In this document: positions 1 to 64,000 of the stretch, one piece after another
Layout of the letters: the number at the start of each line of letters is the position of its first letter
How positions within the stretch are numbered: the first letter of the stretch is position 1
Assembly: GCA_027339965.1 (NCBI GenBank)
Contig: DAHWNL010000021.1
Coordinates: 34,047-98,046 of the forward strand
Origin: Granulicella sp.
GTDB lineage: Bacteria > Acidobacteriota > Terriglobia > Terriglobales > Acidobacteriaceae
Direction of reading: 5' to 3'
Length of the DNA: 64,000 nt
Made by a program: the position numbers and the translations under genes
The notes under the pieces: model-generated
Database searches by the model: none
Seen by the model: only the letters and a program-made list of their open reading frames with translations
What the model was told of the DNA's origin: nothing

Positions 1-790
1 GCCAGCCACCGGGATGATGTTGAACAGGCCCATCAGCACGCCGAGCAGGAAGAAGTAGCGCACATGAAGCGCGGCGAAGACGACGGTGCTGGTGATGCCG
101 AGGATGAACATGAGGGAGATCTGGCCGATGAACCAGCGGCTCATGCGAACCTCGGCAACCTCTAGCGTTCGGGCCAGGCGCTGCCTGGAGTCAATAGCCA
201 AAAAGGAGAGCAGGTAGGAGTACAGGAACTCGCCCTCCAGCATGAAGTAGACGCACAGGATGATGGCGGTGAAGAGATCGAAGACGCGTGAGAGCCAGAG
301 CGGCGCTGAGGCTAGAAGGTATTGGGCGGTAGACGCGGCGGCGCTCTCGCCCTGTTCGGCGATGGAGTCAAAGCCCAGCTTGTCGGCCAGGGGAAGGCTC
401 TTCACCTTGTCCAGAATACGGGGAATGCGCCGGGGAAGATCCGCGCCGAAGAGCCTGATGTCGCGCAGAACGGGCGGCAGGGCGACAACCAGCAGCAGTG
501 CAACGGCCAGGGAGGCCGAGAGCACCAGGGCAACGATGGCCAAGGGCCGCGATGGAGACCAGCGGCCGATGCGCAGGTCCATAATGTTCTGCACCATGGG
601 CATCATCACAACGGCGAAGAGGGCGCTGACGTAGACCAGTTCCAGCACCGAGCGCAGTCGCCAGGCGAGAACCAGACTTAGCGCGACCGCAAAGGCGAAG
701 AGGATGGAGCCCTGAGCCGACGAAGAGCGCAGTGCGCCCCTCTCCCCCGGTCCGGGAACTTCGGTTTGGCTGGGCGGAAGGGGCAGCGGG
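1..790 (-). CDS. AI-2E (PerM/TqsA) family transporter; 3' end runs off the window
   Basis: Manual minus-strand translation (not in the ORF track): GSILFAFAVALSLVLAW...FDLFTAIILCVYFMLEGE...MSRWFIGQISLMFILG...LMGLFNIIPVAG. An in-frame stop at 850-852 limits the 5' end; the start codon is uncertain. Confidence 0.75.
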
Positions 791-1079
791 CACGCTCCTG
801 TGGGCTTCCAGAGCCGTTGCCTGGGATGGGCCGTCCCAAGCGGGTAGGTTCAAGGCGTCATTCCAGAGGAAGGCGCCCGGGGAGGTAAGGCTCGGCCATA
901 CGCGGCGAGGAAGACTGCTTTCTATAGAGATGCTCTCACCGGACACGCTCGGGGGCAAATCGGCTGGCTGGAGTTGGAGGCGAACGGTGGCGTCTGAGAT
1001 AAGCCAGAAGGCGGCGGGCTGACGGGGTCCGGAACGGAGGCTGCCGTGGGGCAGCTATTCCGATTCCTCACGAGGGTGT

Positions 1080-1880
1080 TCAGCGAGTTCGGCGTGGCGG
1101 AACAAGCTTGATCTGGAAGATGGTGGGCCACTCCTTGCCGGTGACGAAAAGGCGATCGTGCTGGGGATCGTAGGCGATGCCGTTCAGAACGGCCTCGGCG
1201 TCCAGCCGTTCCACCGAGGGAAGGATGCCGGTGAGGTCGATCCAGGAGAGGACGCGGCCGTTGCTGGGAGAGATGCGGGCGATGCGGTTGCTGTGCCAGA
1301 CGTTGGCGTAGATCTGGCCGTGAATGTACTCCAGCTCATTCAATTCGGTTACGGGCTCTCCCTGGTCGGTGACCAGCAGGCTGCGGACGGTGTGGAAGTC
1401 TCTGGGGTCGCGGAAGCGCAGGGTGGCCGAACCATCGGAGGTGATGATGTTAGTTGCATCGCGGGTCATGCCCCATCCTTCGCCGCTGTAGTGAAAGGTG
1501 GCGATCCGGCGCAGGGTGGCGCGGTTGTAAACGAAACCAATGTGCGACTGCCAGGTCCACTCATACAGGTTTGGGCCCCAGTTGATGATGCCTTCTCCGA
1601 AGTACTCCGGGGGAAGCTCAACATGCTGCAGGACGCGCCCGGTAGCCGGGTCTGTCACCAGCACCTGGGAGTGTCCCTTGAGCCCGGTGCCCTCATAGAA
1701 CTTGCCGTTGAGATAGAAGAAGCCCTCCGTGTAGGAGGAGGTGGAGTGAGGAAAGGTGGCGACAACGGTGTAGCCATAGACGGGGGTGGGGCTCTGGGCC
1801 TTGCTGCAGGCGGTAGCCAATGAGACAGGAAGCAGAAGGAAAGAGACCAGCAGAAGGTTGGCGAGCGGGGTACGACGCAT
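1080..1880 (-). CDS. Glutaminyl-peptide cyclotransferase (type I glutaminyl cyclase), probable lipoprotein
   Basis: Motifs YTEG, FGEG, LTW-like EWTWQ, EGWG, LNELE, IYANVW and VLNGIAY; lipobox-like LATAC; start at MRRTPLA. Confidence 0.92.
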   Translation of the reverse strand: MRRTPLANLLLVSFLLLPVSLATACSKAQSPTPVYGYTVVATFPHSTSSYTEGFFYLNGKFYEGTGLKGHSQVLVTDPATGRVLQHVELPPEYFGEGIINWGPNLYEWTWQSHIGFVYNRATLRRIATFHYSGEGWGMTRDATNIITSDGSATLRFRDPRDFHTVRSLLVTDQGEPVTELNELEYIHGQIYANVWHSNRIARISPSNGRVLSWIDLTGILPSVERLDAEAVLNGIAYDPQHDRLFVTGKEWPTIFQIKLVPPRRTR

Positions 1881-2091
1881 GATCTCAAGGATAACCTGTG
1901 CCCTCCGCAGCACGCAGGAGCCCTGGAGAAGCAGCCCGAGGGCGCAGGATCGCACGCGAATCCAACCCTTGCCGGATGCTGGGCACGGGCCAGCCGCGGG
2001 CGTCCTGATAGAAAGACGCCCATGGCGGCAGGGCCGTCGTGTGCTCGCCGTGGGGCGCGTGCTCGGCACCGAGGGCGGCTCAGCAAGAGCC

Positions 2092-2799
2092 CTAGTGACC
2101 GGTAGCCGGCGCGGCGCTGCGCAATGTTGCCAGGATCGCTTCCGCTGTGTCGGCGGGCGTTCGTTTCTCGGTTTCGATGCAGTGCGTGGCGATGCGCTGG
2201 TAATGAGGGTGGCGGTGGTGAAAGCGGCGCTCGGCCAGATTGAGGTCGGCGAGATTGGGGCGGGCTGTGGCGGAGGGGTCCGCGGCCTGCGCCGCGCAAC
2301 GGGCGACGAGAATCTCAAAGGAAGCAGAGAGATAGATCACGACGGTGTGGGGCGTCTGTTCCAGCAGCAGACGGTTGCCGAGCTCTTCGGGAGCTCCGCC
2401 GCCCAGGGCGATTACCACCTGCCGCTGGCCGAGCAAGGAGGCCAGGGCCGCGGACTCGAGATGGCGGAAGTGGGCCTCGCCGTCTTCGGAGAAGATCTGC
2501 GGGACGGACCGGTGCTGGCGCATTTCAATCTCGTGGTCGAGATCCAGGAACCGCCAGCCCAGATGCTCAGCCAGCAGCCTGCCGGTCGAAGTTTTGCCGG
2601 ATCCCATAAAGCCTGTGAGAACGATGCGGTCGATGCCGCGCAGGGTTTGGATGGCAGAGTCCGGGTGAGGTGGAAGACTACATGGGGTGGGGCCTTCGGC
2701 CCGGGAGCGATCGGATGGAGTGGGTTTGCCGAGGCTGGAGTCTTTGGGCATGGAGTGGGTGGCGGGGTGGGTAGGTTCGGTCAGGGTTGCTGTACTCAT
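2092..2799 (-). CDS. aroK: Shikimate kinase
   Basis: IVLTGFMGSGKTS P-loop, FLDLD, GEAHFR, ALGGG; low-complexity N-terminal extension. Confidence 0.93.
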   Translation of the reverse strand: MSTATLTEPTHPATHSMPKDSSLGKPTPSDRSRAEGPTPCSLPPHPDSAIQTLRGIDRIVLTGFMGSGKTSTGRLLAEHLGWRFLDLDHEIEMRQHRSVPQIFSEDGEAHFRHLESAALASLLGQRQVVIALGGGAPEELGNRLLLEQTPHTVVIYLSASFEILVARCAAQAADPSATARPNLADLNLAERRFHHRHPHYQRIATHCIETEKRTPADTAEAILATLRSAAPATGH

Positions 2800-2847
2800 T
2801 TTCGTCTCCGGAGTTGCTTGCAGGGGAAGCAAAGTTGGTTTTGCTGC

Positions 2848-2878
2848 AAAAGAAAACCGCAGACCCTGTGGGCTGCGG
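2848..2878 (-). terminator. Intrinsic (attenuator) terminator between the leader peptide and aroK
   Basis: Minus strand CCGCAGCCC-ACA-GGGTCTGCGG followed by TTTTCTTTT. Confidence 0.8.
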
Positions 2879-2909
2879 CTCGGTGACTAGCTGTTGATCT
2901 CTGGGTGAA

Positions 2910-2993
2910 TCAGGAAATCTCACAACGCCGCCGGGCCGCTGGTGGATACCAGTAGCAGTAGCTAAATCGGCCGGTGGTGGGGCTGAAGCTCAT
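2910..2993 (-). CDS. Putative aromatic-amino-acid leader peptide (27 aa, MSFSPTTGRFSYCYWYPPAARRRCEIS)
   Basis: Short ORF with an F-S-Y-C-Y-W-Y cluster, lying between a promoter and a terminator upstream of aroK. Confidence 0.75.
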   Translation of the reverse strand: MSFSPTTGRFSYCYWYPPAARRRCEIS

Positions 2994-3001
2994 TGTGCAT
3001 G

Positions 3002-3030
3002 ATGCTAGCGCAAAGCCGGAGATGTGGCAA
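3002..3030 (-). promoter_or_regulatory. sigma70-type promoter for the leader and aroK
   Basis: TTGCCA-17 nt-TAGCAT on the minus strand; the leader ATG lies 8 nt downstream of the -10. Confidence 0.65.
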
Positions 3031-3047
3031 GTGCGCCGGCCACCGTG

Positions 3048-3150
3048 TGTTCGTAGCAAGTGAAAATGTCCGGTTTTCTTAGCACATGAAGTGTCCGGTT
3101 TTGTTTTCTGAACCCGCCGCCGTGTCGTTAGCACATGAAATGTCCGGTGG
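3048..3150 (+). mobile_element. Orphan IS terminal region (IS1202/ISNCY- or IS21-like) with three repeated sub-motifs
   Basis: Starts with TGT; TAGCAAGTGAAAATGTCCGGT (3054-3074), TAGCACATGAAGTGTCCGGT (3080-3099), TAGCACATGAAATGTCCGGT (3129-3148); no transposase follows. Confidence 0.55.
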
Positions 3151-3435
3151 AAACAGGAAGGGTGAGGGCTCATCACCCGCCGGGCAAATCCTCGCCCTGG
3201 TCCACCGGCTTCCATGCCCACGGCCGGAGTTCACGAGGCAGGCGGGGATGCCCGGGGCCCAAAACCAGAGGCGGGAGGTTGAGAGGCCGGTCGCGCGGAG
3301 CCTACGTACCGATGGCGGTCCGGCAGCACTTTTTGAGAGAGTGCATGCCGGGGCGGGTGGTCAGCAGTCTCTGGTCCCGTACCTTGTCCTCCCAGCTCTT
3401 TTGCCAAAGAGAAGACGGAACCCTGGAATTCAGGC

Positions 3436-3948
3436 TTATCCCACTTTCTGGGCCTCAGGGGACATCTTGCAGTTTTGCGCATGCGCATGCGCTTCTTGTA
3501 TCTGTTTCGATGGCCACTCGATCTTTCCTGGAGTGTAGCTTGCGTCGCGGACTGCATCCCGCAACAGTTCATCTGTTACATAGGCCCCAGGCTTGAGCGT
3601 CAGAATTGCTTCTCCCCGCCTCAGGTTGAACTGAACGCTGGCCACCCCAGGAACGGTCTTCAGACGGTGAATGATGCCGAAGGAGGTGAACGGGATGGCT
3701 ACGCCGAAAACCTGAACCTTGACAACGCCGCCCATGGCCATTGCCTGAGGTTGCCGGAGCGTTGCAGCGCTGGATTTTGACGCAGAAGCATTCGACACGG
3801 GCACATAGGCACAGCCGGCTTCCGGCGTGGCCGCTCTGCGCGGCTTCGCGTAGGCTGTGGCGCAGGCTGAGAATGCGGTTACGACAAGCAGGGCTGTAGC
3901 ATAGGCAGTAGACTTCCTTGCCGCGGTGAGACTCACTACAAAAGACAT
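3436..3948 (-). CDS. Exported heavy-metal-associated (HMA)-fold protein lacking the CxxC motif
   Basis: Signal peptide, then KVQVFGVAIPFTSFGIIHRLKTVPGVASVQFNLRRGEA...LRDAVRDASYTP, which follows the HMA pattern. Confidence 0.65.
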   Translation of the reverse strand: MSFVVSLTAARKSTAYATALLVVTAFSACATAYAKPRRAATPEAGCAYVPVSNASASKSSAATLRQPQAMAMGGVVKVQVFGVAIPFTSFGIIHRLKTVPGVASVQFNLRRGEAILTLKPGAYVTDELLRDAVRDASYTPGKIEWPSKQIQEAHAHAQNCKMSPEAQKVG

Positions 3949-4021
3949 CCAAGCACCTCGCTTCTTGAATTGTGACTCCAAACTCTCTCGAACCTGTGCG
4001 CAGTGGGATAACATCTTCGGC

Positions 4022-5083
4022 TCATAGATGGTGTCGGGTGAACCAGACATGGCGATAGACCAAAAGCACCCCCATGTTGCGCTCAGAGCCCCCCGCCGGT
4101 ACGCTCTGGTAACCGGGGACCTCCGCAACCACGGCAAAGCCCCAGTTTTTTCCAACGAAGCGGATACCTGGATCGAACTGCAGCAAGGTGCTTCCTGTGC
4201 TCACGACCGGATTCATGCCCACAAGGCCATCGCCCTGCATGGGGTTGAATGTGTCCTGATACAGCGGTTCCAAATCCGGATCTTCTGGCCGCAGGCTCCG
4301 TTCTTGGGGCTCCGGCGCGGAGACCAAGGCTGAGGAGCCGGAGGACGAGGAGAGGGAGGGGGACTCAGAGTCCTTCTCGCTGACGATGAAGTTGGTCTCG
4401 AGCAAGAGGTACGTCTCCACGTTCGGAACTCCGGTGTCTCCCAATTTTGGAGCGATCCGACGCTGCAAGCTGTCATCGGCGAAATATTCGTTGCCGATAT
4501 GGTATCCACCTGACACGGTGTGGTGAACAAATCCGCCATAGCCGTCAATTTCAGCATTCAACGTCTGCCGGGTAAAGATGAGTCCGTTCTTCGTCGCCCA
4601 GGCCCCGGAGCCCGGCTGTAGGACTTCGGGAAGGCGGCCGTAGGCGTTGGAGTCGTTATGTGGACCCACCGGAATCAGAGCCCCAGCGATCGCCGATAGC
4701 CGATTGGTGGTGCCAATTCCATCCTGCTCCCAAAACGTATACCTAGGCAGAAAACTGATGTCGCCAGGGCCCCAACTGTGCTCTACATGATAGACAGGGG
4801 TCGGCGAGCCGATCTGGTTATATTGAAAGGGCGTCTCCTCAACAATGAAGGTGATTTTGCTGCTCAGTCCGTACAAGCCTACCGTCTCCGCGATGGCTTC
4901 CCGCCGCAGATCGGTTCCGGTAAGAATGAAAGGCTGTATGCGGAAGACCATATCTCCGGCTGAGATGGGAGACGCCGCGGGAAAAGTCATAGGAGCAGCC
5001 CAGACTTCAGGAGCCGCGCAGGTAGACAAAAGAATGAAGAGGAACAAAACCAAAAAGAGCATTTGTGGCTGAACTCCAGTCAA
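4022..5083 (-). CDS. Putative outer-membrane beta-barrel ('transporter'/MetA-pathway-like) protein
   Basis: Signal peptide, GPGDISFLPRY, LIPVG, LQPGSGAW, amphipathic beta-strands and an aromatic C-terminal strand. Confidence 0.55.
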   Translation of the reverse strand: MTGVQPQMLFLVLFLFILLSTCAAPEVWAAPMTFPAASPISAGDMVFRIQPFILTGTDLRREAIAETVGLYGLSSKITFIVEETPFQYNQIGSPTPVYHVEHSWGPGDISFLPRYTFWEQDGIGTTNRLSAIAGALIPVGPHNDSNAYGRLPEVLQPGSGAWATKNGLIFTRQTLNAEIDGYGGFVHHTVSGGYHIGNEYFADDSLQRRIAPKLGDTGVPNVETYLLLETNFIVSEKDSESPSLSSSSGSSALVSAPEPQERSLRPEDPDLEPLYQDTFNPMQGDGLVGMNPVVSTGSTLLQFDPGIRFVGKNWGFAVVAEVPGYQSVPAGGSERNMGVLLVYRHVWFTRHHL

Positions 5084-5236
5084 GTGGGTTGCTATCGGAC
5101 GATCAAAACCATTGAGCGTGAATGAAAAGCCTCTTTTTCTCGAACGGACCTGGGAGCATTCGGCTTCCGGTCACCGAACGCGCCGTCACAACGGTGACAG
5201 GGGCTACGAAGGCGCTTGAGCAAGCCAGCGTCGCAA

Positions 5237-6142
5237 TCAAAGCCAATCTTCGTTCCGGGCAACGGCGGGTGAAAAGGACGAGCGACGGGACGTTGAGAGA
5301 TTGGCCTTCCCTTCGCAATTGAGCGGTTCGGCCGTTGGGCTGGAGGCGCCGGCGTTTGGCGCGGCTTGCAACAAGGCCGTGCTGCCGGCGTAGAGCTTGA
5401 CGGTGAAGTACTTTGAGTCAAGCTCCACAGTTCCGCGGTTGTTTCTACCAGTGTGCGTGAGCGATGTCATATCAAAGCCATAAAGGCCACAGGCGCTGCC
5501 GGCGTAAATGCCGACGGACTGCACCGTCGCGGTTCCATTGCAGCGCAGGAGAGCATGCCCGCTGATAGTTTCTGCCGACCGTAATCGTTCGAAGACTCCG
5601 TTTCTGAAGTCTTTGCCCACAACGTCCATTCCTTCATCTTCTGAGACCGAGGAGTAGACGTTTTGGCTGGAGTTCAATATCTGATCTCCACCAATCAGCA
5701 CACGCTCATTCGATAAGTCCATATACGTAGGAGTTATTGGATAGCTGGCTTCGGACGTCTCCATGGAACCCGCGAGCGCCCGGACGTACAGCCGGGAAGC
5801 GATCACTCCTTGACGGGTGACAATGTCATCAAGCCGGAACTCTAGCACCGACGCGCTAACGCCCGGGCGTACCGGCTGTGCCTTGACCACATGGCCCAGA
5901 ACATAGGATCCCTTGGGTAGATCGTGGCCGTGGCCAAGGTAAACCACCTGCATCGTCCTGGCCTCGATCAAATCGCCCACCTTGGCTTTGTCGGCCCTGA
6001 TAGCGTGCACGAATTCTATCGGGATGGCAGTGTCGGGGGGCAGTTTCCAGTCAAGCGTGCTGGTTGTTGCGCCGGCCCTTGCGCCGAACAGAGCCGTCGA
6101 GGCTATCACCAGTTCCAGGAATCTTGTTGCGCACTTCGTCAT
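5237..6142 (-). CDS. Exported hypothetical protein (LPxxTxIxxxL...AKVGD, VirB10/TrbI-like N-terminus)
   Basis: Signal peptide, LPPDTAIPIEF...KAKVGDLIEART, LPKGSYVLGHV; RBS GGAG upstream. Confidence 0.6.
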   Translation of the reverse strand: MTKCATRFLELVIASTALFGARAGATTSTLDWKLPPDTAIPIEFVHAIRADKAKVGDLIEARTMQVVYLGHGHDLPKGSYVLGHVVKAQPVRPGVSASVLEFRLDDIVTRQGVIASRLYVRALAGSMETSEASYPITPTYMDLSNERVLIGGDQILNSSQNVYSSVSEDEGMDVVGKDFRNGVFERLRSAETISGHALLRCNGTATVQSVGIYAGSACGLYGFDMTSLTHTGRNNRGTVELDSKYFTVKLYAGSTALLQAAPNAGASSPTAEPLNCEGKANLSTSRRSSFSPAVARNEDWL

Positions 6143-6193
6143 GCTCCACCTCCTTTACTTCTTGAGTGAAGCACGCGATCGCTGCAACAGCTC

Positions 6194-6210
6194 CTTACGT
6201 TTTTCTTACA
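6194..6210. promoter_or_regulatory. Candidate OmpR-family binding site in the divergent promoter
   Basis: CTTAC-N6-CTTAC direct repeat (11-bp period) between the divergent genes. Confidence 0.4.
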
Positions 6211-6289
6211 TTTGATTTGAACGGCATCTATCCGTCGCGCTGAGTTGTATTCTCAAGGTGATGAGTTGGCCATCGGATAGCGAGCCTCC

Positions 6290-6973
6290 ATGCGGTTGTT
6301 GATCGTCGAAGATGAGGAAAAGCTTGCAGCCATCGTCGCCCAGGGGCTAGAACAACAAGGCTTTGTTGCGGAGGTTGTGCCCAACGGCGATGAGGCGGCG
6401 GCGCGGCTTGAAAGACAAGCCTATTCGTTGGTGTTGCTCGATCTTATGCTGCCCCGAAGGAGCGGAATTGAATTGTTACGTTGGCTCCGCGAAAGAGGCG
6501 AGACCTGCCCCGTGTTGATACTCACCTCTCGCGATGGAGTGGAAGATCGCGTCCGGGGTTTGGATGCGGGAGCGGACGATTATCTCGTAAAGCCTTTTGC
6601 ATTGTCCGAGCTGCTAGCCCGCGTTCGAGCGCTGTTGCGGCGCTCGGAGCAAAGGCTGCCCGTGCGGGCGGAGGTAGCGGACCTTCGTCTTGACCTCCAG
6701 ACGCGCCGAGCGTTTCGGGGAATCAAAGAGCTGGCGTTGACGCCGCGGGAGTTTGAGCTGCTCGAATATCTTCTTCAGCATAGCCCGGCTGTGGTCTCCC
6801 GTGAGATGCTGGCGCGAGATGTCTGGAGAGAGACATCGCGATTTACTCCAATCCACAACGTAATCGATGTGCAAATTGCGCGCTTGAGGCGGAAGGTAGA
6901 CGACCCCTTTGATCGTCGTCTCTTGCAGACGGTGCGCGGCGTCGGGTTCGCTCTGCGAGAGGAGATAGAGTGA
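6290..6973 (+). CDS. OmpR-family (CusR/CzcR-like) response regulator
   Basis: LLIVEDE, LLDLMLP, GADDYLVKPF, LTPREFELL, VIDVQIARLRRK, QTVRGVGF. Confidence 0.95.
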   Translation: MRLLIVEDEEKLAAIVAQGLEQQGFVAEVVPNGDEAAARLERQAYSLVLLDLMLPRRSGIELLRWLRERGETCPVLILTSRDGVEDRVRGLDAGADDYLVKPFALSELLARVRALLRRSEQRLPVRAEVADLRLDLQTRRAFRGIKELALTPREFELLEYLLQHSPAVVSREMLARDVWRETSRFTPIHNVIDVQIARLRRKVDDPFDRRLLQTVRGVGFALREEIE

Positions 6974-8415
6974 TTCAAAGAGCGATTCTTGGACCGGCCC
7001 GTCTGCGAACCCGGCTGACCCTTTGGTACACCTCCGTCTTCGGCGCGATTCTGCTGGTCTTCATCGCCGTGGCCACCTTGCTGCTACGGTGGCAGCTCTT
7101 CTCGGAGCTGCTTCGCTATGAGGTTCAGGACATGGAGACCGCCGAAGGATTGCTCTATTTCACTCCCACCGGCGCGCTTACCATCGACGAAAGGTATCAC
7201 AACAGCCTGCAAGGCGAGATGCGAGTGCATCGGCTGTTGCAGGTCACGACCCCCGAGGGGCGCATTCTCTTTCGCAATCCGCGGCTCGCCGGCCTTCCGT
7301 TAGGCGGAGCGCCCTTTCCGCGCGAGGGGCTCCACGTCTACGATCCGCGCACCATTCGCCTTGCCAATGGCGTGCCTGTGCTGCTCATCAGTCACATGCA
7401 CTCCATCAACGGCAGGCCGTTGCTGATTCGCATCGGCTACAGTCTGCTCCCGGTGGAGGAGCAGGTCCGCAGGTCGCGGGACATCCTTGTACTGGCGTTC
7501 TTTCCCACCCTGCTGCTGGCGGGCGTTGGGATCTACCGGCTAACGCTCAAGGCGCTGCTGCCGTTGGAGAAGATGGCGACGGCGGCAGAGCAAATTACCG
7601 CGGATCAACTAAGCCGGCGGCTGGCGGTAGAGAATCCCAGTGATGAACTGGGGCACATGGCCCGTGTCCTGAATGGATTGCTGGCGCGCCTGGAGGCTTC
7701 CTTTGAGCAGCTCAAGCGTTTCACCGCGGACGCTTCCCATGAGTTGCGCACGCCGCTGGCCTGCTTGCGAGCCGCGGGCGAGGTAGCGCTGGAGAAGCAT
7801 CGCAGCCCGGAGGAGTATCGCGAGACGGTCGGAAGCATGCTGGAAGAGGTGATGCGGCTAACGCACCTGGTAGACCGGCTGCTGCTGATCTCTCGAGCGG
7901 ACGCCGGCCAGATTCCGTTGAACAAAACCACCTTCTGTTGGATGGATCTGGCGCAGGAGGCCGTAGCGCTCGTTGGAGTTCTGGCCGACGAGAGGCGGCA
8001 GAGGATAGACATCTCCGGCGATCCCTCCATCCAGGTATATGCTGACCGGTATGTCCTCCGGCATGCCATGCTCAACCTGCTGGAGAACGCGGTGAAGTAC
8101 TCTCCGGAGGGGTCTCCGATTGCTCTACACCTGAGCCGATGCGCAGATCGAATGGCGGAGTTTTCAGTCATCGATCAAGGACCGGGGGTTCCCGAGGAGG
8201 ATCGCGAGAGGATCTTCGATCGCTTCTTCCGCAGCGATCCAGGGCGGGCGCGAGATGCGGGCGGGGATGGGCTGGGCCTGGCGATTGCCAGATGGGCTGT
8301 GGGCGCGAATGGCGGCAGGCTCGGTTTAACCGCCATGGAGACGCGGGGCAGCCGTTTCTTTATTCAGTTACCCACCCACGACGCATCGCCTGACGCTGGG
8401 ATGGCAGGGGGCTGA
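6970..8415 (+). CDS. HAMP-domain sensor histidine kinase (CusS-like)
   Basis: Two TM segments, HAMP, FTADASHELRTPL, NLLENAVKYS, DQGPG, GLGLAIA; GTGA overlap with the regulator. Confidence 0.95.
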   Translation: MIQRAILGPARLRTRLTLWYTSVFGAILLVFIAVATLLLRWQLFSELLRYEVQDMETAEGLLYFTPTGALTIDERYHNSLQGEMRVHRLLQVTTPEGRILFRNPRLAGLPLGGAPFPREGLHVYDPRTIRLANGVPVLLISHMHSINGRPLLIRIGYSLLPVEEQVRRSRDILVLAFFPTLLLAGVGIYRLTLKALLPLEKMATAAEQITADQLSRRLAVENPSDELGHMARVLNGLLARLEASFEQLKRFTADASHELRTPLACLRAAGEVALEKHRSPEEYRETVGSMLEEVMRLTHLVDRLLLISRADAGQIPLNKTTFCWMDLAQEAVALVGVLADERRQRIDISGDPSIQVYADRYVLRHAMLNLLENAVKYSPEGSPIALHLSRCADRMAEFSVIDQGPGVPEEDRERIFDRFFRSDPGRARDAGGDGLGLAIARWAVGANGGRLGLTAMETRGSRFFIQLPTHDASPDAGMAGG

Positions 8416-8420
8416 GGCCG

Positions 8421-9458
8421 CTAAGGCCGCGCTCGTCCCCTGGCGGCCGGCGTTTGAGGGCGGCCAACGTACGGCTTTGTTCGCATCTCACGGAACAAAC
8501 GTTCCATCTTCAACCTCCCAGAGCCGCTGCGAGGCCTTTGCATGGCCACCGCGCGAGCGTAGGCGGCTCGCGCGGTGGAGGCGAGTTGACGAAGCGCCGA
8601 ACCGAGGGGCGAGCGATGCCGCCATACCAGCGCGATGGTCCTTCGTGGCGCAGGCTGCTTGAAGCGCCGGATCGACAAAGAAGCGCGCTTCACCTCGGTT
8701 GCCACTGCAAGCTCGGGCAGCAGCGTCACGCCTGCTCCACCGGCGACCATTTGCGCGAGCGTCGAAAGACTGGTGGCTCGAAACTCGAGCTCGTGAGCCT
8801 TTGTATGGGAGCAGTATGCGAGAGCCTGCTCGCGGAAGCAGTGTCCCTCGTCCAGAAGCAGCACGCACGCATTTGTCAGCTCCGCAGGCTCTACGGAGCA
8901 GTGCCTGGATCCAAGAGGATGACCTTTGGGCGTGGCGAGCACGAAGGAGTCCGAGCCGATGATCTCGTAATCGACATCGCCGATGTCCGCCTCCAGCGCC
9001 ATCAGCGCGGCGTCGATCCTGCCGCTGTCGAGGCTGCTTACCAGGTTTACCGACTTATCCTCCACCCAGAGCGTGGTGAGGCACGGATAGCCTTTGTGGA
9101 GTGCCGCGGTGATCCATGGCACCAGATAAGGAGAGATCGTCGGGATGACACCAATCCGCAGGGCGCCGGAGAGCGGATCCGCATTCCAGCGCGCCACCTG
9201 GAGGAGGTCGTCGGCTTCGTGCAGAAGAAGCTGCACACGTTCCAGAATCTCACGGCCGGCAGCCGTAACCAGGACGCGCCGCCGGTCACGCTCGAACAGG
9301 GCCACTCCCAGGGCTTCTTCCATCTGTGCAAGCTGGGCGCTCAGGGCGGGCTGCGATACATGGCACTGTTCCGCAGCCCTGCGGAAACTGAGTGACTCCG
9401 CGACGGCGGCGGCGTACTGTAGCTGCCGCAGCGTGAAGGGATAAGGTTCGAGCTTCAT
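8421..9458 (-). CDS. oxyR: H2O2-sensing LysR regulator
   Basis: LysR HTH; LLLDEGHCFREQALAYC (C-X8-C); RATSLSTL; divergent from katG. Confidence 0.88.
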   Translation of the reverse strand: MKLEPYPFTLRQLQYAAAVAESLSFRRAAEQCHVSQPALSAQLAQMEEALGVALFERDRRRVLVTAAGREILERVQLLLHEADDLLQVARWNADPLSGALRIGVIPTISPYLVPWITAALHKGYPCLTTLWVEDKSVNLVSSLDSGRIDAALMALEADIGDVDYEIIGSDSFVLATPKGHPLGSRHCSVEPAELTNACVLLLDEGHCFREQALAYCSHTKAHELEFRATSLSTLAQMVAGGAGVTLLPELAVATEVKRASLSIRRFKQPAPRRTIALVWRHRSPLGSALRQLASTARAAYARAVAMQRPRSGSGRLKMERLFREMRTKPYVGRPQTPAARGRARP

Positions 9459-9493
9459 AACCAAAAACTATCACCTTTATGCAAAAACTGTCT
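9457..9493. promoter_or_regulatory. Partial OxyR operator
   Basis: ATAA-N7-CTAT-N7-ATGC resembles the ATAG-N7-CTAT repeat and overlaps the oxyR start codon. Confidence 0.45.
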
Positions 9494-9531
9494 TGGACAT
9501 ATCACGCCGGATTTGACACATTGAAGATTGA

Positions 9532-11742
<2,211 letters not shown>

Positions 11743-11845
11743 GGTGGAAAGCGGCTACATTTTCCCTTCCAGCGGGGCCTCAACCGGGTGCCAGATTGTC
11801 GACTTGGGGACGGTTGAGGCTACGCAAGATGATTCGGACGAGACG

Positions 11846-11881
11846 CCGAAAGAGGAGCCGGAAGAGGACCCGAAAGAGGAG
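11846..11881 (+). repeat. Three imperfect 12-bp tandem units in a gene remnant
   Basis: CCGAAAGAGGAG / CCGGAAGAGGAC / CCGAAAGAGGAG. Confidence 0.7.
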
Positions 11882-12025
11882 CGGCAGCTTTGTCTGGCTG
11901 GATCGGCTGTTGCCTTCAAATAGGGTAGTGCACGCAGCCGCTGCGCGTTCTGGCGAAGATCATGGCGCCAGAAGCGCCTTTGCCCAAAGGGGGCTGGGGC
12001 GCAGGTTTGCGCCAGCGCGGCAGGG

Positions 12026-13456
12026 CTAGCAAACGCGGGCGAAGCCGATTCCCAGCAGCTTGGCCAGTTTTTCAAGCGTACTGGCGAGATGTCCCAGGCC
12101 TACGGCGCAGTGATGTGCCGGTCCATGAAGATTCCACTTGTCGACAAAGCTGCGCGCGCCGATGGGGAACTGATAGCGGCTGTTGGTGTTGCCGATGCGC
12201 AGAATCTCTCCCGCGACGCATTCTCCTTCAGCCACCACCAGCTTGAATCTATCTCGCTCATCCTCAGCAATAGAGAGCAGAGTGACCGGTCCATATCGAA
12301 CGGACATTTCAACCGAAAGGCCTCGGCCAACCTTGCCGTGGTACACCTGCAGGGGCCGTATCTTGGTTTTGCCTTCAGCGATTGCAAGATGCCCAGGTCC
12401 GTCATGGCCCATCAGGACGATATCGGCGTCATAATCCAGCGCGTAGTACTCGGTAAAAGACCCTCCCGCGCCCAGGGCATCCATGATCTTCATCGCCATG
12501 ACGTTCTTCACCTCATACTCGCCGGCGACCGGAGTGTGTTGGCTGGTGAGCAGGGAAGTTCCTACGATGATTGAGCTCATTGTGTCTTGGTTCTCGATGT
12601 TCCCGCTTCCCTTGTAGTAGTAGGCCAGCATGCCCAAACTGTGTTGCCGGACCAGATCATCGAGGGCGACTGAGGTTCGCGCCGCGCGCACCAGCTCGTT
12701 CTCCGGGCAGTCCTGCTGCACATCAAAGTTTGCGCGGATATTCTTGAGCCGGGTTGCGGTTTCTTCCTGGGATACCGCGGCTCGGAGCGCGCTCAACTCA
12801 TCCACCTCAAGGATCTCGACGTGAGTCCCAAAGGTGACGCTGACCTGGGTTACATCGGTCATTACGTCCAGCATTCCGCTGTAGTAGTGGCCGAGCAGAC
12901 CCAAGTTTGCTTCCGCCAGAACGGACTTTACCTTGGCCGCAGCGAGCCACTCGGCGATCTCATCCCACGTTTGGCCGTCGTCCAGGACGCCGGCCACCTG
13001 GTGAAATGGGATCCTGGCGCGCTGGAAGACGTTGGCAATCTCCGGCACGGGACAGGCCGAGCAATAGGCGAGCCACGCTCCGGTCATCGCCTCGCGATTG
13101 GGAAGCTGGTTGAATGCCCGGTAGTCGATCGCTGTTTTCGGCTGCAAGTTCAGTATGACCACGGGGATGCCGGCCCGTTGCACCAGAGGAAGAACCGTAT
13201 TGGAGAGAGCATAGGTGGTGACATAGATCAACAAGAGATCGATATCGGCTCTGCGGCATTGCCGGCTTGCCTCGCGGGCTGCATTCGCGGTATCGATCAA
13301 GCCCAGCTCGATCAGCTCAACTCCCGGCTGGGAAAGTTTCGCGGTGACCAACCGTAGATAGCCTTCAAGCTCCGGACGAAGGTTTTCAAACTGCTCCCAG
13401 TAGGCCTGAATTCCGATGCCACAGAGAGCGACTCGAAGCTGATGGTGTGCCGTCAC
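12026..13456 (-). CDS. L-fucose/L-arabinose isomerase family protein
   Basis: ACPVPEI, GHYYSGMLD, AGEYE, SFTE, GHDGPGH, HHCAVGLGH. Confidence 0.85.
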   Translation of the reverse strand: MTAHHQLRVALCGIGIQAYWEQFENLRPELEGYLRLVTAKLSQPGVELIELGLIDTANAAREASRQCRRADIDLLLIYVTTYALSNTVLPLVQRAGIPVVILNLQPKTAIDYRAFNQLPNREAMTGAWLAYCSACPVPEIANVFQRARIPFHQVAGVLDDGQTWDEIAEWLAAAKVKSVLAEANLGLLGHYYSGMLDVMTDVTQVSVTFGTHVEILEVDELSALRAAVSQEETATRLKNIRANFDVQQDCPENELVRAARTSVALDDLVRQHSLGMLAYYYKGSGNIENQDTMSSIIVGTSLLTSQHTPVAGEYEVKNVMAMKIMDALGAGGSFTEYYALDYDADIVLMGHDGPGHLAIAEGKTKIRPLQVYHGKVGRGLSVEMSVRYGPVTLLSIAEDERDRFKLVVAEGECVAGEILRIGNTNSRYQFPIGARSFVDKWNLHGPAHHCAVGLGHLASTLEKLAKLLGIGFARVC

Positions 13457-13556
13457 AATGCTCCTAGCTTGGTACCAGGTGAAGCCGACACGGAAGGGAT
13501 TCTGCTCAAGCGCCGCTCCCCGCTTCCGCGCGATGGAGAGAATAGCTCATCGGAAG

Positions 13557-15155
13557 CTATTTTTCGATCACCACCGACACGGCGAAGGGACGCAGAGTGA
13601 GGGAGGTTCCCTGCAGATTCGTCGTGCTCCAACTACCTTCTCCTGTAGAAGGATCGACGGTTTCCACCTGAGCTCCGGCGGCGTCAGAGGTCAACTTCAC
13701 CTGAATGTCGCGATCTCGCTTGTTGATGATGAGCAGCTTCTTTCCGTCGCGGGTCTGGAATGCCTGGGCTGCGATGGCACGGTCTGAGCCGCTGGTCTCC
13801 ACCATCGCATCACCGAGCGAGAAGTTATCCTTGAGAAGCTTCAAGACCCAGTAACGCGCATTGGGCTCGCCTGTATTCCAGTCGATCATGGACACGCTGG
13901 GAAACTGCGTGGGGTAGCCCACCAGTTGAGATTCACCGATCACGTCAACGCCTTCCTTCGCCAGACCGATATACAAGTAGGCATACAGAGCGCCGGCCAG
14001 GTTCCAGTATTTTTTAGGAATCCGGCTGCGAATCTGCTCGGCTGTTTCTCCGGTCCGGTTATCGTTGGGCAGGATGACGCCCAGCTCATCGGTATCCGTC
14101 TTCGTCTCTGGAGAAAGCCGCGCACGAATGGCCTGAATGAAATGGACTCGGTCTAGAAACCCGTCCGCTTGATCGAAGAAGGTATATTGCCAGTCGTCTA
14201 TCGTCTGGCTCGGGGTGGTTCCCGCATAAAAGTGATAGGAGATGAAGTCCAGAGGGATTCCGGGACGGTGGTGGGCGTGATTCAAGAAGTACTCAAACCA
14301 TTGCGGATCGCGGGGTGAGGCAAGAGCGAGTCCGACAAACTTCATCTTGGGGTCGACTTTCAGGATGGCTGCGGCGATCGCGTCGTATCGCCGGGTGTAC
14401 TGCTGCGGGGTCATGGAGTGCTCGGCATCCACCTCATTGAGCACCTCCCAGTAGGGGATCTCGTAATGATAGGGGGATTTGCGGAGGACGCCGTGTTCGT
14501 CGGTGAATCCGCCGCGGGTGTACCAGCTTACCAGCCGCGCGTAATAGTCGCCGAGCTCCTTCATGCTGGGATCGCGCAGATGGGTCCCCTGCTCGTAGTT
14601 CCAGTCCACACGGTCAGGATCCGTGGGGTAGGGGACCGTCTCTGGAGTCTTGAACATCCATTGCGGAATGGTGCTGAAGTTGACGATTACGGAGTTCCCC
14701 GCCGTTGCCGCCATGAAGTCCTCCATCATCGGGTCAATCAGGCGGAAGTTCCAGGAGGTCGAGGTGGCTGTGGGCGGCTTCAACTCTGCGACCGCCAGCC
14801 GAGGATAAGGCAGCCATGGGACGTAGCGGACATAACCGGCCTGCATGCGTTTGAGTGCTGCAAATGTCTGATCGTGGATCTTGGAGCCGCGGCGCAGCAT
14901 GGGATTGACCACGACTTGCAGCGTCGGCGTCGACCGCAGGGTCGTCACCGGGTAGTTCCACTGCGCTTGCACTCGTACAGGGTGCGGCGAAGTGACGGCA
15001 GGGCTGCTTTGAGGGTTGGCAGCCGCCTCTCCCTGAGAGATGGCCAGCGGGGAACATCTGGAGAGCGGCGTGACCCCGAAGAGGAGCGAAGCCAAGATCA
15101 AAATCCAAACAGAGCGCACAGCATACCTCCGTGAAGCATCGTTGGGCACAACCAT
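13557..15155 (-). CDS. Secreted glycoside hydrolase, GH39-like (clan GH-A)
   Basis: Signal peptide, YWEVLNE acid/base motif, DFISYHFY, TDELG nucleophile region, C-terminal beta-sandwich LRPFAV. Confidence 0.8.
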   Translation of the reverse strand: MVVPNDASRRYAVRSVWILILASLLFGVTPLSRCSPLAISQGEAAANPQSSPAVTSPHPVRVQAQWNYPVTTLRSTPTLQVVVNPMLRRGSKIHDQTFAALKRMQAGYVRYVPWLPYPRLAVAELKPPTATSTSWNFRLIDPMMEDFMAATAGNSVIVNFSTIPQWMFKTPETVPYPTDPDRVDWNYEQGTHLRDPSMKELGDYYARLVSWYTRGGFTDEHGVLRKSPYHYEIPYWEVLNEVDAEHSMTPQQYTRRYDAIAAAILKVDPKMKFVGLALASPRDPQWFEYFLNHAHHRPGIPLDFISYHFYAGTTPSQTIDDWQYTFFDQADGFLDRVHFIQAIRARLSPETKTDTDELGVILPNDNRTGETAEQIRSRIPKKYWNLAGALYAYLYIGLAKEGVDVIGESQLVGYPTQFPSVSMIDWNTGEPNARYWVLKLLKDNFSLGDAMVETSGSDRAIAAQAFQTRDGKKLLIINKRDRDIQVKLTSDAAGAQVETVDPSTGEGSWSTTNLQGTSLTLRPFAVSVVIEK

Positions 15156-15275
15156 GATATGAAAAATAATGCTGTTTGCGCACCTCAAACCCTGTTCGGA
15201 TAGCATCTACTCCTAATAGGGCGGTAAGCGGTCGGCTTGCCTGCTCTCAATCTTCCTGCGATAGAGGAGTTTTTG

Positions 15276-16670
15276 GTGACTGAGACCCATTCCGATGCAC
15301 TGGTGTTTTTTGGCGCAACCGGGGATCTGGCGTACAAGAAGATCTTTCCCGCCCTGCAAGCGATGGTGAAACGAGGCGCGCTGGCTGTACCGGTGATTGG
15401 CGTCGCCAAGGCAGGGTGGAACCTGGATCAACTCAAGGACCGGGCCAAGGACAGCCTGGAAAAGCATGGCGGGTTGGATGCGGCCGCCTGGGAGAGATTG
15501 AGTTCGCTTCTACGTTATGTGGACGGCGACTATGCGGATCCGGCGACCTTTGCGGCGGTGCGCAAAGAGCTGGGCGGCGCTCAGCATCCGGCGCACTATC
15601 TGGCGATTCCGCCCTCATTGTTTGAGAAGGTAGTGGATCAGCTAATGCATTCCGGGTCTGCCAAGGGGGCGAGGATGATTGTGGAAAAGCCCTTTGGCCA
15701 CGATCTGGCCTCCGCTCAGGAGCTGAACCATATTTTGTTGCGGGCGTTTCCAGAGCGGTCCATCTTCCGAATCGACCACTATCTGGCCAAGGATCCGGTG
15801 CAAAGCATGGTCTCGTTCCGTTTCGCGAACTCCTTTCTGGAGCCGCTATGGAATCGTGACCATATTGACAGCGTGCAGATCACCATGGCGGAGAGTTTTG
15901 GGGTCCAGGGACGGGGCGCGTTCTACGACCAGACCGGCGCGATGCGGGATGTGATCCAGAACCATCTGTTCCAGTTGATGTGCAATCTGGCCATGGAGTC
16001 GCCGGCGCGCAAGGACAGCGAGTCTATACGAGATGAGAAGGTGAAGGTTCTGAAGGCGATCTCTCCCATCGGGCCGGGGAACCTGGTGCGCGGTCAGTTC
16101 CGCGGGTATGAGGATGAGCCGGGGGTGGCCAAGGGATCCAGGACGGAGACGTTTGCAGCCTTGCGTTTGGAGATCTCCTCCTGGAGATGGTCGGGGGTTC
16201 CGTTTTATATCCGCGCGGGCAAGAACCTCCCGGAGACCTGCACCGAAGTGATGACGCGCTTCAAGCGTCCACCGATGACCAAGTTCTCTGAGGGCGAGAT
16301 GCCACAAAATTACATACGGTTCCGAATCAGCCCGGACTCAACCATTGCGATGGGTGTCTCTGTAGCGGTGGCTGGAGATGACTCCCGGCGGAAACCCACC
16401 GAGTTGGTTGCCAGCAGCGAGCCTTACCCGGAAGACATGGAGCCGTACGAGCGTGTATTGACCGATGCGCTGATAGGAGATTCGAGCATCTTTGCGCGCC
16501 AGGATTACGTGGAGGAAGCGTGGAGGATTGTGGACCCGGTGCTCAGGGACGGAACCCCGGTGCACCCGTACGAGGTGCACTCGTGGGGGCCGCCGGAGGC
16601 GATGAAGCTGGCGCCTCCGGGGGGATGGGTGGATCCGTTGCTCGGTGCTTGCATTCCGGCGGGCGCTTAG
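15276..16670 (+). CDS. zwf: Glucose-6-phosphate 1-dehydrogenase
   Basis: [45 protein letters not shown]. Confidence 0.95.
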
Positions 16671-16706
16671 ATCCGTTGGGCGCAAACCTTGCGCTCCGAA
16701 AAGCTC

Positions 16707-17552
16707 TTACAGGCTGCCCAGGGAAAAGTAGTCCCGCAGAGCGATGATGAACCAGAGAACCGGCGCTGCGACCAGGAGGGCATCGATGCGGTCCAGCACG
16801 CCGCCGTGGCCAGGGAGCATGGAGCCGGAGTCCTTGACTCCGGCTCCCCGCTTAAGGGCTGACTCGAGCAGGTCGCCGAACTGGGCGGCTGCGTTGAGCA
16901 GCACGGCGAGCAGGAGGAAGATCCACCAGCGTTCTGTGGTGTGAAGCCGGGTAAAGCTGGAGTTCTGTTGGGTGAGCCAATCCCCCAGCAGAACCAGGCC
17001 CATGCCGAAGAGGCAGGAGGCCGTCAGCGAGGCGATGGCGCCCTCCCATGTCTTGTTGGGCGAGAGGCGGGGCGCAAATTTGTGGCTACCAAAGCGTCTG
17101 CCGACATAGAGCGCGGCGACATCCCCTGACCACACACAGAGAAAGAGGAAGAGCAGCAGCGCGGTGCCGTTCTCTTGATTGAGAATCTCCGGCAGAAGAG
17201 CCAGAGGATAGGCGATATAGATCACCAGAAGGAGGCCTGCGGAGGTTTGCCAAAGGACATGCTCCAATTTGGTGCGGAATGCCGCAACCGCGAAGAGCAC
17301 CAGGGTAAGGAAGGCCACCACCGTGAGCCTGTCGGAAGGGTGGAAGAAGACGCAGAGGAAATAACAGGCTACGGCACAGAGAGACCACCAGAGCGGTATG
17401 GGGCATCCGCCGGCGGCAGCGAAGGTTCGGAACTCTGAAGCGGCCAAGCCGGCGACGATGGCCGCCAGGAGGGTGACCATCCATAGCTTGCCAAAGAAGA
17501 TCAGCGCCAGGACACAGGCAATGAGGACAACAGCGGTGAGGATGCGCTTCAT
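16707..17552 (-). CDS. cdsA: Phosphatidate cytidylyltransferase
   Basis: SPNKTWEG, GDLLESALKRGAGVKDSG, PGHGGVLDRID. Confidence 0.96.
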   Translation of the reverse strand: MKRILTAVVLIACVLALIFFGKLWMVTLLAAIVAGLAASEFRTFAAAGGCPIPLWWSLCAVACYFLCVFFHPSDRLTVVAFLTLVLFAVAAFRTKLEHVLWQTSAGLLLVIYIAYPLALLPEILNQENGTALLLFLFLCVWSGDVAALYVGRRFGSHKFAPRLSPNKTWEGAIASLTASCLFGMGLVLLGDWLTQQNSSFTRLHTTERWWIFLLLAVLLNAAAQFGDLLESALKRGAGVKDSGSMLPGHGGVLDRIDALLVAAPVLWFIIALRDYFSLGSL

Positions 17553-17669
17553 GATTCTTGTTGAGGATACACGGTTTACCGGATCTTCCGCGCGAATGAG
17601 CGCCCAGCGGCGCAGACGATGGAATCGGCCGCCCGGGGGCCGCTTCCTTGGAGGGACGCCCGTGGGCTA

Positions 17670-18833
17670 CTAATAGGCGGCAATGGAAAGATTGGTGTCA
17701 GCGTTGGTCCAGGCGGTGGACGTGAAGGTGGCGACGGGCGCGATGTTGCCGTCGCCCTGGGTGGAGAACTTGAGAACCGTGGGGTTGGCTGTGCTGCCGC
17801 AGGTGGCGGTGGAGACCACGTAGAGATAACCCTCGTTATCCAACGCGATACCGCCTACGCAACCCAGTTGCGTGTTGCTGCCGGTGATGTCGCGCAGGGG
17901 AGAGGCATTGCCGGTGGCGCCGGGAGCGAAGATCAGGATGCTGGAGACCCCGGAGACGACGTTGGTGACGTAAAGGTTGCCGGCTGGGTCCGTGGCCATG
18001 CCCCGGGGAGTTCCAAAGGAGAGCGTGGTGAGGGCGCCGCTGAGGGTGCGCGACGGCGCGACGCTGCCTGTGGCTCCCGGAGCGAAAACCACAATCGGCG
18101 CTGTGGGAGCCGGAGCGGATATATCCGGAGACGCCGTGTCGGCGACGTACAGATTGCCTTTGCGGTCGACCGCCGGGGCGTAAGGAAGTTCAAGTGTGGT
18201 TACATCCGCTGCCTGGGTGCCGATGGGAAGAAGAAGGTCTGGGGCGACTGAGCCATTCTGCGAGTAGCCGAAACCTGCGACGCCGTAGCCAAATCCGGCC
18301 GCATAGATGTCGCCGGCCGCATCCACGGCCAGGCCATTGATGCCGGTGAGCCCGGTGGTGGAGTTGAAGGGAATATCTCCAATGGGCTGCGCGTTGTTGG
18401 AGGAGCCAACGGGGAACTCAAGGATGGCGCTTCCGCTGGAGCCCTCGGCCGCGCTGGTATAGATATCCCCGTAGCCATCGACGGCCAGGTAGGCCAAAGA
18501 TGTGGTCTTCGAGTTCTCAATGGTGGAGAGCGGGGCTGTGACTCCTGAGGAGGATGTGGAGAACTGCAAGATCTCCCCCGAGGCGGCCGTGCTGCCGGAG
18601 GCGGCATTGTTCTGGATCACGTAGACGCCCACGGCAGGTGCTGCGTGGATATTGCCGAAGGTCGTGCCATCGCTGGAGCAGCCGGCGAGAGGCAGAACCA
18701 AGCCTGCGAGCAGCAGGCCCACAGATTGCGGTCGAAGCGCGGAGGCCAGCCATGGTTTGAAGGCGAAACAGGCTCGAAGTGGCCAAGAAGAGCCGAGTGG
18801 GGGCTGCGCAGCGTTGAATACGGATCGGTTCAT
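17670..18833 (-). CDS. NHL/beta-propeller repeat lipoprotein
   Basis: Lipobox LAGC; repeated AVDxxGxxY and APGATGxxxP units. Confidence 0.75.
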   Translation of the reverse strand: MNRSVFNAAQPPLGSSWPLRACFAFKPWLASALRPQSVGLLLAGLVLPLAGCSSDGTTFGNIHAAPAVGVYVIQNNAASGSTAASGEILQFSTSSSGVTAPLSTIENSKTTSLAYLAVDGYGDIYTSAAEGSSGSAILEFPVGSSNNAQPIGDIPFNSTTGLTGINGLAVDAAGDIYAAGFGYGVAGFGYSQNGSVAPDLLLPIGTQAADVTTLELPYAPAVDRKGNLYVADTASPDISAPAPTAPIVVFAPGATGSVAPSRTLSGALTTLSFGTPRGMATDPAGNLYVTNVVSGVSSILIFAPGATGNASPLRDITGSNTQLGCVGGIALDNEGYLYVVSTATCGSTANPTVLKFSTQGDGNIAPVATFTSTAWTNADTNLSIAAY

Positions 18834-19128
18834 GCCGCCTCCTTGGAGGAGTTCCAGCGAGAACGTTCAGGGCTGGTTCCCAGCCGGTGTCCTGAGGCCT
18901 TCGATCGCTCTCCGAGCGTCTTTCCTTCCCAGAGATCTTCACGGGCTGTCGGCACCGCGGGGAAGAGGCTTAGGGAACGAAGCTGGGGTTAGTTCCTCGT
19001 TGAACTCTTATTTAAGCACACCTTCAGGAAGTGGGGATACGGAATCTGCGGGTGTAAGCCGCGAGGGAACAGGGTCATACTCTCAGCCGCGCTTCGGTCC
19101 TACAGGATAGGGGGTGTACCTTGCTCTG

Positions 19129-19239
19129 TAGCATTTTCAGTGTTGCTGGGTACACCGGAGAGGGCGTGCAGTGGCGTTTTCATTGGGGAAAACGCCCATG
19201 GAGGTCGAGGCGTCGCGTTACACCTGCACTGGAAATGGT
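19129..19239 (+). repeat. ~110-bp MITE/REP-like element, copy 1
   Basis: Terminal IR TAGCATTTTCAGTG...CACTGGAAATG; internal hairpin GGCGTTTTC-ATTGGG-GAAAACGCC; matches 35157-35267 in inverted orientation. Confidence 0.85.
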
Positions 19240-20166
19240 TTAGCGGGGAAGCAGTTCGACCGGAACATCCAGAGTGGAGGGAAGGGTGTCGGAGAACGCC
19301 TCGTCGGAGGAGTCGCCGAGACCGCCGAAGCGGCGTTCGCGCTGCTGATAGTCGGCGATGGCTTCCAGGAGGTGAATACCGCGGAAGTCCGGCCACAGGC
19401 GGTTGGTAACGAAGATCTCGGCGTAAGCAATCTGCCAAAGGAGGAAGTTGGAGATGCGCTGCTCGCCGGAGGTTCGGATGACTAGGTCCGGATCGGGCAT
19501 CTGCGCGGTGTAGAGGTGGGCGTCGAGCTGAGGTTCGTCGATGCGGTTCTTGATGGCTTCATCCATGCCCTCGGCGGCGAGCATGTCTTCGACGGAGATG
19601 CCGCGCTGGTGAGCCTCCAGGATGAGTTTATGAATCAGGGCGCGGGCGGCATCGACGATCTCAGAGCGAGAGCCGTAGTTGAGCGCCAGGGTAAGAGTGG
19701 TTCCGGTGTTTCGGGCGGTTTGCTCGGAGGCCCACTGCATGGTTTCCTGGACTTCTGTAGGAAGTTCGTGGGTGCGGCCGATATAGGCCACCCGGATATT
19801 GTTGTCATTCATCCGCTTGACGTTGGAGACCAGATAGCTGCGCAGCAGCTTCATGAGGAAGTTCACTTCATTGCGCGGCCGGCGCAGGTTGTTTTCCAAC
19901 GAGAAAGCGTAGAGGGTGATCCAGGGAAGATCGATGCGGGAGGCGGTCTCCACAACGTACTGAACGCATTCAGCGCCCTGTTGGTGACCGAGAAAGCGCT
20001 TGAGGCTTCTCTTGCCGGCCCAGCGGCCGTTGCCATCCATGATGATGGCGATGTGTTGCGGCATGCGCGCCGGATCGAGCGCGTCATAGGCCGCGCGCTC
20101 TTCGGGTGTGAGTTCGTGAGCCCGGTTGGAGCGCTGATAGACGCGGCTGGGATAGGTTTCGCGCAC
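19240..20166 (-). CDS. uppS: Undecaprenyl diphosphate synthase (isoprenyl transferase)
   Basis: PQHIAIIMDGNGRWA, LYAFSLEN, LALNYGSR, DLVIRTSGEQRISNFLLWQ. Confidence 0.96.
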   Translation of the reverse strand: MRETYPSRVYQRSNRAHELTPEERAAYDALDPARMPQHIAIIMDGNGRWAGKRSLKRFLGHQQGAECVQYVVETASRIDLPWITLYAFSLENNLRRPRNEVNFLMKLLRSYLVSNVKRMNDNNIRVAYIGRTHELPTEVQETMQWASEQTARNTGTTLTLALNYGSRSEIVDAARALIHKLILEAHQRGISVEDMLAAEGMDEAIKNRIDEPQLDAHLYTAQMPDPDLVIRTSGEQRISNFLLWQIAYAEIFVTNRLWPDFRGIHLLEAIADYQQRERRFGGLGDSSDEAFSDTLPSTLDVPVELLPR

Positions 20167-20345
20167 GGGTCAATCTCTAGGATATGACGATAGCTGAAAA
20201 CGGAGAAGGAGAAAACAGGTGTGCAGAAGAGGTTCGAAGCCAGGCAGGGGCGAAAAGCGGCCAGATGAGGAAGGGGTGGGGTCCGCAGTTCGATGAGAGA
20301 GCGTTGCGGGACGGCGAAGCTTGCCGCTGGTGGCCGGGTGGAGAG

Positions 20346-20387
20346 ACACCGCAGCTCCTCACCCTGAGGGGTGTGGAGCTGCGGTGT
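20346..20387 (-). terminator. Strong hairpin downstream of the XRE regulator
   Basis: ACACCGCAGCTCC...GGAGCTGCGGTGT 13-bp perfect stem; weak U-tail. Confidence 0.55.
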
Positions 20388-20425
20388 TGGAGAGTCGCGG
20401 AGGAGCCGGCCTGCGGTGGCCGGGC

Positions 20426-21055
20426 TCAGGCCATGCGCCGGTTATGGCTCTGGGACAACTCGCGTACGTGATTGAGAAAGATCGCCTTCTGGGTGGAACT
20501 CAGGTGCGGCGCGTACTTGGCGATCTCGGCCAGGAAGGGATCGTTGAGCAGAACAGCGGTCTCGTCACGGTGCCGGGTGGGAGCGTCGCGGAGCAGGGCG
20601 GAGATATCCACCTGCAGGGCGCGTGCCAGGCGATCCAAGGAGGAGAGCGTAGGCATGGCCTTGCCGTTCTCGATCTTGGAGATGTAGGTTCGGGGAACGC
20701 ACATCCGCGCGGCGAGCTGGCGCTGGGAGAGATTGCGCACGTGGCGAAGATCGCGCACCGCGGCAGCAACCTGCGGGCCGGCTTCGCCAACCTCTGATGG
20801 CGAAGCCGCCACCAGGGCGACGGCGGGCATCACCTTGGGAGGTTCGGGGAGGAGCGACTTCTTGCACCGCCGGCAGGCGTCCGAAGCGGTGCGGAATTGC
20901 ACCAGCTTGCAGGCTTCACATCGTACGACCTCTCGCGCTGCCTGCGGGATCTCAGGGGCGGATGCTGCCACCGCCGTGTTGGGAACTGCCAAGGGCTGAG
21001 CCTCTTGAGCCTCTGTTGCGCGCATCGCGCGTACAGGCTGCATAAGGGTTGCCAT
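20426..21055 (-). CDS. XRE-family HTH protein with an N-terminal Cys4 zinc ribbon
   Basis: CEAC...CRRC, then LRHVRNLSQRQLA...YISKIENGKAMPT. Confidence 0.85.
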   Translation of the reverse strand: MATLMQPVRAMRATEAQEAQPLAVPNTAVAASAPEIPQAAREVVRCEACKLVQFRTASDACRRCKKSLLPEPPKVMPAVALVAASPSEVGEAGPQVAAAVRDLRHVRNLSQRQLAARMCVPRTYISKIENGKAMPTLSSLDRLARALQVDISALLRDAPTRHRDETAVLLNDPFLAEIAKYAPHLSSTQKAIFLNHVRELSQSHNRRMA

Positions 21056-21289
21056 AAGATTTGTATTGCGGACGGCTGCCAGAGCGGGCGACCGACCACT
21101 TGTGTCCGATAACGAAGACAAGCGATGAGCTTAGAGTGACACCCCGCATCCAAAGAGTCAAGGAGTATTCCCGGAGATTCCGCCGGAAAGATGGTAAAAA
21201 ATGGCATCGGAACCAAAGTAGTACACGATTTCTGCTAAAGAAATGGAAGCTGGAGCCGGGATCACCGCCAGGGACCACGAGGGAGCGAT

Positions 21290-21895
21290 TTGATGCAGAG
21301 CCAAGAGAGATTCAGCGCCGTACAGGCGGAGGCGTTGTTGAGAGAGTGGACGCAGAGCGTATCTTTGGTGAAGCATGGGCTCGCCGTAGCGCGATGCACA
21401 GAGAGCTACGGGCTCCGCAAGGCTAAGCTTTGTGGGATGAACTGTGAGGAGTCGGCCCGGCTGGCAGAGGTCTATCGTTGCGCGGGGCTGTTGCACGACT
21501 TCGATTATGAGCGGCACCCCACTCCGGAAGAGCATCCTTTTATGGGGGTGAAATTTCTGCGCGAGCAGGGTTGGCCCGAGGAGATTCTGCACGCCATTCT
21601 GGCCCATGCGGAGTACTCCGGCGTAGTTCCGGAGAGTCACCTGGACAAGGCCTTGTTTGCCAGCGATGAGCTGGCCGGGTTTCTGACCGCATGCGCTTTG
21701 GTAAAGCCGAGCCGGGCGATTGCCGATGTGGAGGTGGCTGGCGTGGTGAAGAAGATGAAGGACAAGGCGTTTGCACGGGCGGTCCAGCGCCAAGACATCC
21801 TCCGCGGAGCAGAGTTGCTGGGAGTTCCTCTGCATGAGCACATCGGCAACTGCCTGCGCGCGATGCAGGCTCACGCCCAGGAGTTGGGGCTGTAG
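21290..21895 (+). CDS. HD-domain (HDIG-type) metal-dependent phosphohydrolase
   Basis: LVKH, GLLHDFDYE, AILAH, DELAG, KDKAFA. Confidence 0.85.
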   Translation: MMQSQERFSAVQAEALLREWTQSVSLVKHGLAVARCTESYGLRKAKLCGMNCEESARLAEVYRCAGLLHDFDYERHPTPEEHPFMGVKFLREQGWPEEILHAILAHAEYSGVVPESHLDKALFASDELAGFLTACALVKPSRAIADVEVAGVVKKMKDKAFARAVQRQDILRGAELLGVPLHEHIGNCLRAMQAHAQELGL

Positions 21896-21936
21896 CGCAG
21901 CCTCCGCGCGGCAGGATCCGGGATTGAGATCTGCTT

Positions 21937-22611
21937 TCAGCCCTCGGCCAGCGCCGCCCAGCCAATGCGCACCACGCCAGCCCCGGCGAAGGCGGTATTG
22001 ATGGAGCGAACCGTGTTGGGGAGATCGACGGCTCGAGTAAGATCCTCGATGACGATGGATGCGAAGCCGAGACGGGCCGCAGCCACTGCGGAGAAGCCCA
22101 CGCAGAAGTCATAGGCCAGGCCGCAGAAGAAGAGGCGGGTGATGCCGCGTTCCCGCAAGTAGCCTGCCAGGCCGGTAGGAGTCTGGTGATCGTTCTCCAT
22201 GAAGGCTGAGTAGCTGTCAATCTGCGGGTGAAGTCCCTTGCGCAGGATCAGTTCAGCGTGAGGGATGGAAAGGCCGGGGTGGAGCGCGGCTCCGGCCGTG
22301 TCTTGGATGCAGTGGTCCGGCCAGAGTTCCTGAACTCCGTAGGGAGTGTGGAGAATCAACCTTCCCTCCGGGGCAAGGGCCGGAGTTTGCGTCGAAGGAA
22401 CTCTGCCCTGGTGAGTGCTCGCGAAGGAGATGTGGCCGCGAGGGTGCCAGTCCTGGGTAAGAACGACGTGCTGGAAGCGGAAGGCGACGGTGTTGATGCC
22501 GGGCAGAATGGCGTCAGCGCCAGAGATGGCCAGGGCGCCTCCAGGGAGGAAGTCCCTTTGCATATCGATGACCAGCAGAGCGTCGGTCGGGGTGAGGGAC
22601 CAGGCTGTCAT
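21937..22611 (-). CDS. pncA: Nicotinamidase/pyrazinamidase
   Basis: LLVIDMQRDFLPGG, TQDWH, WPDHC, RKG...DSYSAF, GLAYDFCV. Confidence 0.95.
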   Translation of the reverse strand: MTAWSLTPTDALLVIDMQRDFLPGGALAISGADAILPGINTVAFRFQHVVLTQDWHPRGHISFASTHQGRVPSTQTPALAPEGRLILHTPYGVQELWPDHCIQDTAGAALHPGLSIPHAELILRKGLHPQIDSYSAFMENDHQTPTGLAGYLRERGITRLFFCGLAYDFCVGFSAVAAARLGFASIVIEDLTRAVDLPNTVRSINTAFAGAGVVRIGWAALAEG

Positions 22612-22741
22612 ACACTCAAGCGTACTATTTTGAGCAAGGCTGGTGCGGGATGGTCTCTGTGCGGGAGCGGCTTGAAGTTCTGGGTCCGGCAGATTGCGAT
22701 CTTCTGCCGAGCGGTTGGATGCCGGCAGCGCGACGAGGGCG

Positions 22742-23647
22742 ATGGCGGCGGGACGAGCGGATGCACCAAGGAGTGAAGCTGACTTGATCAAGGTGATTGA
22801 ATCCCCGCGAGATGCATGGCAGAGCCTGCGGAAGGTGATTGAGCCGGAGGTGAAGTCGGAGTATCTGCGCGCGCTGATTGTGGCCGGATTTCGCCATATT
22901 GATGCGGTGGGGTTTGTCTCCCCGCAGGTGGTGCCACAGATGGCTGACTCCGAGCGGGTGCTGGAGTATCTGGATGCTCCGGAGGAGGTGGAGGTGATTG
23001 GACTGGTTGCCAATGCGTTGGGCGCTGAGCGTGCCCTGAAGAGCGGCCGGGTGACGACCCTGGCGTTCCCATACTCGATCTCGCCGCAGTTTCTGGAGCG
23101 CAATCAGCGGCAGGCGCCGGAGGATGCTCTGGACGAGCTGGAGAAGATCGGAGAGCTGGCTTACAAACATGGGCAGGATATGGTGGCGTACGTCGCCATG
23201 GCGTTTGGAAACCCATTTGGGGATGCGTGGGACGTGGACGAGGTGGTGAGCGCGGTGGATCTGCTGGTGGATCTGGGCGTGGCCCAGGTTTCGCTTTCCG
23301 ATACGACAGGTACGGCATCCCCAGAGCTGGTGCGGGATGTGCTGCGGCTGGTGCTGGACGTGCACCAAGACCTGGAAGTGGGGGTCCATTTGCGCGCGCG
23401 ACCGGCGGATGCGGCAGCCAAGGTCCGCGCGGCCTATGAAGGAGGGTGCAGGCGATTCGATGCCACGCTGGGAGGCGTGGGAGCCTGTGTGTATGCCCAG
23501 GACCCGGGGGTAGCCAATCTGGCCACGGAGACGTTGTTGGACGTGTTGCAGGGGGTGAACGCGGAGCTGCCGGCGTTGGGAGCCCTGGAGCCGCTGGCAG
23601 GCATGAGTCTTGAGCTGGAGCGGCGTTACGGAGCTCCGCGACAATGA
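22742..23647 (+). CDS. HMG-CoA lyase family protein
   Basis: ESPRDAWQ, FVSP, AFGNP, LSDTTG, GVH, FDATLGGVGAC, NLATE. Confidence 0.85.
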   Translation: MAAGRADAPRSEADLIKVIESPRDAWQSLRKVIEPEVKSEYLRALIVAGFRHIDAVGFVSPQVVPQMADSERVLEYLDAPEEVEVIGLVANALGAERALKSGRVTTLAFPYSISPQFLERNQRQAPEDALDELEKIGELAYKHGQDMVAYVAMAFGNPFGDAWDVDEVVSAVDLLVDLGVAQVSLSDTTGTASPELVRDVLRLVLDVHQDLEVGVHLRARPADAAAKVRAAYEGGCRRFDATLGGVGACVYAQDPGVANLATETLLDVLQGVNAELPALGALEPLAGMSLELERRYGAPRQ

Positions 23648-23700
23648 CGGACAAGAAGGAGAGGGAAGGAGCGTAGAGGCCGTTCTTTTAGACTGAGGGC

Positions 23701-24192
23701 ATGAGCGATTTGAGGAACTTCCCCGTGGATGATGTGGTAGCGAAGGGCTATGCCGAAGCCCCGATACGGGTGCGCTATGCGGAGACGGATCAGATGGGTG
23801 TGGTTTACCACGCCAACTATCTGGTGTGGTTTGAGGTGGGACGGGTGGAGTTCATTCGGCAGTTGGGGATGGACTACAAGGATATGGAGAGGGACGAGGG
23901 AGCGTTGATCGCCGTGGCAGAGGCGACGGTCCGGTACAAGGCTCCAGCGCGCTATGACGATGAGCTGGTGGTCCGGACCTCGCTGGCGGGCTTGAGAGAC
24001 TCCATCGTTCGATTTCGCTACGTAGTGCTGCGAGTTGCCGATGGGGTGGTCTTGTGCGAGGGGGAGACGGTCCACTTTGTGGTGGGCCGAGACATGAAGC
24101 GCCGCTCCATGCCCGCCAAATATACAGAGTGCTTCCAGGCGATGTTGCTCCGGCCAGGGATGAAGGCCTTCGCAGAGACTCCTCAGGAGTGA
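23701..24192 (+). CDS. YbgC/FadM-family acyl-CoA thioesterase
   Basis: RVRYAETDQMGVVYHANYLVWFEVGR. Confidence 0.9.
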   Translation: MSDLRNFPVDDVVAKGYAEAPIRVRYAETDQMGVVYHANYLVWFEVGRVEFIRQLGMDYKDMERDEGALIAVAEATVRYKAPARYDDELVVRTSLAGLRDSIVRFRYVVLRVADGVVLCEGETVHFVVGRDMKRRSMPAKYTECFQAMLLRPGMKAFAETPQE

Positions 24193-24962
24193 CGCTTGCG
24201 GTCCAGATCCCAGGCCTTGGCGTACTTCCAACTGGTGTAGCCGGCGTGGTAGAGGTGCTGCAGCAGGCCCTCGCGTCCGTCCAGGAAGCCCAGGCGGAAG
24301 ACGTAATTCCACTTGAAGGTGAGCACCGGGATGAACAGGACATGGGCAAGAAAGGCAAGAATGCCTGAGCTGGTGCGGCCCTGGTCCACAAGAAGCTGCG
24401 CTCCCAGAGAACTGTACCGGTCCATGTGCTCGATGTAGGATTCGAGCGTCGGATAAGCGTGGTGGATCAGATCGGATTGGAGCGTGGCCGTGGGGCCGTG
24501 GAACTGGATGGTCTCATGCACCGGCCGCGGTTCGAAGGCGGCATGCTGGGAAGGGTTGCGGCGGAAGAGGCGAAGTTTTGCGTCCGGGTAGAAGCCTCCG
24601 TGGCGCATCCAGCGGCCCAGGAAGAGGTTGCGGCGCTTGAGGTAGAAGGCATCCACCGAGGGTGTTGACGAGAGAATCTGGCGAATCTCCTGCTGAAGCT
24701 CCGAGGAGAGCTCTTCATCCGCGTCCAGGCTCAGAATCCAATCGCCGGTACACTGCTCGATGGCGAAGTTCTTTTGTTCGGCGAAGCCGGGCCAGGGACG
24801 CTCCAGTACGGTGGCGTTGAACTGGCGGGCGATCTCGACGGTGCGGTCGGTTGAGCCGGAGTCCACCATGACAATCTGATCTGCCCAGCGAACGCCCGCC
24901 AGGGTACGCGCCAGATTCGCTTCTTCGTTAAAGGTGACGATTGCGACAGAGAGGAGCGGCAT
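24183..24962 (-). CDS. GT2 glycosyltransferase (WaaE/KdtX-like)
   Basis: TFNEE, VDSGSTD, QKNFA, LDADE, VHE. Confidence 0.9.
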   Translation of the reverse strand: MPLLSVAIVTFNEEANLARTLAGVRWADQIVMVDSGSTDRTVEIARQFNATVLERPWPGFAEQKNFAIEQCTGDWILSLDADEELSSELQQEIRQILSSTPSVDAFYLKRRNLFLGRWMRHGGFYPDAKLRLFRRNPSQHAAFEPRPVHETIQFHGPTATLQSDLIHHAYPTLESYIEHMDRYSSLGAQLLVDQGRTSSGILAFLAHVLFIPVLTFKWNYVFRLGFLDGREGLLQHLYHAGYTSWKYAKAWDLDRKRHS

Positions 24963-25139
24963 GGGGGAAGGAGGATCTTTCCAGGAGGAGTGCGGTCCGG
25001 TGGTTCCCTTGCGGACGCTCGTTACGAGTCAGAAGGGCTTCGGCGTGATGGGGAGCGGCCCCTTCGCTTCCTTGGGGCGTTTTCTCCATGCGAAGTTCGC
25101 GGTGCGTTCTGGCCACGGAGTCTCCACTTGGAAAATACC

Positions 25140-25472
25140 TTAGAGGGTCATCTCTGGATCGCGGAGCTGTTCACGAAGCAGGCGCTGCGTCAGGCGGTGC
25201 AAATCTTCGCCGGTCTTGGGCAGGGTGAAGGCGTTGGCCGCCGGATTCCACTCCAGCTTGTAGGAGGTGGAGAGCGCGGAGATCCAGATCTGCCGGACAG
25301 GGGTGTTGGGAGTAAAGACGAATCGATCCTGGCTCTCCTCGAAGAGAACATTCAAAACGCCGTTCTTCTCGTCGGTCTCAAAGCCGCCCCGCTCTTCAGC
25401 ACGGAAGAGCGCCTGTTTGAGAGATCCCAAGGCTTTGTCCGACTCCTGGCGGAAGGTGGTTTCATCAATCAT
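25140..25472 (-). CDS. cyaY: Frataxin-like iron donor
   Basis: NGVLNV, PVRQIWIS, LLREQL. Confidence 0.85.
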   Translation of the reverse strand: MIDETTFRQESDKALGSLKQALFRAEERGGFETDEKNGVLNVLFEESQDRFVFTPNTPVRQIWISALSTSYKLEWNPAANAFTLPKTGEDLHRLTQRLLREQLRDPEMTL

Positions 25473-25478
25473 TCTGTC

Positions 25479-26525
25479 TTAGTGTAACGGCGGATCGGGT
25501 TCAGTGTCGCGGATGTTGGAGCAGGCAATGGGGCCGGAGAGAGGTTCAAACTGCAATGCAGCTTTGGAAAAGGAGAGCGGCTGGCAAAGGAAGGTGCGCA
25601 GGTGGGAGTCTTCGAAGATCTTGGTATGCGCAATGGTTTTGCCCCGCTCGCCGCGCTGTTGGTAGCCGGTTGCGGTGACGAGAAGGAACCGGTGGCGGGG
25701 ATCAGAGGGATCGGGCTGAAGCCAGCGCCGGGTGATCTCGCAGGGATCTTGCGCGGCGTCATCACAGGATCGCTGACGGGAGGTGAAGCCGGCAGTGATG
25801 ATCGCATGGCCCGAGAAGATTTGCAAGCGGACCTCGGTCTCCTTCAAGTCTCGATTGGGGCCTGCGGTGATGGTGTGGTAGACCGCAGTGTAGCGGAGCG
25901 GATCGACCAAAGAGCGGCTGGCGAGCAGAAATCGCTGAAGGCTGTCGGAGGGGCTGCCGTAGCTGGTGGCATCGATCAGGGTGGCGATGCGATACCATTG
26001 GGCCGGCGGTGGTGACTGGCTCTTTTCGGCCAAATCCGCCGGACTTTGCCCTTTTGTCGCGGCTTGCAGCCTGGCTGGGCGGGGTAACAGAATGGCGCTG
26101 ACGATGTGATGGTCCAGTTCCACTGTGAGAATGGCATCGAGCCTCCCGGAATCACCCAGAGGAAGGAGATCGAGGCGAACCGAGTGAGGGGTCGGGATGG
26201 AGCCCTGTTCGAGATACCACGCGGGAGCTCCAACGGCGACCAGCGCCCCGGCGCGCGTAAGGTCATGGGAGTCTCGCAACTGGGCGGCCAGAGCCTGCGG
26301 AGCCGGGACGGGGACATTGTCGGTCACAAACGTAAGCGCGCCTAGGTCAGGGGATGCAGGAAGAACCGGGCGGGGCGTGGCGAACTTCGAGGGCGGGGCG
26401 GTGGGTGGGGAGGAGCCCATGTCGTGGCGCTGCGCCGAGGCTATGCCGGTGGTCACAAACAGCATCCAGCACAGAGCCCAGCACCTAGCCAGGAGGAGTG
26501 CGGCGGATGAACGAGAAAGTTGCAT
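25479..26525 (-). CDS. Secreted hypothetical protein
   Basis: Signal peptide MQLSRSS...GIASA followed by Q; long coherent ORF. Confidence 0.6.
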   Translation of the reverse strand: MQLSRSSAALLLARCWALCWMLFVTTGIASAQRHDMGSSPPTAPPSKFATPRPVLPASPDLGALTFVTDNVPVPAPQALAAQLRDSHDLTRAGALVAVGAPAWYLEQGSIPTPHSVRLDLLPLGDSGRLDAILTVELDHHIVSAILLPRPARLQAATKGQSPADLAEKSQSPPPAQWYRIATLIDATSYGSPSDSLQRFLLASRSLVDPLRYTAVYHTITAGPNRDLKETEVRLQIFSGHAIITAGFTSRQRSCDDAAQDPCEITRRWLQPDPSDPRHRFLLVTATGYQQRGERGKTIAHTKIFEDSHLRTFLCQPLSFSKAALQFEPLSGPIACSNIRDTEPDPPLH

Positions 26526-26718
26526 GAGGAAAGGGCGGGGCTCCGCAGAATGAGTGGACTGCGGTGAGGAGTCTACACATGGATGCCGATGGCTCGCAAC
26601 TTGCATCAAGATCTCATCGCGGTCCCATCGACCTCCAATGCTTCCCCGGCTGGATGGCGCGATGGCTATTTGAGTCTCGGTTCGTGAGGCCATATTATCT
26701 GCAGGGAACAGGCGTGAG

Positions 26719-27177
26719 CTAAAAGGGAATATCCTCATCCGTGATGCCCTGGTCGGCGTAATCGCTCTGGGCCACGGGAGCCGTGGAGGTTGAAGAGCGG
26801 GAAGCGGAGTATGCGGAGCTGCCGCTCTCGCTTCGTCCCGCGCCGCCGCCCAGCAAGGAGAGCTCATTGACCAGAATCTCGGTGCGATACTTTTTCTGGC
26901 CGGACTCCTTGTCGTCCCAGGAACGGGTCTGGATCTTGCCTTCAACAAAGATCTGTGTGCCCTTTTTGACATAGTCGCGGACGACCTCGGCGGTCCGCTG
27001 GAAGGCGACCAGATTGTGCCACTCGGTCTTATCCGTCCAAGTGCCCTGGGCGTCCTTGGCGCGCTCAGCGGTGGCCAGCGAGAAGCTCGCGACCGTCATG
27101 CCGTTAGGAGTGGTGCGGATCTCGGGATCTTTACCGACGTTGCCGAGAAGAAAGACTTTGTTGACGCCCTTAGCCAT
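26719..27177 (-). CDS. ssb: Single-stranded DNA-binding protein
   Basis: VNKVFLLGNVGKDPE, TEWH, C-terminal DEDIPF. Confidence 0.97.
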   Translation of the reverse strand: MAKGVNKVFLLGNVGKDPEIRTTPNGMTVASFSLATAERAKDAQGTWTDKTEWHNLVAFQRTAEVVRDYVKKGTQIFVEGKIQTRSWDDKESGQKKYRTEILVNELSLLGGGAGRSESGSSAYSASRSSTSTAPVAQSDYADQGITDEDIPF

Positions 27178-27238
27178 GAAACTGCTCCGTGTGGTGGATG
27201 ATGGAAAGTTTATAGCACGAGTGACCGGGATCGCTTTC

Positions 27239-27255
27239 GTTCGCGTCCGCTTCGG
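27239..27255. promoter_or_regulatory. Candidate LexA box upstream of ssb
   Basis: GTTC-N7-CTTC (TTCGC-N6-TTCGG) just upstream of an extended -10-like TGCTATAAACT on the minus strand. Confidence 0.4.
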
Positions 27256-27763
27256 CTATCTTTTGCAGGCTGACCGCTTCAGACGCTGCCAGCCGTGCGG
27301 CAACAGGACGGCTGCAGCGAACTCACGGTTCAATACAAACGGAATCATACTATAACGATGCCACTTGGTTGGAATACACCCTGCGAGCCGATGGCAGATG
27401 GCGAAATTTGGATGAAAACGTGTGGCGACGAAGATGGCCAGGTAGAGCGACAAGCGGATGCCGGGAGGATAACGCCATGGCTGGACGCCTGATCTGGCAA
27501 AATTGCGCCGTTGGCGAGACGAGAGCATCCACCATTTGCTCCCCCGAGAGGATGTTCCGTTCATCCGCTGCCTGCTTCCCAACTCCTCAAGAGTTCTCAA
27601 TCAGATAAGAAAGTCTGTACAGACGGGCCCGCGAGTTCCTGAAAAGCGGGCGGAGAGGAGTTTGCAATCGGAGAAGACAGGGGCTAACGTAGGCAGGGGG
27701 AGAGCAGCCCATGGGGAAGGTTCTCGACACGCGGAGTTGCAGCCGTACTGAAAAGGGAGCCCT

Positions 27764-29836
27764 ATGCGGAGTTTGAACTTGTTGCGCTGGTCTGTGGCGT
27801 TGTTCGTGGTTAGCGGGGTAGGGATAACGGCTGCACCGCAATCGCCTGCGGGCCTGCAGAGTCCTCCGGGCTCCAGTCCGCGGAGCGCTCAAGCCAGGGA
27901 GACGGAGGTGCATACGCGCGTGGTGACCATCGCGCCTGCCTCCAGTGCTTTGGTGAAGTCGCAAGAGATTGACCAAGCGGCGGAGCCGCCGATCTCGCAT
28001 GCGGACAAGATGATGTTGATCCAGAGCCGCATCAAGTACGTGTTTGTCCTGTTCCAGGAGAATCGTTCCTTTGACTTTTACTTTGGAACCTACCCTGGCG
28101 CCGATGGCCTTTATGCAGGACCGGATGGCCCCAAGGATGCGGCCCAGGTTGCCGGATACACCCAAACCATCGTCAACACGGATGGAACGCTGGGAACCAT
28201 TGTTCCGTTCCGCATCCCGGAGACGGTGATCAACAACCGAGGGCAAAAAGTACCGCTTTATCCGGCCGATATTGCGTCAGTGAATCACTCTCATGTCGCC
28301 ATCGCGCGAAAGATGGCCATGGATGGCAGCGGGGTCGCGCAGAACTCGGCCTACGCTTTGACCGAGGAGGGTGTGACGATCAGCGCCGGCAGGCCATCCA
28401 AGGTTCCAACGCTGGAGCGCAAACAGTTTGGCGAACTGGTGATGAGCCATGTGGATTGCGATACGGTGCCTTTTTTATGGCGCTACGCTGACCGTTTCAC
28501 GCTCTTCGACCACTTCATGGATACGATTGTGGGGCCATCGACTCCCAATGCCATCGCGATGATCGCCGGTCAGGGTGGAGAGACGCAGTGGATGCTGCAT
28601 CCGGAGCAGGCGGCTCAGGGTGGACGCGGTCCGGGAGCCACCGTGCCGATGGTGACGGATGCGCAGCCCTACTGGGGATCGATGCTGGATACCGCGGACC
28701 GTCTGCATCAGCCGCAGGCAAATCATCCCTTTGGCGGGATCTCAAAGAACCTTACCTTTGCCAGCCTGCCTCTGTCGTTCATGGGCAGCTCCATCAAGAC
28801 GACCACCGCGGCTGACTACGATCCAGCCTTTGATCTGCCGGATGTGCAGGAGGACATTGCGAAGATCGCCGGGCACGGGGTGAGCGCGGTGGACTGGGGT
28901 TGGTATCAGCAGGGGTACGACCACGAGCAGAACGATCCCCAGGGGAAGACCACCCACGACGGTTATGTGGCGCATCACGATGCGCCGCAGTACTTTGGTT
29001 ATGTCGCAAATAATCCGCTTTCCACAGAACGCCTGCATGGCCTGAGTGATTTTTTCCGTGACATCCAGGAGCGAAGACTGCCCACGTCTGGCGTTTTCTA
29101 CGTCCGTGGGGGGTACGGCAACATTGAAGGTTGGCATCCCCAGGATCCAGACCCCAAGCTGGCCAAGGTGTTCTTTGGAAACGACGATCATCCGGGGTAC
29201 TCGGACTCCCAGATCAGCGAGGGGCTCCTGGCCCAGGAGATCAATGCGATCGCGGAGAGCCCTTACTGGAGCCAGAGTGCAATCATCATCACTTACGACG
29301 AATCGGATGGTGAGTACGACCACGTTCGCCCTCGAGTGCGTTCGCATGATGCCGCCGGCCTGCCCCTGGAGCAGGGGCCCCGGATTCCGGCGATTCTGAT
29401 CTCACCCTATGCGGTGGCTCACGGGGTCTCGCATGAGCCCGACGAGCACAGTTCCGTGATCAAGTTTGTGGATGAGTTGTTTGGCCTGATTCCGCTGGCG
29501 GATCTTCCCGACGAGGTCAAGGGGCGCGAGCTGGGCAAAGAGAAGCTGGGCCAGCCGTATCTTGGTCCTGCCGACGACCATGTGCCCGGCGTAGGAGATA
29601 TGAGCTCGGGCTTCGACGTGCTTCGGCTGGAGGGGAAACGGCCGGCGCTGAGCGCGGCCTATGCCGAAATCCCGGTGAGCGAGATTAAGAGCTTCCCCCA
29701 TGACCAAGGAGAGGGTTGCCGCGTACTGCAGATTCAGCCGACGGACAGCGGACGGCCGAATCCGGTTCCCGAGGACTTCAATCCGCGGCCGGACTCTTCC
29801 CCCGGCATACCGACGGCGGGAGGCTGGACGCCATAG
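27764..29836 (+). CDS. Secreted phosphoesterase (phospholipase C/AcpA family)
   Basis: IKYVFVLFQENRSFD, GPSTPN, DDHPG, IITYDESDG, GPRIP. Confidence 0.9.
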   Translation: MRSLNLLRWSVALFVVSGVGITAAPQSPAGLQSPPGSSPRSAQARETEVHTRVVTIAPASSALVKSQEIDQAAEPPISHADKMMLIQSRIKYVFVLFQENRSFDFYFGTYPGADGLYAGPDGPKDAAQVAGYTQTIVNTDGTLGTIVPFRIPETVINNRGQKVPLYPADIASVNHSHVAIARKMAMDGSGVAQNSAYALTEEGVTISAGRPSKVPTLERKQFGELVMSHVDCDTVPFLWRYADRFTLFDHFMDTIVGPSTPNAIAMIAGQGGETQWMLHPEQAAQGGRGPGATVPMVTDAQPYWGSMLDTADRLHQPQANHPFGGISKNLTFASLPLSFMGSSIKTTTAADYDPAFDLPDVQEDIAKIAGHGVSAVDWGWYQQGYDHEQNDPQGKTTHDGYVAHHDAPQYFGYVANNPLSTERLHGLSDFFRDIQERRLPTSGVFYVRGGYGNIEGWHPQDPDPKLAKVFFGNDDHPGYSDSQISEGLLAQEINAIAESPYWSQSAIIITYDESDGEYDHVRPRVRSHDAAGLPLEQGPRIPAILISPYAVAHGVSHEPDEHSSVIKFVDELFGLIPLADLPDEVKGRELGKEKLGQPYLGPADDHVPGVGDMSSGFDVLRLEGKRPALSAAYAEIPVSEIKSFPHDQGEGCRVLQIQPTDSGRPNPVPEDFNPRPDSSPGIPTAGGWTP

Positions 29837-30960
29837 TGCCCCAAGAGATCAAGCGTGGCGCATGGGGCACGCTGGCGATGACCGTCGCGGTGGCCTGCGC
29901 TTTGGCGTGCGCCTCCGGGGTTGCCATCTCCAAGAGCGTCACGCCGGTCTCGACGCTCCAGCGGGTGCGTGCGGCGGGGGTGCTCACCTGTGGGGTGGAC
30001 GCGGAGGAGCCCGAGTACTCCACCTCGGATGAGCATGGCAGCCGCGAAGCGTTCGACGCGGATCTCTGCAGGGCAGTGGCGGCGGCAGTGCTGGGCTCGC
30101 AGGCTCGGATCCGCCTCGTGAGCTATCCTGACGACCGCAGCAGCATGGCGGGACTACGATCCGGCGCGGTGGAGATGATTCCAACGTTGACCGATGACTT
30201 TACCCACGCGGTGGGAACGCATCTACAATTCACCTCCCCGGTGCTGTGGGATGGGGTGGGGTTCCTGGCGTCCGCCGGCAGCGCGGTGACAGAGGCCCGG
30301 CAGCTAAGCGGGAAGAAGATCTGCATGATCGCGGAGACCAACACGGAGGAGAGTGTGCGCGCGTGGTTTGCCCGCGAGCATCTGGACTATGTGCCGTTTC
30401 CGTTTCAGGAGGAGGGGGAGATGGAGGCCGCCTTCGCTACCGGGAACTGCACAGCACTGGCCGGAGATCGAACGCGCCTGGCCGCAACTGGAGAGTTGAT
30501 GGGGCTTCACGGCCGGCCGGCGCGATTGCTGAGCGCGGTAATCTCCCAAGATCCGCTGGCGGCTACGGTGCGCCAAGGAGATCGACAGTGGGAGGCGATC
30601 GTGAGCTGGGTGATGGAAGCGCTGGTTCAGGCTGAGGAGAGTGGCGTGACTCGGGCCAACGTCAATGCTTTGCGTGCGGAGGCATTGCGGGCCGAAGGAG
30701 CGGTAGATGGACAGGGAGTTGGACCGGCGTCCGCTTTGGCAGCGGATCCAACGCTATGGTTTTTACTGGGGGGATCGCAGCAGATTGGGTCGCGGTTGGG
30801 CCTGGAGAATGACTGGGTGGACCAGATGATCGCGGCGACGGGAAATTACGGAGAGATCTATCGGCGAGATCTGGGTAGTGGTTCGGCGCTGAAGCTGCCC
30901 CGCGGGGAGAATCGTTTGTTTGAAGATGGCGGAGTGATGGTGGCGTTGCCGCCCAAGTAG
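29836..30960 (+). CDS. Amino-acid ABC substrate-binding protein (AapJ/BztA-like)
   Basis: GVLTCGV, DLCRAVAAA, DGVGF, ISQDPL, GNYGEIY..R, LPRGEN. Confidence 0.85.
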   Translation: MPQEIKRGAWGTLAMTVAVACALACASGVAISKSVTPVSTLQRVRAAGVLTCGVDAEEPEYSTSDEHGSREAFDADLCRAVAAAVLGSQARIRLVSYPDDRSSMAGLRSGAVEMIPTLTDDFTHAVGTHLQFTSPVLWDGVGFLASAGSAVTEARQLSGKKICMIAETNTEESVRAWFAREHLDYVPFPFQEEGEMEAAFATGNCTALAGDRTRLAATGELMGLHGRPARLLSAVISQDPLAATVRQGDRQWEAIVSWVMEALVQAEESGVTRANVNALRAEALRAEGAVDGQGVGPASALAADPTLWFLLGGSQQIGSRLGLENDWVDQMIAATGNYGEIYRRDLGSGSALKLPRGENRLFEDGGVMVALPPK

Positions 30961-30988
30961 GCCGGTGTTTACCCCGCATCCGCAGCGA

Positions 30989-31237
30989 TCATCGAGAGGC
31001 CGTATCCTTGCGCCGGCCGAAGAGATCGCCGGCGAGCTTGGCCAGACCCAGCAGTAGCGTAAAGACGCTGGTGGGCAGGCAGCCCATCACCACGATCAGG
31101 GAGAGCCATCCGCTACTGGTGCGCGGGCCCTGCCGGGTAACGCCGCCAAAGACGGTCATCATCAAAAGCGCAGCCAGCGCGCCTGCGAGCAGGATGGACG
31201 AGCCGGTGACGAGAAGCTTGCGGGTGTCTGGCTGCAT
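30989..31237 (-). CDS. Small two-TM membrane protein
   Basis: Two hydrophobic segments; co-oriented with the DUF420 gene and cyoE. Confidence 0.6.
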   Translation of the reverse strand: MQPDTRKLLVTGSSILLAGALAALLMMTVFGGVTRQGPRTSSGWLSLIVVMGCLPTSVFTLLLGLAKLAGDLFGRRKDTASR

Positions 31238-31278
31238 AGAAGCTTGAACAAGGCTGAGAGGCAGGGCGACGACGAAGT

Positions 31279-31842
31279 TTACCTGCGATAGGCCGCGAGC
31301 ATGGCGTAGACCGCGACGCCGCTCACAGAGACGTAAAGCCAGATAGGGAAGGTCCAGCGAGCCAGCCTGCGGTGCGCCGGGAAGCGGCCGGTGAGCGAAA
31401 GGAAGAAGGTGATGAGAATCAGGGGAAGAGCGATGGTTGCCAGCAGGATGTGCGGCAGCAGCAAGACCCAGAGATAGATAAGCCGAGCGGCAGGGTGGGT
31501 GGCGGGGAAGAGCATGTCTCCATGCAGGATGTGGTTGGCAACGTAGGCGGCCAGAAAGGCGCTGGAGACGATGAAGGCTGCGAACATGCTGTTGCGGTGC
31601 GCCTGGGTCCGGCGGCTCCGGATGGAACGGAAGCCGTTGATTAGAAAGACGGCGCAGAGCGCGTTGAGCACGGCATCCAGTGCAGGAAGAAAGGCAAGGC
31701 GCGTCCCCGAGGCGTCAATGGGTGCGTGGTAGTACACCAGCCAGGCCAAGAACAGCGAGGCCAGAGCGCTGATGCCGATGATGGCGGCGATGATGGAAGG
31801 ATGGGTACGGTAGTCTGGATTTGGCGCGGTGAGTTCAGACAT
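31279..31842 (-). CDS. DUF420 (CtaM-like) oxidase-assembly membrane protein
   Basis: AHRNSM, HILL, HRRLARWTFPIWLYVSVSG. Confidence 0.85.
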   Translation of the reverse strand: MSELTAPNPDYRTHPSIIAAIIGISALASLFLAWLVYYHAPIDASGTRLAFLPALDAVLNALCAVFLINGFRSIRSRRTQAHRNSMFAAFIVSSAFLAAYVANHILHGDMLFPATHPAARLIYLWVLLLPHILLATIALPLILITFFLSLTGRFPAHRRLARWTFPIWLYVSVSGVAVYAMLAAYRR

Positions 31843-31883
31843 CGTGTTCCTTTCAGGTGGAAGATCTCATCGGGGAGGGAAGA

Positions 31884-32852
31884 TCAAAAGAGGAGACGGC
31901 CCCGAGCATCCAGGGTCATGGCCAGCAAGAGCAGGGGCAGGTAAATCACCGAGACGTGAAGCAATCTGCGGGCGAGGTTCCGGCTTTCCGGAGCGTCCGG
32001 GCAACGCATGATCCTGAGGAAGCGGATGGCTGCGGCGAGGTAGAAACCATCCAGAACAAGGGCTGCCGCGGCGTAGAGAATGCCGGTGACATGAAGCCAT
32101 GTGGGCCAGAGACTCGCAGGGACGATGAGCAAGGCGTAAAACACCGCCTGCAGGGCGGTGGATCGGGCAGCTTCAGAGGTGGGATGTTGGGTAGAGGCCA
32201 AGCGGACGCCGCCGTGGGCGTAATCTGCGCGGTAGAGCCAGCCGATGGCCATGAAGTGGGGAAACTGCCATAAAAAAAGGATGGAGAAGAGAGCCGCAGC
32301 GGGCCATTCCAAGACGCCGCGAGCGGCGGTCCAACCGATCAGCGGGGGCAGAGCGCCAGGAAAGGCCCCGATGAAGGTGTTGAGCGTGGTAATCCGCTTC
32401 AGAGGGGTATAAATGGCGATGTAGCCGACGGCCGTGAGCAGGGTCAGCAGTCCGGTGAGCGGATTGGTGGCCAGAGTGAGGTAGATCGTTCCGCCACAGA
32501 CGAGAACAAAGCCCACCAGCAGGCCATGGATCAGGCCGATGCGGTGCTGTGCCATGGGTCGATCGGCCGTGCGCGGCATGCGGCGGTCTGTGCTGCGCTC
32601 CACAGCCTGGTTGAGTGCGCTGGAGCCGGTGGTGACCAGGGCGATGCCGAACAGGGCTCTCCACAGGCTGAAATCGAAGGGAGAAATGCCCGAGGCCAAC
32701 GAGCCGAGGTAGAAGCCGGCGGCAGCAGTGATGATGACCATCAGCGAAACGCGCGGCTTGAAGAGCACTACGTAGTCTCCCAGCAGGGTGTGGCTGCCGG
32801 GCTGGGATCGCGGTTGGGAGGACGCTACGGTAGATGTGGCGGTGGTAGACAC
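31884..32852 (-). CDS. cyoE: Heme o synthase (protoheme IX farnesyltransferase)
   Basis: KPRV, NQ..E...DRRMPRT..RP, YTPLKR, PPLIGW, WQFPHF. Confidence 0.95.
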   Translation of the reverse strand: MSTTATSTVASSQPRSQPGSHTLLGDYVVLFKPRVSLMVIITAAAGFYLGSLASGISPFDFSLWRALFGIALVTTGSSALNQAVERSTDRRMPRTADRPMAQHRIGLIHGLLVGFVLVCGGTIYLTLATNPLTGLLTLLTAVGYIAIYTPLKRITTLNTFIGAFPGALPPLIGWTAARGVLEWPAAALFSILFLWQFPHFMAIGWLYRADYAHGGVRLASTQHPTSEAARSTALQAVFYALLIVPASLWPTWLHVTGILYAAAALVLDGFYLAAAIRFLRIMRCPDAPESRNLARRLLHVSVIYLPLLLLAMTLDARGRLLF

Positions 32853-33412
32853 GTCGAATCTTTAGGATAACGCGATTTGGGCCACCAGCCGGGCAACTGG
32901 TTCAAATGGCGGTAAGAAGCCAAGGGTGAGATTCAGGATTCGAGTCCGGAGCGGAGCTCGATCTCCGGCCTCAGGTTGCCCGGAGACGCCGCCTGAAGCA
33001 CGCTGCAACCAATTGAGGGGCATGGAGATCTGTCTGCCATCGTGGATCCGGCCCAAGCTCTTCTCGGGTGTGGCCTTTGCATCCGCCCAGGTGGCGCCTC
33101 CATCCCAGGATGGCTGCCCGCGCATGGCGAGGTGTTGATTGCAGTGCAATAGAGCCGAGGTTATACTGCGGTCATTGGCAGAGCTAGTGTCTCTCTCGCT
33201 TTGCCCGAGTGAGGTTCGTCTTCAGCGAAAGCATGAGGAGTATCCAACTCGGACGTGGGGGTCCGCCCGGTAGTTATAAGGGTGAGTCGGGGTGGCGCGC
33301 CATCACCCGCGTGCTTCGAAGTTCCCGGCTTCTCCAATGCCGGCGCCGGTTTCAAAGTTCTCCACCTTTCAGAGTCTGCGCCTTGGCTGCGGGGCGGGTA
33401 GCGGCCGACCTC

Positions 33413-34417
33413 ATGAATACTTTGATGCCATCGGACTGCAGGGTTTGCGGCGCTGCGATGGCCATTTTGAGCCCGGTTCGAGTCTGCGAGGCGTGCATCG
33501 AGCGGGTGGAGCCGCTGATAGAGGCCCAGCCGGGTGTTTTCTGCAGCCGGTGCGGCGATGCCATGGGTATGGAGTCCGCCCGTTTTGCCGGGGCGCTGGG
33601 TGTGAGCGAGTGCACGATGTGCAGGCTGGCTCCGCCACAGTTTGATCGTGCAGTTTCCTTTTCAAGCTATGACGGGGAGATGCGCAGGCTATTGCACCTG
33701 CTGAAGTTCGAGGGCATGCGCCGGGTTGCCACGCATCTGTTGGGAGATGGCTTGGCGAGGGCTGCGCAGGAGTTGCGCGGCGGTGTCCGAGGGGAGGGAA
33801 CAGTCGTCCAGTTCCAGCCGCTGCAGAGAGGACATGGCCGGGGCTCTCAGATCCTCCACCATGCAGCCGGAGACGAGGCCGGTTTCGGGGCTACTTCCAG
33901 TTCACCCAGTGGGGGCGCTGGGGACCCGATGCTGGTTGTTCCGGTTCCGCTGTTTGCCGCTCGAGAGAAGAAACGCGGATACAACCAGGCGAAGTTGCTG
34001 GCCGAGGCGATGACGGCCTCCCTGCGCCGGCGCGAGCCGAGGTGGGAGCTTCAACCGTGCTCCGGGGCGTTGCGGCGGGTAAAGGATACGCCGGTGCTCT
34101 ATGCGTTGAATCCCCGGCAACGGAGGACGAGTCTGCGCGGGGCCTTTACGGTCTCTGATGTGGAAGCGGTGAAGGGGCGGGAGGTGTTGCTCGTCGATGA
34201 CATCATGACCACCGGAGCCACGGCGCGAGAGTGCGCGCGGGTGTTGAAGCTGGCGGGCGCGACCAGGGTCTGGGTGGTGACGGCTGCGCGGGCCCTGCCG
34301 GACCTGGGGTACGGCACGAAACAGCCGGATGCTTTGCCCCAGGGGCTGCGCGGCGTCGCCCTGTGGGATTCTTTTTCGACGACAGCCTCCGAGAGCGGGA
34401 GGCAGACGAGTTTGTAG
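33413..34417 (+). CDS. comF: ComF family protein (double zinc ribbon + PRTase-like domain)
   Basis: Four CxxC pairs, VPVPL, RGYNQ, LLVDDIMTTGAT. Confidence 0.88.
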   Translation: MNTLMPSDCRVCGAAMAILSPVRVCEACIERVEPLIEAQPGVFCSRCGDAMGMESARFAGALGVSECTMCRLAPPQFDRAVSFSSYDGEMRRLLHLLKFEGMRRVATHLLGDGLARAAQELRGGVRGEGTVVQFQPLQRGHGRGSQILHHAAGDEAGFGATSSSPSGGAGDPMLVVPVPLFAAREKKRGYNQAKLLAEAMTASLRRREPRWELQPCSGALRRVKDTPVLYALNPRQRRTSLRGAFTVSDVEAVKGREVLLVDDIMTTGATARECARVLKLAGATRVWVVTAARALPDLGYGTKQPDALPQGLRGVALWDSFSTTASESGRQTSL

Positions 34418-34466
34418 CGGTTGTCGCCGCTGGACAACCATCAACGAAAGGCACGGGAGGACAGGC

Positions 34467-35129
34467 ATGCAGGCTGGTAACTCTGGTGGGAAGTGCAAAA
34501 AGCGGCCGGGAGACCGGCGCCACAAGACGCATCCGGTGGAGGGAACAGCGCGGGCCGAGGCTATCGACATACGGATGGGTGTGTTCCGGCAGCCGGCGAT
34601 GCAGACTCCTGTGCTGGTTTTGAATGCGAGCTATGAGCCGATCAATATCTGCGGGGCACGGCGGGCGCTGGTGCTGGTTCTGAAGGGAGTGGCGCGGACC
34701 GAGGAGGAGCAGGGAACGGTGCTGCACGCACACCGGATGATCCTGCAGATGCCGAGCGTGATCCGCCTGCTGGAGTACCGGAGGATTCCGCACCAGACCC
34801 GGGCCCTGAGCCGGAAGAATATTCTGCTGCGTGACCGGAACACCTGTCAGTATTGCCAGAGGGTGCTGACGGCTGCGGATCTGACTCTGGACCATGTGGT
34901 GCCGCGCTGCCGTGGGGGGCAGTCAACCTGGGAGAATCTGGTGGCTTGTTGCCGGGATTGCAACCGGCGCAAGGGCAGCCAGATGCTGCATGAGCTGACG
35001 GATATGAGGCTTCTGCGTGAACCACGGCCGTTTACGCTGCATACCTCGCGGCACATCATGCGGATGATCGGAAGCGCGGATGCCAACTGGAGGAAGTATC
35101 TTTACTTCGAGTCCGAGCCCGCGGCCTAG
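34467..35129 (+). CDS. HNH endonuclease (McrA-like standalone family)
   Basis: VLVLNASYEP, PSVIRL, RDRNTCQYC, TLDHVVP, WENLVACC..CN..KG. Confidence 0.92.
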   Translation: MQAGNSGGKCKKRPGDRRHKTHPVEGTARAEAIDIRMGVFRQPAMQTPVLVLNASYEPINICGARRALVLVLKGVARTEEEQGTVLHAHRMILQMPSVIRLLEYRRIPHQTRALSRKNILLRDRNTCQYCQRVLTAADLTLDHVVPRCRGGQSTWENLVACCRDCNRRKGSQMLHELTDMRLLREPRPFTLHTSRHIMRMIGSADANWRKYLYFESEPAA

Positions 35130-35156
35130 CATCGGCGGCGTGGATGGGCCTTCCGA

Positions 35157-35267
35157 AAGCCTTTTCAGTGCAGGTGTACCCAATGCCTCGACTCCTATGG
35201 GCGTTTTCCCCAATGAAAACGCCACCGTAAGCCCTCTTCGGGACACCCATCAACACTGAAAATGCTA
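35157..35267 (-). repeat. ~110-bp MITE/REP-like element, copy 2
   Basis: Reverse complement TAGCATTTTCAGTGTTGATGGGTG...GGCGTTTTCATTGGGGAAAACGCC...TACACCTGCACTGAAAAG aligns end to end with copy 1. Confidence 0.85.
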
Positions 35268-35400
35268 TAAGTGGGCTGGCCGCACAGCTTTGAGCCCATC
35301 GCCGGTCGGCAAGCCGGTTTGGGACGCGCTCGATTGGGCAAAGCGAACATGCATGTCGAGAGATCGGATTGAAGCGGAGTGGCAAAAGCCTCCCAAAGTT

Positions 35401-36291
35401 TTAGCGGAGAAGATCCTCGAGTGTCGCGGAGAGGTCTGTCTTGTCGTCTCGATACTTGACGATGATGGGCGTGTAGACCGAAAGCCCCAGGTCCTTGCCG
35501 GGACCTTTCCGGATGGCTCGCGCGCCGGCCACCACCACGGCGCCGGAGGGGATGATGAGCGGCATGCTTTCTGTGGCCTTGTAGACCGCGTTCCTGGGGA
35601 TGTCGTAGACCGGGGTACCGCGGGTGAGGATGACGCCGGAGGCCAGGACGGCCCGCGAACGCACCACTGTGCCCTCATAGATGCCGGTGTTGCCCCCCGC
35701 CAGAACGTCGTCTTCGATGATTACGGGAGACGCGTTGACGGGTTCGAGGACGCCGCCGATCTGCGCCGACGCCGACAAGTGGACGCGTTTGCCGATCTGA
35801 GCACAGGACCCGACCAGAGCGTGGGAGTCAATCATCGTTTCCTCGTCAACGAAGGCTCCGACATTGACGTAGGCCGGAGGCATGATGACCACTCCCGGGG
35901 CCAGATGGGCTCCAGAACGGACCGAACTGCCGCCGGGTACGATGCGGATGTTGTCCCCAGGAGTGAAGCGGCGGGCTGGGTAGGTGGACTTGTCGACGAA
36001 GGTCAGGGGAAAACGCCCGCCGGACGGTTCGCTCATCTGGGTGAGGACGCCCAGTCGAAAGCCGAGCAGGATGCCGCGCTTGACCCAGGTGTTGACGCGG
36101 TAGCCGGTTGGGGAGGATGGATCTGGCTCGGCTGAGCGGATCCGGCCCGCCTCCAGCGCGGAACGAAATCGGTGAAAGGTCGCCAGAGCTTCCTGGTTGC
36201 CGACGGCGGCCTGGCCGAGCGCGAAGAACTGTTCAATCAGGGGTTCGAGAGCGTCTCTCTCGGAGGTAGATCGGATAGCTTTCATGGACAC
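35401..36291 (-). CDS. dapD: Tetrahydrodipicolinate N-succinyltransferase
   Basis: VNTWVKRGILLGF, RIVPGG, VNVGAFVD, GGVLEP, hexapeptide repeats. Confidence 0.95.
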   Translation of the reverse strand: MSMKAIRSTSERDALEPLIEQFFALGQAAVGNQEALATFHRFRSALEAGRIRSAEPDPSSPTGYRVNTWVKRGILLGFRLGVLTQMSEPSGGRFPLTFVDKSTYPARRFTPGDNIRIVPGGSSVRSGAHLAPGVVIMPPAYVNVGAFVDEETMIDSHALVGSCAQIGKRVHLSASAQIGGVLEPVNASPVIIEDDVLAGGNTGIYEGTVVRSRAVLASGVILTRGTPVYDIPRNAVYKATESMPLIIPSGAVVVAGARAIRKGPGKDLGLSVYTPIIVKYRDDKTDLSATLEDLLR

Positions 36292-36345
36292 TTCGATTGT
36301 AGCCGGGCCGGTGGTGAAAGGGTGACCTCTGCTAAACCGCTGTAG

Positions 36346-37239
36346 CTACGCGGACCGAGGCAGCAGACCAAGTTCCTGCAGGAGCGCCTTGAGTTTCGCG
36401 CGAGAGGCCTCTGTCACGGGCACCATCGGCAGGCGGAGGGTCTCGCTACAGCGGCCGAGCATGGCCATGACCGCTTTGATAGGCGCAGGGCTGGGTTCAC
36501 AGAAGTGCGCTTGCATCAGGGCGAAGTGCCGCGCGCTAAGTTGACGGGCCGTTTCCCAGTCGTTGCCGAGCGCGGCGGCGATCATCTGCGAGATTGGGCC
36601 GGGGATGGCGTTGGAGGCCACCGAGACCAGACCTTCGCCGCCCAGGGCGAGCACGGGCAAAGCCATGGCGTCATCGCCGGCCAGCACGGAGAAGCTGGAG
36701 GGTGCGTGAACAAGGATCTCCGTGATCTGCCCGATCTGCCCGCTGGACTCCTTGATGCCAACGATGTTGGGGAACTCGGCTAGGCGGAGCACAGTCTCAG
36801 GCAGCAGGTTGGTCGCGGTGCGGCCTGGAATGTTGTAGAGCAGGATGGGTAGGTTGACCGCTTCGGCTATGGCCCGGAAGTGCTGGAACTGACCCTCCTG
36901 GTTGGGCCGGTTGTAGTAAGGATTGGCGGAGAGCAGGCCGCTGAGGCCGGGGATGCGGGCCAGGCGCTGCGCGTTCCGCACCGCCTGGGCAGTGGAGTTG
37001 TGCGTGCAGCCGGCGAAGACCGGGACCCGGCCGGCAGCAGCGGCGATGGTTAGCTCGATCACTCGCTCGGTCTCCTGCTCGCTGAGCGTGGACGCCTCTC
37101 CGGTGGTTCCGCAAGGGATGAGGATGGAGACGCCGTGCTCGACCTGGGACTGGACGAGCAGATGGAGAGCCGGTTCGTCCAATGCGCCGTCGGGGCGAAA
37201 GGGGGTAATCAGAGCGGTGCCACAGCCTTGGAGTTTCAT
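36346..37239 (-). CDS. dapA: 4-hydroxy-tetrahydrodipicolinate synthase
   Basis: TALITPF, GTTGE, PYYNRP, LYNIPGRT, GIKESSG. Confidence 0.96.
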   Translation of the reverse strand: MKLQGCGTALITPFRPDGALDEPALHLLVQSQVEHGVSILIPCGTTGEASTLSEQETERVIELTIAAAAGRVPVFAGCTHNSTAQAVRNAQRLARIPGLSGLLSANPYYNRPNQEGQFQHFRAIAEAVNLPILLYNIPGRTATNLLPETVLRLAEFPNIVGIKESSGQIGQITEILVHAPSSFSVLAGDDAMALPVLALGGEGLVSVASNAIPGPISQMIAAALGNDWETARQLSARHFALMQAHFCEPSPAPIKAVMAMLGRCSETLRLPMVPVTEASRAKLKALLQELGLLPRSA

Positions 37240-37257
37240 CTCGGTGAAAGTTTAACG

Positions 37258-37889
37258 CTAATCGTTGTGGGAGTGTTCGCCGGCAGGGGTGATTTGAGTC
37301 TGTTCGGCAATGGTTCGAGGAGGAATGAGCCAAAGCAGGGCAACCATGGCGATCATACTCAGGGCGAGAGTGGGCCCAATGTTGGGAGCAAAGTTCGGCA
37401 CCAGAAAAGCGGCCGGAATGGCACCGAGGTAAAGCGCGCTGGAGATTGCCTGTTTGCTGAAGCTCGAGGCGAAGGCCTGCCGCGTACGGCGGCGAATCAT
37501 AGTGGAAAGGACAGACCAGGCTATGGCCGGAAGGCGCAGGTGAGGGCGTAGAGAGCGATGGAAAAGGATGACACGCCACGCACTCCCACCCAGCGCGTGG
37601 CAAAAGGAATCAAGGACAGGAAGAAGAGCAGGCCCAGGTTGGACCACAGGATGGCATGGGCGACGTGCTCCAGTTTGTCGGTCAGGTAATGGTGATTGAC
37701 CCAGTAGATTCCGGTTTGGACGAAGCTGAGCAGATAGACGATGAGCGAGGGAAGAATCTGGCGCAGGCCGTCCAGATCAGAGATAGGCTTGGATGGAACC
37801 CGGAGTTCCAGCACCATGATGGTAATGATGACGGCGATCACTCCGTCGGAGAAGGCCTCAAGGCGATGAGGGGAGAGTGGCTGGGGCAT
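37258..37889 (-). pseudogene. TMEM175-family K+ channel with an apparent 1-bp frameshift near 37530
   Basis: RLEAFSDGVIAVIITIMVLEL, YWVNHH; the hydrophobic C-terminus continues in another frame (LPAIAWSVLS...). Confidence 0.8.
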
Positions 37890-37999
37890 GTTCGGATCAA
37901 CCGCGATCTGACCGCCGATCGAAGGCGCTTTTACGAGGAGCCTGTCCGCCGGCATGGGTAACGCTGCCAGGCTCCCCCAGGTTTTGCAGATGCACCAGG

Positions 38000-38785
38000 C
38001 TACTGGGCCGCCGGCGTGAGGCTGAAGTTCTTGCGAACGTAGTTGAGTTGAAGCTGGCCCAGATCGGCCTCCATGAGGTTGCCGTTGCTATCCAGGTAAA
38101 CCTCTCCTGTTGGATTGGTGTGGAAGCGCAAGATGAAACTCTTGAGAGTGACGGGCTTGCCGTCGAGTGTACCCGTGCGATCCGCGTCGGGCCGGATATT
38201 GACCAGCAGGAACCGGTTCTGCGGATTAATGGCGTCTCCAGGGATGAGCAGCAGATACACTGCGTTCAGATCGGGATGGGCCTGGGATGCGTTCATAAGG
38301 ATCTGGATGGCGGAGGGGTCGCCATCGGCAGCCATGAAGAAGTCCGGCTTGGGCAATGGGGCGGTGGTCGGGGTGCCCAGGCTGCCGGCCTGAATGGTGG
38401 AAACCTCAATCGTGGTGCGTTGTTTGTTGGGTTGCCATGTATAGGTCTTTTGTGTGATCTGGTCCTGAATGGAGCCGGACAGGAAGTTGCCGCTGCTGTC
38501 TACTTTGTAGGAGATGTCGTACTGGCCCTGCTGCTTGGAGCCGGCGTTGCCATCTCTCTTGGTCTTCGCGCCGTCGGGGGGGGCGGTGGAGGTGATGTAG
38601 TACTCGAAGCGACCTTCAATCTTGTAGCCTTTTTTGGATTGTTCGAGCGAGTAGGAAGCCCTGCCGACGTTCTTGCCGTTGGCGGCGTCAACCAGATTGA
38701 AATTGTTGGCTTGATTCTTGGAGGCGAGTGCCGGCAGCGAGAAAGACGCCAGGGCGAGGAAGACAAAGGTAGTACGAAGATTCAT
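38000..38785 (-). CDS. Secreted hypothetical protein
   Basis: Signal peptide MNLRTTFVFLALASFSLPALA; coding-like codon usage. Confidence 0.7.
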   Translation of the reverse strand: MNLRTTFVFLALASFSLPALASKNQANNFNLVDAANGKNVGRASYSLEQSKKGYKIEGRFEYYITSTAPPDGAKTKRDGNAGSKQQGQYDISYKVDSSGNFLSGSIQDQITQKTYTWQPNKQRTTIEVSTIQAGSLGTPTTAPLPKPDFFMAADGDPSAIQILMNASQAHPDLNAVYLLLIPGDAINPQNRFLLVNIRPDADRTGTLDGKPVTLKSFILRFHTNPTGEVYLDSNGNLMEADLGQLQLNYVRKNFSLTPAAQ

Positions 38786-38895
38786 CGGAGTATCCTTGGA
38801 TAAGAGGCTGATGTTTCGACCCAGATGCCATGCTGCGGGCCAAGTTGGAGCTTCATGCGATGGAGATGTTCGAACTTCATCGATGGATGGACCGG

Positions 38896-40575
38896 TCATG
38901 CGATAGCGGCGGCGACAAGATCTCTGGCTTCACTCTGTATGCGTTTTAGGTGGGCCTCGTCCTGAAAGCTTTCCGCATAGATCTTATATACCTCTTCGGT
39001 GCCGCTGGGGCGGGCAGCGAACCAACCGTCTGCGGTGGAGACCTTCAGACCACCGATGGGCGCATGGTTGCCGGGAGCCTCCGTGATGATTGCCGTGATG
39101 GTCTGGCCGGCCATCTCCTTGGCTGTCACCTGAGCGGGAGAAAGTTGCGCCAGCTTGGCTTTCTGTTCTCTGGTTGCGTCGGCATCGATGCGCTGGTAGA
39201 CCGGATTTCCGTACCTGGCCGTTAGCTCATTGTAGATCTGGCCGGGATCCTTGCCGGTGATGGCAGTCATCTCAGCAGCGAGCAAGCCCAGAATGAGGCC
39301 ATCCTTGTCGGTGGTCCAGACCTTGCCGTTGCGGCGGAGGAAGGTTGCGCCGGCCGACTCTTCGCCGACAAAGCCAAGCTCCCCGTCCATCAGTCCCGGG
39401 ACGAACCATTTGAAGCCAACCGGTACTTCGAGCATAGAGCGGCCAAGGCCCTTGGCGACTCGGTCGATCATGCTGGAGGAGACTAAAGTCTTTCCGATGC
39501 CCGCCTTGGGTGACCACTCTGCGCGATGAGTGAAGAGGTATTGAATGCAGACAGCCAGGTAGTGGTTGGGGTTGAGCAGGCCGGAGCTGCGGGTGACGAT
39601 GCCGTGACGATCATGGTCCGTATCGCAGGCCCAGGCCACGTCGAACTGATCCTTCTTCGCGATCAAACTAGCCATGGCGAAGGGGCTGGAACAGTCCATG
39701 CGGATGCGTGAGTCCCAATCCAACGTCATGAAGCGGAAGGTGGGATCGACGTAGGGGTTCAGAATCTCGAGGGGTAGTTGGTAGAACTCGGCGATGCGAG
39801 GCCAGTAGGCGACCCCGGCGCCACCCAGAGGATCGACGCCCAGTTTGAGTCCAGAGTTACGGATGGCATCGATGTCGATGATGTTGACCAGATCCTGGAC
39901 GTAGGCGGTGATGTAATCACGGCGGTGGGTTGTGGAGGCGGCCAGGGCCTTGGAAAAAGCAAGGCGTTTGACGCCCTGAAGCTTGTTGGTGAGGAGTTCG
40001 TTGGCCCGGTTCTCGATCCACTTGGTGGCAGAGGTGTCGGCGGGTCCGCCGTTGGGAGGGTTGTACTTGAAACCGCCGTCCTGGGGAGGGTTGTGGCTGG
40101 GTGTGATGACGATCCCGTCGGCGGACGCGTTCGCATGAGAGGCGTTGTAATCCAGAATGGCGTGAGAGAGAACAGGAGTGGGGGTATAACCCCCGGCCTG
40201 CTCCTGGCTTTCGCGGGCGCTATCAATCACCACATCAACACCGTTGGCGGAGAGCACCTCCAGGGCCGTGGCGAAGGCAGGCTCGGAGAGAGCGTGAGTG
40301 TCTTGAGCGAGAAAGAGCGGGCCGGTAGTCTTTTGCGTGGCTCGGTACTCGACGATCGCCTGGGTGATGGCCAGGATGTGGGCGCAGTTGAAGCTGGAGT
40401 TGAGAGAGGAGCCCCGATGCCCGCTGGTGCCGAAGCTTACCTTCTGGCTGGCAACGCCGGGATCGGGGTGATTGGCGTAGAAGGCTGTCACCAGGCGAGG
40501 AAGGTCAGCCAGGCGGTCGGGTGAGGAGCGATGTCCAGGGGTGTTGGCGAGCGGGTCAGTGAAGGTGGTCTGCAT
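38896..40575 (-). CDS. pgm: Phosphoglucomutase (alpha-D-glucose-1,6-bisphosphate-dependent)
   Basis: FGTSGHRG, ITPSHNPP, DTDHDRH, GEESAG, RPSGTE. Confidence 0.96.
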   Translation of the reverse strand: MQTTFTDPLANTPGHRSSPDRLADLPRLVTAFYANHPDPGVASQKVSFGTSGHRGSSLNSSFNCAHILAITQAIVEYRATQKTTGPLFLAQDTHALSEPAFATALEVLSANGVDVVIDSARESQEQAGGYTPTPVLSHAILDYNASHANASADGIVITPSHNPPQDGGFKYNPPNGGPADTSATKWIENRANELLTNKLQGVKRLAFSKALAASTTHRRDYITAYVQDLVNIIDIDAIRNSGLKLGVDPLGGAGVAYWPRIAEFYQLPLEILNPYVDPTFRFMTLDWDSRIRMDCSSPFAMASLIAKKDQFDVAWACDTDHDRHGIVTRSSGLLNPNHYLAVCIQYLFTHRAEWSPKAGIGKTLVSSSMIDRVAKGLGRSMLEVPVGFKWFVPGLMDGELGFVGEESAGATFLRRNGKVWTTDKDGLILGLLAAEMTAITGKDPGQIYNELTARYGNPVYQRIDADATREQKAKLAQLSPAQVTAKEMAGQTITAIITEAPGNHAPIGGLKVSTADGWFAARPSGTEEVYKIYAESFQDEAHLKRIQSEARDLVAAAIA

Positions 40576-40683
40576 GGTTGCAAGCATAAAGCTAGCCGAG
40601 ATGAGGGATGGGCAATCGATGCAGCAGGGTTGCCTGCTCAGGAGAGCAACGAGGAGTTTCTGAGGCTTTTCCCATCGCGCTGA

Positions 40684-41187
40684 GTGTGCCGGTATGCTGG
40701 TGATGTGGCCAACCTCTGGCAGCGATGGATCGTGAATCCGGTGATGGGCCTGCTTCGGACGGGTGCGGATCCGGAGAAGCTGGCGTGGTCCCTGGCGCTG
40801 GGTGTGGCCGTTGGCGTGAACCCTCTGCTGGGCTCCACAACTGTGTTGAATTTGGGTCTGGCGGCGCTGCTGCGGCTGAACATTGTGGCATCCCAGGTAG
40901 GCAATCACGCGGTTTATCCGCTGGAATTGCTTCTGTTTCCGATCTTCATCAAAGCAGGGTCGCTGATCTTTGGCACGCCCCGGTTGCCTCTGGAGGGGCA
41001 TGCGCTCTGGGAGGCCGTGCGGAGCCACCCATGGGAGACCACGCGAATGCTGTGGTACTGGGAGTGGCACGCGCTGGTGGTCTGGGCGGCGTTTGCCGCT
41101 GTGGCCGTGCCGGTGATCGCGCTCAGCAGCGAACCGATGCTGCGCAGGATGGCGGCGCGCGCAAAGGAACAGGCATCCGCGAGTTGA
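40684..41187 (+). CDS. DUF2062-family membrane protein
   Basis: PEKLAWSLALG...P.LG.TT, RLN; start uncertain. Confidence 0.7.
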   Translation: MCRYAGDVANLWQRWIVNPVMGLLRTGADPEKLAWSLALGVAVGVNPLLGSTTVLNLGLAALLRLNIVASQVGNHAVYPLELLLFPIFIKAGSLIFGTPRLPLEGHALWEAVRSHPWETTRMLWYWEWHALVVWAAFAAVAVPVIALSSEPMLRRMAARAKEQASAS

Positions 41188-41310
41188 TTCGGTGCGCCGG
41201 CCCTGTCAAACCATCTTCCGCTGCGGGCAGGGAAGCCGGTCGGCGGCGGTGATTCGCTTCGATAGGTTGGTCTTTGGCCCCACGCAACCTGATCCAGAGA
41301 GAACATGCTT

Positions 41311-42297
41311 CTATTGATAGCCGGGATCCGCCTGGACGGGGTCGGCGGAGTGAACCCAGGCGGAGACGATGAGGTCGCGCAGCTCGATGGCCCCTGCAGC
41401 CAGGCGTTCTTCGGTGAAGGATTTGGCCTCCGCAGTTCCGGCGTTCAGAAAGCCGCCTTGCTGGTCGAGCTGGTAGACCTTTGCGACCAGCGAGTGGGAG
41501 TGGAGAAGATAGCGCCAGTACTGGGACCACTCGTCGTCGATCGCGGCGGGCGGCGAGGCGGCGACCAGCGGAGCCACATCCGAGGCCTTGATGTTGGCCG
41601 AGACGTAGACGGACTCAAACTGCGCGTGAATGGAGTGCCCGGTGGTGTAGTGGTGGGGGTTGGGGCCGGTCCAGCCATTGTATTGGATGGTGTCATGCAG
41701 TGGCTGAGAGCCGTCGCCAACGTAGTGGCCCAGCCATCCGGCGTCGTAGAGGATGGCGAGTTGAATGGGAGCTGTGTCCTGGTTGGTTGCGCTGAGTTGA
41801 CGATAGAGGCGGAGGTCGGATTTGAGACGTTGCCAGACCTCTTCCACCTGCCAGGGCTGGAAGCCGACGGTCTCAAAACATTTGATCTCGGGGTGATGGG
41901 GGAGAGCGCCAGTGAGGTTGCGGATAAAGTCATACCGGGCGCGGGGGAACTCATAGCCGGCGATGCAGTCTGGTGTGCCGGCGGCGCAAGGCGTGGCGCC
42001 ATAGATGGCCCACTCGTAGTCAAGGAAATGGTCTGGGGACTGGGTGACGGTGAGTTCGGGTTCGGCATTGCGATGCTTCCAGCGATCAGGCTCCGGTCCC
42101 ATCCACTCGATGACGTCGATGCCGTTGCCATTGCGCAAGAAGTAAGGAACGCTTGCGGGAAGGTATTCTGCAGCCAGTTTGTTGATGATTCGATGGCCAT
42201 CTCGGCCCCAGGCGCAGGCCGTGCGAGCCGACAGGCTGGGAAGAAGAGCGGTGAGCAGAGCCAGACGAGTCAGTCGGGAAGATGAAACGGGAAACAT
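41311..42297 (-). CDS. S1/P1 nuclease family, secreted
   Basis: Signal peptide ending just before WGRDGH; HFLD; GHYVGDGSQPLH; IHAQFE. Confidence 0.88.
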   Translation of the reverse strand: MFPVSSSRLTRLALLTALLPSLSARTACAWGRDGHRIINKLAAEYLPASVPYFLRNGNGIDVIEWMGPEPDRWKHRNAEPELTVTQSPDHFLDYEWAIYGATPCAAGTPDCIAGYEFPRARYDFIRNLTGALPHHPEIKCFETVGFQPWQVEEVWQRLKSDLRLYRQLSATNQDTAPIQLAILYDAGWLGHYVGDGSQPLHDTIQYNGWTGPNPHHYTTGHSIHAQFESVYVSANIKASDVAPLVAASPPAAIDDEWSQYWRYLLHSHSLVAKVYQLDQQGGFLNAGTAEAKSFTEERLAAGAIELRDLIVSAWVHSADPVQADPGYQ

Positions 42298-42389
42298 GGG
42301 GCGAGTATAGCCCCGCAGGTCCGCACTCCGCCGTACATCCTCGTTCACCGCGTCCTGATTCACCGTGACCTGGCTCGCTTTGACCTGGC

Positions 42390-43700
42390 TTATACCAAGA
42401 CGGGGACTTCCTTCTCGACGGGATGATTGAAGACGCGCCGATAGCGTGCGATCAGGTCGGCAGGGCCAGTGGATTTGCTGGGGTTGTCGGAGAGCTTGAC
42501 GGTAGGGATGCCGTCGACGCTGGTGAGTTTGCATACCAGACTGATGGGCTCAAAGGAGTCTTCATTGCGGGGATGGCAGCCGCGAAAGTCGTTGGTGAGC
42601 AATGTCCCCCACCCGGCCGAGAAGCGGATGCGGCCAGTGAAGTAGCTATGGATCTCGACAATGGCGGAGGCATCAAGCGCATCCGAGGCGATGAGGCGCT
42701 TGCTGGTGGGATTCTGGCCGCGCGCGCGCAGCCAGGCAATGTACTCGTCGCCGGCGACAAAGGGATCTTTGGAATCGATTCGTTCGCCGGTCCAGGTGGC
42801 TACCCAGGGAGGGGCGCCCTCGAGGAATTGGGTGGTGCCAAACGTATCCGGCAGAAGGATGAGGAGTTCGTTGTCATAGGACAGGCGCCAGAGATCGAGA
42901 ACCCGATACTGGGAGTTGCGCAGGTCGCTGTCGGAGCCCACGGAGGCCAGCGCCGCCATGGCCATGGGCAGCTCGTGGCCGTTGGTGCCGATGGCTTCAA
43001 GGTCGTGTTTGAAGGCTAGCGCGGTGTTGGAGGTGCCGACAAAAGCGGGGCCAAGCGCGGTAGCCAGAGCCTGGACGCAGTATTCCTGCCAAAGGAAGCT
43101 ATGGCGGCGTCGGGTGCCGAAATCGGAGATCTGTAGCCCTGGAACGGTGCGAAGCATTTCAATCTTGTCCCACAGACGGGTCTTGGCGCGAGCGTAGAGG
43201 ACGTCCAGTTCAAGTTCATTGAGGGCCGCCAGGGCTGCACGGCTCTTCATCTCGCTGACGATGGCCAGAGAGTAAATCTCCCACAGGGTCACTTCGCTCC
43301 AAAGGCCGGAGAAGCGGATGCTGAGCTGGCCGTTGGATTCCTCGATGGTGTAGTCGGAGAGGCGGAAGTCGTTCTCCAGCCAGTGCAGGAAGTCAGGGCG
43401 AAAGATCTGTTTGGTTCCGTAGAAGGTGTTGCCGGCCAGCCAGACGAGCTCACTGCGGCGGAAGCGGAGTGAGCGCACGTGTTCCATCTGCTCACGGAGG
43501 GCGGCGGCGGGGATGCGATCGGCCAGACGGATATGAAGGGTCCGGTTGTAGATCTCGCTGGTGGCGTGGGTGGCAGGAAAGTTCTTCCAGATGAACTGCA
43601 ACATCAGCAGCTTGTAAAAATCAGTGTCGAGCAGCGAGCGGACGATGGGGTCCAGCTTCCAGTTGTGGTTATGAGCGCGCTCGGCAAAGTTGACGTTCAT
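42390..43700 (-). CDS. pncB: Nicotinate phosphoribosyltransferase
   Basis: SLLDTDFYK, DFGTRRR, GTSN, GTNGHE, VKLSDNP. Confidence 0.95.
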   Translation of the reverse strand: MNVNFAERAHNHNWKLDPIVRSLLDTDFYKLLMLQFIWKNFPATHATSEIYNRTLHIRLADRIPAAALREQMEHVRSLRFRRSELVWLAGNTFYGTKQIFRPDFLHWLENDFRLSDYTIEESNGQLSIRFSGLWSEVTLWEIYSLAIVSEMKSRAALAALNELELDVLYARAKTRLWDKIEMLRTVPGLQISDFGTRRRHSFLWQEYCVQALATALGPAFVGTSNTALAFKHDLEAIGTNGHELPMAMAALASVGSDSDLRNSQYRVLDLWRLSYDNELLILLPDTFGTTQFLEGAPPWVATWTGERIDSKDPFVAGDEYIAWLRARGQNPTSKRLIASDALDASAIVEIHSYFTGRIRFSAGWGTLLTNDFRGCHPRNEDSFEPISLVCKLTSVDGIPTVKLSDNPSKSTGPADLIARYRRVFNHPVEKEVPVLV

Positions 43701-43945
43701 CGTGATTAACAGGGTATCAATGGACGAGCCGATGTGCGGATGACTCCCCAGAGCCCGGTCAGGTCCTGAGAGCCTGCATCGCTCCATGAAGATCTCCATG
43801 ATCTGAGTTTTCTTCCCCGGGTTTCCGGGTCAAAGGACGGATATTCGCCTTCTCAGCAGGTCTCCCTCAGAGGGTCTTCGGGCTAGTCGAAAATTCGCCG
43901 AATTCGGCCTGGAGACGGGGTGGGACGAGATAAACTTGAGGAGAT

Positions 43946-45010
43946 ATGACGACCAAAAAGCAACTTCTTGCAGACCCGATTCAACACATCGATATCAAGC
44001 AGCACAACGTAGTGGCGCTGGTGGATGCCATGGCGTCCATGGCGTATAGCTCGCGCGATCTGGCGCGGGCGGCCCATATCTACGAGAGGATGCTGCTGGA
44101 CACTGACTGCGGAGTGATCCTTTGCCTGGCCGGGAGCCTGATCTCAGCCGGGTTGCAGAAAGTGATTGTGGATCTGGTAAGAAACAACATGGTCGATGCA
44201 ATCGTCTCGACAGGCGCCAATATTGTGGATCAGGACTTTTTTGAAGCTCTGGGATTCCGGCATTACCTTGCCGGCGACCAGTACAAGTACGGCGCCGGAG
44301 ACGCCGAACTGCGCGAGTTGATGATCGACCGCATCTATGACACGTTCATTGATGAGGAGGAGCTTAGAATCTGCGACGAAACCACCGAGAAGATCGCCAA
44401 CGGACTACCGCCGCGGCCCTACTCCTCGCGAGAGTTTATCCAGGCGATGGGCCGGTATTTGAAGGAGCAAGGAAGGACTCCTGCCGACGGTCAGAATGAC
44501 TCGATCGTGCTCGCCTGTTATGAAAAAGAGGTTCCCATCTTTTGCCCAGCCTTCTCGGATTGCTCCGCGGGGTTCGGGCTGGTGGCTCACCAGCATGCGC
44601 GGCGTGGCAAGCCCGCGGTTTCGATCGATTCTGCCAAGGATTTTTATGAATTGACCCAGTTGAAGATCGCTAACCCGACGACGGGACTGCTGATGATTGG
44701 TGGAGGAGTTCCGAAGAACTTCGCCCAGGATATTGTGGTGGCCGCCGATGTGCTCGGTATAGAAGCCTCCATGCACAAATACGCCATCCAGATCACGGTG
44801 GCTGATGCTCGCGATGGAGCGCTCAGCGGGTCGACGTTGAAGGAGGCCTCAAGCTGGGGCAAGGTGGACCTGACCTTTGAACAGATGGTGTACGCCGAGG
44901 CCACGATCGCCTTTCCGTTGATAGCCGGCTATGCGTTTCACAAGGGGGCGTGCAAGGCGCGCTCAGGGAAGAAGTTTGCCCAGGTGTTACTGGAGACAGT
45001 GAATGCCTGA
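43946..45010 (+). CDS. Deoxyhypusine synthase-like protein (probable homospermidine/polyamine synthesis)
   Basis: STGAN, DRIYD, PAFSD, GGGVPKNF, GALSGSTLKEASSWGK. Confidence 0.9.
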   Translation: MTTKKQLLADPIQHIDIKQHNVVALVDAMASMAYSSRDLARAAHIYERMLLDTDCGVILCLAGSLISAGLQKVIVDLVRNNMVDAIVSTGANIVDQDFFEALGFRHYLAGDQYKYGAGDAELRELMIDRIYDTFIDEEELRICDETTEKIANGLPPRPYSSREFIQAMGRYLKEQGRTPADGQNDSIVLACYEKEVPIFCPAFSDCSAGFGLVAHQHARRGKPAVSIDSAKDFYELTQLKIANPTTGLLMIGGGVPKNFAQDIVVAADVLGIEASMHKYAIQITVADARDGALSGSTLKEASSWGKVDLTFEQMVYAEATIAFPLIAGYAFHKGACKARSGKKFAQVLLETVNA

Positions 45011-45273
45011 AGGAAGAGCGTAGGAGCCGACAGACAGATTTTGGATGAGGGCGGCGAGGCGGCGGAGCTTCGCCGTTCTGATTTCAGGGCAAACAGGCAG
45101 ATAGGGAGAGTTTCGGCAGAGGCCCGATGCGGATGAGCCGGAGATGCGCTTCCCGCGCTGCGCCTTCTCCGTGGCAGGATCTTCAGGGACCGCGGCGACT
45201 TCAGTTCATCCCTCGGGAGGACATGTTTGTTCGGGAATCTGAATCGGAGAAGGGCGCAAGGAATTCGGACTGC

Positions 45274-45299
45274 CGCGTTACACTTACACTGAAAATGCT
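45274..45299 (+). repeat. Right-end fragment of the MITE-like element
   Basis: CGCGTTACACTTACACTGAAAATGCT versus copy 1 CGCGTTACACCTGCACTGGAAATG. Confidence 0.6.
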
Positions 45300-45307
45300 G
45301 CGGGAGA

Positions 45308-46594
45308 GTGATGGGCGGGTTGCTGACAAAGCCGGCGGATGTGTTCACGAGTGCTTCATCGCTGCTCGGACGCCGAGTGCTGGGTGCCGATGGGAGGGTG
45401 CTGGGCAGGGTGAAGGATCTGGCTGTCGACGTGACGCTAGACCAATCCCACGTAGCTGAACTGGTATTGCTCGTCGGCTCGGGGCGAAAGAAGAAGACGA
45501 TGCTGCAACCGGTAGGGGAGTTGGTTTCGCCAGAAAGCAACGAAGAGGAGTTGCGGGCAAGATCCAATCCGGCGGAGTACAAGGAGCAGAATGGCTATCT
45601 GCTGCTGGACTATGACGTTTTGGACCAGCAGATTATCGACGTGGACGGACACAAGGTCGTTCGAGTGAACGACGTAAGCCTGGCCTGGGAGGCCCGAGCG
45701 CGTGAGGGAGGGGCTACAGGGCTGCGGATTGAGGGTGTGGAGGTGGGTAACCGGGGCGCCATGCGACGGCTCTTCAAGGGGCTGCCGGTGGCTCTGCTGG
45801 ACCAGTTGGTTTTGCGGCTGAGTGCGCGGCAGATTCCCTGGGCGTGCGTTGATCTCATCGATCGCGACCCGGCGCGAATGGTGCGGTTGAAGATTGGCCA
45901 GGATCGGCTCGCCAGGTTGCATCCATCCGATATTGCAGACATTCTGGAAGATCTGGCGCCGGTGGAGCGAGAGGCCGTATTCTCCAGCCTGCCCGAAGAG
46001 ACGGCGGCTGAGACCCTGGAGGAGGTAGATCCGAGGCTCCAAAAGGCGCTGCTGCAGGGGCTGGACTCGGAGCGCGCCGCAGACATTCTCGAAGAGATGG
46101 ATCCGGGCGCAGCGGCCGACGTGTTGGCAGAGTTGAGTGATGAACAGTCCGAGGCGATTCTGGAGGAGATGGAGCCGGAGGAACGGCAGGATGTGGAGGA
46201 GTTGCTGGAGTTCTCCGCAGAGTCCGCAGCCGGGCGGATGACGACGGACTACGTGAGCGTTCCCATGAATGCCACGGTCGCCGATGCCGTGCAAGCCCTG
46301 CGCGAGTTCGAAGGAGATCCCGATACGATTACGGAGGTCTACCTGTTGGGCGAGGAGGAGAAGCTGGCCGGCGTGGTGATGCTGCCCAGATTGCTGCTGG
46401 CCAAGACAGAAACGCTACTGGCGACTCTGGCGGACGGGCATAATGTGTGCTGCCAGCTGAATGCGAAAGAGAAGGAGGTTGCCGAGCTGTTTGATAAATA
46501 TAATCTGCGCTCGCTCCCGGTTGTGGACCATCAGGGACGCTTGACCGGGGTGATCCATGCCGAGCAGGTGATTGCCCTGCTGCGCGAGAGGTAA
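45308..46594 (+). CDS. Soluble MgtE-like protein (PRC-like + MgtE_N + CBS pair, no TM domain)
   Basis: LDQQIID..G.KVVRVND, LHPSDIADILE, SAAGRMTT, FDKYNLRSLPVVD; ends after the CBS pair. Confidence 0.85.
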   Translation: MMGGLLTKPADVFTSASSLLGRRVLGADGRVLGRVKDLAVDVTLDQSHVAELVLLVGSGRKKKTMLQPVGELVSPESNEEELRARSNPAEYKEQNGYLLLDYDVLDQQIIDVDGHKVVRVNDVSLAWEARAREGGATGLRIEGVEVGNRGAMRRLFKGLPVALLDQLVLRLSARQIPWACVDLIDRDPARMVRLKIGQDRLARLHPSDIADILEDLAPVEREAVFSSLPEETAAETLEEVDPRLQKALLQGLDSERAADILEEMDPGAAADVLAELSDEQSEAILEEMEPEERQDVEELLEFSAESAAGRMTTDYVSVPMNATVADAVQALREFEGDPDTITEVYLLGEEEKLAGVVMLPRLLLAKTETLLATLADGHNVCCQLNAKEKEVAELFDKYNLRSLPVVDHQGRLTGVIHAEQVIALLRER

Positions 46595-46861
46595 AGAATC
46601 TCTCTGACGGCTTGATGGAGAGCTTGGAAGCCGCAGGATCCTGTGGCCCCAAGGAGACGCGCCTTGAGAGCCAAGAGAGCGGCGGTCTCATCGGCCCACG
46701 GAGAGATTGCTGCCGAGGTTGAGCCAAAGGGCTTGAACGGACTCCTTGCGGGACGCCGCGACGGCCAAAGAGGCGCGGAGCCGGCGACAGAATGGGGCGC
46801 AGGGTGCGAACAGCATGCAGAGGCTGTCGAGCAGGCCGGTTTCAGAAGATGGGGGTGAACG

Positions 46862-47917
46862 GTGAAGATTCTCTACGCGGCCCAACTCTCGCCGAATGAT
46901 TCCGCTCAGTACCGCGCCTGGGCTCTGGAGCGTTTGGGGCACACGGTAGCGCCGCTTGATTCCCGCCAGTATCAGCCGCGCGCGGAGTTGCTTCGGAAGC
47001 TGATGCATCGAGCGCAGATGGGGCCGTGGGTGATATGGCTGAACCGCGATCTACTGGCCCAGGCTGAAAGGGAACGTCCGGATATCTTTTGGGCGGACAA
47101 GCTGCTGGGTTTGTGGCCAAAGACGCTGGATCGGCTGCGGGCGATGGGCATCCAGACGGTCAGCTACATGATTGATAACGCGTTCGGGCCGCGGCGCGAT
47201 CCGGGATGGAGGCTGTACAAGAGATGCATTCCGCACTTCGATCTGCATGTTGTGCAGCGGGACAGCAACCTTGTGGACTATCGGCGGCAGGGCGCGCGCG
47301 ATGTGCTGAAGATCCAGACGGCGTACGAGCCGACGATTCACTTTCCTGTAGATGGGCACAAGAGTGTGGTGTGGAGCGATGCCGATCGAAACCGCGGGGT
47401 CTCCTTTATCGGGACCGCCTACGATGACCGGTCCGAGTTCTTGGCCAGGCTGTGGAGAGAGCGTGGGTTCCCCGTGGTGATCTCGGGCGATGGGATGTGG
47501 AGGGAAAGGTTGGACAAGGAGGCGGCCGAGAGGCTTTACACCGGATCCGAGCTTTATGGAAGGGAGTATCGAGAGGCGATCTGGCGGTCGAAGATCAATC
47601 TGAGCTTCCTTACCCACTCCAACCAGGACGAGTTTGCGCACAAGAGCTTCGAGATTGCGGCCTGTGGGGGGTTTTTGCTGGCGGAGCGGTCCGAGGGGCA
47701 TCGGGCGAGGTTCGTCGAGGACGAAGAGGCTGTCTTCTTCACCGGCTTTGAGGAGTGCGCGGAGAAGATCCGGCGGTATCTGCCGGATGAGAAGGCGCGA
47801 GAGCGGATCGCCCGAGCGGGCCGGGAGCGGGCAGTGCGCAACGGCTACTCCAACGATGCACAGGTGGAGAAGATTCTGGCTCGATTGGAGGCCCTGCGAT
47901 CAACGGCGGGAGCATGA
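46862..47917 (+). CDS. Glycosyltransferase (CgeB/Glyco_trans_1_2 type)
   Basis: VSFIGT, SKINLSF, SFEIAACGGFLLAE, IARAGRER. Confidence 0.85.
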   Translation: MKILYAAQLSPNDSAQYRAWALERLGHTVAPLDSRQYQPRAELLRKLMHRAQMGPWVIWLNRDLLAQAERERPDIFWADKLLGLWPKTLDRLRAMGIQTVSYMIDNAFGPRRDPGWRLYKRCIPHFDLHVVQRDSNLVDYRRQGARDVLKIQTAYEPTIHFPVDGHKSVVWSDADRNRGVSFIGTAYDDRSEFLARLWRERGFPVVISGDGMWRERLDKEAAERLYTGSELYGREYREAIWRSKINLSFLTHSNQDEFAHKSFEIAACGGFLLAERSEGHRARFVEDEEAVFFTGFEECAEKIRRYLPDEKARERIARAGRERAVRNGYSNDAQVEKILARLEALRSTAGA

Positions 47918-48211
47918 AAGACAGCCTGTGGAGGAGAGCCGGTGGTGATGAACAGGGGCTCGGTCTGCGGAACATCCCGTGCGGAGGATAGGGCTCCTTC
48001 CTGGCTAAAAAAGCTTCCTTTCAGAAGGCTCCAGGAGAAGGTAATCTAAACTGAGTGCCGGGGAGTGAGGCAGGATGCTGAGGACAACAAGGTTGGTTGG
48101 CGGTGCCATGTCCTGGCCCCTGCGGGGTGGGGTTTGCGGTGCTGTGGCCGACGGTTTCGCACGGTATGGAGCGGCTCTGTGCCGCGAAGACTCCATGGCG
48201 GCGGTGCGGGT

Positions 48212-49480
48212 GTGAGTTTCTGGAAGCGTTACCGGACCAGCATCCTTCTTTTTTTTGCGGTGCTCGGGCCGGGGTTTATCACGGCGAATGTGGACAATGA
48301 TGCGGGGGGGATCCTGACCTACTCGCAGGCCGGCGCGCAGTATGGCTACCACCTTCTGTGGACGATGCTGCCGATCACTCTGGCGTTGATTGTGGTGCAG
48401 GAAATGTGCGCCCGGATGGGGGTCGTCACGGGCAAGGGATTGAGCGACCTGATCCGCGAAGAGTTCGGCCTGCGCATGACGTTTGTGATGATGGTGCTGC
48501 TGGTGGTGGTGAACTTCGGCAACGTGATTGCGGAATTTTCCGGAATCGCTGGGTCACTGCAACTGTTTCACGTGAGCAAATACATCAGCGTGCCGATCTG
48601 TGCCGCGGCCGTGTGGGTGCTGGTGGTCAAGGGAGACTACAAGAGCGTCGAGAAGATCTTCTTGATCGCCAGCGTGTTTTACATCTGCTACATTGCGGCC
48701 GGAGTGCTGGCGCAGCCGGACTGGCACAAGTCTCTGATAGAAACGATCAAGGTGCCGGGAAGAGCGGTTTGGCGGGATCACAACTATGTGTACATGGTCG
48801 TGGGCGTGGTAGGAACGACGATCGCACCTTGGATGCAGTTCTATCTGCAGTCTTCCGTGGTAGAGAAGGGTGTTTCCATCAAAGAGTACGGAGCATCTCG
48901 CCTGGATGTGATCGTGGGGTGCTTTTTCACCGACATTGTGGCGTGGTTCATCATCGTGGCTTGTGCCGCGACCCTGTGGGTGCATGGAATGCAGAATATC
49001 AATGTGCCGGCGGATGCGGCCCAGGCGATGCGGCCATTGGCGGGTGACTTCGCCTATATTCTGTTTGCGGCGGGTCTCTTCAACGCCTCGTTTTTTGCCG
49101 CCAGCGTGTTGCCGATCTCGACGGCCTACAGCGTTTGCGAGGGACTGGGATTTGAGAGCGGGGTAGACAAGAAGTTCCGTCAGGCCCCGTTTTTTTACTG
49201 GTTGTATACGCTGCTGATTGTTGCCGGGGCGGCGGTGGTGTTGATTCCAAAATTTCCGCTGGTCATGATGACAATTCTGAGCCAGGTATTGAACGGAGTG
49301 CTACTGCCGTTCGTGCTGTACTTCATGCTCAAGCTGGTGAACAACAAGCGGTTAATGGGCGACCATACGAACTCTCGGTGGTTCAACTGGACCGCTTGGG
49401 CCTCTACGGTGATCATGGTAGGGTTGACGCTGATGATGCTGTGGCAGCAGATAGCCCAGCTCGCGGGGACCAAGAGCTAA
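48212..49480 (+). CDS. NRAMP-related divalent cation (probably Mg2+) transporter
   Basis: GPGFITANVDNDAGG (not DPGN), QEMCARMG, GTTIAPW, SQVLNG. Confidence 0.88.
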   Translation: MSFWKRYRTSILLFFAVLGPGFITANVDNDAGGILTYSQAGAQYGYHLLWTMLPITLALIVVQEMCARMGVVTGKGLSDLIREEFGLRMTFVMMVLLVVVNFGNVIAEFSGIAGSLQLFHVSKYISVPICAAAVWVLVVKGDYKSVEKIFLIASVFYICYIAAGVLAQPDWHKSLIETIKVPGRAVWRDHNYVYMVVGVVGTTIAPWMQFYLQSSVVEKGVSIKEYGASRLDVIVGCFFTDIVAWFIIVACAATLWVHGMQNINVPADAAQAMRPLAGDFAYILFAAGLFNASFFAASVLPISTAYSVCEGLGFESGVDKKFRQAPFFYWLYTLLIVAGAAVVLIPKFPLVMMTILSQVLNGVLLPFVLYFMLKLVNNKRLMGDHTNSRWFNWTAWASTVIMVGLTLMMLWQQIAQLAGTKS

Positions 49481-49682
49481 TCTCGCAGGAACCAAGAGCG
49501 AATCGTCCTGAATCTCTCCCTGGCCGGTGGCGCGCGGGGCCGCCTAGAACCCACTTTTTTGGGTGCGGCTGGTCCGAGGAAGCGGTAACGGGAGTCCGGC
49601 CGCCGGGTGGGGTACGAAGGGAGTGGCCAAACTGCGTGTACGCGGTGGAGCAAAAAATGGACCACGAACTGGCGCTCAGACG

Positions 49683-50100
49683 GGTTCTTCGTCACATTTG
49701 ATGAACCGATCTGGGTACTTTTGGGGCGGGTGGTATTGGGGTAGAAGGAGATTAGCTCTGTCGGCTCCGCAATCGCAGCTATGGGACAGAGGACTTTATT
49801 GCCAGACGTCAGCGAAGTGGTACTGGACCAGTTGCGGGTTCAGGGGCGTGAGCGGATTCTCATGGTTTTGCGACCGGCAGGCGAGCAGAGCCGCTCTCCA
49901 TGCTGCCACGGGCAGTCCTATCGCATTCACAGTTGGTATCGGCGACGGTTGAGGGATCTTCCGTGGGAAGGGATTGCGGTCGGCATCGAGCTTTGCGTGC
50001 GGCGATTTTTCTGCGACGCGGAGGATTGTCCGCGAAGGATTTTCACCGAACCGCTGGGGAAGACGGCGCCGCGCTATGCGCGACGTACCGCGCGGCTGAG
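49683..50100 (+). mobile_element. ISL3-family remnant (left IR + N-terminal zinc-finger part of the transposase)
   Basis: GGTTCTT... end; ORF from 49781 with HSWYRRRLRDLP...VRRFFC....CPRRIFTE...YARRT; truncated near 50100. Confidence 0.85.
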
Positions 50101-50314
50101 CTGGGCGCGGAGCGAGGCCAGGGAGTGAAGGAGGAGGGAGTCCTCGTGTTCGATCTCGCCACCGATCAGGTAGGGCAGGCCACAGTTGGCAAAGGAGATA
50201 TGGGGACCGCGTTCGAGCACGATGATCTCGCAGTGCTCGCAGAGGCGTCGAAGGCGCGGCGCCGCCGGCGACACCTCCTACGATCACGATTCGCTTTTGA
50301 TCCAGAGTCGTCAT
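50097..50314 (-). pseudogene. N-terminal remnant of a CoA-disulfide/persulfide reductase (Cdr/Npsr type)
   Basis: KRIVIVGGVAGGA, then frameshifted RLRRL...ERGPHISFANCGLPY; truncated at the ISL3 junction. Confidence 0.85.
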
Positions 50315-50453
50315 TTCCTCTCCGAGGCGCAGGTTGACCGTCATCGTCCGTGGACAGGGGTGAACGGACGAGGTATGGACGCTCTCGGGCGTGCCAGGAG
50401 GCGCTGCCGCAGAGCCCCAGCGAAGTGCGCGCGGCAGCGCCAGATCAAATCGA

Positions 50454-51014
50454 TTAGAGAAAGAAAGCCTGCTTGGCCTCACCGATGAGCTGGATGAAGG
50501 TTCCGACGCCGACGAAGTCGAGGTTGGGGTAATCGATCATCTCAGCCTCTTTGAGGCCCATGACGCCCATGGACATCTCGCAGATGTGAATGCGGATGCC
50601 GCTTTCTCCGGCCTCCTTGATCAACTGTTCGAGCGAATTGACGCCATGCTTCTTCATGACGGCGCGGATCATTTTGGGACCCATGCCGCACATCTGCATT
50701 TTGGAGAGAGGAAGCTTCATGGATCTGGAGGGAAGCATCCAGCCGAACATCTTTTCCATGAGATTTTTTTTGGCGCTCTTGCGGGAATCGCGGAGAGCGG
50801 CGATGGACCAGAAGGTAAAGAAGAGGTCGACCTCGATATCGTAGGCGGTGGCGCCGAGGGCGATGATGAACGCGGCGATGGTGGTGTCCAGGTTACCGGA
50901 CATGACGCCGAGCGCGAGGCGGTTATCGCCGGCGTTGTGTTCGACGGTGTCGAGGCGGGCGCTGAGCTGTTCGATTGCCTGCTGCATTTCAAGGAGCGAA
51001 GGAGTTTCAGGCAT
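50454..51014 (-). CDS. DsrE/DsrF/DrsH-like (DsrE2-type) sulfur-transfer protein
   Basis: SGNLD, LFFTFW, LPLSKM, IHICEMSM, VGVGTF. Confidence 0.88.
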   Translation of the reverse strand: MPETPSLLEMQQAIEQLSARLDTVEHNAGDNRLALGVMSGNLDTTIAAFIIALGATAYDIEVDLFFTFWSIAALRDSRKSAKKNLMEKMFGWMLPSRSMKLPLSKMQMCGMGPKMIRAVMKKHGVNSLEQLIKEAGESGIRIHICEMSMGVMGLKEAEMIDYPNLDFVGVGTFIQLIGEAKQAFFL

Positions 51015-51044
51015 GGTGGCCTTCCTTTCAGGGTAAGAGTTCGA

Positions 51045-52255
51045 TTACTGATGGGTTGTCAGAGCGGCAGCGGTCTCCGGAGCTGGAGCCTTGGCCCACG
51101 CATGGAGAGCCAGGGCCAGGGTGCGATAGACCACATGCGCGAACTTGGTGAGTGGCAGTAGAACGATGAGGTCCATGGCGAGCACGATGTGGGTCATGAA
51201 GGTGATGTATCCGAAGGTGGTGGGGTGGGGCATGTAGACCACGATCAGGGTTGCGATACCGGTGACTACGGTAAAGGTGAGGAGCAGGAGAAAGAACCAG
51301 TCACCGAAGGAGCTTTTGTCATAGGGTGTCTCTTTGGCGCTGCTTCTGCGGCCAATGGCGATGCTGAGACCATAGAGGCAGACGAGGCCACCGAGCAGGC
51401 CGAGGATGCGCATGGGATACCAGGGTGGGACAGGCGAGCCGATGGGCTTGATGAGGTAGTCGAGGGTGGTGGCGGCCAGCATGGCCAGGAAGCCCCACAT
51501 GATGGCGGCATGCACGAACCAGGAGCGCCGGAGCAGGGGCGTGGTCTCTGGAGCCTCGTCTTCGCCGCACTGGCGGAAGCGCTGATGATTGAGTGCGTCG
51601 AGGACCGCCGAGTAGATGGACGGGATGAGAGCGGAGATCGGGAAGGGGCGGCGCTCGCCGGCCTGATTTGTTTTTCTCATGACACGCGAGGTCATGGAGA
51701 AGAAGCCGAAGACGAGGGCCAGGCCGACGACGATGAAGAGCGCGATGCCGATGGAGTGTACCCACTCACCGGGGATGAAGCTGAAGAGCTGGGTAGAGCC
51801 ATAACCACTGAACATGCCGCCGTTGCTGGCCATGCCCCGCTAGCCCTGGTGCCAGAGCAGCAGGATGGAAAAGAAGGCGGAGAGGACGAAGAAGACGAGG
51901 ATGTTGAAGAGAGGGGAGCGATACATGAGGCCGGAAAGACCGGTGGGTCATAGCGGGAGATGGCGTAGCTGCGGGCTGCGGCCATGAACTGCATGGGGTC
52001 GGCTTCTCTGGGGCAGGTCTCGGTGCACTCGCCGCAGGCGTAGCAGCGCCAGAGGTCCTCCTGCGCGAGCAACTCGTTTTCCATGCCCAGTTGCGCCATA
52101 CGGATGATGCGGCGAGGAAAGCCTGCCGAGTCCTCCGCGAGCGGACAGACGGCAGCGCAGTTGCCGCAGTTGAAGCACGCACTTACATCCAGCTTGCCGC
52201 CGGCTCCGTGCTTTTTGATCTTCTCCATCATTTCGACATCGATCGCGTGTGCCAT
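51045..52255 (-). pseudogene. HdrC/QmoC-like protein (4Fe-4S dicluster + cytochrome b-type membrane domain), disrupted
   Basis: CFNCGNCAAVCP and CYACGECTETCP; frameshift near 51945; in-frame TAG at 51840-51842; membrane part with HAAIMWGF and LPLTKFAH. Confidence 0.82.
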
Positions 52256-52276
52256 GACCATTCCTCGGAGTTCGTG

Positions 52277-52591
52277 TTAGTGAGCGGCGGTGGCCTCTTC
52301 GCTCTGGACGAGGGCGTAGAGGAGGTAGTCGCCGTCTTCCCCAGCTTCGGTGACAAACCCGTACTTGCGCATACCTGTGAGGTGCCACAGGGTTTCATCG
52401 GTGGGGATATGGAGCGGGGCGGCGATCTGGGGGACGCTGGCCGGTGCTTCGGAGAGCATCTTGCGGATCGCCTTGCGCGCTGCAACGAGCTGCTTCTGGT
52501 GCTCTTTCTTGGGTTCGCTGATGCCGCCCATGCGTTCCCGCATGGTCATCAGTGCCTGCTTCTGTTCCGGTGTGAGTGATTTTCTTGCCAT
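52277..52591 (-). CDS. Small winged-helix protein within the hdr-like cluster
   Basis: PASVPQIA...TLWHLTGMRKYGFV.E...DYLLY. Confidence 0.75.
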   Translation of the reverse strand: MARKSLTPEQKQALMTMRERMGGISEPKKEHQKQLVAARKAIRKMLSEAPASVPQIAAPLHIPTDETLWHLTGMRKYGFVTEAGEDGDYLLYALVQSEEATAAH

Positions 52592-52618
52592 GATGGCTTC
52601 TCCCGTTAGGTGTCCGGC

Positions 52619-53248
52619 TCAGCCCAGATTCACCAGTTGAGGCTCGCAGTCAGCGTGGGGTGTTTCCGCCATAAGACCATCCACCATCGCTTCAAACTGA
52701 TCCAAGCGCCAGCCGTTGAGTTCCAAGGCGCGGTGGGGGCAGACGGCTACGCAGGCGCCGCAACCAACGCAGAGGCCGGCGTAAACCTCGGCACGCTGTA
52801 CGGTTTGCCCGTCGACTTCCTTTTCCACCAACTGCAGAGCGCCTTCATAGTCGCATTGGGTGACGCCGAGGCCCTCACCGCAGCACAGCGAGGAGTCGAC
52901 CGCGGCGACGAACGGGTTGAGCTCGACCATCTCATGGGCGAACATCGCTGCGGCCTTCACGGCAGCCGAGCCTGCGGCGTTGAGGGTCTCCTGGATGTTC
53001 ATCGGGGCCTGGGCGGTGCCGGCGAGCAGGACGCCGTTGACGAAGACCTCTACGGGGCGCAGCTTGGGGTGAACCTCCTGGAGGAACAGGTCGTCGCCGG
53101 TGGGCAGCTTGATGCTCTCCACCAGGTCCTCGATGTGGGAGGGCATCATGCCCACGCCGAGGACGACCATGTCAACGGGAACGGAGATCTCTGCGCCCCA
53201 GGTGAGCATGTCCTTGACGGTGATGGTGATGGGAGCTTTTGGTGATCC
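52619..53248 (-). pseudogene. C-terminal fragment of an HdrA/QmoB-like flavo-iron-sulfur protein
   Basis: VDMVVL, FLQEVHPKLRPVE, GVLLAGTAQAP, CVGCGACVAVCP; first cluster motif degenerate (CCGEGLGVTQC); the 5' two-thirds appears to be missing. Confidence 0.85.
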
Positions 53249-53267
53249 GCAGAGTTGACAAACCTAG

Positions 53268-54250
53268 CTAGAAGAAGTAATAGCCAATCTGGATACCGAT
53301 GGAGTTCTCTGACATGGAAGCTTTGAGGGGCTGGACGGGCAGGTCGAAGAGGGTTCCATCGGTGACGTCGTTCTTGAAGGTGTGCATGAAGGCCTCGGTA
53401 AGGCTCCAGCGCATGGGAAGCTTTTGCGTAGCGCCGAAGGTGACGGCGGTGGTGACGATGGCCGGCATGATCATGATGAGGTTGGCCTGAAGGTCGGATG
53501 TATGGATCGGGTTGCCGCCATAGGTAAAGCCGGCGCGAACCTGCCAGGTCTTGTTCAGGTCATACTGGGTGCCGAGATTGGCGACCCACTCGTTCTGCCA
53601 GTTGAGGGGCAGGGACACTTCTTCGGTGCCGACCCAGGGACCAAAGACATTGAACTGACTCATGGTGCTGTGCCAGTTGAGCCACTGACCTTCCATGCTG
53701 ACGAGCCACTTGCGGACGGGGTAGACGGCCGCTCCAAAGGCGAACTGCTGTGGGTAGTTGAGGTGAGCGCAGTAGGAGCCTTCGCCTCCGGAGATGCCGA
53801 CGGGTCCGGTGGCTCCGACGCCGGTGGGGACGAACTCCTGATTTTCCTGCCAGAAGAGGTTGGTAAACTTCATGACGGATTTATAGGAGGCGCCGAAGGT
53901 GAGCCTATCGCTGTACTTGTACATGCCGCCGACGGTGGCGCCGATGCCGTAGGCCCAGGAGGGGCTGGTGAGGTTGAAGCCCTGGCCACCGAATGTCTCA
54001 TCGAAGGAGACCTGCTCGGCGGCGACGTCGAGCGCAAGGCCGAGGCTGACCTTGTCGGTCATCTTGAAGGCGACGGCGGGAGCCATCTGCATAAAGTCGA
54101 TACTGCTGAAGGCCTGGATGGTGCCCATGGGAACGTTGGGCTGCAGGTAATTGACGCCGAGGCCGGAGGTGCCATAGATGCCGCCGCCGAAGTAGAGGTT
54201 CGGGCGGAAGGCAGGGGCGGACCAGCCAAGGGCGGGGATGGCATAGACGT
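53268..54250 (-). pseudogene. 5'-truncated FadL/OmpP1-like outer-membrane transport protein
   Basis: GIYGTSGLGVNY, FGASYKS, LNYPQQ, WLNW, VRAGFTYGGNPI, C-terminal GYYFF; no signal peptide. Confidence 0.8.
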
Positions 54251-55155
54251 TGGTGGCGGCGATGATGCGAACGTCGGCGGTACGCGGGACGTTCTCGCCG
54301 ACGCGTTCATACTGGCCGCCCCGGAAGGACGCGCAGGAGTTTTACCTGCTGCAGGGGTGGCATGTCGCCGATCTCATCGAGGAAGAGAGTTCCTCCGAAG
54401 GCGAGTTCGAAGCGGCCGACGCGATCGCGAACGGCTCCGGTAAAGGCGCTGCAGATGTGTCCGAAGAGTTCGGACTCGAGGAGGTCGGCGGGGACGGCGC
54501 TGCAGTTGACAGCGACGAAGGGGCCGTCGTTGCGGGGAGAGTTTTCATGGATGGCGCGGGCGACGACCTCCTTGCCGACGCCGCTCTCACCGGTAATGAG
54601 TACGGGAGCTTCGCTGTGCTGGAGGGCCTCGACCATACGAAAGATGCGCTGCATGGCAGGAGAGCAGACGATGGCATTAGAGACAAAAGTTGCAGAGGTG
54701 GAGTAAGCGCTGGTCGCTTCCGCCGGCCGAAGCAGAATGACGTAGGCCATGCGGGGGTCGCAGACGGTGGTGTCGCCGTGCAGGATGGGGGCGGCGGTGA
54801 TGGAGACCAGGCGGGGGCTCCCTCGCCGATCGGAAGGATGGCGCGCCAGCCTTCGCGCCGTTGGCCTTAAAGCAGAGCCTGGCGCAGAGGGGGTGCCGGG
54901 GCCGATAAGGCTGACGCCGAGCAACTCTTCGATGCTGCGGCCGGCCACATTGCGGGCCATGCCGGAGCCGATGAGGTCATCGAGGAGGTAGGAGGCATGG
55001 GCAATGCGAAAGGAAGCGTCGAGGCAGACAAAGGCTCTACCTACAGATGCCAGAACACGTGTGAAGCCGTGCAACGCAATCTGGGTATCTTCGCTTAGTG
55101 GTTCGTCGCTGGCGAGATAGCATTGCTGTTCTGCGATGCGCTTCTCCACAAACAC
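54250..55155 (-). pseudogene. PAS-containing sigma54-dependent activator, frameshifted and 3'-truncated
   Basis: [35 protein letters not shown]; after a frameshift, DVRIIAATN. Confidence 0.85.
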
Positions 55156-55791
55156 TCTCCGCTGCTGTGCAACCTCTTTGGATGGTCTTCGAGGCGACGT
55201 TCCGTGGAGGTCGGATCTGTTGCTCTCCTTCCGCCGGAAGAAATCCCGCTTTTAAGAGAACGTTACAGAAGAATCATCCTGAATCTTCCGCTCTGTGCGA
55301 TATTCGCAGATCTTTTGCAGATCTGGCTATTTCTTTGATGCTGTCAGCCGCTGCTGATTGTGGTTTGGCCAGTTTTGGCGGAGGCAGTCGGATGAATTGG
55401 AACAGCCTCAGCGCGAGCCTGTGCCGGAGGCAATTTCGTTGTTGCATGCGGGTGCGAAAGACGGGAAGGGAAATTGCGTCCTTGTCGTAACAGCGAAAGT
55501 GTCCGTTCGCTTGACCGGGTGGGCGACGAGCCCCGCCCTTCCGGGCGGGGAAGGATGGCGAGGAGGTCTGTGCCGTCCGCGCTGTTGCCTTTCCGAGTGG
55601 CGTTTGCCGCAGATGGCTGCTGCTGCTTCGGGGTATGCAGGGGCAATCTGGAACGTCTATGACGGGAGCGATGATGTGGGCAGATGCTATGGAGTGAGGG
55701 ATGCGGCTTTCGAGGTGAATGACGCGGATTGGGGCGTGACCGGAGGCTGCCTTGTCGAACACGCTACAAGTATTTTATTTTGAGATGTTTG

Positions 55792-55868
55792 TGGTGGCCC
55801 GGGCAGGAGTCCAACCTGCGACCTTCGCGTTAGGAGTGCGCTGCTCTATGCAACTGAGCTACCGGGCC
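55792..55868 (-). tRNA. tRNA-Arg (anticodon CCU)
   Basis: 77-nt cloverleaf GGCCCGG...CCGGGCC-A-CCA; anticodon loop CTCCTAA; A20 Arg determinant present. Confidence 0.9.
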
Positions 55869-55994
55869 AGCTGGAGGGAGGCTGCTCAGCGGATCGTGCG
55901 GATCGGCCAGAACACCTTTCTTAGTGTATCGCGGGCGGGTAACTCGCAGGGAAGAAACGAAATCCATCCGGTCAGTCCCGTAGATGGAGGTAAA

Positions 55995-56981
55995 ATGGAA
56001 GTTGTGCCAAAGTACTCTGTCGTCGTTCCATTCCACAATGAAGAAGAGAACGTTACCAAGCTCTATGACCGCGTCAAGGGGGTCATGGAGCAGGTAGGTT
56101 CCAGCTTCGAGATCGTCTTTGTCGATGATGGATCCCGCGACCGCACCTACCGTCTTCTGGAAGAGATTGCGGCGGTCGACTCGAGAGTGCTGCTGATCAA
56201 ACTGCGGCGGAACTTTGGCCAGACGTCGGCGCTGGCAGCCGGGTTTGATCACTCTTCAGGAGAGTACATCCTGGCCATGGATGGGGATCTGCAGCATGAT
56301 CCGGCCGAGATTCCGATGTTTCTGGCCAAGCTCGAAGAGGGCTACGATGTGGTGAGCGGGTGGCGCGCGCAACGGGCCGACAACATGATGTTGCGCAGAT
56401 TCCCTTCCCGGATCGCCAACTGGATGATGGCGCGGCTCTCCGGCGTGGACATTCACGACTTCGGCACTACCTTTAAGGCCTATCGCAGAGACGTGATTCA
56501 CAGCATTCCCTTGTATGGAGAGATGCACCGGTTTATTCCGGCGCTGGCAAGCTGGTTCGGGGCCAGCATCTGCGAGGTCGCGATCTCCAATCCGGCGCGG
56601 GAGTATGGGAAGAGCCACTACGGGATATCGCGCACCTTCCGGGTGTTCTTTGACCTGCTGACAGTTCGATTTCTGTTGAAGTACATGACGCGGCCGCTGC
56701 ACTTCTTTGGCTCGTTGGGAGCGCTCGGGGTGCTTTCCGGCGGGGGTATGGCCATGTGGCTTCTACTGCACAAACTACTTTCCGGAACCAATGTGATGGA
56801 CGAGCATGCACCCTTGTTCACTGTGGCGGCGGTGTTGATTCTGGCCGGGATTCAGTTGATTGGAGTGGGGCTGCTGGGTGAGTTGCAGGTGCGCCACTTC
56901 TTTACCCAATCGCAGAATACTCCTTATGCGATTGACCGCATTGTTCGCTATCGATCTCCGGAAGAGAGTTTGAGGCGCTAG
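55995..56981 (+). CDS. Polyprenyl-phosphate GT2 glycosyltransferase (ArnC/GtrB-like)
   Basis: VVPFHNEE, VDDGSRD, RNFGQ, MDGDLQHDP, two C-terminal TMs. Confidence 0.9.
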   Translation: MEVVPKYSVVVPFHNEEENVTKLYDRVKGVMEQVGSSFEIVFVDDGSRDRTYRLLEEIAAVDSRVLLIKLRRNFGQTSALAAGFDHSSGEYILAMDGDLQHDPAEIPMFLAKLEEGYDVVSGWRAQRADNMMLRRFPSRIANWMMARLSGVDIHDFGTTFKAYRRDVIHSIPLYGEMHRFIPALASWFGASICEVAISNPAREYGKSHYGISRTFRVFFDLLTVRFLLKYMTRPLHFFGSLGALGVLSGGGMAMWLLLHKLLSGTNVMDEHAPLFTVAAVLILAGIQLIGVGLLGELQVRHFFTQSQNTPYAIDRIVRYRSPEESLRR

Positions 56982-57140
56982 GTTTCTTGACTTCGCTCGC
57001 GGAGCAGGATTCTCCTGTCCGCAGTCAGGTTGGGGGCTTCTCCAGTTTTCGGGTGCAACAAGGGTCCTTGGTTGTGCTGAGCGAAGGGTCATCCATGACG
57101 GGGATAGAGCGCGTTGGCAATAGCCTCAGAAAGGAGATCC

Positions 57141-58040
57141 ATGCAGGAGGCGGTCTCAGGGGTGAATGAAGAGGGCAACTTCAAAATCCGGGGGCCGCGT
57201 CACTGGCGACGTCGAAGCCGTCTGATATGGATTGCGAGCGTTTGCGTGGTGGCAATCACGGCTCTGGGTTTGGCGCCGAGTATGCCGATAGGGCCCAGTT
57301 ATCACGTATTCGCCGACACGCGGACGATGTGGGGAATCCCGAACGCTCTCGACGTACTCTCTAACCTTCCGTTTTTCTTTGTGGGCTTATGGGGACTGCT
57401 TTGGCTGATGGGCCGCGCAGGCCGCGCCGGATTTCTTGATCGCAGAGAGAGGATCCCCTACCTGGTTTTCTTCACCGGGGTGATGTTCACTGGCGTTGGT
57501 TCGTTCTGGTATCACCTGTCGCCGTGCAATCAACGGCTTCCCTGGGATCTTGTTCCGATGACCTGTGCGTTTGTCGCCCTGGTGGTTGCAACGTACATGG
57601 AGCGAGTGAATGTGCGTACCGGATACGCGGCGCTTGCGCCATTGCTGCTCGCTGGAACCTGCACGGTTTTCTACTGGTACTTCGGCAACGTAACCGGCCA
57701 TGGCGATTACAAGTACTATCTTTTTCTTCAGTTTTTTTCGCCGGTGGTCTTGACGCTTCTGATCGCTTTGTTTCCACCCCGATACACGGGCTTTCGATTT
57801 CTTGCTATCGCATTTCTCTTTTACGTGCTGGCCAAGTTGTTTGAGGATTACGATTTTCCGATTTACCGGGATTTGCATGGAACAGTGAGCGGCCACACGC
57901 TGAAGCATCTGATTGCGGGGGTGGCCTGCTTCTGGGTTCTGCTGATGCTGCAACGCCGTCAACCTGTCGTTCGAGGGAGAACTGGCAGTCAACGGGCCGC
58001 AAACTTCATCCACCACGATGAAAGAACCGCCAACACCTAA
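57141..58040 (+). CDS. Alkaline ceramidase-like (CREST-type) membrane protein
   Basis: YHVFADTR, PNALDVLSNLPF, GSFWYH, WDLVPM, SGHTLKH. Confidence 0.75.
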   Translation: MQEAVSGVNEEGNFKIRGPRHWRRRSRLIWIASVCVVAITALGLAPSMPIGPSYHVFADTRTMWGIPNALDVLSNLPFFFVGLWGLLWLMGRAGRAGFLDRRERIPYLVFFTGVMFTGVGSFWYHLSPCNQRLPWDLVPMTCAFVALVVATYMERVNVRTGYAALAPLLLAGTCTVFYWYFGNVTGHGDYKYYLFLQFFSPVVLTLLIALFPPRYTGFRFLAIAFLFYVLAKLFEDYDFPIYRDLHGTVSGHTLKHLIAGVACFWVLLMLQRRQPVVRGRTGSQRAANFIHHDERTANT

Positions 58041-58057
58041 GATATTCGGAGATCACT

Positions 58058-59050
58058 TTGAAGACATCTCTCTTGACGTTACTGGTCTGTCCCCATTGCC
58101 ATCAGGAACTCAGCCTGGGGAGCGAGGTGGCAGAGGGCTCCGAGATTATGGAAGGCTTCTTGACCTGCGGCGGGTGTGCGGAACGGTATCCAGTGGTGCG
58201 CGGAGTTCCGCGTTTTGTCGGGGCGAGCCTGAGCGCGGAAAAGCGCGCCACCGCCTCGGCTTTTGGCTATGAATGGACGCACTACTCGGCCCTTACCGAG
58301 GCGGACAGAAAGGAGTTTCTGGCCTGGATAGCGCCGCTGAAGGCAGAAGATTTTCGAGATCAGGTGGTTTTGGATGGCGGTTGCGGGAAAGGAAGACATA
58401 TCTATCTCGCGTCGCAGTTCGGAGCCGGCACGGTTGTGGGTGTGGATCTTTCCGATGCCGTGGAAGCAGCCTTCAAGAATACGCGCGAGCTTGAAAATGT
58501 TCATGTCGTGCAGGCTGACCTGCTGGAGCTTCCGTTCCGCAACCCCTTCACGCTGATTTACAGTGTGGGTGTCCTTCATCATCTTCCGGTTCCCAAGCAA
58601 GGATTCCTTGCCTTGACCGGGCATTTGCAGCCGGGGGGGCGTATCTCCGCCTGGGTCTATGGCAAGGAAGGGAACCGCTGGATTGAACTGTTCGTTGATC
58701 CTCTGCGCAAAAATGTCACCTCTCGCCTCCCGCGATGGATCACCCGAAGCCTGTGTTTTCCATTGGCGGTGGTTCTGTTTGCGGCGCTGAAGCTGCTTTA
58801 TGCTCCGGCGAAGCCCCGACCGGGCTTGAAGCGTCTGCTGCCTTATTCCGAGTACCTCTGCTCGATCTCCGGATACACGTTTGCGGAGAATTTCTGGAAC
58901 GTCTTCGACCAGCTTGTCGCGCCCACGGCTTTCTACCACAGCCGGGAAGAGGTGGTGGATTGGTTTTCGACTGCGGATCTGCAAGGGGTAATCATCGAGC
59001 GTCACAATGGCAATAGCTGGCGAGGAACCGGGCTGGTTCGCGGCCAGTGA
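58058..59050 (+). CDS. Trm112-like domain + class I SAM methyltransferase
   Basis: LVCPHC...C..C.ERYPV..GVPRF; VLDGGCGKG; VGVLHH. Confidence 0.85.
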   Translation: MKTSLLTLLVCPHCHQELSLGSEVAEGSEIMEGFLTCGGCAERYPVVRGVPRFVGASLSAEKRATASAFGYEWTHYSALTEADRKEFLAWIAPLKAEDFRDQVVLDGGCGKGRHIYLASQFGAGTVVGVDLSDAVEAAFKNTRELENVHVVQADLLELPFRNPFTLIYSVGVLHHLPVPKQGFLALTGHLQPGGRISAWVYGKEGNRWIELFVDPLRKNVTSRLPRWITRSLCFPLAVVLFAALKLLYAPAKPRPGLKRLLPYSEYLCSISGYTFAENFWNVFDQLVAPTAFYHSREEVVDWFSTADLQGVIIERHNGNSWRGTGLVRGQ

Positions 59051-59217
59051 GGTCCTGCTTTGGGACTGCGATCTATCTGTGGGATGTGAAGCGGAGCGTT
59101 TTCTGGGTGAATCTCCCCCATCTCCAAAGGCAGCCGCCGGCCACTGTTGGATTCATAAGAGTGCCTGGATAGCTGGTGGGTCGGGGTTGAGGCCGCCGCG
59201 GAAATCGGGAGGTTGCT

Positions 59218-60198
59218 ATGTTGCGGAAACGGGCATGCAGCGCCAAGTCGAAGATGCAAACAGATCTTCACGACCGGTCAGCGAGGAGCCGCCGGGTGAG
59301 GATATTGAATTGGCTGCGGCGGGCGAGGCGCAACGAAAGAGCGTGCGTGCTGGGTATGTTCATGGTGATTGCCGGCAGGTCCACAGCATGGGCGCAGGCG
59401 GGGCAGACTTCGCCAGAAGTTGAAAGGTTGGTCCGCAATGCTTCCTGGAATGAAGTACATTCCAGCGGCCCACCGCATTTTTTTCGTTACAGAATCGCAG
59501 AGCGGGATGCAAAGGGGAGCGATGTCAAGCTGGTGATCGAGACTCGCGAGGGGACAATCTCCCGGCTGGTGGAGAAAGACGGCCGTCCCTTGAGTCGAGC
59601 GGCGAATGCGGCCGAGACAACACGGCTCAAGAATCTGCTGGCGAATCCTGAGATTCAGCTTCGGCGATACCAGCAGGAAAAGGAGAATGAAGGCCGAGAG
59701 GACGAAATGGTCCACATGCTGCCTGATGCGTTCCTCTATACCAGTGAGGGGATGATCAACGGTCCCAATGGTCCGTGCTACCGGCTGCGTTTCAGGCCGA
59801 ATCCGAAGTTCGAGCCGAAGGATCGTGAAGGCGAGGTGTTTCACGGCATGGTGGGTGAGGCGTGGATCGATCAAAAGCAGCAAAGAATTGTGAAGATCGA
59901 TGCGCATCTGATCAAGGATGTGAACTTCGGCTGGGGCGTGCTGGGCAGGCTGTATCGTGGCGGAAGCATGCTGGAAGAGAATGAAGATGTGGGTGGGCAG
60001 GATGCGCACCATTGGGAGTCGTCCGTACTGCGCCTGCGATTGAAGGGAAAAATTCTGATGGTGAAGAGCGTGGACTTTTCCACTAGCCAGATATCAACCG
60101 ATTTTCATGCAGTGCCATCCACGATCGGCTACCAGCAGGCGGTGCGAATGCTTTTAGATGAACCTTTGGCGAGCGGCCCAGGCAAAGGCGGGAACTGA
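59218..60198 (+). CDS. Exported hypothetical protein (LolA-like fold possible)
   Basis: Signal-like segment ending AWA-Q; FRPNPKF, GEAWID, VNFGWG; start uncertain. Confidence 0.65.
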   Translation: MLRKRACSAKSKMQTDLHDRSARSRRVRILNWLRRARRNERACVLGMFMVIAGRSTAWAQAGQTSPEVERLVRNASWNEVHSSGPPHFFRYRIAERDAKGSDVKLVIETREGTISRLVEKDGRPLSRAANAAETTRLKNLLANPEIQLRRYQQEKENEGREDEMVHMLPDAFLYTSEGMINGPNGPCYRLRFRPNPKFEPKDREGEVFHGMVGEAWIDQKQQRIVKIDAHLIKDVNFGWGVLGRLYRGGSMLEENEDVGGQDAHHWESSVLRLRLKGKILMVKSVDFSTSQISTDFHAVPSTIGYQQAVRMLLDEPLASGPGKGGN

Positions 60199-60259
60199 AG
60201 CCGGACGGCGTCGAGGGCGGGATGCTGTCTGAGAGATACACTCCATTTACAATGACGGA

Positions 60260-60736
60260 GTGCGGAAAGAGTTGAAAGACGACGTGGAAGCGCCGCCCGG
60301 ATCATACCAGCCTCACCCTGTTCTCAAGCCAAAGACCTTTTTCATGGTTGTGGTCATGGTGATCTGCGGCCCATTGGGAAACACGTTTCTGGGCAAAGGG
60401 ATGAAGCAAATCGGGACAGTCGGCGTCTGGCCGGCTTCTCACCTGATCTCGAGTCTGTCGAAGATTATCGCGACGCCATCGATCTGGATGGGAATCGGGT
60501 CGCTGATGGTCTTTTTTATCGCGGACATGCTGGTGCTCTCCTGGGCCGATTACAGCTTTGTGCGACCGGCCACGGCGCTTGCCTACGGGGTGGTGGCGCT
60601 TCTGGGTTATACGATGCTGGGTGAGCATGTTTCACCGCTGCGCTGGGCGGGAATCGCGATTATCTGCGTGGGAGTCTTCGTGGTGACCTACACGGTTCCG
60701 AAAACCCATGAATGGGAAACAGCGGAGAGGGAATAA
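60260..60736 (+). CDS. EamA/DMT small membrane protein
   Basis: GNTFLGKGMK, LSWADYSFVRP, LGEHVSPLRWAG. Confidence 0.85.
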   Translation: MRKELKDDVEAPPGSYQPHPVLKPKTFFMVVVMVICGPLGNTFLGKGMKQIGTVGVWPASHLISSLSKIIATPSIWMGIGSLMVFFIADMLVLSWADYSFVRPATALAYGVVALLGYTMLGEHVSPLRWAGIAIICVGVFVVTYTVPKTHEWETAERE

Positions 60737-61112
60737 ATTGGCTCACCTTCTACTTTTTGTTGTCATCGTCATGGCGGGAACCGGAGGGGAGCTCTGTGTT
60801 TCGCGTGCCATGAAGAGCGTCGGAGAGGCGACCAGCTTCCACCCAGCGCAGATTGCGCGAGTGGTGCTGCGGGCATTGGGCCAGCCTTGGATGTGGGCGG
60901 GCGTGAGCATGATGGCGACGGCCTTCTTCGCTCTGCTGGGGGCCCTTTCCCTCTATAACGTCAGCTTTGTGGTGCCAGTGACGGCCTTGAGCTATATTGC
61001 CGGAGCGCTCGGCGCCAAGGTCTTTCTGCATGAGCGGGTGACCCTTTGGCGCTGGGTGGGCGTTTTGCTGGTGGCCGTCGGCGTGACGCTGGTGGTGCTG
61101 GGAAAGAGCTGA
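60708..61112 (+). CDS. EamA/DMT small membrane protein (second of a pair)
   Basis: VSFVVPVTALSY, FLHERVTLWRWVG. Confidence 0.85.
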   Translation: MNGKQRRGNKLAHLLLFVVIVMAGTGGELCVSRAMKSVGEATSFHPAQIARVVLRALGQPWMWAGVSMMATAFFALLGALSLYNVSFVVPVTALSYIAGALGAKVFLHERVTLWRWVGVLLVAVGVTLVVLGKS

Positions 61113-61520
61113 TCGCGGAGTTCGGCTGGGGCTTGGCGATTCGTGGACGGCCGCGAATGGAATGGTGCGCAAGTCAAAGGCGAGAATCTGGATCGCGTTT
61201 TTGAGCCGGAGCGAGCCTCTTTCCCTGGTCGGACTGAGCGGGAGTGGAGGCGGTCTGCCGCCGTCTCTTCGCCAATGGGCTCCGCCACGCTCAAGGCCTG
61301 GAAACGGAGTTCTTCTTTCCACCGATACCGGTGAAGACAAACGCCCCCTCCGGGCGATCGCATCGTGAAGCGCGGGCCGCGAGTCTTGCCCGTGCAGTCT
61401 CCAGCCTCTTCTTTGCTACGGCTGGAGATCAGCAAGCATCCAAACTTGAAATGGCCCACGGTATCGGGTAAAGACTGTCTGGTTTGTGCGGGATTCTTCA
61501 TGCCACTGGTGCTTGGCCAT

Positions 61521-62103
61521 CAGGGCAATGGCATTTCAAAACAGCTCCAAAAGGCGGAATAGATAGTCGTCCTTCCAACCGGCGCGTTTGAATTTGCCAC
61601 GCAAGGATCCCTTGGATTCCTCCTTCTGCATGGTATGGATGGTCATGTGACGCAGCACTGCCAGGTGATGCGGCCCGTGGCCCATGCGGGTGCGATCCCG
61701 ATCCTCGTTTATCACCACGTCCAATCGCCAGTGCAAGCTGTTTTCCACGCCCCAGTATCGGCGGACGACCTCGTTGAACCGCTCCGGCGCGAGTACCCGG
61801 CTGAGCAGGTAGCACGCAGTTTCGGCGGTGGTTTTGTCCGCCGTCTCGCGCCTTCGAACCACTTTGCCGATGGCCTTCAGGCTCGGCCATTGGTGCTGCT
61901 TCTGGAGCCAGCCGATCTCGGTGGAAACCGGTGCCGTGCGGGTCTCGATGCGGCCGTGATCGGCCTCGACGACGGGTGCTGCGGTGCTTGCTTTCAACTC
62001 CGGGTCGTCGAGCAGCAGTACCACATCGTCAAACGGTGTGGCCTGATTTCCCTTCAACGCCAGCGCGTAGTCGCCCTTCTGCTCGACGATTTGCTCGGCG
62101 ATA
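61521..62103 (-). mobile_element. ISAs1-family remnant (3' part of transposase and terminal IR)
   Basis: GDYALALKGNQ, HGRIETR, WGVENSLHWRLDV..NED; CAGGGC terminus at 61521; 5' part absent. Confidence 0.88.
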
Positions 62104-62392
62104 GTGCGCTACCTGCTTCACTATCACCCTCTCAACTCCGGCAATTGGCGCATGGTTCTTGCTTGCGCACGAACACGGTTGCGTTCACGCGAGCTGCAGC
62201 CGGCAGAATCGGTCAACAATACTCACCGAACGATTCAGTATTTAGAACTGTTCTTTATGCTGGCCCAGCCCTACGCTATCGCAAGGTTCACCTGTTCGAA
62301 GTGCAATGGACGAACAGAACGCGTTCTCCTCGCTGCCGATGCAGCTCAATTCAAGATGGCTCGGAGGGGCCACATCTATAAGGAGGACCACC

Positions 62393-62938
62393 ATGTCCCG
62401 TTTACACCCAGTTGAACCCCTGACCGCCACAGGGAAGGGCAAGCAACTCCTCGATGCCGTGCAGGCTAAATTGGGAGTTGTTCCAAACATGACCCGGGTT
62501 ATGGCTGTTTCGCCCTCTGTTCTCGAAGGCCACATCGGATTCAGCGGTGCGCTCGCCGGCGGTTTGTTGGATGCGAAGACCCGTGAGGAGTTGGCGCTGC
62601 TGACAGCTCAGGAAAAACACTGCAACTACTGCTTGTCGGCACATACTGCAATCGGCAAGACGGTAGGCCTGAACCACGACGAGATTCTCGCCAGCCGCAA
62701 TGGCAATGGCGCAAGCCCAAAGACAACGGCGGCGCTGGTCTTCGCGAAGCGCGTGCTCGATACGAGGGACGGGATCAGCGAAGAGGACCTTGCGACAGTC
62801 CGTAGCGCTGGCTTCTCCGACGGAGGGATCGCCGAGGTCATCGCGCATGTTGCGCTCAACGTTTTCACCAACTACTTCAATATCGCTACAGACGTGGCTA
62901 TCGACTTCCCGAAGGTCACCTATACCGAGGCCACCTGA
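62393..62938 (+). CDS. AhpD/carboxymuconolactone decarboxylase family peroxidase-related protein
   Basis: LGVVPN, REELAL, CNYCLSAH, NVFTNYFN; RBS AAGGAGG. Confidence 0.88.
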   Translation: MSRLHPVEPLTATGKGKQLLDAVQAKLGVVPNMTRVMAVSPSVLEGHIGFSGALAGGLLDAKTREELALLTAQEKHCNYCLSAHTAIGKTVGLNHDEILASRNGNGASPKTTAALVFAKRVLDTRDGISEEDLATVRSAGFSDGGIAEVIAHVALNVFTNYFNIATDVAIDFPKVTYTEAT

Positions 62939-63012
62939 CATGCTGGGAGCACAAGAATCTCGAGCCGGGGTGAACCCGAGTAGTGCTGAAATTCATGTAC
63001 AAGAGCTGTGGG

Positions 63013-64000
63013 GCTAGAGCATCCTGCATAATACTGTAGACTACAGATGGCGACTCTTCCGCGAGGCAAAGCGTATGGCTAAAGCCTACGAGGGGGAGTA
63101 TCGCCGCAATTTTCTTTCAGCTTATGAGCAGGGATACGGCACGCTGGAGGAATTGGCGGCGGAATTTCGCGTCAGTCTGGGGTGGGCCAAAAAGGTCTCG
63201 GCGGCTTCTACGCGCACCGGGAGCATGGCAGGGCCCACCTACAAACCAGGTCGCAAGCCCAAGATCAGAGCTGCCGAACAGGCCCTGCTCCGCCAATGGC
63301 TTGCAGCGCAACCGGACTTGACGCTGGCCGAGTTACAGATCAAGCTCGGCGAGCAGGCAGGGGTGAAGATTCATAACTCCTGCCTTTGTCGATGGCTCAA
63401 GCGCATGGGCCTGCGGCTAAAAAAAAGCCGCTCCACGCGGCGGAGCGCGACACGCCCGAGAACCTGATCGGCCGTCAAGAGTTTCTCGCAGCCGCCGCCG
63501 AGGTCGATCCGGAGCATCTTGTCTTTCTCGATGAGACCGGCCTGAGGACTTCGATGACGCGCCTCTACGGCCGGGCACCGGCGGGCGTGCGCGTTGCCGA
63601 AGCCGCGCCGGAGTCGCCTTGGAGCGTGGTCACCCTGCTTGCCGCCCTGCGACTGACCGGCATGGTGGCCCCGATGACCATTCCCGCCGCCACCGACGGC
63701 GAGATTTTCAGCGCCCAGGTCCAGCACTTTCTGGTTGCGGCGCTGCGGTCGGGCGACGTCGTGGTGATGGACAACTTGAGTTCGCACAAAGTGCCGGGCA
63801 TCAAGGAGAAGATCGAAACGGCAGGCGCGACGTTGCTCTACTTGCCGCCCTATTCGCCGAACCTCAACCCGATCGAAAAAGCCTGGTACAAGCTCAAGCA
63901 CATCCTGCGCAAAGCCAAGGCAAGAAGCGAAGAGCTGCTCGATCAAGCCACGGGCGAGGCGCTGAAACTCATCACCCCGGAAGATGCCAGGGGATGGTTC
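63013..64000 (+). mobile_element. IS630-family element (two-ORF transposase joined by a -1 frameshift); runs off the window
   Basis: CTAGAGCAT end; orfA 63075-63467 (PDLTLAEL, LKKS); A8G at 63419-63427; orfB LVFLDETG, VMDNLSSHK, LPPYSPNLNPIE. Confidence 0.93.

Follow-up and report, generated by a model that had tools for sequence, protein, structure and literature searches.

In the enterobacterial trpL and pheL attenuators, four RNA segments can pair as a protector (1:2), an antiterminator (2:3) or a terminator with a U-tract (3:4); their leader ORFs hold runs of codons for a single amino acid, are initiated from a Shine-Dalgarno sequence and control terminal branches of the pathway. The aroL gene is under TyrR/TrpR control. 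In E. coli, TyrR and TrpR act on the aromatic genes together with the pheA and trpE attenuators (PMC11878033). The closest precedent for the locus described here is the aroR-aroF attenuator of Corynebacterium glutamicum (Neshat et al. 2014; PMC11802643, PMC4046766), where stalling raises transcription; aroR encodes Phe-Tyr-Phe without Trp, responds to Phe only and precedes a DAHP synthase gene. A predicted uORF and terminator also precede aroF in the Acholeplasma uORFC-13-1 motif, which has Phe only, a ribosome-binding site and 24 representatives in another phylum (PMC8632094). Leaderless leader peptides are likewise described in Actinobacteria: the transcripts of Streptomyces trpL1, leuL and ilvL start at the leader AUG or beside it (PMC8079986), and mycobacterial poly-Cys short ORFs are of the same kind (bioRxiv 10.1101/834739). 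These belong to another phylum, with other codons and other targets, none of them aroK in the available part of PMC8079986.

For Acidobacteria, predictions for three genomes put the share of leaderless genes at 9.7-19.4% (PMC3160421). In the parts available, Acidobacteria are missing from a list of attenuators proposed near tyrA (PMC1173090), hardly any of the attenuators predicted in the phylum had been given a function by 2010 (PMC2965389), and acidobacterial leader genes are treated by spacing only (PMC4833913). The initial annotation of the present locus knew of no attenuator described for aroK in this phylum, and the literature within our reach, subscription papers lying beyond it, agrees: no leader peptide attenuating aroK, or any other gene of Acidobacteria, turned up there.

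Here, we describe a leader ORF with control codons, like those of trpL and pheL (PMC11802643, PMC11878033), ahead of the shikimate kinase gene of a Granulicella species. It resembles C. glutamicum aroR-aroF in being a short mixed-aromatic leader ORF before a common shikimate-pathway enzyme, and differs from it in keeping Phe, Tyr and Trp, in its target, and in belonging to a family whose other members stand before trpB, DAHP synthase and chorismate mutase genes. Unlike trpL and pheL, its segment 2 lies within the ORF, 55-80 nt from segment 3, and it has no Rfam match. At the level of sequence, the leader displays every feature of the trpL/pheL class, and we consider it very probable that the element is a leaderless, ribosome-mediated transcription attenuator responding to aromatic amino acids.

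A predicted leaderless attenuator upstream of aroK

The window, that is, the whole 64,000-nt stretch analysed, comes from Granulicella sp. GCA_027339965.1 (contig DAHWNL010000021.1, positions 34,047-98,046 of the forward strand), and the leader and aroK lie on its minus strand. A putative sigma70-type promoter (3002-3030) consists of a -35 box TTGCCA (3030-3025), a 17-nt spacer and a -10 box TAGCAT (3007-3002). It is the sole promoter-like site in 2000-4200; since shuffled sequences give 0.5 +/- 0.6 such sites, the match alone is weak evidence. The leader ATG follows at 2993, so close (8 nt past the -10 box) that a Shine-Dalgarno sequence has no room before it. With the transcription start predicted from the promoter position at 2996-2993, the 27-residue leader ORF (2910-2993; peptide MSFSPTTGRFSYCYWYPPAARRRCEIS) would be leaderless or nearly so. 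Its control codons (2946-2966) read Phe-Ser-Tyr-Cys-Tyr-Trp-Tyr. Five aromatic codons in seven make it unique among the 34 short ORFs of its genome that stand behind a TTG-N19-21-TAnnnT promoter pattern, the runners-up having three in seven. Two other starts were considered and rejected. The ATG at 3000, which opens a 12-residue frame, stands a single nucleotide past the -10 box and has no counterpart in a close relative; a 103-residue in-frame extension from GTG 3221 crosses the promoter and is missing in a relative where an anti-sigma gene ends just upstream.

Downstream of the control codons, segment 2, the predicted 5' arm of the antiterminator (GCGGCCCGG, 2939-2931), is complementary at 8/9 positions to segment 3 (CCGAGCCGC, 2883-2875). 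Segment 3 and the 5' arm of an intrinsic terminator overlap, so that both structures share it. The terminator (2848-2881) is a bulged GC hairpin with a predicted stability of about -17 to -19 kcal/mol and a U-tract, TTTTCTTTT, at 2856-2848; the bulge is the reason why a terminator scanner did not list it. Two candidate protectors lie upstream of segment 2: arm 1a (CCACCGGCCG, 2968-2977), its predicted partner in the nascent RNA of the window's sub-lineage, and a codon hairpin (1b, 2939-2958), in which the Tyr, Cys, Tyr and Trp codons pair towards the GCGG segment and which is weakened here and dominant in the family at large. The U-tract ends 48 nt before the ATG (2799) of aroK (2092-2799, 235 residues), the gene that would be regulated. 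Its product matches Pfam SKI at E 9.5e-41, and its best NCBIfam matches are shikimate kinases, yet under the curated cut-offs; it is the single shikimate kinase match in the genome. The promoter with its closely following ATG, the aromatic ORF, the hairpin about 50 nt before the gene, the 8/9 pairing and the identity of aroK had all been proposed in the initial annotation, and can be read directly or, for the gene product, from its Pfam match. Because the terminator ends about 40 nt upstream of the aroK Shine-Dalgarno sequence (GGAG, 2809-2806), it cannot mask that sequence, which rules out a translational mode of action by masking.

The surroundings of the locus vary. A glutamine cyclotransferase gene (1080-1928, PF05096) lies downstream of aroK and is possibly co-transcribed with it; it follows aroK in 4 of the 40 leader-bearing loci where the end of aroK was located, most of the others having a membrane protein gene. 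Just upstream of the promoter, at 3048-3160, there are imperfect tandem repeats (CCGGACA..TCATGTGCTAA), akin to an insertion-sequence end; similar stretches occur upstream of aroK in two relatives (L100, L122) and on contig C50 of the same genome. Three runs of the same study, compared with 1000-4000, gave a single contig piece, at 3048-3103 within the repeat, and none over the leader or aroK, a result uninformative on expression. In other relatives (L128, for instance) the aroK promoter comes after an ECF sigma/anti-sigma pair, which in the Granulicella genome is on contig C10; since this neighbour differs between genomes, promoter, leader and aroK have moved together. Three ORFs upstream of aroK (3436-3948, 4022-5083 and 5237-6142) have no Pfam or NCBIfam match, one of them resembling a heavy-metal-binding domain by eye, and beyond them, on the plus strand at 6290-8415, lie a response regulator and a sensor kinase named from their translations.

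From this arrangement we infer stalling at the control codons, termination ahead of aroK and the amino acids that would act on both. RNA polymerase would start at the AUG at 2993 or 1-3 nt earlier, and a ribosome would load on this AUG without a Shine-Dalgarno sequence. Given an ample supply of Phe-, Tyr- and Trp-tRNA, the ribosome would cross segment 2 to the stop at 2910; with segment 2 occupied, the 2:3 pairing would not form, the terminator would, and the transcript would end near 2848, before aroK. An untranslated leader would lead to termination likewise, the protector holding segment 2. A ribosome stalled between Phe10 and Trp15, on the other hand, would cover the protector arm and leave segment 2 free to pair with segment 3, blocking the terminator and allowing aroK to be transcribed.

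Distribution and targets of the leader family

A search pattern derived from the first six loci gave 34 matches in 29 of 401 genomes of the family, against 2 for the reversed pattern; 28 of the 30 pattern loci that were read have a leader ORF, and two lie inside genes. A scan of GTDB returned at least 119 matches; among those listed, 115 of 119 precede trpB (56), aroK (43) or a DAHP synthase gene (16), 77 of 80 titled records are Acidobacteriota, and the carriers include the cultured genera Terriglobus, Edaphobacter, Tunturiibacter, Granulicella and Bryocella. Terriglobus albidus DSM 26559 has the element ahead of aroK, Bryocella elongata DSM 22489 and Tunturiibacter ahead of trpB. With a cut-off of E 0.01, a covariance model found matches in 67 of the 150 family genomes searched. 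We inspected 70 model matches. At 34 bits or more, 46 of 50 precede a gene for DAHP synthase, chorismate mutase, trpB or aroK, the exceptions being two without a readable gene, one without an identified gene and one unrelated terminator; below 34 bits 3 of 20 are real, GCCGC/GCGGC terminators accounting for most of these weaker matches (16 of 20). Outside the family, a phylum-wide model search gave two real elements among ten matches, both before chorismate mutase genes, the others being unrelated terminators. Rfam holds no counterpart: in the window at 2500-3500, no family, Trp_leader and Phe_leader included, was found at E up to 5 beyond three chance matches, and six related loci gave none.

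The Granulicella genome itself contains exactly two copies according to the model. Besides the aroK leader, a copy on contig C54 (24713-31726) heads trpB, trpA and genes for chorismate mutase, DAHP synthase (aroF), proB, proA and prephenate dehydrogenase (tyrA), all but trpB named from their translations; proB and proA appear to have been inserted into the aromatic cluster. No such leader lies within 450 nt of trpE, aroB, aroC or the two EPSP-synthase-family genes of this genome. A search for TrpR (PF01371) and T-boxes (RF00230) in the same genome, which is 98.9% complete, gave no match, with positive controls. The proposal that the leader controls aroK is supported, with a refinement: the leader does head aroK, but it is not specific to this gene, the same family heading trpB, DAHP synthase and chorismate mutase genes. 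A different short ORF, on the minus strand of contig C66 from position 17080, is leaderless, Cys-rich and followed by a terminator before a nitrite/sulfite reductase gene; such ORFs carry two to three Cys codons in this genome and six in another (L251, genome G072), and probably represent a cysteine-sensing attenuator in Acidobacteriaceae.

To see the leader independently of the pattern, a motif-free sample was formed of loci picked by aroK alone and then inspected. In a sister genus, 24 of 24 loci have, ahead of aroK, a short ORF that is placed by a promoter and holds an aromatic cluster (25 were obtained, one unpublished genome being left out), as do 17 of the 30 best-scoring loci of Granulicella, 13 lacking it; it was found at none of five loci of another family. 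Phe and Trp codons occur in all 41 of these leaders and Tyr codons in 40; three whose terminators a filter had missed do have them. Among the best 30 aroK loci from 151 family genomes, six, belonging to six genera and including the window, have the leader and 24 do not. The conservation anticipated by the initial annotation thus extends over a clade of Acidobacteriaceae; besides the uORF with its aromatic codons, it takes in both the antiterminator segment and the terminator. In a midpoint-rooted tree of 65 aroK proteins (rows under 150 residues or without a readable P-loop region left out), the 38 with a leader stand on one side of a branch (support 97/91) and the 27 without it on the other, which fits one recruitment of the leader to aroK; the aroK of four leaderless-locus genomes of the same genus, those in which this element is absent, falls outside the leader-bearing group. 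The aroK copy hence looks like a single recruitment, drawn from the leaders that stand before DAHP synthase and chorismate mutase genes and trpB operons elsewhere. Three further observations were made during this comparison. A contig titled Gammaproteobacteria (L118) carries a leader-bearing aroK nested among Granulicella-like sequences, which is mis-binning or transfer. In a same-genus genome without the leader (L253), a TTGCCA(A)C unit is repeated five times in tandem directly before aroK, at about 1475-1515. In genome G593 of the same genus (L310), for which contamination is given as 5%, aroK matches twice, on separate contigs and with similar scores.

RNA structure and the amino acids sensed

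In all, 178 distinct element sequences were collected, and their reading frame is under selection, an indirect sign of translation. For 148 of them, a promoter (TT[GCT]-N19-21-TAnnnT, closely followed by a start codon) defines a start, which shares the frame of the aromatic codons in 145 cases, where about one third would be expected. The start sits 7-10 nt past the -10 box in 128 of the 148 and 54 or 57 nt from segment 2 in 118, and many members of the family have predicted leaders of 1-4 nt. The 30 elements without a close promoter are mostly leaders of DAHP synthase and chorismate mutase genes, so these two groups may not be leaderless. Segment 2, for its part, is kept as RNA: depending on the member, its frame gives Ala-Ala, Ser-Gly or Gln-Arg, and at four Granulicella loci a 1-nt deletion after the last Tyr alters the C-terminal peptide and leaves segment 2 intact.

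Three lines of evidence bear on the folding. Firstly, in 31 aligned sequences compensatory changes affect 5 of 11 terminator pairs and 1 of 10 pairs of the codon hairpin, at a Tyr wobble position (5 of 31 sequences). The two helices together have 22 compensatory cells against 5.4 in shuffles, with none of 500 shuffles as high, a contrast inflated by kinship, since the members are related and the counts are not independent. The antiterminator extension stays within the shuffle range (62 of 500 shuffles for compensatory cells), and the invariance of the 5-bp antiterminator core was in part imposed by the search pattern; the persistence of segment 2 through shifts of frame is the stronger evidence here. 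RNAalifold recovered the terminator and three pairs only of the codon hairpin. The covarying helices that the initial annotation called for are hence present in the terminator and, at one pair, in the codon hairpin, but not significantly so in the antiterminator extension. Secondly, segment 2 pairs upstream in the nascent RNA with a mean probability of 0.945, compared with 0.68 in synonymous variants, and does so more than its variants in 174 of 178 elements. In the nascent RNA of the Granulicella genome the favoured partner of the GCGG segment is CCACCGGCCG (P about 1.0 at 66-110 nt), as first suggested; the window's sub-lineage combines this upstream segment with a small codon hairpin, and about 20 of 54 aroK leaders have a partner 30-45 nt upstream. 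The suggestion does not carry over to the family, most members of which use the control codons themselves, (Arg/Cys)-Tyr-Trp, as the protector arm.

Thirdly, the antiterminator was predicted in all six first loci, and we followed its mean probability with a ribosome modelled as a 15-nt block from the P site under equilibrium folding. Without a ribosome the value is 0.39; an A site at codon -12 raises it to 0.65 and one between codon -9 (the conserved Phe) and codon -4 (Trp) to 0.90-0.92, before it falls to 0.08 or less from codon -3 on; the 3' edge of this stalling window follows from the footprint chosen, and the 5' edge is set by the sequences. Because the high-antiterminator zone spans the conserved Phe to the Trp, a ribosome held up at Phe, Tyr or Trp should let transcription continue. 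In the Granulicella genome, equilibrium folding without a ribosome already prefers the antiterminator at 125-130 nt, so the off state would depend on a translating ribosome or on the order of folding. Once the transcript is complete, the terminator is favoured even when a ribosome has stalled. The alternative folds proposed at the outset are both predicted; the outcome would be kinetic, as in other attenuators, and the folding calculations are suggestive only.

The codons follow the consensus F-x-[FY]-[RC]-Y-W. The full set of Phe, Tyr and Trp is present in 54 of 54 aroK leaders, 62 of 69 trpB leaders, 30 of 45 type-Ibeta DAHP synthase leaders and 1 of 8 chorismate mutase leaders; the search pattern forced Tyr-Trp in most aroK and trpB cases, so the motif-free count of 41 aroK leaders is the fair one. 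Although the pattern makes no demand for it, a Phe stands nine codons upstream of segment 2 in 46 of 54 aroK and 60 of 69 trpB leaders. Codon choice is equally marked. For the conserved Phe, 103 of 106 leaders use UUU, against a genome preference for UUC, and the Arg of Arg-Phe pairs is CGA in 89 of 109, compared with about 10% genome-wide, where CGC is preferred; slow decoding, a role at the RNA level or common descent may underlie these choices. Cysteine sensing by the aromatic leader was considered and rejected: Cys alternates with Arg or Ser and is encoded throughout by UGC, which is the codon able to pair with segment 2; this makes it a structural by-product.

On this basis we lean, by a small measure, towards all three of Phe, Tyr and Trp acting as inputs. 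The same attenuator could instead respond to one or two of them, to Trp at the critical last position or to Phe, the Tyr and Arg/Cys codons being kept as the protector hairpin and UUU perhaps as RNA; this is a serious contender, although we hold it somewhat less likely true than false. In C. glutamicum, the Phe-Tyr-Phe leader aroR answers to Phe and not to Tyr (PMC11802643); the Tyr and Arg/Cys codons of the present family do pair with segment 2; Phe replaces Tyr before Trp in several aroK leaders, Trp being present in 41 of 41; and the near-uniform UUU and CGA point to a constraint on nucleotides. Against such a restriction, substitutions remain aromatic for aromatic, many leaders have extra Phe or Tyr codons outside the paired region, and the six positions from Phe to Trp all lie inside the predicted stalling window. 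The chorismate mutase leaders, moreover, have Phe and Tyr without Trp in 7 of 8 cases and keep the architecture, so that Phe and Tyr codons alone seem to suffice.

Codon content that tracks the controlled branch in this manner, together with identified targets that are all aromatic-pathway genes, also makes it improbable that the leader senses mainly translation speed or the modification of tRNAs for U-starting codons. Such tRNAs undergo MiaA/MiaB-type modification, whose effects are a known side input of ordinary trp and phe attenuators and as such no alternative to them. What speaks for this explanation is that the Phe, Tyr, Cys and Trp codons all begin with U, that the slow codons UUU and CGA are strongly favoured, and that MiaA is reportedly tied to trp attenuation (PMC13434334).

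Still less probable, and to our minds very unlikely, is that the ORF is incidental and the RNA a switch that binds a protein or small molecule, or else a premature terminator that acts constitutively. GCUAYUGG, GCGGC and CGAUUU are indeed conserved at the nucleotide level, and translation of the leader is predicted from its sequence; an incidental ORF would nevertheless leave unexplained the 145 of 148 starts in frame, the synonymous UAC/UAU exchange that comes with compensation and the aromatic-for-aromatic substitutions, and no Rfam family matches. A chance arrangement of motifs in GC-rich DNA, which the near-chance promoter match and the abundance of GCCGC/GCGGC terminators behind most weak model matches might suggest, can be dismissed in view of the 34 pattern matches against 2, the near-exclusive linkage to aromatic genes, the in-frame starts and the leaders conserved at aroK-anchored loci.

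A possible aromatic regulon in Acidobacteriaceae

The attenuator with three inputs can be placed in a wider scenario, which we offer tentatively and rate just short of an even chance: an aromatic regulon of Acidobacteriaceae that operates without TrpR or T-boxes, through copies of a leaderless attenuator acting as an OR-gate for Phe, Tyr and Trp, duplicated, recruited once onto shikimate kinase, with codons retuned for each target and CGA-UUU, an invariable pair of slow codons, serving for timing. If true, it would amount to a sensor with three inputs, portable and about 150 nt long, and to an RNA counterpart of the repressor control exerted at the DAHP synthase and shikimate kinase steps.

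The mechanism of attenuation itself is textbook; what is unusual is the target, the codon set for three amino acids and the regulon-like spread. Within the literature reached, this would be the first leader-peptide attenuator on a shikimate kinase gene, and its 178 distinct sequences make a new RNA family for Rfam. The Corynebacterium precedent integrated one amino acid only; here, the same cassette stands before different genes with different codon sets in cultured genera, a natural series on which the integration of three amino acids may be studied. For an abundant soil phylum, the leader family thus offers a concrete and testable regulatory mechanism.
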